Notes under the pieces: model-generated
Told to the model about the DNA's origin: nothing
Seen by the model: the letters and a program-made list of their open reading frames with translations, nothing else
Database searches by the model: none
Program-made: the position numbers and the translations under genes
NCBI GenBank assembly: GCA_003166335.1
Contig: PMWA01000045.1
Location: 21,571 to 49,882, forward strand
Reading direction: 5' to 3'
Source: Methanobacterium sp.
GTDB lineage: Archaea > Methanobacteriota > Methanobacteria > Methanobacteriales > Methanobacteriaceae
Length of the DNA stretch: 28,312 nt
In this document: one piece after another, positions 1-28,312 of the stretch
Layout: each line of letters starts with the position of its first letter
How positions within the stretch are numbered: the stretch's first letter is position 1

Positions 1-1
1 T

Positions 2-730
2 GAAAACAACCCTCTAAGACCAATGTCACCGTATGCAGTGTCCAAGGTTTATGGGGATTTTATGATGAGGAATTATTATCATTCTTATGATTTAAATACA
101 GTTGTTTCACGGGCTTTTAATCATGAAGGTGCTGGTAGAGGTTTAATGTTTGTAACTTCAGTGATAACTAGTCAGATAATGAAACTGAAATTTGGTGAAA
201 TAGATAAAATTAGAATTGGAAATATAAATGCTTTCAGGGACTGGTCACATGTAAATGATATTATAAATGGATATATCACCCTGGCAGAAAATGGAAATCC
301 CGGTGAAGTCTATAATCAAGGTTCTATGCGGACTAACTCTGTTTTAACTTATATATTAATTGGACTAGAAGAAGCAGGATGGAAAATAGATAAAATTGAG
401 ACTATGAACGGTGAAAAGAGTATTAAAAATCCGACTGAGATTGATAGTACCAAGATCTTCAATGTCAAATTCGATAAAACTAAGGTTGATAGATTGATGC
501 TTGAAGGTGAACTAGAATATTCATTAAATGATGTTAAAATCTATGTATATACTAATAAGGGTAAAATATACATTGAATTTAATCCTGATCGGTTCAGGCC
601 GGCTGAAGTTCCTATATTATTATCTGATACAGAGAAGATTCAAAAGAAGGGTGCGGTTATCCGACACACTCTCAATGATATTATTAAAGATCAGCTGAAT
701 TATTTCATTAAAAAAGAAAATAGAATTTAA
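2..730 (+). CDS. gmd: GDP-mannose 4,6-dehydratase, C-terminal part (5' truncated by the window edge)
   Basis: The frame is open from position 2 (ENNPLRPMSPYAVSK). It shows the SDR catalytic YxxxK (YAVSK) and the GMD-like motifs FNHEG, GN-x-x-x-x-RDW and RFRPAEV. Confidence 0.85.
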   Translation, partial: ENNPLRPMSPYAVSKVYGDFMMRNYYHSYDLNTVVSRAFNHEGAGRGLMFVTSVITSQIMKLKFGEIDKIRIGNINAFRDWSHVNDIINGYITLAENGNPGEVYNQGSMRTNSVLTYILIGLEEAGWKIDKIETMNGEKSIKNPTEIDSTKIFNVKFDKTKVDRLMLEGELEYSLNDVKIYVYTNKGKIYIEFNPDRFRPAEVPILLSDTEKIQKKGAVIRHTLNDIIKDQLNYFIKKENRI

Positions 731-895
731 TTACGGGATATTATTCCTTTATTATTTAATTAAATCTCAATTAATTATTCAATTTTGGTTCTGTCTATAT
801 TATATTAAATAACACTATTTTCAAAATCCTCTATGAATTTTGTATAAATTTGGAAATTTATCTAAACTTAAAATTTATAAAATCCGGTAATTTAA

Positions 896-2047
896 ATGGA
901 ATCAATAAAACCAAAATTAACTAAAATACATTTTCCAAATAATCCTTTAGTTTCCATTATTACTCCAACTTATAATCATGAAAAATTCATAGGAACATGT
1001 ATAGAAAGTGTTTTAAAACAAACTTATCAAAATTGGGAAATGATTATAATTGATGATGGTTCTACAGATAAAACAAGCGTTGTGGTGGCCAAATACACTG
1101 ATGATAGAATTAAATATGTAAAACAAGAAAATTTAGGTATTTGGAAACTTAACGAGACATATAATAAAGCTTTAGAAATGTCAAAGGGAGATTTAATTGC
1201 TATTTTAGAAGGGGATGATGCATGGCCTAATTTCAAATTAGAAGAACAAGTAAAGATCTTTGAGAAAAATAATGTAGTATTAAGTTGGGGTAGAAAGAAT
1301 AATATAAATGATAAGAATGAAGTTATTGCATTTGACCTTCAAAGTCTAAAAAATTTTATAAATATGCCTCAAGAAGAAATAATGAGAAATCTTATCATAG
1401 AAAATTTTCTACAACCTTGTACTGTTATAATTGATAAAAATGCTTTATTGTCGATTGGAGGTTTTTTACAGGATAAAAATGCACCGTTTGTTGATTATAC
1501 CACTTTTTTAGAACTTAGTTTGAAAGGCAGATTTTATCCATTGGACAGAGTATTAGGTTATTGGAGGAAACATAAATCACAGGTAACTACTACAAATGAA
1601 ACTGAAGTAAATAAAGCTTTTATGATTGCTATAGATTTTTATGAAAAATTAGATCCTTCAATAAAAAATAAAATAAATTTTAATATTAATGATAAATTAA
1701 ATTTTTATAAAAATAAATTAAATGATCAAATTGCAGTATATGCTCGAGTATCTTTAATAGAAGGTAATTGGAATGAAGCATTAATCCAATATAAAACTTT
1801 ATTCCGTAAAGGTAATTTTTCAATTAAATTACAATCCTTTATGGGGATGATTTGTGCTATTTTTAGAAAAGATTTTGAATGGGTATCCGTAATAACGTGC
1901 AAACCGAAGTTACGTGGTAATTCAGGGGAATGGGATTCAACATTATATGATGATAATAAAAATTTATTTATATTCTTTAAAATTCAAATTTTTATTTTTA
2001 AAGTTTTTTTAGGATTAGATCTAAATGAATATTTCATAGATTTTTAG
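896..2047 (+). CDS. Glycosyltransferase family 2 protein
   Basis: GT-A motifs PLVSIITPTYN, CIESVLKQTY, IIIDDGSTD and LEGDD, with a helical C-terminal extension. Confidence 0.9.
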   Translation: MESIKPKLTKIHFPNNPLVSIITPTYNHEKFIGTCIESVLKQTYQNWEMIIIDDGSTDKTSVVVAKYTDDRIKYVKQENLGIWKLNETYNKALEMSKGDLIAILEGDDAWPNFKLEEQVKIFEKNNVVLSWGRKNNINDKNEVIAFDLQSLKNFINMPQEEIMRNLIIENFLQPCTVIIDKNALLSIGGFLQDKNAPFVDYTTFLELSLKGRFYPLDRVLGYWRKHKSQVTTTNETEVNKAFMIAIDFYEKLDPSIKNKINFNINDKLNFYKNKLNDQIAVYARVSLIEGNWNEALIQYKTLFRKGNFSIKLQSFMGMICAIFRKDFEWVSVITCKPKLRGNSGEWDSTLYDDNKNLFIFFKIQIFIFKVFLGLDLNEYFIDF

Positions 2048-2115
2048 GTATAATTAGATACTTTTTTATGAGAATAATAATTTAAAATTTAGTTTTTAAT
2101 CAATCGTTTTTATAA

Positions 2116-2484
2116 TTAACTAATTTTTTTATTCTCTTCATCTTTCTTAGATTCAATGTTTTCTCTTTGAAGTGCAATTTCTCTTACGAGATGTGTTATT
2201 TCCTGTTCAATATTTTCTATCATATTATATATTTTGAAGATGAGATAATAACAGCCTATGATTCCTAGAATGAATATTAGATCTAATCCTCGACCTACAC
2301 CAGTGAGGCTTGCAAATTCTCCTGTAGATCGAGGGAATATTGATATTATTATTATTAATATCCATATGATATTCCAAACTAGAAGCATGCCTAGGGACAT
2401 TTTTCCTTCTCTAAATCTTAATAAAGTGAATATTATACCTATAATTCCTATTAGAACTCCGATGTATTGATATACCATTACCAT
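2116..2484 (-). CDS. DUF2304-family small membrane protein
   Basis: Three hydrophobic segments, a GVGRGLD motif and the C-terminal [14 protein letters not shown]. It lies directly downstream of a DPM-synthase-like GT2, the usual context for this family. Confidence 0.8.
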
Positions 2485-2521
2485 TCTTAAAAACTCCTGA
2501 AAACAAATTTTATTTATTTAA

Positions 2522-3256
2522 TTATTTTAAAATTTCCCTTATCATTTTAACAAGTATTTTAAATCCTATTTTGGCATTAGTTCCTTTGGAGAGGGAATAA
2601 TCCGTGTAAATAGTCTCAATAGGCACTTCTTCCATTCTAAGATTTTTGTGTTTAATTTCTCTTATAATTTCTGAAGAAACCCCGTATTCTCTTGATTCAA
2701 TATCGAGGGCTTTAGCTGCTTTATTATTAAAGGCTCTCAAGCCTGACTGTGAATCTTTAACATTTGCATTGTAGAAAATTCTAGTGATTAAATTCATTAT
2801 TTGATTAGATCGTTTTTTATGTTGAGGCATTTCATTAAAATCACGTATTCCTATAACGACATCGGCTCGTCCTTCTATTATAGGACGACAAACTGGAAGT
2901 ATATCTTCCGGGTTATGCTGGCCATCAGCATCGAATGTCACCATAATGTCAGCGTTTTTATTAAGGGCTGCTTCAATACCTGTTTTAAGAGTAGCACCCA
3001 ATCCTCGATTTATAGGATGTTGATAAATATAACCTCTTCCGGGATGATTTTTTATTATATCTAGAACTATCTGGTAAGTGTTATCCCTTGATCCGTCATC
3101 TATCACAATCAGATTCAAACCTAGATTAAAGAGGTCTTTTAAAACTTTACCAACAAATTTTTCTTCATTGTAAGCGGGTATAATCATCCATATCTGTAAA
3201 TCTGATTCAGGAAATAATTTATAAGAATCAGGTTTTTCATCGGTTTCAATTAGCAT
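2522..3256 (-). CDS. Glycosyltransferase family 2, dolichyl-phosphate mannose synthase-like
   Basis: Motifs [29 protein letters not shown] and DSQSGLRAF. Confidence 0.9.
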
Positions 3257-3481
3257 ATTATTCTCCGAAATTTGATTTATTCTTCTTTTATAAGTTAAAT
3301 CAAATCATAAGAATTTATTAGGTTTAAATAGTTCGATATTCAGTTTTTTATTCTTAAAATTTTCAATATTTTTTAATAAAAATATAGTCATTAAACGATA
3401 ATTAAAGTAAAATTAGTCTATTTTTATTTGTTAAAAATAAATTTATACATTTATTCATATTACTGGATTATTATTTTAATT

Positions 3482-4069
3482 CTAAAGCTTTACTAATTTA
3501 GTTGCTAGTTCAGCTACCCTTTTTCCTAGATTAATTGAAGTCATTATTCCATGTTCATCTTGTTTAGTGTCACCTACAACTCCGCCCATGCCTGTTCCAC
3601 CATAATGAGCTAGAGGAGCACCGTCACCAACTATTATAGCATCATGTATAAGCAGGAATTCATGCATGGCCGATATAGTTGTTTCTTGGCCACCATTTCG
3701 TGATGCACCTACACTAATCGCTCCTGCGACTTTATCTTTAAGTTTAAAGTCAATTCTCAAGGGACGTGAACGATCCATAAAGATTTTCATTTGTGAAGTT
3801 ACATTTCCAAAATATACTGGACTGCCTAGAATTAATCCATCAGCTTCCCCCAATTTCTGAGTTATATCTTGCATATCATCATATATAGCACATTCACCAG
3901 TGCTTTTGCATATTTCACAGGCTATGCAGGGTTCAATTTCAGCTGAACCTAAATTTATTAAATCAGTTTCAGCACCAACTTCTTCAGCTGATTCTAATGC
4001 TTTTCTTATAAGAATTTCAGTATTACTTCCATTTCTCGGACTTCCTATAACTCCAATGATCTTAACCAA
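3482..4069 (-). CDS. Iron-sulfur flavoprotein (Isf-like, flavodoxin fold)
   Basis: FMN loop [11 protein letters not shown]2CX2CX5C cluster motif ([13 protein letters not shown]), GSPVYFG and RNGGQE. The start is placed at TTG 4069, behind a GGTGG RBS, rather than at 4114. Confidence 0.88.
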
Positions 4070-4254
4070 ACTTCCACCATCCTCTATAAAATATACAATT
4101 ATATATATGTTCAAATATATGTTTATCTTCTAAAAACTTAAACGATTACATTAATTAATTAAATTTTTTTACACTTTTAATATTCTTCAAAAGATTTTAA
4201 GTTTTTTAAATTAATTAAAAAATTTATAAAGTTTTTTTGTTAAAAAAAAAGGCC

Positions 4255-5547
4255 ATGAATAATCAAGTAAATATGGAAACCCTTACTTTACCAATAGAAC
4301 TATTGAATATGGTAAGTAATTACTTCAAGAGGGAGAAAGAAGGAGATATAACTGCTAGATCTAGTGCTACAAAGTATTTAAAGAATTTTTTGATTGAAAC
4401 TTCTGATGGATCTTACACTTTGAAGTCAAGTGTAATTAATGGTTCATCTGAAACAATGCATACTCATCATGGTGCAGTGGAGGAATCTATCCAGAAATAT
4501 ATAGAACCATCAGGTTTAAGAGATAAACTCACTTCGAAAGATGAAATTCGTATATTAGATACTTGCAGTGGCTTAGGTTACAATGCAGCAGCTGCTCTAG
4601 ATTTATGGCAATCTATCCCTAATAATTGTAAAATTAAGTTGGATATGGTGGAAATATCCAGAGAAACTTTAGCTATCACTCTTCTAATACCTAGTCCTTT
4701 AAGAGCTTATGAAATAATTAAAAAAGCAGTGGAAGATGAATTATATCAGGAAAAATTTCTCTCATTAAGATACGAGAGAAATGAAACACCGGAAAATGTA
4801 GATATTAACATTTATTGTGAGGATGTCCGTGAACTTATAAAGAATTTATTAGAGAATAAATCATCAAAGACGGAATCAAATAAGTCCTTAATTAATGAAG
4901 ATAATGATGGAATTTATGATATCATATTTCTTGATCCCTTCAGTCCTCAATTAACCCCTGAACTTTACACTCTGGATTTCTTTAAATCTTTAAAACAGGT
5001 TATGAAAACGGATGGTCTTATTTTAACCTATACTTCAGCAGCTCCTGTTAGATCAGCGTTTATTGAAGCTGGTTTCAATGTAGGTGAGGGACCCCGATTC
5101 GGTAGGAAAAGGGGTGGCACTATAGCTTCTATTTCCACTGAATTAATCCTTAAAGACTTATTAATGGAAGATGAAAGGATGATTGCTTTAAGTGATGTGG
5201 GTGTACCTTTCAGGGATCCTCATCTTAATAGTAATAGTCAATATGTTAAGGAGAGGAGGAGTAATGAACGTGAATTATTAAGAATTAAGAAAATGAAATT
5301 TGCATCCACTGTTAAAACACCAGTATATCTTTTAGAAGATTTGGAGGATGGCAGATTAAAGCGCAGAGTCCTGAAAAATCTTCATAAAATGGGTTTTGAG
5401 GACTTAAATTCATCGGAATTCAGGTATGTGTTATGCCCACAATACCCAAAATGTATATGTGGGGAAGGATGTGAATCATTCGATAATTCACGTGAAAGAG
5501 TAAATGAAATGAGTCATCGATTACATCAAGTGATTAAAAAAAGATAA
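4255..5547 (+). CDS. MnmC/MnmD-like SAM-dependent (tRNA) methyltransferase with Cys-rich C-terminal extension
   Basis: Motifs T-x-DGSYTL, HGAVEES, SAM-binding ILDTCSGLGYN, DIIFLDPFSP..PELYT and TYTSAAPVR. The start is uncertain (TTG 4237, ATG 4255 or ATG 4273). Confidence 0.8.
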   Translation: MNNQVNMETLTLPIELLNMVSNYFKREKEGDITARSSATKYLKNFLIETSDGSYTLKSSVINGSSETMHTHHGAVEESIQKYIEPSGLRDKLTSKDEIRILDTCSGLGYNAAAALDLWQSIPNNCKIKLDMVEISRETLAITLLIPSPLRAYEIIKKAVEDELYQEKFLSLRYERNETPENVDINIYCEDVRELIKNLLENKSSKTESNKSLINEDNDGIYDIIFLDPFSPQLTPELYTLDFFKSLKQVMKTDGLILTYTSAAPVRSAFIEAGFNVGEGPRFGRKRGGTIASISTELILKDLLMEDERMIALSDVGVPFRDPHLNSNSQYVKERRSNERELLRIKKMKFASTVKTPVYLLEDLEDGRLKRRVLKNLHKMGFEDLNSSEFRYVLCPQYPKCICGEGCESFDNSRERVNEMSHRLHQVIKKR

Positions 5548-5826
5548 ATAAGTAATTATAATAAATATAAAAATTTTTTGAAATAAATAATTTTTCTATT
5601 TCAAGATTAATGGGGAACTATCGTTTAATAATTGAATTGAAACCTTATTAGATTTTTTTGTAATAATCTATTTTATATAAAAATTATTAACTTTATAAAT
5701 AAAATTAAATCTTATTAAAAATTGATTTTCAAATAAATTGATTTTTTTAGGGATTACAATCTATTGTGTTATTAAGCTAACAGATTTAAAACATTATCAT
5801 GTAGTTAATCCTGAAATAAATTAACG

Positions 5827-5834
5827 TTTATATA
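5827..5834 (+). promoter_or_regulatory. Probable archaeal TATA box for the tgtA operon
   Basis: TTTATATA about 70 nt upstream of the tgtA GTG, with an AGGTG RBS just before the start. Confidence 0.5.
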
Positions 5835-5904
5835 ATTCTTTAATGAACTAAAATTTTAATTAAATTGTAAATTTGAAATTTTTTAAAATAAGGTGTAAAA
5901 AAAA

Positions 5905-7908
5905 GTGAATTTTGAAATTAAATATAAAGATGCTCGAGGAAGAGTTGGAGTACTTAAAACTCCCCATGGAAAGGTTAAAACTCCCGCTTTAATGCCAGTA
6001 ATTCACCCGGGAAAGCAAACACTGGATGTCAAAAAGTTCGGAGCAGAAATAGTCATAACCAATGCTTACATAATATACAAAAATATGGATCTAAGAATTA
6101 AAGCTCTAGAAAATGGAGTTCACAATCTCATAAATTTCACCGGACCTATAGTAACCGATTCAGGTTCATTTCAATTATCCGAATATGGAGATATAGACGT
6201 AAGTAACCAGGATATCATAGAATTCCAGGAGAAAATTGGTGCAGATATAGGCACATCCTTAGATATACCCACACCACCATTCGTGAAACGCGGAAGAGCA
6301 GAAAAAGAACTGGAAATAACCATTAAAAGAGCTAGAGAATCATTAAATGTTAGACAAGATATGATGCTCAACTCAGTAGTTCAAGGTTCCACATATTTGG
6401 ATTTACGTGCTAAATGTGCTCAAATTATAGGGGACATGGATTTTGAAGTCCATCCTATAGGTGCTGTGGTTCCTTTAATGGAATCATACCAATACTCCAC
6501 TCTTCTCGATGTAATCATGTCTTCTGTGGATAATCTTCCCGATTCTAGGCCTAGACACCTCATGGGTGCAGGACATCCGATGATATTCGCTTTCGCTGTG
6601 GCTTTGGGTTGTGACTTGTTTGATTCTGCAGCTTACATCCTCTACGCACAGGATGACAGGTTATTGATGCCGAATGGAACATATAAATTAGAAAATTTAT
6701 ATGAAATGCCATGTTCATGTAAAGTATGCTCTAACTACACTCCTGACAACCTGCGAAGCATGGAAAAGAATGAAAGAATGAAGTTTATAGCCGAGCATAA
6801 CTTAAATATAAGCTTCGCGGAAATTCGATTAATTAAACAATCCTTAGCCGAGGGTAGTTTATGGGAATTAGTCGAACAACGATGCAGAGTACATCCTTAC
6901 CTTCTAGAAGCTTTGCGAAATCTTAAAAAATATACGTCTAAGATTGAAAAATATGATCCCTCTTATAAAAAATCTGCCTTCTTCTACTCAGGATCTGAAT
7001 CATTGCAGAGAGTAGAGATACATCGCCATCTGAACAGATTAAAAAGTTTACCCACATCAAAACGTTTATTGATACTCCCACCAAGTGTAAAACCTTATTC
7101 CAAAAATATTTCTTTGGATATAAATAATTTTTATTCTAACATTGAAAATCTAAACTTAAATGAAGTTCTAAGAGCATCTGATGATTTACAGGTGGCTGTA
7201 GTTGATGTTCCATTTGCAGTAATTCCATTGGAAATTGATGAAGTGTATCCTCTAGCTCAAAATGAATCACCATCAACATTGGATGAAGATGCTAAAAAAT
7301 TTGTAACTGGAATCTTAAAGAATTACCTAGATAATTATGAAGAGGTTATTATAAGTGCAGATATTATAAAAATGTTTGAAAATTCCTTAGAATCTTCTTT
7401 AAAGTCTCAGTTAAAATTTGAATATAATAATTACTCTTTAAATATTGATTTAGGTGATAAGCGGAGAGTTAGGTATATTGCGGATTATCAGTTTGGATCT
7501 GGTTCTGGGGAAGCTCTTTTTAGTGGGGATATAAATATAGTTAAAAGTAAGAAAACAGGTAAAATAAGACATGTTTATGATAAAGAAGAACTTATTGCTA
7601 CTTTACGTGCCAGTGATGGTGTTCTTGTATTAGGAAGGGAGGGAGCCCTTCGTTTGCATAGGTATCTTCCTTATCCACATAAACGAGTTATTGTAAATGA
7701 AGAAGCTGAACCCTTCGCAGTGGAAGGAAAAAGTATATTTGCTAAATTTATAATAGATTGTGATAGTAATATAAGGGCTAGTGAAGAAATATTAATCGTG
7801 AACTCAAAGGATGAATTACTAGCCTTTGGAAAGTCAATTTTATGTGGTCCTGAAATGATAAATTTTAAAACGGGACAAGCTGTAAAAACGAGGAAAGGAG
7901 GCTTTTAA
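5905..7908 (+). CDS. tgtA: Archaeosine tRNA-guanine(15) transglycosylase (arcTGT)
   Basis: TGT barrel motifs TPALMPV, TDSGSFQ, HLMGAGHP and DLFDSAAY; Zn site CSCKVC...H; IADYQFG; C-terminal PUA domain (GKSIFAKF). Confidence 0.97.
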   Translation: MNFEIKYKDARGRVGVLKTPHGKVKTPALMPVIHPGKQTLDVKKFGAEIVITNAYIIYKNMDLRIKALENGVHNLINFTGPIVTDSGSFQLSEYGDIDVSNQDIIEFQEKIGADIGTSLDIPTPPFVKRGRAEKELEITIKRARESLNVRQDMMLNSVVQGSTYLDLRAKCAQIIGDMDFEVHPIGAVVPLMESYQYSTLLDVIMSSVDNLPDSRPRHLMGAGHPMIFAFAVALGCDLFDSAAYILYAQDDRLLMPNGTYKLENLYEMPCSCKVCSNYTPDNLRSMEKNERMKFIAEHNLNISFAEIRLIKQSLAEGSLWELVEQRCRVHPYLLEALRNLKKYTSKIEKYDPSYKKSAFFYSGSESLQRVEIHRHLNRLKSLPTSKRLLILPPSVKPYSKNISLDINNFYSNIENLNLNEVLRASDDLQVAVVDVPFAVIPLEIDEVYPLAQNESPSTLDEDAKKFVTGILKNYLDNYEEVIISADIIKMFENSLESSLKSQLKFEYNNYSLNIDLGDKRRVRYIADYQFGSGSGEALFSGDINIVKSKKTGKIRHVYDKEELIATLRASDGVLVLGREGALRLHRYLPYPHKRVIVNEEAEPFAVEGKSIFAKFIIDCDSNIRASEEILIVNSKDELLAFGKSILCGPEMINFKTGQAVKTRKGGF

Positions 7909-8262
7909 ATGATACCTGGCGCAGGTATGAATCCTAAACAATTAAAACAAATGCAAAAAGCTATGAAGCAGATGGGCATGGATATGAAAGACGTGAAAGG
8001 AGTCAGCGAAGTTATCATAAAATTTAAAGATAAAGAACTCCTTATAATAAATCCTAAAGTCAATGTAACGGATTTCATGGGTCAACAAACTTATCAAATA
8101 ACTGGTAAAGCTAATGAAAAGAAAATCGAAGTTGAATTAGAAATTCCAGAAGATGATATTGAATTAGTATCCGCTCAAACCGGAGCTAGTAAAGATGAAG
8201 TTATAAAGGTTTTAAAAGAAACACAAGGAGATCTTGCAGAAGCCATCATGAGGTTAAGTTAA
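7909..8262 (+). CDS. nac: Nascent polypeptide-associated complex protein (archaeal NAC)
   Basis: MNPKQLKQMQKAMKQMG, a NAC beta domain and a C-terminal UBA-like EDDIELV...GDLAEAIMRL. Confidence 0.96.
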   Translation: MIPGAGMNPKQLKQMQKAMKQMGMDMKDVKGVSEVIIKFKDKELLIINPKVNVTDFMGQQTYQITGKANEKKIEVELEIPEDDIELVSAQTGASKDEVIKVLKETQGDLAEAIMRLS

Positions 8263-9018
8263 ATGGCTTTAATAGCACACATCTCCGATTTACATGTAGG
8301 CGCATTAGCATTTCATGAAGAGCTTTTAAATAAAGCTATAAATGAAATTAATGAAATGCAACCAGATGTAACTATAATAACTGGAGACATAACTGAAAAT
8401 GGATACTACATGGAATTTGAAAGAGCAGCATGGTATTTAGATAATATTGAAACACCTATGTTAGTAGTTCCCGGAAATCATGATGCTAGACATGTAGGAG
8501 ACCAGTGCTTTGGAGAATTAATTGTAAATCGTTTCGACACCTTAAAATTACATAAAAAAGGTATAAAAATAATTGGACTGGACAGTACTGAACCCGATTT
8601 AGATTATGGTAAAGTCGGTAGAACCCAACAGAAATTTATGCAGATCGAACTTGAGAAAGCTCAAAAAGATAACTTATATTCAATTATAGCCTTACATCAT
8701 CACATTATACCAGTACCTAAAACCGGCCGAGAAAGGAATGTTTTAAGTGATGCTGGAGATATACTACAATCAATAATAGAAGGAAGCGCTAATTTAGTGC
8801 TTTCAGGTCATAAGCATATGCCTCACGTATGGATAATGGGAGGTACAACATTTGCCACTGCAGGAACAGCTTCATCCCTAAAGTTAAGAGGAAAAGAATT
8901 TGCATCATATAATACTGTAGAAATAAATGAAGAAAATATTAAAATTATGTTAAGGAGTGCAAATGGGAAACATAGAATACTAGCAGAATATGAGAATAAT
9001 TGCAAGGTGATTAATTGA
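8263..9018 (+). CDS. Calcineurin-like metallophosphoesterase, Icc/CpdA (cyclic-nucleotide phosphodiesterase)-like
   Basis: All five metallophosphoesterase motifs are present: HISDLH, ITGDIT, PGNHD, LHHH and LSGHKH. IIGLDS..P....G.VG..Q is typical of CpdA-like enzymes. Confidence 0.88.
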   Translation: MALIAHISDLHVGALAFHEELLNKAINEINEMQPDVTIITGDITENGYYMEFERAAWYLDNIETPMLVVPGNHDARHVGDQCFGELIVNRFDTLKLHKKGIKIIGLDSTEPDLDYGKVGRTQQKFMQIELEKAQKDNLYSIIALHHHIIPVPKTGRERNVLSDAGDILQSIIEGSANLVLSGHKHMPHVWIMGGTTFATAGTASSLKLRGKEFASYNTVEINEENIKIMLRSANGKHRILAEYENNCKVIN

Positions 9019-10028
9019 AAGTTATGGTCGATGCATCCAATGTAGCCCATTACGGGAGGAAGAAAGATGGGAAACCTCGTTTAGATAACATCCAAAAAGC
9101 AGCGAAGGCCTTAAAAGAATTAGGATACGAGCCAATTCTAATAGCGGATGCATCATTAAGACATGAAATAGATTTCAAAGAAGATTTTAATAAGCTTTTA
9201 GACACCGATGAAATTAAACAGGTTCCCTCAGGCACCACTGCGGATCACTTCATACTAAAAATAGCTGAAGATGAAGACGCGAAAATATTATCTAATGACG
9301 TATTCAGAGAATACAATGATGAATTTCAGGATATTAGTAGCAGGAGAATACCTTATAGCTTCAAAGATGATAACATAATCATCGGAACTTCTTCTAAGCC
9401 AAAAAAAGTGAAGAATATTTTACAGAAAATATGCAGTTATACCCTATCAGAATTTGAAAATAAGGGTTATGATACTTATAAATTAAAAAAGAATAAGAAA
9501 CTGAGTGGAATAGCTGTTGCTAAAGAAGCAATTGATAGAATAACTAACGCTGATAATGATTCATCCCTTGAAGATACACTTTTGAAGATACCCTTCTTTG
9601 GTAGGTTCATGAGTTTAATGGAAGAGGATAAAACCAGTGATTTTATAATTTTCGTTTTAGTTAGCCCTAGAGATTATAGGGATGCAGTTAAAAATGCAGG
9701 TAACATAGCAGTTACTGTTGGAGATCGTTTAAAATTGGATCATGCGCCTTTAGTGGCTGTTCGAAATGATCTTTTCACTAGACCGGGTTCATTTGAAATT
9801 AATATTATTTATTCTGATGAAATATTGGAAGAATCTCCATTTAATGTAAATGTAACCATTAATGATCATGATTATGCTTTTGTTAAGAAGAATTCTCGCA
9901 ATATAGCTAGCACAGTAGCAGCAAGACTTGGCACCTGGAAATTCCCTATTGTAGCAGTTAAGCCGAGTATGCTTATGGAAAAGCCAGGACACTTTGACAT
10001 TACGTTAGAGAAGGGTGGAGAAAAATAA
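9015..10028 (+). CDS. Zc3h12a/Regnase-like NYN (PIN) ribonuclease with duplicated C-terminal domain
   Basis: N-terminal VMVDASNVAH, ADHFILKIA and KILSNDVFRE match the Regnase-type PIN motifs (IDGSNV, DDxFI, VSNDxYRD). The TTG start overlaps the upstream stop (TTGA). Confidence 0.82.
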   Translation: MKVMVDASNVAHYGRKKDGKPRLDNIQKAAKALKELGYEPILIADASLRHEIDFKEDFNKLLDTDEIKQVPSGTTADHFILKIAEDEDAKILSNDVFREYNDEFQDISSRRIPYSFKDDNIIIGTSSKPKKVKNILQKICSYTLSEFENKGYDTYKLKKNKKLSGIAVAKEAIDRITNADNDSSLEDTLLKIPFFGRFMSLMEEDKTSDFIIFVLVSPRDYRDAVKNAGNIAVTVGDRLKLDHAPLVAVRNDLFTRPGSFEINIIYSDEILEESPFNVNVTINDHDYAFVKKNSRNIASTVAARLGTWKFPIVAVKPSMLMEKPGHFDITLEKGGEK

Positions 10029-11237
10029 ATGGCTAGAGATAGGGTGCTCAGAGCTATCATAGGATTTCTAATTAGACATCAGGTTATAAGTATTGGCACT
10101 AAATATTATCCCACTAATGACCGGGAAAGAGAGTATGTGGAGATGATAAATTATACTCACACCATGCTCTTGGAGATTAAAAAAGCCAATATAACCACGG
10201 AAAACATTTTCCAAAATGTTTTAAAAGAAGTAGGTCAGGGCAATATCCCTCAAAATAGAAGATTCCTAGAATTAAAACCAGCAGAGAAGCAAGTAAATGA
10301 ATATGCTCTTTTAAGTAATATAATAATGGGAAGCGACCGCTACCTTTACCTGGAAATTTTTCAGCGGAACTGGAATATTATAAATGAATTAGCTAATTTA
10401 ATAACATCTGAAAATGGTGTAATCATTGAAAAAAGCAATAGTGAAATAGTTTCACGACTTCTATCTAAAAATGATGCTATAAGAATTGCAATTGAATTAA
10501 TAAGATTAGGAATGGATAATGAAATTGATGTGCGGGCTGCCGTGGGAATGACTGGAGCGGCTGCCATTGAAAGATCAATTAATCTTAACCGGGAAATCGG
10601 AGAAACTTCAGGTGTAGGTTTCACTAAACTTGGAGGAGAATTCTCTATAGCATTCTCCACTAAAATGACAAAACTTGAGGGATCACCTGCAATTTATGAT
10701 AGTTATCTCTTCATTGATGCTATTGATTCAACTAAATTCATAGCTGAAAATGGTAGGGATCGACTAGTTGAGATAATGAATGAGGTTAAGAATTTCATTC
10801 AATCTGATTGCAAGGGTAAAATAGAAGGTTATCGTGAGGGTGGAGATGATCTCATCGCTAATTTACCTACTAAAGATACTGCTTTAAGAGCTGGTATTGA
10901 TTCTGCGTGGCATGCTTTAAATAATGGCATTCGATTAAGGATTGGTATAGGTAAAAGCAGAAGAGAAGCTGGTGAAAGAGCCCAAATGGCTGATAACATT
11001 AAAATATGGAATAAAAGTCCAGTGATGGTGTTTGACTTAGCTGATGGGATCTATGCTTACTATATTCCCTCTGAATTTACCAGGGCAGTGGTGGATTTCC
11101 TCGCTGAGAAAACTGGAAGATTAGTTTTCATATTCATTTTTGTGTTTATAGTTACCTTGATTGGATGGAATTTAGGTTATTGGGAATTGGGTGTGTTCGC
11201 TATAATCTTAGCTTTAATCTACGCTGCTTTTAGTTAA
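10029..11237 (+). CDS. Membrane-anchored protein with tandem palm (GGDEF/class III cyclase/mCpol/GCH-III-like) domains and an intact GGDD motif
   Basis: YLFIDAIDST (D230), REGGDDL (G271-D274) and LRIGIG in the second repeat; a degenerate copy at about residues 105-185; a hydrophobic C-terminal hairpin. The CDS is clear, but the function is inferred. Confidence 0.7.
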   Translation: MARDRVLRAIIGFLIRHQVISIGTKYYPTNDREREYVEMINYTHTMLLEIKKANITTENIFQNVLKEVGQGNIPQNRRFLELKPAEKQVNEYALLSNIIMGSDRYLYLEIFQRNWNIINELANLITSENGVIIEKSNSEIVSRLLSKNDAIRIAIELIRLGMDNEIDVRAAVGMTGAAAIERSINLNREIGETSGVGFTKLGGEFSIAFSTKMTKLEGSPAIYDSYLFIDAIDSTKFIAENGRDRLVEIMNEVKNFIQSDCKGKIEGYREGGDDLIANLPTKDTALRAGIDSAWHALNNGIRLRIGIGKSRREAGERAQMADNIKIWNKSPVMVFDLADGIYAYYIPSEFTRAVVDFLAEKTGRLVFIFIFVFIVTLIGWNLGYWELGVFAIILALIYAAFS

Positions 11238-11427
11238 AAAAAAGTTAATTATTTAAAAAAAATGATAAATTGTATAAAAATTATTTATCGATTTAATTGG
11301 ATGAAAATGTTTTAAATGTAATTAGAAATAAAATAATATTTACATATTATTATTAAAAAAAATTTATTTATACACTTAGTTATGTATTAGTTTAATTACT
11401 TGAAAATAATTTAAGAGTGATTTTCAA

Positions 11428-11730
11428 ATGAAACCTGAAACTAAAGGAAAGCTAATGGTTGCTATGGTGGTGTCTATCTTAGCTTTTGGAATTGGAACAG
11501 GCACGGTATTGGTTACAGGTTTATATCTGAATATGAGTAATCCATTTAATATGACACTTAATCAAACCAACCTAACTAATCAAACCAACCAAACTATTCC
11601 GTCAGTGCAAACAAATAACAATATAAACACTGCTCCATCCACATCATCATCAAATAATGGACAATCCCAACAAAATACTAATGACAATCAATCAACAAAT
11701 AATAATACCGGAACTGGTAATAATAAGTGA
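11428..11730 (+). CDS. Small membrane-anchored or secreted protein with Asn/Thr/Gln/Ser-rich tail
   Basis: Basic N-terminus followed by a hydrophobic helix, then a low-complexity tail with multiple N-X-S/T sequons. GAGTGA RBS upstream. Confidence 0.8.
   Translation: MKPETKGKLMVAMVVSILAFGIGTGTVLVTGLYLNMSNPFNMTLNQTNLTNQTNQTIPSVQTNNNINTAPSTSSSNNGQSQQNTNDNQSTNNNTGTGNNK
11560..11595 (+). repeat. 18-bp tandem duplication inside the CDS (NQTNLT/NQTNQT)
   Basis: AATCAAACCAACCTAACT followed by AATCAAACCAACCAAACT (one mismatch). Confidence 0.8.
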
Positions 11731-11794
11731 AAATCTTTATAAAAAATTAATTAATTTTTTGGTTAAATCATAATTTTTTAGAGGAAAAATTTTT

Positions 11795-12988
11795 ATGAAA
11801 ATAATCCCGGGTGGAATATGTGCTGTAAAAGGAGTGATGGCTGCTGGCTCCTGCGTAGATGAATACGGTGTAGCCATAATTTTAAGTCCCGAAAGCAATG
11901 CATCTGCAGTTTTCACTTCCAACAAGATTATAGCTGCACCTTTAATTGTTAGCCAAGAATCGCTGCAGGATGGTAAGCTTTCAGCTATTGTAGCTAACAG
12001 TGGTAATGCTAATTGCTTCACGGGGGAAGAAGGTTTAAAGGATGCCAGACTAATGATTAGAACTGTTTCGGAGAATCTTGATCTTAATCCTGATGATGTA
12101 GCTGTGGCTTCCACGGGAATAATTGGTAGAAAGCTTCCTATGGATACTATAACTCCCTTAATAAATTGTGCCCTTAATAAGCTTGAAAATTCATTTAAAG
12201 CTTCTAAGAATGCTGCTGAAGCTATAATGACTACGGATACTGTTCCTAAAGAATTTGCAGTGGAAATTGAACTTAAAACTGGAGAAAAAGTTAGAATTGG
12301 TGGTATAACTAAAGGATCGGGCATGATAGCCCCGAATATGGGTACTTTACTCAGTTTTATAACTACAGATGTCAAAGCTTCTCCTCAGGAACTTAAAACG
12401 GCTTTAAAGGAAGCAGTTGATAATACTTTAAACTTAGTAGTTATAGATGGTGATATAAGCACTAATGATACAGTTATTCTTATGGCTAATGGACGTTCAG
12501 GCAGAATAGATGAGAATTTTCAAGAAGCCCTGGAATATGTATGTTCAAATTTAGCTAGAATGATAGCTAAAGATGGTGAAGGAGCCACGAAACTTATGGA
12601 AGTTGAAGTTAAAGGTGCAAAAACTTTTCACGATGCTAAAAAAGCAGCGAAATCCATAGTAACTTCACCATTATTTAAATCAGCTTTATTTGGTTCAGAT
12701 CCAAATTGGGGTCGTATTATGGCGGCTGTTGGATATTCCGGAGCTGAAATAGATGAAAAATTAATTACAGTTACACTTGAATCTGAAGATAAACAGATTG
12801 AAATTGTAGAAACTGGTGTAGTAAAAGCTTTTGAAGGCTCCGAAGAACTTGAAGTAGCAGAGAAAATCATGAAACAAAATGAGATTAAAATAATTGTAGA
12901 TTTATCTTTAGGAAAATTCAAAGCTACAGCCTATGGTTGCGACTTAAGCTATGAATATGTACGTATTAACGCAGAATACAGTTCTTAA
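11795..12988 (+). CDS. argJ: Ornithine acetyltransferase (glutamate N-acetyltransferase)
   Basis: Motifs [35 protein letters not shown] (autoproteolysis Thr), [15 protein letters not shown] and DPNWGRI. Confidence 0.97.
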
Positions 12989-13104
12989 AATGACTAGAAT
13001 AAAAAATGATATTAATTCCGTATCAAATTTAAAAAAAAATTTTTTTATTTATTTTAATTAAAGCTTCAGGCTTTTAAAAAAAAAATTTACAGGTCAAAAA
13101 AATT

Positions 13105-13986
13105 ATGGAAACCGTGAATATTTTAATTGAAGCATTGCCCTACATCAAGAAGTTTCATGGGAATAAGATTATGATTAAATATGGAGGCCATGCTATGATT
13201 GATGCAGAGGCTAAAAGTTCCACTGCTAGGGATACGGTACTGTTGAAGTATGTGGGTATGCAACCAATTGTAGTTCATGGTGGGGGGCCTGAAATCTCCC
13301 GTTCCATGAATAAATTGGGTAAGGAACCTCAGTTTATTGAGGGACTTCGTGTGACTGATCAAGAGACTATGGATATAGTTAAGATGGTGTTGGTTGGTAA
13401 GATTAATACTGAAATTGTAGCCAATATTGGCTTGCATGGTGGAAAAGGTATAGGTCTTTCTGGAAAAGATAATCATCTTTTGATGGCTCGTAAAAGAGCT
13501 CCTCAGGTTATTATTGATGATAAAACTGGGAAGGAGAAGACTGTAGATTTAGGTTTAGTGGGAGAGATTGAATCAATTAATCCAGAAGTTATTGATGTAT
13601 TAACGTCAAATGATTATATTCCAATAATATCCCCCATAGGGGTTGATGAGAGAGCTAACACTCTTAACCTTAATGCAGATACTGTGGCGGGTGATATAGC
13701 TGGTCATGTAGGTGCTGAAAAACTGATTATACTTACTGACGTTCCAGGTATAATGGAGGATCCTGAAGATCCTGAAAGCCTCATTAAAAAAGTGAATTTA
13801 GATGAGATATTGGAACTTATTGATCAAGGAATTGTAAAGGATGGTATGCTTCCCAAGGTCCTAACCTGTATCAATGCTATTCAAATGGGTGTTTCATCTG
13901 CTCATATAATTGATGGCAGAGTTAAGCATTCTGTACTCTTAGAGATTTTTACTAAAAAAGGTATTGGTACTATGATAACTAATTAA
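13105..13986 (+). CDS. argB: Acetylglutamate kinase
   Basis: Motifs [42 protein letters not shown] and LLEIFT..GIGT. Confidence 0.98.
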
Positions 13987-14061
13987 AAAAAAATGAGGTT
14001 TTTTATCAGTTTTTTATAAATTGGAAATTCTAAATTTGATTTCGTAAAGGTGGAAAATAGT

Positions 14062-15072
14062 ATGATAAGTGTTGGTATAGTAGGTGCAAGTGGTTATACT
14101 GGAGGAGAACTTTTAAGGTTTCTCGAGGGTCATCCTCAAGTAGAGGTGGTGGCAGCCACTTCACGACGGTTTGACGGAAATCCTATTTATAAAGTACATC
14201 CTAATTTAAGGGATGTAGATCTCAAATTCGAAAATTTATCACCAGGAGATATAGATGCGGATCTGGTTTTTACAGCAACTCCTCATGGTGCTTCTCTTAA
14301 GATAGTTCCTGAGTTAATTGAGAATGATGTAAAAGTAGTTGATTTAAGTGGAGATTACCGGTTCAATAATTTAGAAGTTTATGAAAAGTGGTATGGTTAT
14401 AAACATCAAAAAATACTTAAAGCCATCTACGGACTTCCCGAATTATATCGTGAAGATATAAAACAGGCTAATCTAATAGCTAACCCGGGTTGTTTCCCTA
14501 CTGGAGGTTTACTTGCTTCATACCCATTAGTATCCGAGAAACTGGTGGATACGATTATTATTGATTCTAAAACGGGGATAAGTGGAGCTGGAGTTAAACC
14601 TACCGAAGCAACCCATTATCCCAACTGCAGTGATAATGTAGGAGCTTATTCAGTTACAACTCATAAACATATGCCTGAAATACAGGAGAAACTCTCCGAA
14701 GTGGGTGAAGTAAAGGTTTCCTTCACTCCTCACCTGGTTCCGGTTATAAGGGGAATTCTAAGCACTGTGCATACTTTCCTCTTAGAGGATGTAACATCAT
14801 CCTATGTGAAAGAAGTTTATGATGAGTTTTATGAAGGTGAACCATTTATTAGAGTTTTAGATGCTGGTGAGATACCCAGATTAAGTGCAGTTAGAGGTTC
14901 CAATTACTGTCACATCGGATGTTTTGATATTGATGAAAATGGACGGATGGTAGTGGTCTCCAGTATTGATAATCTTGTTAAAGGTGCTTCAGGACAAGCA
15001 GTGCATAATATGAATATTATGTTTGGATTTAGAGAAACTGAATCTTTGGATATGGTGGGATTGCATCCTTAA
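14062..15072 (+). CDS. argC: N-acetyl-gamma-glutamyl-phosphate reductase
   Basis: Motifs [31 protein letters not shown] and [14 protein letters not shown] 14062 is preferred over GTG 14050 because the AGGTGG RBS lies just upstream of it. Confidence 0.97.
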
Positions 15073-15178
15073 AATGTATATCCTAAAATTTTATATTAGA
15101 ATATTTATTTTTAGAAATATAATGTAAATATTTAAATTTTAATTCTAGTTATGAAATCTCGAAAATAAGCTTAAATCA

Positions 15179-15186
15179 TTATATAA
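15179..15186 (+). promoter_or_regulatory. Possible TATA box for secF-secD-pyrI
   Basis: TTATATAA in the argC-secF intergenic region. The background is AT-rich, so this is tentative. Confidence 0.3.
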
Positions 15187-15337
15187 TATAACTTATACAG
15201 AGGTAATTAACAAAGTTGAAATGGATAAATAAAAAAAATTAGTTTATGGGTTATTTTTTTTTATGAATATACAAAATCAAAAAATTTTATTTAGTAATTC
15301 CCTAAAATATTATTTAATTAAATTTTGGTGAAATTAA

Positions 15338-16180
15338 ATGTCTATACTAGAAAGATTCTTGAGTAATTATAAACCATTGATAGCCGTACCGGTGATAATT
15401 ACATTAATTGCTGTAGCTTTAATCGCAACTCACGGCGTAACTGAGAATATAGATCTTAAAGGAGGTTCAAATGCTGTAATACAGCTTGAAAAACCTATAA
15501 GTTCCTCTGATCTTCAAAACATTATCGCAAAGGGGATTAACAATAATCAAGTAGATGTAACATCTATTGCTAATAATCAGGCTACCATCCAAATAAGTGG
15601 TCCAACAAATGTGTCAACTTTTGTTAATGCCATTAGTGGAACAGGAACTCTACTAAGTTTCCAGTCAGTAGGAGCGCTTTTAAGCAGTCAAGCATTATCA
15701 CAAGTATATTATGCTCTAGCATTTGCCTTCCTATTCATGTCCATCACTGTTTTCATTGTATTTAGGAATATTGTACCTTCAGTAGCAGTTATACTCGCTG
15801 CACTCTCTGATATAACCATAGCCTTAGGTGGAATGTCCCTTTTTGGAATACCATTAGGGGTTGCCTCTGTAGGCGCGCTTCTGATGCTTATAGGTTATAG
15901 TGTAGACACTGACATTTTACTTACTACTAGAGTTTTAAAGCGAAGAGAAGGCACAATAAATGAAAGAGCTACCAATGCTATGAAAACAGGCTTCACCATG
16001 GCCGCCGCGGCTATAGGTTCTATGGTTACTCTTTATTTAGTAGTTATCATATTCATACCCTTTGCTCAAACATTAAGTTTAATAGCTTCCGTTCTCATTA
16101 TTGGATTGATTGCAGATATACTAGCCACCTGGTTAATGAACCTGGGAATACTAAAATGGTATATGGAGGATAGAAGATGA
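15338..16180 (+). CDS. secF: Protein translocase subunit SecF (archaeal)
   Basis: IDLKGG after TM1, [23 protein letters not shown], and six predicted TM segments. Confidence 0.95.
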
Positions 16181-17490
16181 GACAAGATATTATCGACTTC
16201 ATCAAAGACTACCGAGTCATAATACTAATAGTTTTTTTAATTGCTAGTATAGCATCCATTTCTATAAGCGGAATAACGGAGGGTTTAGATCTTAAAGGAG
16301 GATCTAGCATCCAGATTGAGCTGCAACAACCCGTTAATGTTACCACTATGGATACAGTTATTAGTGTGTTAAATAAACGATTGGACGTTTTCGGAGTGAA
16401 GGATGTTCAAGTAAGGCCTAGTGGTAATCAAAGTGTTCTAGTTGAAGTTGCTGGTGTTCAACCACAAGATGTATCTAATCTGGTAGGGACGCCGGGTAAG
16501 TTCGATGCTACCATAGGTAACCAAACTGTACTGTTGGGTTCGGATATCGTAACTGTTCAGGCTTACTCAGTCACGGGAAACACTTGGCAAGTTCCATTTA
16601 CTATAACTACGACTGCAGCTGATAATTTCGCTCAAGCTGCTAAGGGTAAGGCGGGTCAGCCAGTTAATATGTATTTGGATAATAATTTGGTTTCTTCACC
16701 CCAGTTAGATCCAGGACTCGCTAATGGTGTACCATCAACTGATGTAGAAGTATCAGGCACTGCAGCGTCAGCTGCTGCTGCTGAAACGCAAGCTAAGAAT
16801 ATTCAAACCATTCTACAGTCAGGTTCACTGCCTGTACAGGTGAGTATAGAGGGTGTAAGTAGTGTATCTGCAGAATTGGGAACTGAATTCGTGAATGGAG
16901 CTTTAATAGCTGGATTTGCAGCATTACTTGTTATATCTGCTGTAATCCTATTTAGATATCGGACACCTATTTTAGTTTTACCAATAATATTCACTAGTCT
17001 AGCTGAATTAGTATTAATACTAGGAGTTGCTTCTATTATACATTGGAATATTGATTTAGCCGCTATAGCAGGTATAATCGCCGCTATAGGTACTGGAGTA
17101 GATGATCAGATTATAATCACAGATGAAGTATTGAAAGGTAATCGTGATTTTAATGTTAAACCTAATCAAAAAAGTCGCAGAAGTAAAAAAGCTGATAAAA
17201 AGAGGGGTAAGGGTAAAAAAGCTAAATCTGAACCTAAAAAGGTTAAAGTCTCCAGAAGAATCTCTGGATTCAGGTTAAGAATACGAAGTGCTTTCTTTAT
17301 CATATACGCGTCTGCTGCAACACTTATAGCAGCCATGTTACCTATAGCTTATGTGGGATTTGCCACAGGGTCTGGACTCGGAGTATTAGTAGGTTTTGCA
17401 TTCACCACTATTGTGGGTGTTTTAATTGGAATATTCATAACTCGACCAGTATATGCTAAATTTGTGGAATTACTCGTCGGTACTAATTAA
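16177..17490 (+). CDS. secD: Protein translocase subunit SecD (archaeal)
   Basis: Motifs [37 protein letters not shown] and [25 protein letters not shown] overlap with secF. Confidence 0.95.
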
Positions 17491-17536
17491 AATGAAAGAT
17501 TTGATATTATTTTGAAAAACAGGGATTTATAAAACA

Positions 17537-18001
17537 ATGAAAACTCCCCGGGAACTTAAGGTCAAACCTATAAAAAATGGAACAGTTATAGATCATATAA
17601 AAGCTAATAAAGCTCTTAGTGTGCTTAAGATACTAGGTTTACCTAATGAAGAGACAGCTGTAACTGTTGCCATGAATGTTCAATCCTCCCTTATGGGAAG
17701 TAAGGATATTGTTAAAGTGGAGGGAAGAGAGTTAGAATCCCGGGAAGTGGATAAAATTGCTTTAATAGCTCCAAAAGCCACTATTAACATTATAAGAGAT
17801 TATGAAATAGTGGGTAAAGGTAAGGTTAAGCTTCGAGATGAAATAAACGGTATTTTAAATTGCCTTAATCCTAACTGCATAACTAACACCGGGGAGCCTG
17901 TGGAAACTAAATTTTATGTTATCGTAAAAGAACCTGTAATCCTCAGATGCTACTATTGTGAAAGAATAATGGATGCAGATGAAATTGAATCACAATTATA
18001 A
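17537..18001 (+). CDS. pyrI: Aspartate carbamoyltransferase regulatory chain
   Basis: [18 protein letters not shown], and Zn ligands CLNPNCITN and CYYCE. Confidence 0.97.
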
Positions 18002-18120
18002 ACTCTTAAAACAACATTTGTAAAACTAGAAATTATTTAAAAATAAGTTTAAATCTTTTTTTTATTCATATAATTTTTTGAAATTCAATACAATTTTAAA
18101 AATGAGGAGGATTTTTTAAG

Positions 18121-18864
18121 ATGAAAATAGCTGACGGTGTAAAAATGATGGAATTATCCATGAATATGGGTGGAATACAAAGCAGTATTCATCCAACATT
18201 GATCTGGGATGATAATAACGTGATTCTGGTTGATGCAGGTTTACCAGGTGGATTACCTGATATTAAGGAGGAAATGAATAAAACTGGTGTATCATTCGAT
18301 AAACTCGATAAAATAATTATAACTCACCAGGATATGGATCATATTGGAGGTTTACCCGATATTTTGAGAGAATCAGATCATGAAATCAAAGTACTGGCAC
18401 ATGAAGAGGATAAACCATATATCCAAGGCGAGAAGAGGTTGAATAAAATAACACCAGAACGTAGAGAACAACTTGAAAAACAACTCAAATCCATGCCCGA
18501 GGAGCAGCGTAATGCAATGCAGAAATTGTTCCAAAATCCACCTACAGCTAAAGTAGATGAGACTCTAAAGGACGAGGTTGAATTACCATACTGTGGTGGA
18601 ATCCGTATTATCCACACACCAGGCCACACTCCAGGTCACATAGTTCTGTATCTTAAACAAAGCAAAATTCTTATAGCTGGTGACTTGTTAAATATCATAG
18701 ATGGTGAATTAGTTGGACCGAATCCACAGCATACCCCTAATATGGATTCAGCTTTAAAATCACTACAAAAATTAACCCAATACGACATCGAGAAAGTAAT
18801 CACTTATCATGGTGGGTTATACACCGAAAATCCTAATCAAAAAATTGCTGAATTAAATAAATAA
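18121..18864 (+). CDS. Metallo-beta-lactamase-fold hydrolase
   Basis: Motifs LVDAG, THQDMDHIGG, HTPGHTPGH, AGD and YHGG. Strong GAGGAGG RBS. Confidence 0.9.
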   Translation: MKIADGVKMMELSMNMGGIQSSIHPTLIWDDNNVILVDAGLPGGLPDIKEEMNKTGVSFDKLDKIIITHQDMDHIGGLPDILRESDHEIKVLAHEEDKPYIQGEKRLNKITPERREQLEKQLKSMPEEQRNAMQKLFQNPPTAKVDETLKDEVELPYCGGIRIIHTPGHTPGHIVLYLKQSKILIAGDLLNIIDGELVGPNPQHTPNMDSALKSLQKLTQYDIEKVITYHGGLYTENPNQKIAELNK

Positions 18865-19063
18865 ACATAATAACATTTAAAATCATACAAATTAAAAAAT
18901 ATTATTTTTTTTTTAAAATCAATATGAAAATTGAATTTCCAAAAATAAAACTTAGCTTATAAAAATAAAAAATAATCATCTATGATTACAAATTCAATTT
19001 TTTAAGTAATTTCCACTTGTTTTTTTTATAAAAAATTTTTTTAATTTAAATAATATCTTTAAA

Positions 19064-19101
19064 CTTTATAATGGGGCTGTATAATCTATATAACTGTATA
19101 A
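19064..19101 (+). promoter_or_regulatory. TATA box plus repeated CTnTATAA motifs upstream of the ABC exporter (candidate promoter/operator)
   Basis: CTTTATAA 19064-19071, CTGTATAA 19077-19084, CTATATAA 19086-19093 and CTGTATAA 19094-19101. Confidence 0.45.
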
Positions 19102-19181
19102 ACCTAAAAAGGATTAATACCATAAATAAATGTTTTTTTTTTAAACATTCAAATCTTTTTAATAAACTATTTTAAAGGAAA

Positions 19182-20180
19182 ATGAGTTTTATGATTGCAA
19201 TAGAGACTATCGATTTAACTAAAAGATTCGAAAACTTGATCGCTGTAGATAAAGTGAATCTAAAGGTTGATCAAGGTGAAATATTCGGGTTACTAGGTCC
19301 CAACGGCGCTGGTAAAAGCACATTTATATCCATGCTATGCACTATTTTGAAGCCCTCATCGGGTACGGCTAAGGTAGAAGGCTACGATATTATGCGTGAG
19401 GCAGGTGATGTACGGCGTTCCATAGGAATAGTCTTCCAAGATCCAAGTATAGATGATAAACTCACGGGTATGGAGAATATGGAATTGCACGCTGATCTGT
19501 ATGATGTTCCTCGTGATGTGATGCACTCCCGAATAAATGAAGTATTACAATTAGTCGAGTTAGAAGATCGTGCCTCACATAACGTTAACACGTATTCCGG
19601 AGGTATGAGACGTCGATTAGAGATAGCAAGGAGTTTAATACACTATCCCAGAGTACTATTCTTAGATGAACCTACAGTAGGCTTGGATCCGCAAAGTCGT
19701 GAACATATCTGGAATTATATCCGGGCTTTAAAGAAAAGAGAAAATATCACCATTATACTTACCACGCATTACATGGAAGAAGCGGATAAGCTATGTGACC
19801 GCATAGCCATTATCGACAAGAGCAAAATTATTGCCTTAGACACTCCCCAAAAACTTAGATGTGAATTGGGAGGTGAAACCATCCTCATTGAATCCAATAA
19901 TAACGATCTTTTATCTGAAAAAATTACCGAAGCCAAACTCGTTGATAATATCATGATAACTGAGAAAGAACTTAATTTAACTGTTAAAAATGCCCATACT
20001 GCATTGGCACGTATCGTTGAATTAGCAGTGTCAATTGGCGTTTACATCGACAATATTTCGATAAGAGAGCCAGATCTGAATGATGTGTTTATGTATTATA
20101 CTGGAAGGGAAATTCGTGAAGGCGGTGGCAGCAAAGAGCTTACAGGAATGGCTGCTAGAATGAGGGGGAGGATAAAATAA
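19182..20180 (+). CDS. DrrA-family ABC exporter ATP-binding protein
   Basis: Walker A GPNGAGKS, signature YSGGMRRRLE, Walker B LFLDEPTVGLD, TTHYMEEAD, and C-terminal P.LNDVF..YTG. Confidence 0.93.
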   Translation: MSFMIAIETIDLTKRFENLIAVDKVNLKVDQGEIFGLLGPNGAGKSTFISMLCTILKPSSGTAKVEGYDIMREAGDVRRSIGIVFQDPSIDDKLTGMENMELHADLYDVPRDVMHSRINEVLQLVELEDRASHNVNTYSGGMRRRLEIARSLIHYPRVLFLDEPTVGLDPQSREHIWNYIRALKKRENITIILTTHYMEEADKLCDRIAIIDKSKIIALDTPQKLRCELGGETILIESNNNDLLSEKITEAKLVDNIMITEKELNLTVKNAHTALARIVELAVSIGVYIDNISIREPDLNDVFMYYTGREIREGGGSKELTGMAARMRGRIK

Positions 20181-20929
20181 GTGAATATCGAGGTATTTAT
20201 GCCTTATGGCGGCGTGAACTTAAACGTTTTATACGTGATCGTTCACGATTAATCAGTTCAGTGGTTACGCCAATACTTTGGCTTGTAATTTTTGGTAGTG
20301 GTTTACGATTATCCGTGTCGATACCTGGTGTAAATTATCTGCAATTCCTTCTGCCCGGTATTATTGCACAGACACTTCTTTTTACAGCGATATTTCTGGG
20401 TATTTCAGTGATTTGGGATCGGCAGTTTGGTTTTATGAAGGAGATATTAGTAGCACCTATTGGTCGAACCTCCATTTTTGCAGGTAAGATGTTTGGAGTG
20501 GGCACCGCTGCCATGTTCCAAGGACTTATTGTAATTTTACTAGGAATTATTATTGCCGTTCCGCTAACCTTGTATGGGGTTAGCTTAGCTATTCCCATTA
20601 TGATATTAATAACAGTGGGTTTAACTTGTATTGGTTTGATTATAGCCAGTCTCATGACCAGTTTGGAAAGCTTCGGAACTATCGTGACTTTCGTTAACAT
20701 GCCCATGTTCTTCTTAAGTGGTGCATTATTCCCGGTAACCAGTCTACCCTCATGGTTACAATGGGTATTTTACATTAACCCTTTAACTTATGGTGTAGAT
20801 ACTCTGCGAGGGGTAATGATACCGGGATGGCATACTTTACTGCCAATTTCCTATGAAATCCTGATTATATGTGTCTTTGATGTGGTTATGGTTGTTATTG
20901 GAACATATTTATTCACTAAAAGACAATAA
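20177..20929 (+). CDS. ABC-2 (DrrB-like) permease; apparent start codon ATA
   Basis: The frame upstream of GTG 20261 encodes the expected N-terminal motif (SEYRGIYALWRRELKRFIRDRSRL). The body has DRQFGFMKEILVAP, FLSGALFP and NPLTYGVD. Confidence 0.85.
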   Translation: MSEYRGIYALWRRELKRFIRDRSRLISSVVTPILWLVIFGSGLRLSVSIPGVNYLQFLLPGIIAQTLLFTAIFLGISVIWDRQFGFMKEILVAPIGRTSIFAGKMFGVGTAAMFQGLIVILLGIIIAVPLTLYGVSLAIPIMILITVGLTCIGLIIASLMTSLESFGTIVTFVNMPMFFLSGALFPVTSLPSWLQWVFYINPLTYGVDTLRGVMIPGWHTLLPISYEILIICVFDVVMVVIGTYLFTKRQ

Positions 20930-21073
20930 AAAAAACTTTGATTTATTTGGAACTATTATAAAAAAAATATTTTTTTTTAGATATCAGTTTTTTTGAATAA
21001 AAAAAAATTATAGAATAAAGTTTATATTAATAAATGTATTAAAAAATTATTTTAATATACAAATCATTTCAAA

Positions 21074-21081
21074 TTTATATA
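21074..21081 (+). promoter_or_regulatory. Probable TATA box for the yjbQ-like gene
   Basis: TTTATATA about 65 nt upstream of ATG 21145. Confidence 0.45.
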
Positions 21082-21144
21082 GATGACAGATTTTACAAAA
21101 ATATCTATTTTATTATTAAAAAATTTAAGGAGTGGATAAGAGGA

Positions 21145-21555
21145 ATGTTAATAATAACTGAAGAATTAGAACTTGAAACAACAGATAAAGTAGAAATAGT
21201 TGAAATTACTAGTAATATTAACGCGGCCATAGCAGAAAGTGGTATAAGGAAAGGATTAGTGAATATTTACAGTAAACATTCCACTTCCGGAGTCTTCATA
21301 AATGAGAATGAATCGGGATTACTAGACGATTTCATGGATGCAATTCAACTTATAGTTCCAACGAATGGAAATTTCCAGCACAATCGGATTGATAATAACG
21401 CAGATTCACATTTAAGATCATTTTTAATTGGATGCAATGAAACCATTCCATTTGAAGAAGCTAAAATGAGTCTTGGAACATGGCAAAGTGTTTTCTTCCT
21501 GGAATTTGACGGTCCACGGACTAGACATATTAAAATTACCATTATCGGAGAATAA
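21145..21555 (+). CDS. yjbQ: YjbQ/UPF0047 family protein (secondary thiamine-phosphate synthase-like)
   Basis: Motifs HSTSG..INENE, HN..DNNADSHL and LGTWQSVFFLEFDGPR. Confidence 0.92.
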   Translation: MLIITEELELETTDKVEIVEITSNINAAIAESGIRKGLVNIYSKHSTSGVFINENESGLLDDFMDAIQLIVPTNGNFQHNRIDNNADSHLRSFLIGCNETIPFEEAKMSLGTWQSVFFLEFDGPRTRHIKITIIGE

Positions 21556-21611
21556 AAAAAAAATTCTTTTATAAAAAAAATAGGAATAAATATAGAATAA
21601 GTATCGTTAAT

Positions 21612-23279
21612 TTATTCCTTAAAAATCACTTCAAAAGCAACCACGGGATATTCCAAGTTAAAATTGGTTATAACCTCTGGATGCATCTCTCCGAAAAATC
21701 CTTCAATTACTGAAAATTCTTCTCTTTTTTCATTCCATCCCATCAGAGAGGCACATCTGCCTTTAATAAAAGATGGATGATTCAACGGTTTTATTTTCCA
21801 TTGTAAACCTAAATTGCTGATAAAAGATGCTGTGATAGATTTTATCTCCGTGAAATTAGCAGCTGAATGCATTACAAGAGCTGCTAGTTTCTTAATTCCC
21901 CGAGTATGTGTTTCGGTTGATTTATCAAGGTAAACGGTTTCTCCGACTTCAAATATCTTTTGAGGTAATTCTTCATGAGTATTACTCTCCAAAAATTCCA
22001 TTAAACCATTAAGCAGGCTTTTACGAATCATAGTACGATCCTGACTAATTGGCTGAGCCACCACCACCCTCTCATCTACAGGCTGGTTCATATTATTATA
22101 ATGCTGTTCTTCACTAGTGAGCATTAGACTCATCACTTCATAGAAACCCAATCCAATCATTATCTCCCGTAAATTATTATCGAATACTTTTCCTTTATCT
22201 TCAGAGGCTATAGTCATAACATCAGGTAAGTTAGCTTTAATCATGCGGAAATCATAGCCAATAGCAATATTTTCGATAACATCCACCTCATGGAGGATGT
22301 CAATACGATACGAAGGTACTCTAACCAGAATTTCTGTTTCATTTAACTCTTCAGCATCTAATCTCACCCGACGAAGCATATCTACTACACCGGGAATTGT
22401 TAAATCGACGTCTATCATTTTTTGAGCATTTTCAATGTTCACAATCTTTTCTTTAGGGGTGAAGTCAGGAGTTATAATACTTTTATCTTTATAAACAGTA
22501 TGCATAGTTTTTATACTAGCACCGGTTTCTGCAAATGAAGATGTTATAATATTTAATGTATGATTCACAGCTTTTTCATCAGTTCCAGTTACATCTACTA
22601 ATACATTTGTGGTTTGTTTAGTTAGCTTGGTGAGTTCTCCATTGATTATAGGTGGCATGGAGAGAACATTATTCTCCGAATCCATTATTAATGGATATTT
22701 AGAATATTTATCCAGTAAATGCGCGTATTTATGGCCTTTCTTATGACTTTGGAGGATCTCTTCAAGAGTCATCTCCTCTTCCATATCTAATGGTGTGAAG
22801 GAGGTTTCAAATGGATGAGCAGCTTGATAATAAAAGGGTGGGGTTAAAACATCTAGATTATGGATTCCTATAGCTACTTTTTTACGGTCTCTACCTAAAA
22901 CCCAGTGCAAGTCTTCTTGGAATTCCATTAATTGAATTAATTTTTCATCATCTAATTTTATACCCTCCACTATAGCGCAGGATGTGTAGGGTCTTATAGA
23001 AGCAAGTTCAGGATCAACGGTAATACTGGTCCCTGATGATGATAAATTATAATAGGGTAGTCCTGTTTCTATATCTAGGAATCCTTTTAATGTACGTGCT
23101 ATTCCTTCAACTGAGAAATGATCAGGTCTGTTAGGAAAGAATTCCACTTTTAGATTCTCATCATCATAGTCTTCAATGTCACTACCGATCATAGGGAGAA
23201 GATCTATGAGGTCCTTTTTTTTCATGGAACTGCCTAAAAGTTGGTTAATATTGTTATAGGTGAAGTTTATAACTGGCAT
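21612..23279 (-). CDS. pheT: Phenylalanyl-tRNA synthetase beta subunit (archaeal type)
   Basis: Motifs [50 protein letters not shown] and FGEMHPEV. Confidence 0.97.
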
Positions 23280-23352
23280 ATAATTTCAAATCCATATTTT
23301 TTTGTAAATTTAAAATAATTAAATTATATATTTTTTTGGAAAACTTTTGTTT

Positions 23353-23730
23353 TTATATTGATAATATTGAAAGCACTATTATAAAGAATAGTGATTCGAT
23401 AGTGAAGTGTAACGCACGATGCTGTAACCATCTAAGTTTAACTCCAGATAATTCATGTGATAAATCCACTACAAAATGGATTAATGCTGCTAGAAATCCT
23501 ATTTCCAGGGAGAAGAATAATAATGAAAGTAGTATTAGGTGGAAAACTGATTCCATGCCTTCATGGACTATCCATAATCTTATATTGGATTTTATACTTC
23601 TTCGCAGTAAACCTGCAAATAGTATGTAAAAATCAGCGAAATAAGTCCATAATAATTGACTGTGAATTTCATCACTAATGGCTAGAACCACTGCAATGTA
23701 AAACCATAATATTTCCAAGGTAAAAACCAC
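23353..23730 (-). CDS. Small hypothetical membrane protein with His/Asp/Glu-rich helices
   Basis: 125-aa GTG-start ORF with hydrophobic segments and the motifs [22 protein letters not shown] and HRALHF..E. Co-oriented upstream of pheT. Confidence 0.72.
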
Positions 23731-23815
23731 GTTTAAAATTTTTTTTTATATAAATTTTTTTTTTAATATTATTATTATTCATAAATATTAATAATTGGTG
23801 AAATATATTGGGGGG

Positions 23816-24023
23816 ATGAAATCAAGCACTTCCATTTAGATCGATTGAAATTATCCAATCTCTCTCGAGTTCTAAACGATCAAAGAAATACTTGAAAATC
23901 TTTATTCAATATTATTATATGCATTTAATAAAAACCCAACGGAATTGATTGAAGAATCAAGATAGATTAATAGGATAAGGAGTAAGGGTATGAAAATCCG
24001 TCTAATCAAAAAAACATCTTAAT
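23816..24023 (+). pseudogene. Possible decayed N-terminal fragment of a methanogen integrase-like gene
   Basis: Frameshifted and stop-interrupted peptides (SKKYLKIFIQYY / YAFNKNPTELIEESR*...GMKIRLIKK). From memory, these resemble the K-T-P-T-E-L-I-E-E-A...M-R-K-R-K-I-K segment of Methanobacteriales tyrosine-recombinase-like proteins. Confidence 0.3.
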
Positions 24024-24246
24024 TAACTAAAAATCATCATAAATCTGAAAGAATGAATTAATTAAACAACATAAAGATGTTTAATAGAGAAAAATTCTAT
24101 GAATTATGGAATAGAATGGGAGATCATCCAAATGAATTACATAATCCATTCTATATCTTAATCTGAATTAAAAAACATAGTTTATAAAATAAGTTTGACT
24201 TGATTTTAAATCTTTAAACCATATTTTAACATGATTTAAGCGTTTA

Positions 24247-24624
24247 TTAACTCGCATCATAATTTATTGGTATTATAGCCCCATTTCCATCTAGTTTTTG
24301 GGTACTACTCTTATTACTTGTTGTCGTCTGGCTTGGTGTTTGATCCGAAGTTATATTGACAGTATTATTTGAGTTAATTATAGTCTTTGAATTGAAAGTT
24401 GTAGGTGACTGTTTTGTACTATCATTTGTTGTATTACTACTATTATGACTTTGATTCATTAAAGGAATTATAGGTTGTATTTGATTATTAATATAAACAT
24501 AACCAGCTGCAAAGCCAAAAATAATTATTAAAGAAAATAAACTTAAATATAAAGCCGTATAAGCCTTTGATTTATGTTGCGACTTTGGTATTTCCGCTAA
24601 CGTTCATATTCCCCTATTTTTCAT
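24247..24624 (-). pseudogene. Membrane-anchored Asn/Thr/Ser-rich protein gene with a disrupted 5' end
   Basis: The listed 70-aa ORF extends in frame 48 codons upstream through a TM helix (LYLSLFSLIIIFGFAAGYVYI). The only upstream ATG (24624) is followed by an in-frame TGA at 24606-24604. Confidence 0.55.
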
Positions 24625-25303
24625 CTTTTATTAACATTATCAGACTCGCAAAGAATCTAGGTACGATTTTTTTTCTCCAAAAACTACTTTTTTTAATATA
24701 ATATTATATGTCATCAAAGGTTTATAAATTATGGTGCATTAAAATGTAATAGAATGAATTAACTTTATTCATGTTAAAAAAAATTTTAAAATTAAAAAGT
24801 TATGAATATTAATATAATAGGTAATATAATATATTATCATAAAAAACCTTTTATCCAAATTATCCAAAAGAATACATTCGATTTATAAAAACAGATTTAA
24901 GGTCTCAAACGAAAAAGAATTTATACAAACCCTGGGGAAGAATAGAACCTATAAATTAAAAATGAAAAAAAGAATAACTCACAAGACATTTTTTTTTAGT
25001 AAAAAAATATCACTATGGCTAAAAGAAAGAATTTTTAGAGAATTAGGTTCAGAAAATACTGGATAATTTACCTAATAAATCTTAAAGAAAAAAATTAAGT
25101 AATTTAAAATAGGTTTTAGCACGATTAACAATTAAAATAAAAAAAGTTATTTAAATTTGTGAATTTTTAAAAAATTGGGTAGATAAAAAAATATTCAAAA
25201 ATTGAATTCAAACTATGGAATACTAGCTGAATGATGATTATTTAGATAACAACATATTAAAACCTTATACATGTTTTTTTTTACTTTTTCCTGTAAAATT
25301 GAT

Positions 25304-25840
25304 TTATTTTCTAGAAAGTTCATCAAAGAGACCATTTATAAGATTAAAAAATACATGATCACTTAAAACAGGTTTCATTCCCTCCAATGAAGCTTTTTCT
25401 TTAAGATTTGCAAACTTAATTGCTCCTGGAGTAGGTTCAGCCCAGTAAGTTTCTTTTAATTTATATACTCTTAATATCCAAATAAAGGCCGATGGACCGG
25501 TCATATAATTTTTTATATGGTCACGAGTCCAGATGTAATATTTAGCTGGAGGTATCCATGAAACGGGTTTTTCGGTTATCTTCTCTAGGGTAGCATAATA
25601 TTTAATTAAAACTTTATCATCTTTTTTCTCGGGTAAAGTGTTATTTTCCACAAAATCATGGTAATTCGTCTGGAAACTATCCAAATAATCATTTTTTAAG
25701 GCATAACTTACAGTGGGATAAAATAAAAACTCGGTTACATTAGTTTTATAATTCCGAATTAATATACTCTGTTTACCTTGACCCAATGCTTCTACAGTGG
25801 CATTCCATTCTTTAAGGCATTTATTACTAGTTGATTCCAT
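25304..25840 (-). CDS. DUF1802-family protein
   Basis: CLKEWNATVEALGQGKQSILIR, FLFYPT and LRVYKL match DUF1802. ATG 25840 lies behind a GAGTGA RBS. Confidence 0.82.
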   Translation of the reverse strand: MESTSNKCLKEWNATVEALGQGKQSILIRNYKTNVTEFLFYPTVSYALKNDYLDSFQTNYHDFVENNTLPEKKDDKVLIKYYATLEKITEKPVSWIPPAKYYIWTRDHIKNYMTGPSAFIWILRVYKLKETYWAEPTPGAIKFANLKEKASLEGMKPVLSDHVFFNLINGLFDELSRK

Positions 25841-26203
25841 ATTTATCACTCAAAAAAAAATTGTCCCAAAAAAATTTTTTATAAAATCTAATTTTAGTTT
25901 CCTGCTACGACAATATTTTGAAATAAAATGTTAGTTTGAAGGACTTATAATAATCAGCAAACTAATTCTATCATTTTATAAATTGATTAATTGTAATTTT
26001 TTTCTACAAAAGTAATAAGATCATATTCATAATAATAATCTACTTTTTCATATTAATTTAAACATTAAACATTTCAATAAAAATAATATAAACTTTATAA
26101 GTTAAATATTATTTTACTTAAATTAGTAAATTTTTAAAAATAATTAATATTATTCGAGCTAAAAAAAAAGAAATTATTAAAAAAAAAAAAATTTAGAAAA
26201 ATT

Positions 26204-26413
26204 TTAAGATAGTTCTTCAACAGCTAATTCAATGTCCGACGCGTTAACAGTAACTCTTCCCGCATGCTTCGCGAGTTTAACTGCTTGAATGGCCACTTCT
26301 TCAGCCCATTGTTCTAATACTTTTTCTAAAGCTTCTTCTGCACCAGCACTGACCCTTTGTCCGCCGGCATTTTTTATTAATCTTCCTATTGGAGCTATTG
26401 GTAATTCACCCAT
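26204..26413 (-). CDS. Archaeal histone (HMf family), divergent acidic variant
   Basis: MGELPIAPIGRLIKNAG..RVS...LAKHAGR.TV...DIELA. The start is ATG 26413, behind a GTGA RBS (69 aa). Confidence 0.95.
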   Translation of the reverse strand: MGELPIAPIGRLIKNAGGQRVSAGAEEALEKVLEQWAEEVAIQAVKLAKHAGRVTVNASDIELAVEELS

Positions 26414-26448
26414 ATCAATCACTAAAATATAATTAAATAACTCCATAT

Positions 26449-26456
26449 TATTTAAA
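26449..26456 (-). promoter_or_regulatory. TATA box of the histone gene
   Basis: TTTAAATA on the minus strand, about 36 nt upstream of the ATG. Confidence 0.6.
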
Positions 26457-26829
26457 TATACCGAATTATAAATTAGCTAAGTTCATATTCAGCTAAAATC
26501 TTCAATAGTGTAATAATTAAATCATTTATAAAATCAAAATTATTCATATAACTAAATATTATAGATAATCCTTACAAAAATAAAGATATATTATCCCACT
26601 TGTATATGAGAAAATATAGTCAACTAGTATTAATTTCATTATTTCCGGCATCAATTTAAAGATAAAGAGATTAAGGAAAATCTGGCAAAGAATGTTTTTA
26701 TAACCCGCATATTAGGGGGAAATAATTTATGAGGATTGTATCTTCAAAAATAACATCTTCTATCTATTAAATAAAACTCCCTCTACTATTGGGAATCCTA
26801 TGAACCAAAAAGGAACATTTAATATGGAG

Positions 26830-27206
26830 GGATTTAATCTTACTAGATACTGGGCATCCCTTCAACGCTGATGAAAAACTTAAAATCATGGACACCGAAG
26901 ATTTTGAACTAGTCCAACAGATCATCCGGGATCTCAAGGTTGATAAGATAATTTCGAGATGCAGCTGGAGAAGCAAAATAAGTACTTAGCAATGTTGGAG
27001 AAAAACGATAGTTTTAAAAATTGGTGGATAAAATACAATACGGAAATAGACTTTGGATCTGTATGAAATCACACCCGATATCAAATACAAAAATTTCTTA
27101 AAGCTCATTGATCATGTTAACTGGGAATTTGACAGGGCACGACGAGAAGGAAAGAACCATGACCCTAGAAAAGAAAAAACAAACCAAACTCAATGAATTT
27201 CTTTAA
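26830..27206 (+). pseudogene. Frameshifted gene remnant ending in a PIP-box-like motif
   Basis: Protein-like fragments in successive frames: NADEKLKIMDTEDFELVQQIIRDLK / NFEMQLEKQNKYLAMLEK / LYEITPDIKYKNFLKLIDHVNWEFDR / EKKKQTKLNEFL*. Confidence 0.4.
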
Positions 27207-27349
27207 TATCCTGTTTTAATGGATTAAACAGTTATAAGAATTCAATGTAAAGATCATTTTCAAGTTTCTTTATACATGGAATATTAAAGCTTAAAAACAA
27301 TAAATAAACTTGATAAAACTATGATTCGAAATCATGGATTAATAACTAC

Positions 27350-27393
27350 TATTAAAAAGAAAAAAAAGTTTAAGTGTGTTAGTACCACACTTA
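27350..27393 (-). terminator. Hairpin plus U-tract downstream of the PMBR/transglutaminase-like gene
   Basis: Perfect 8-bp inverted repeat TAAGTGTG (27371-27378) / CACACTTA (27386-27393) with a 7-nt loop, followed on the minus strand by a T-rich run. It begins 8 nt after the stop codon. Confidence 0.7.
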
Positions 27394-27400
27394 CTTGATA

Positions 27401-28312
27401 TTATCCGCCTTCTTCAACTACGAATGGTCCGTCACCTAGTTCGCCGTAGTGTTGAGAGTTATATTTTGCATAATCCCATACTACCCATCCATTACCAATA
27501 TTAATCTCAACCCATCTGTGAAGGTAGTAGATACCACTTGGATTGGAAGCTTCCATAATTCGAGTTTCTATACCTTTTGCTGTTAATTGTTCATACAACC
27601 ATCCACTATCTGCCCAACAATCTCCATACCCACATTGGGCCATTACTGATGGACTGGATTGTCCTTGGACATCTGCGAATTTTGCTTCTGCTGTTCCGAT
27701 AGCATTTAATATAGATTGTACGTTAGAAGTTGTAGTGTTTGTACTAGCAGTTTTCCACGGTGTAACTGAAACGTAGTTGGGTAATCTCTGGTTTGTGTTT
27801 TGGAAGTTCAGTATTTTACTGAATGTATATATTGTGTTTTGGAAGTTAAGTATTCCGAGTGAAGTGTTTAAGGAATTGGGTGCTGTTCCTGTGGAATTAA
27901 TGGTTTTTTGAATGCTCTGCGCGAGATTGAGATAATTTGATTCAAGTATATTCCCGTTTTTAACAGTCTCTGGGGGGTCGGATGGGCTTTGCACTGTTTT
28001 AATGGTTATTGGTGTGGTTAATCCTTTGTTAATGTCCAGCAAGTTTGCTGTGATTAATTGAAGGAATTGTGGCATTGTAACTTCAGTGTTAGCGATTGTA
28101 ACGTAATTGGGTAATCTTTGGTTGGTTTGCACAAAATTAGTTACGGTGGTTGCTGCAGTGTTAATTTGCTTACTAGTGAAACTTACACTAGCGGGTGATC
28201 CAGCAGCTTTCACAGTTGATGTAGTGTTAGCTGTTGTTATTTTAGTTAGGTTTGTTACATTTGTTAAATTATGATTTGTAATGGGATTTGTTTGATTAGA
28301 AGTCCCATTTGT
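27401..28312 (-). CDS. Pseudomurein-binding-repeat protein with transglutaminase-like (Cys-His-Asp) domain; 5' end outside the window
   Basis: The frame is open to the window edge (N/T-rich linker). There are four PMBR-like units (e.g. FVQTNQRLPNYV, TMPQFLQL, FQNTNQRLPNYV), and the C-terminus has GDCWADS, LHRWVEI and GWVVWD. Confidence 0.88.
   Translation of the reverse strand, partial: TNGTSNQTNPITNHNLTNVTNLTKITTANTTSTVKAAGSPASVSFTSKQINTAATTVTNFVQTNQRLPNYVTIANTEVTMPQFLQLITANLLDINKGLTTPITIKTVQSPSDPPETVKNGNILESNYLNLAQSIQKTINSTGTAPNSLNTSLGILNFQNTIYTFSKILNFQNTNQRLPNYVSVTPWKTASTNTTTSNVQSILNAIGTAEAKFADVQGQSSPSVMAQCGYGDCWADSGWLYEQLTAKGIETRIMEASNPSGIYYLHRWVEINIGNGWVVWDYAKYNSQHYGELGDGPFVVEEGG

Follow-up and report, generated by a model that had tools for sequence, protein, structure and literature searches.

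A tandem palm-domain protein with a single intact two-metal site in Methanobacteria and Methanopyri

The window analyzed here, the whole 28,312-nucleotide stretch of a Methanobacterium sp. contig, encodes a 402-aa protein with a GGDD motif and raises the question of what kind of enzyme this protein is and to which palm-domain family, if any, it belongs. A first-pass annotation, made from the letters alone, had taken it for an internal duplication of one degenerate and one intact palm domain, that is, a single-chain pseudo-dimer that might link Cas10, the class III cyclases, and GTP cyclohydrolase III (GCH-III). Methanobacteria include the main methanogens of gut and rumen as well as a model thermophile, and a near-universal palm gene provides a concrete candidate for the synthase of a nucleotide messenger in them. 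The gene family itself has been labelled before (see below); what is new here is its anatomy and a testable mechanism.

Two palm copies in one chain

The palm gene is laid out as follows.

10029..11237, + strand: whole palm ORF (402 aa), comprising an N-terminal domain, palm copy 1, palm copy 2, and a predicted membrane hairpin
10080..10328, + strand: N-terminal alpha/beta domain, residues 18-100, with G23, T24, V37, N41, and E91 invariant
10335..10658, + strand: palm copy 1, residues 103-210, lacking the metal-binding Asp pair and the phosphate-binding loop-helix
10698..11066, + strand: palm copy 2, residues 224-346, with its two-metal site intact
10716..10718, + strand: D230, first metal-binding Asp, which opens a D-x-x-x-S-T/S motif
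10833..10850, + strand: R/K-x-G-G-D-D motif, R269-D274 (GGDD, residues 271-274, at 10839-10850)
11109..11231, + strand: two predicted transmembrane helices, residues 361-382 and 386-401, with a very short loop between them

The ORF, D230, and GGDD lie where they had been placed at first pass, and D273 follows D230 by 43 positions. The internal duplication, originally recognized by eye, is statistically real. Profile-profile comparison of residues 103-210 with residues 224-346 in hhalign, based on 70 sequences including Methanopyri, aligned the two copies over 110 columns with a probability of 97.5 (E = 5e-12), and the score of 69.85 compares with a maximum of 20.3 over 60 column shuffles. The same comparison with 66 orthologues gave a probability of 96.5 (E = 8e-10), the N-terminal domain, used as a control, stayed below 1%, and BLASTP aligned the two halves of the single protein at 29% identity over 70 aa (E = 2e-6). 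The alignments (A1 and A3) were built from a diverse subset of the 129 Methanobacteria loci (65 and 63 loci plus the query), with near-duplicates and truncated genes dropped. An AlphaFold2 model (pLDDT 87.1, pTM 0.77) has an identical order of strands and helices in both halves, each of which ends in a closing beta-hairpin (194-209 and 332-345), so that the repeat units extend over about 103-210 and 224-346; the earlier bounds of 105-185 and 226-322 had captured both copies and left out this hairpin.

The metal-binding residues are confined to copy 2, as had been noticed. Among full-length Methanobacteria sequences without duplicates, taken from the 120 homologues listed (of 881) and from loci whose ORFs exceed 370 aa, D230 and G271-D274, and hence all three of D230, D273, and D274, are invariant in 217/217, as they are in 6/6 Methanopyri sequences, and every sequence has R or K at positions 269 and 304. 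Copy 1 has E109 at the position of D230 (216/217 Methanobacteria) and T/S138-E139 at that of D273-D274 (T or S at 138 in 207/217). Among the Methanopyri, position 109 is not acidic (E109 in 0/6), E134 and E139 are each present in 4/6, and an acid stands at 138 in 2/6. The loop-helix after strand 1 binds phosphate in class III cyclases; in the hhalign alignment of 70 sequences, copy 1 is gapped for the 11-residue loop-helix that follows strand 1 in copy 2, and with this element lost, copy 1 may not hold a nucleoside triphosphate.

To call copy 1 "degenerate" nevertheless undersells its conservation, which is about that of copy 2: mean column identity is 0.72 for copy 1, 0.76 for copy 2, 0.74 for the N-terminal domain, and 0.44 for the linker. 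Residues R104, S146, K147, G173, T175, A177, A178, E181, R182, F198, G202, and E204 of copy 1 are invariant in 70/70 sequences. Several of these have twins in copy 2 (K147/K282, E181/E316, and T175/S310), and such twinned residues may be structural. An analysis of inter-domain covariation in the 217 sequences (effective number 36) gave top pairs that are not interpretable.

The proposal of a pseudo-dimer fared less evenly: the pair of one intact and one degenerate palm holds, and the two halves of the model do not superpose together on known palm pairs. When both halves are superposed together, the rmsd is 18.5-18.6 A onto Cmr2, 16.6 A onto the human soluble cyclase and the Pseudomonas two-domain cyclase, and 13.9 A onto GCH-III (Foldseek). 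The ligand-free single-chain model does not reproduce the known composite palm geometries; perhaps it captures an open conformation, or perhaps two chains together make up the functional site.

The N-terminal domain, in which the G-T after the first strand is invariant, is as conserved as the palms, and searches of PDB and Pfam profiles with it returned no family; an amphipathic-looking helix stands just before it. At the other end, the membrane hairpin suggested at first pass is supported by two hydrophobic helices in the AlphaFold2 model and alignment, with no outer sensor domain, and Table S1 of PMC11915815, in the portion available, gives one to two TMHMM helices for orthologues. For the whole protein, Pfam returned zero matches (as it did for 66 orthologues and four Methanopyri proteins), NCBIfam none near any cut-off, and a viral fold library nothing at E <= 0.001; PADLOC left the gene unmatched. 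Fused or longer forms numbered 0 among 7999 candidates of 722-2060 aa, which is weak evidence against their existence. Contigs from four RNA-library runs cover parts of the palm gene, and one spans the junction with the upstream partner gene; such contigs are no proof of transcription or of a single transcript.

Affinities with known palm families

The best profile matches of the palm protein are two small mycobacterial class III cyclases and these only, Rv1900c (E = 7e-5) and Ma1120 (E = 0.005). By fold, copy 2 matches Ma1120 (Z = 14.2, 2.3 A over 115 residues) and the mCpol OptS (Z = 13.7-13.9), followed by GGDEF, GCH-III, and Cas10 palms at Z of about 11-12; ESM Atlas adds, as a lead only, an mCpol cluster at 0.90 and GCH-III clusters at 0.88-0.90. 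The protein is nearest to the class III adenylyl cyclases by sequence, fold ties class III with mCpol, and it belongs to none of the four families with which it was compared. The kinship in fold with class III cyclases, mCpol, GGDEF, and Cas10 that had been surmised is borne out by these searches.

With Rv1900c (PDB codes 1ybt and 1ybu) and Ma1120 (4wp3 and 5d0h), the palm protein shares the palm fold (Z = 12.2-14.2), the two metal-binding Asp (D230 and D273 aligned, in copy 2 only), the D-x-x-x-S-T loop, and the R-I-G-I strand; like Ma1120, it has a basic residue at the purine-specifying position, where R/K269 (70/70) falls on K101. Class III cyclases, however, are about 40 residues longer per domain and have a single Asp where the palm protein has GGDD. 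The 13-residue dimer arm of Ma1120, which bears the second base-specifying residue (D157), is absent from both palm copies: in each, strand 4 passes to the helix in 2-3 residues, the point at which the HMM matches to copy 2 end. The class III cyclase profile PF00211 gave 0 matches in the palm protein, 66 orthologues, and four Methanopyri proteins.

This proximity suggests a stripped-down class III-type cyclase that would make 3',5'-cAMP or cGMP at one composite site, with copy 2 as C1, supplying the metals, and copy 1 as C2, serving base and transition state, by analogy with the mammalian enzymes, a reading that we consider unlikely but the strongest competitor to the one favored below. Besides the closeness of Rv1900c and Ma1120, copy 1 itself weakly matches Ma1120 (E = 0.4). 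Its E134 (68/70) also falls on the K101 position and is of the residue type found in guanylyl cyclases, although it is Ser in 2/6 Methanopyri, and its invariant A178-x3-R182 resembles A164/R168 of Ma1120, although the register of R182 on R168 was set by eye. The neighboring phosphoesterase shows some likeness to cAMP phosphodiesterases (NF008359 at E = 1e-12, well under the cut-off), and the Methanopyrus kandleri orthologue has been named a diverged adenylate cyclase (see below). cAMP has been reported in Methanothermobacter, and archaeal CYTH proteins, one of which is encoded in genome G000, appear not to be adenylyl cyclases according to the available part of PMC10249747. Against a cNMP cyclase, the missing arm deprives the protein of the second base-specifying residue, the N/H-x3-R/K signature of the last helix is found in only 1/70 sequences per copy, the invariant D274 is unnecessary for cNMP cyclases, and superposition on the two-domain cyclases leaves an rmsd of 16.6 A. 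Of 151 genomes, one was found to encode a canonical class III cyclase (L164, G103:C2:130808-131266, a 322-aa frame), and the two halves match this single one of the phylum with profile probabilities of 22.8% and 2.7%. The cNMP-binding domain was over cut-off in 0/81 genomes, which is uninformative since four archaeal controls were silent too; TrkA_C, present in 41/41 genomes, is likewise uninformative since controls have it as well, E. coli and Sulfolobus among them.

Copy 2 covers 104-108 of the 119-120 residues of mCpol/OptS of Panoptes (9mnr, 9pd0, and 9nwn) at 1.9-2.4 A, and mCpol has two catalytic Asp, as the palm protein has in D230/D273. The identity is 15-16%, and whereas mCpol is a stand-alone mobile defence gene of about 120 aa, the palm gene is a core gene of 402 aa, whose product is a tandem with one dead copy, an N-terminal domain, and a membrane hairpin. 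The mCpol profile PF18182 did not match the palm protein and was over cut-off in 0/101 genomes. In a sequence alignment, the matching helix of either copy has no standout invariant S/N to set against the base-recognizing S30/N34 that the partner palm supplies in mCpol. The hairpin motif of GGDEF diguanylate cyclases, R-x-G-G-[DE]-[DE]-F, corresponds to R/K-x-G-G-D-D in the palm protein, where L, F, I, or V follows. GGDEF cyclases carry a guanine-binding Asn/Asp motif after strand 1; the palm protein instead has D-x-x-D-S-T there, and the Pfam GGDEF profile does not match it.

Cas10 (Csm1/Cmr2) resembles the palm protein in having a degenerate palm and then a GGDD palm in one chain, but no HD domain or CRISPR context was seen at the palm gene, the neighbors of which are housekeeping genes. 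Against 25 Methanobacteria Cas10 proteins, the palm halves reached profile probabilities of at most 4.2%, and PF22335 had no match in genome G000. Palm1 of Cas10, in the accessible text of PMC11734703, keeps Asp, Ser, and Lys contacts to the NTP, which copy 1 lacks. GCH-III (MJ0145; 2qv6; PF05165) likewise has a duplicated palm and, moreover, the same direct connection from strand 4 to the helix; its C-terminal domain matches copy 2 at Z = 11.5. These points, together with the ESM Atlas clusters, would suit a GCH-III-like hydrolase or a nucleotide-binding sensor without turnover, which we regard as improbable. The palm protein differs from GCH-III in having GGDD rather than GGDN and a membrane anchor, PF05165 does not match it, its profile match to the GCH-III halves is below 2%, and the complete invariant two-metal site argues for catalysis. 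Nor is it a plain GCH-III, the outcome against which the first-pass annotation had hedged: the true enzyme with GGDN is a separate gene in 61/61 genomes (in genome G000 at G000:C110).

We infer from these profile comparisons that a trimmed class III-like palm was probably duplicated in the common ancestor of Methanobacteria and Methanopyri, apart from the duplications of Cas10 and GCH-III, because the profile match between the two halves (97.5%) is far stronger than that of either one to the halves of GCH-III (<2%) or to the palms of Cas10 (<=4.2%), as judged with shallow reference profiles. Since the duplication looks independent, a link by descent among those families, as initially proposed, is not supported.

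Phyletic distribution and gene neighborhood

The palm gene was matched in 290/301 genomes of the phylum and in 220/223 good Methanobacteria genomes, nearly always as a single gene, and the nearest named relatives of the protein are from Methanobacteriaceae. Five genomes have two or three matches, and genome G000 has one copy; the three matches in a one-contig genome (G258; best E = 3e-97) may reflect a frameshift in the gene or a misassembly. Among 1.84 billion representatives, a profile search recovered 54 matches, of which the full-length ones are one Methanobacteria representative and one Methanopyrus protein; the others are fragments or partial, as seen in the six of these that were inspected. 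The Methanopyrus cluster contains M. kandleri Q8TZ32 (AAM01324.1), named "Predicted diverged member of adenylate cyclase 3 family"; a first metagenome scan for Methanopyrus loci returned none. MK0296, the archaeal GGDEF relative discussed in the consulted part of PMC2904730, was considered as a possible member and ruled out, being Q8TYK1.

The family, which includes WP_088335150.1 (P0129), corresponds to OG0001214, "Nucleotide cyclase," of Lupo et al. 2025 (PMC11915815), where, in the accessible portion of the paper, it is paired with the NYN family OG0001213, is exclusive to pseudomurein archaea (Table S2), and is assigned with its partner to nucleic acid metabolism or signalling. The label rests on a Gene3D/SUPERFAMILY match in the Methanopyrus protein only, and that portion offers the label by itself, with no analysis of the duplication, active site, or partner domain and no activity. 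In the literature that we covered, which took in only part of the subscription papers, neither the duplication nor an activity was found described, and a search within PMC2447327 came up empty.

Restriction to pseudomurein archaea, the predicted membrane anchor, and the strong conservation of both the N-terminal domain and a copy 1 without the triphosphate loop would fit a nucleotidyltransferase in which these two domains bind a non-nucleotide acceptor (a metabolite, a membrane-located wall precursor, or a protein) to yield an NMP-conjugate. This reading is quite unlikely in our estimate: the gene lies outside the two pseudomurein synthesis clusters, its own cluster was judged probably unrelated to wall synthesis in the available text of PMC11915815, and the UDP-glutamate step already has a candidate, PMurB, in that of PMC12996149.

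Immediately upstream lie the following genes.

9015..10028, + strand: partner gene, encoding an N-terminal Zc3h12a-like NYN ribonuclease domain and a C-terminal domain; its stop abuts the palm gene start
9390..10025, + strand: partner C-terminal domain, with repeats at about 9633-9827 and 9828-10025
8263..9018, + strand: calcineurin-like metallophosphoesterase, a frequent but not constant neighbor

The partner C-terminal domain is the constant companion of the palm gene, being encoded upstream of it in 130/131 loci (many of them redundant), with the single miss at a locus that has 77 bp of flank; in 49/65 loci, the partner stop lies -8 to +3 from the palm start. This domain is itself a repeat (profile probability 97.8, 37% identity between the repeats) and folds confidently (pTM 0.81), and its identity to the Methanopyri-like loci (41-42%) exceeds that of the palm protein (27-28%), so that it is the more conserved of the two. 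No family was found for it: the best fold match has Z = 5.7, Foldseek gave zero matches at E <= 0.001, which does not prove a new fold, and ESM Atlas had no usable match. The NYN aspartates 6, 45, 77, and 95 of the partner are kept in 64/64 sequences; at the two Methanopyri-like loci (L162:7347-7982 and L163:7323-7958), the C-terminal domain is retained and the NYN domain is undetected. The phosphoesterase occurs in 26/35 diverse loci with at least 3 kb upstream and is absent from 9/35 and from both Methanopyri-like loci.

In the window, tgtA, the phosphoesterase, the NYN nuclease, and the palm gene form a run of abutting genes, which recalls a membrane-bound RNA processing unit in which the NYN domain would cut, the phosphoesterase would heal ends, and the palm would add nucleotides in the manner of Thg1. 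Weak fold matches of the partner domain to domains of RNase E and of tRNA synthetases (Z <= 5.7, E >= 0.05) point the same way but are at background level; the two Methanopyri-like loci yielded none of tgtA, NYN, and phosphoesterase, and neither fingers nor a nucleic-acid-binding domain was identified. Such a unit seems very improbable to us. The same two loci encode, two genes downstream of the palm gene and beyond one that is thiC-like, a protein (L162:10675-11742 and L163:10567-11715) whose K-L-D-G motif presumably recalls the RNA/DNA ligase nucleotidyltransferases.

A candidate messenger synthase and other genes of the window

By analogy with its relatives in fold, we tentatively favor, at somewhat short of an even chance, the view that the palm protein is anchored in the membrane and makes a di- or oligonucleotide messenger out of purine nucleotides. 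It probably descends from a class III-like palm and is likely to come closest to mCpol or Cas10 in its mode of action. The intact two-metal site, read in light of the fold family, points to nucleotidyl transfer with release of pyrophosphate, and three features favor attack by a second nucleotide over cNMP formation: a second Asp that never varies, the absence of the arm, and a compactness like that of mCpol. GGDEF, CRISPR, and Thg1 palms typically have an acidic dyad, whereas cNMP cyclases have a single acid, in the part of PMC2904730 available; the second GGDD Asp of Csm1 is among the contacts to the donor nucleotide in the corresponding part of PMC11734703; and mCpol dimers are described as synthesizing 2',3'-c-di-AMP.

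In the proposed mechanism, copy 2 would use D230/D273 and two Mg ions, with the S234-T235 loop and R304, to bind the triphosphate of a first NTP, which is probably ATP, and D274 would position the attacking ribose hydroxyl of a second nucleotide, like the second GGDD Asp in Cas10. The second nucleotide might come from copy 1 of the same chain, giving one active site that works stepwise, as in Cas10; alternatively, it might come from copy 2 of a second chain, giving two sites as in mCpol, with copy 1 and the N-terminal domain being regulatory. The pseudo-two-fold domain of the partner would then act as receptor or regulator and, in Methanobacteria, couple the signal to the NYN ribonuclease. The role would be a housekeeping one, perhaps in envelope or turgor control, and not phage defence; a core gene with a predicted membrane anchor that is confined to walled methanogens fits a housekeeping messenger. 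If this is true, the protein would be one more independent case, after Cas10 and the mammalian cyclases, of a single chain that pairs an active with an inactive palm, and the partner domain would be a new receptor or regulator.

Several observations weigh against a di- or oligonucleotide synthase. The nearest solved relatives by sequence are cNMP cyclases and not mCpol or Cas10, and Ma1120 ties with mCpol in fold; the modelled palms are far from the Cas10 pair (18.5-18.6 A); the twinned invariants of copy 1 may be structural; and E109, E134, and E139 are each missing from some or all Methanopyri. Coupling through the partner is weakened by the two Methanopyri-like loci, where NYN is undetected, and by the absence of the phosphoesterase there and in 9/35 loci.

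A bolder extension of the messenger synthase, which we think unlikely, and a shade more so than the cNMP cyclase, is that the pseudomurein archaea have their own core signalling module in place of the DAC and c-di-AMP of other Euryarchaeota. In it, a membrane-anchored single-chain palm pair, one active and one inactive and independent of Cas10 in origin, would make a cyclic dinucleotide or new messenger, and a pseudo-two-fold receptor domain of no clear known fold would sense it and control an NYN ribonuclease. DAC, the c-di-AMP synthase, turned up in 0/81 Methanobacteria genomes, the only group covered besides the controls, with three of four archaeal controls positive (M. jannaschii, H. volcanii, and M. 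acetivorans); the absence is only a correlation within one lineage.

Other genes of the window include one for a SAM-dependent methyltransferase of PF05430 whose C-terminal tail is rich in Cys (4237-5547); it lies upstream of tgtA in many loci. After the palm gene comes a 100-aa ORF (11428-11730) with a hydrophobic N-terminal stretch and an Asn/Thr-rich tail, empty in Pfam; it recurs in many Methanobacterium- and Methanothermobacter-like loci and was not found in most of the distant ones. Farther downstream, on the - strand, are an ORF that we take to be archaeal histone-like (26204-26446) and one with repeats that, we presume, recall pseudomurein-binding repeats (27401-28312).
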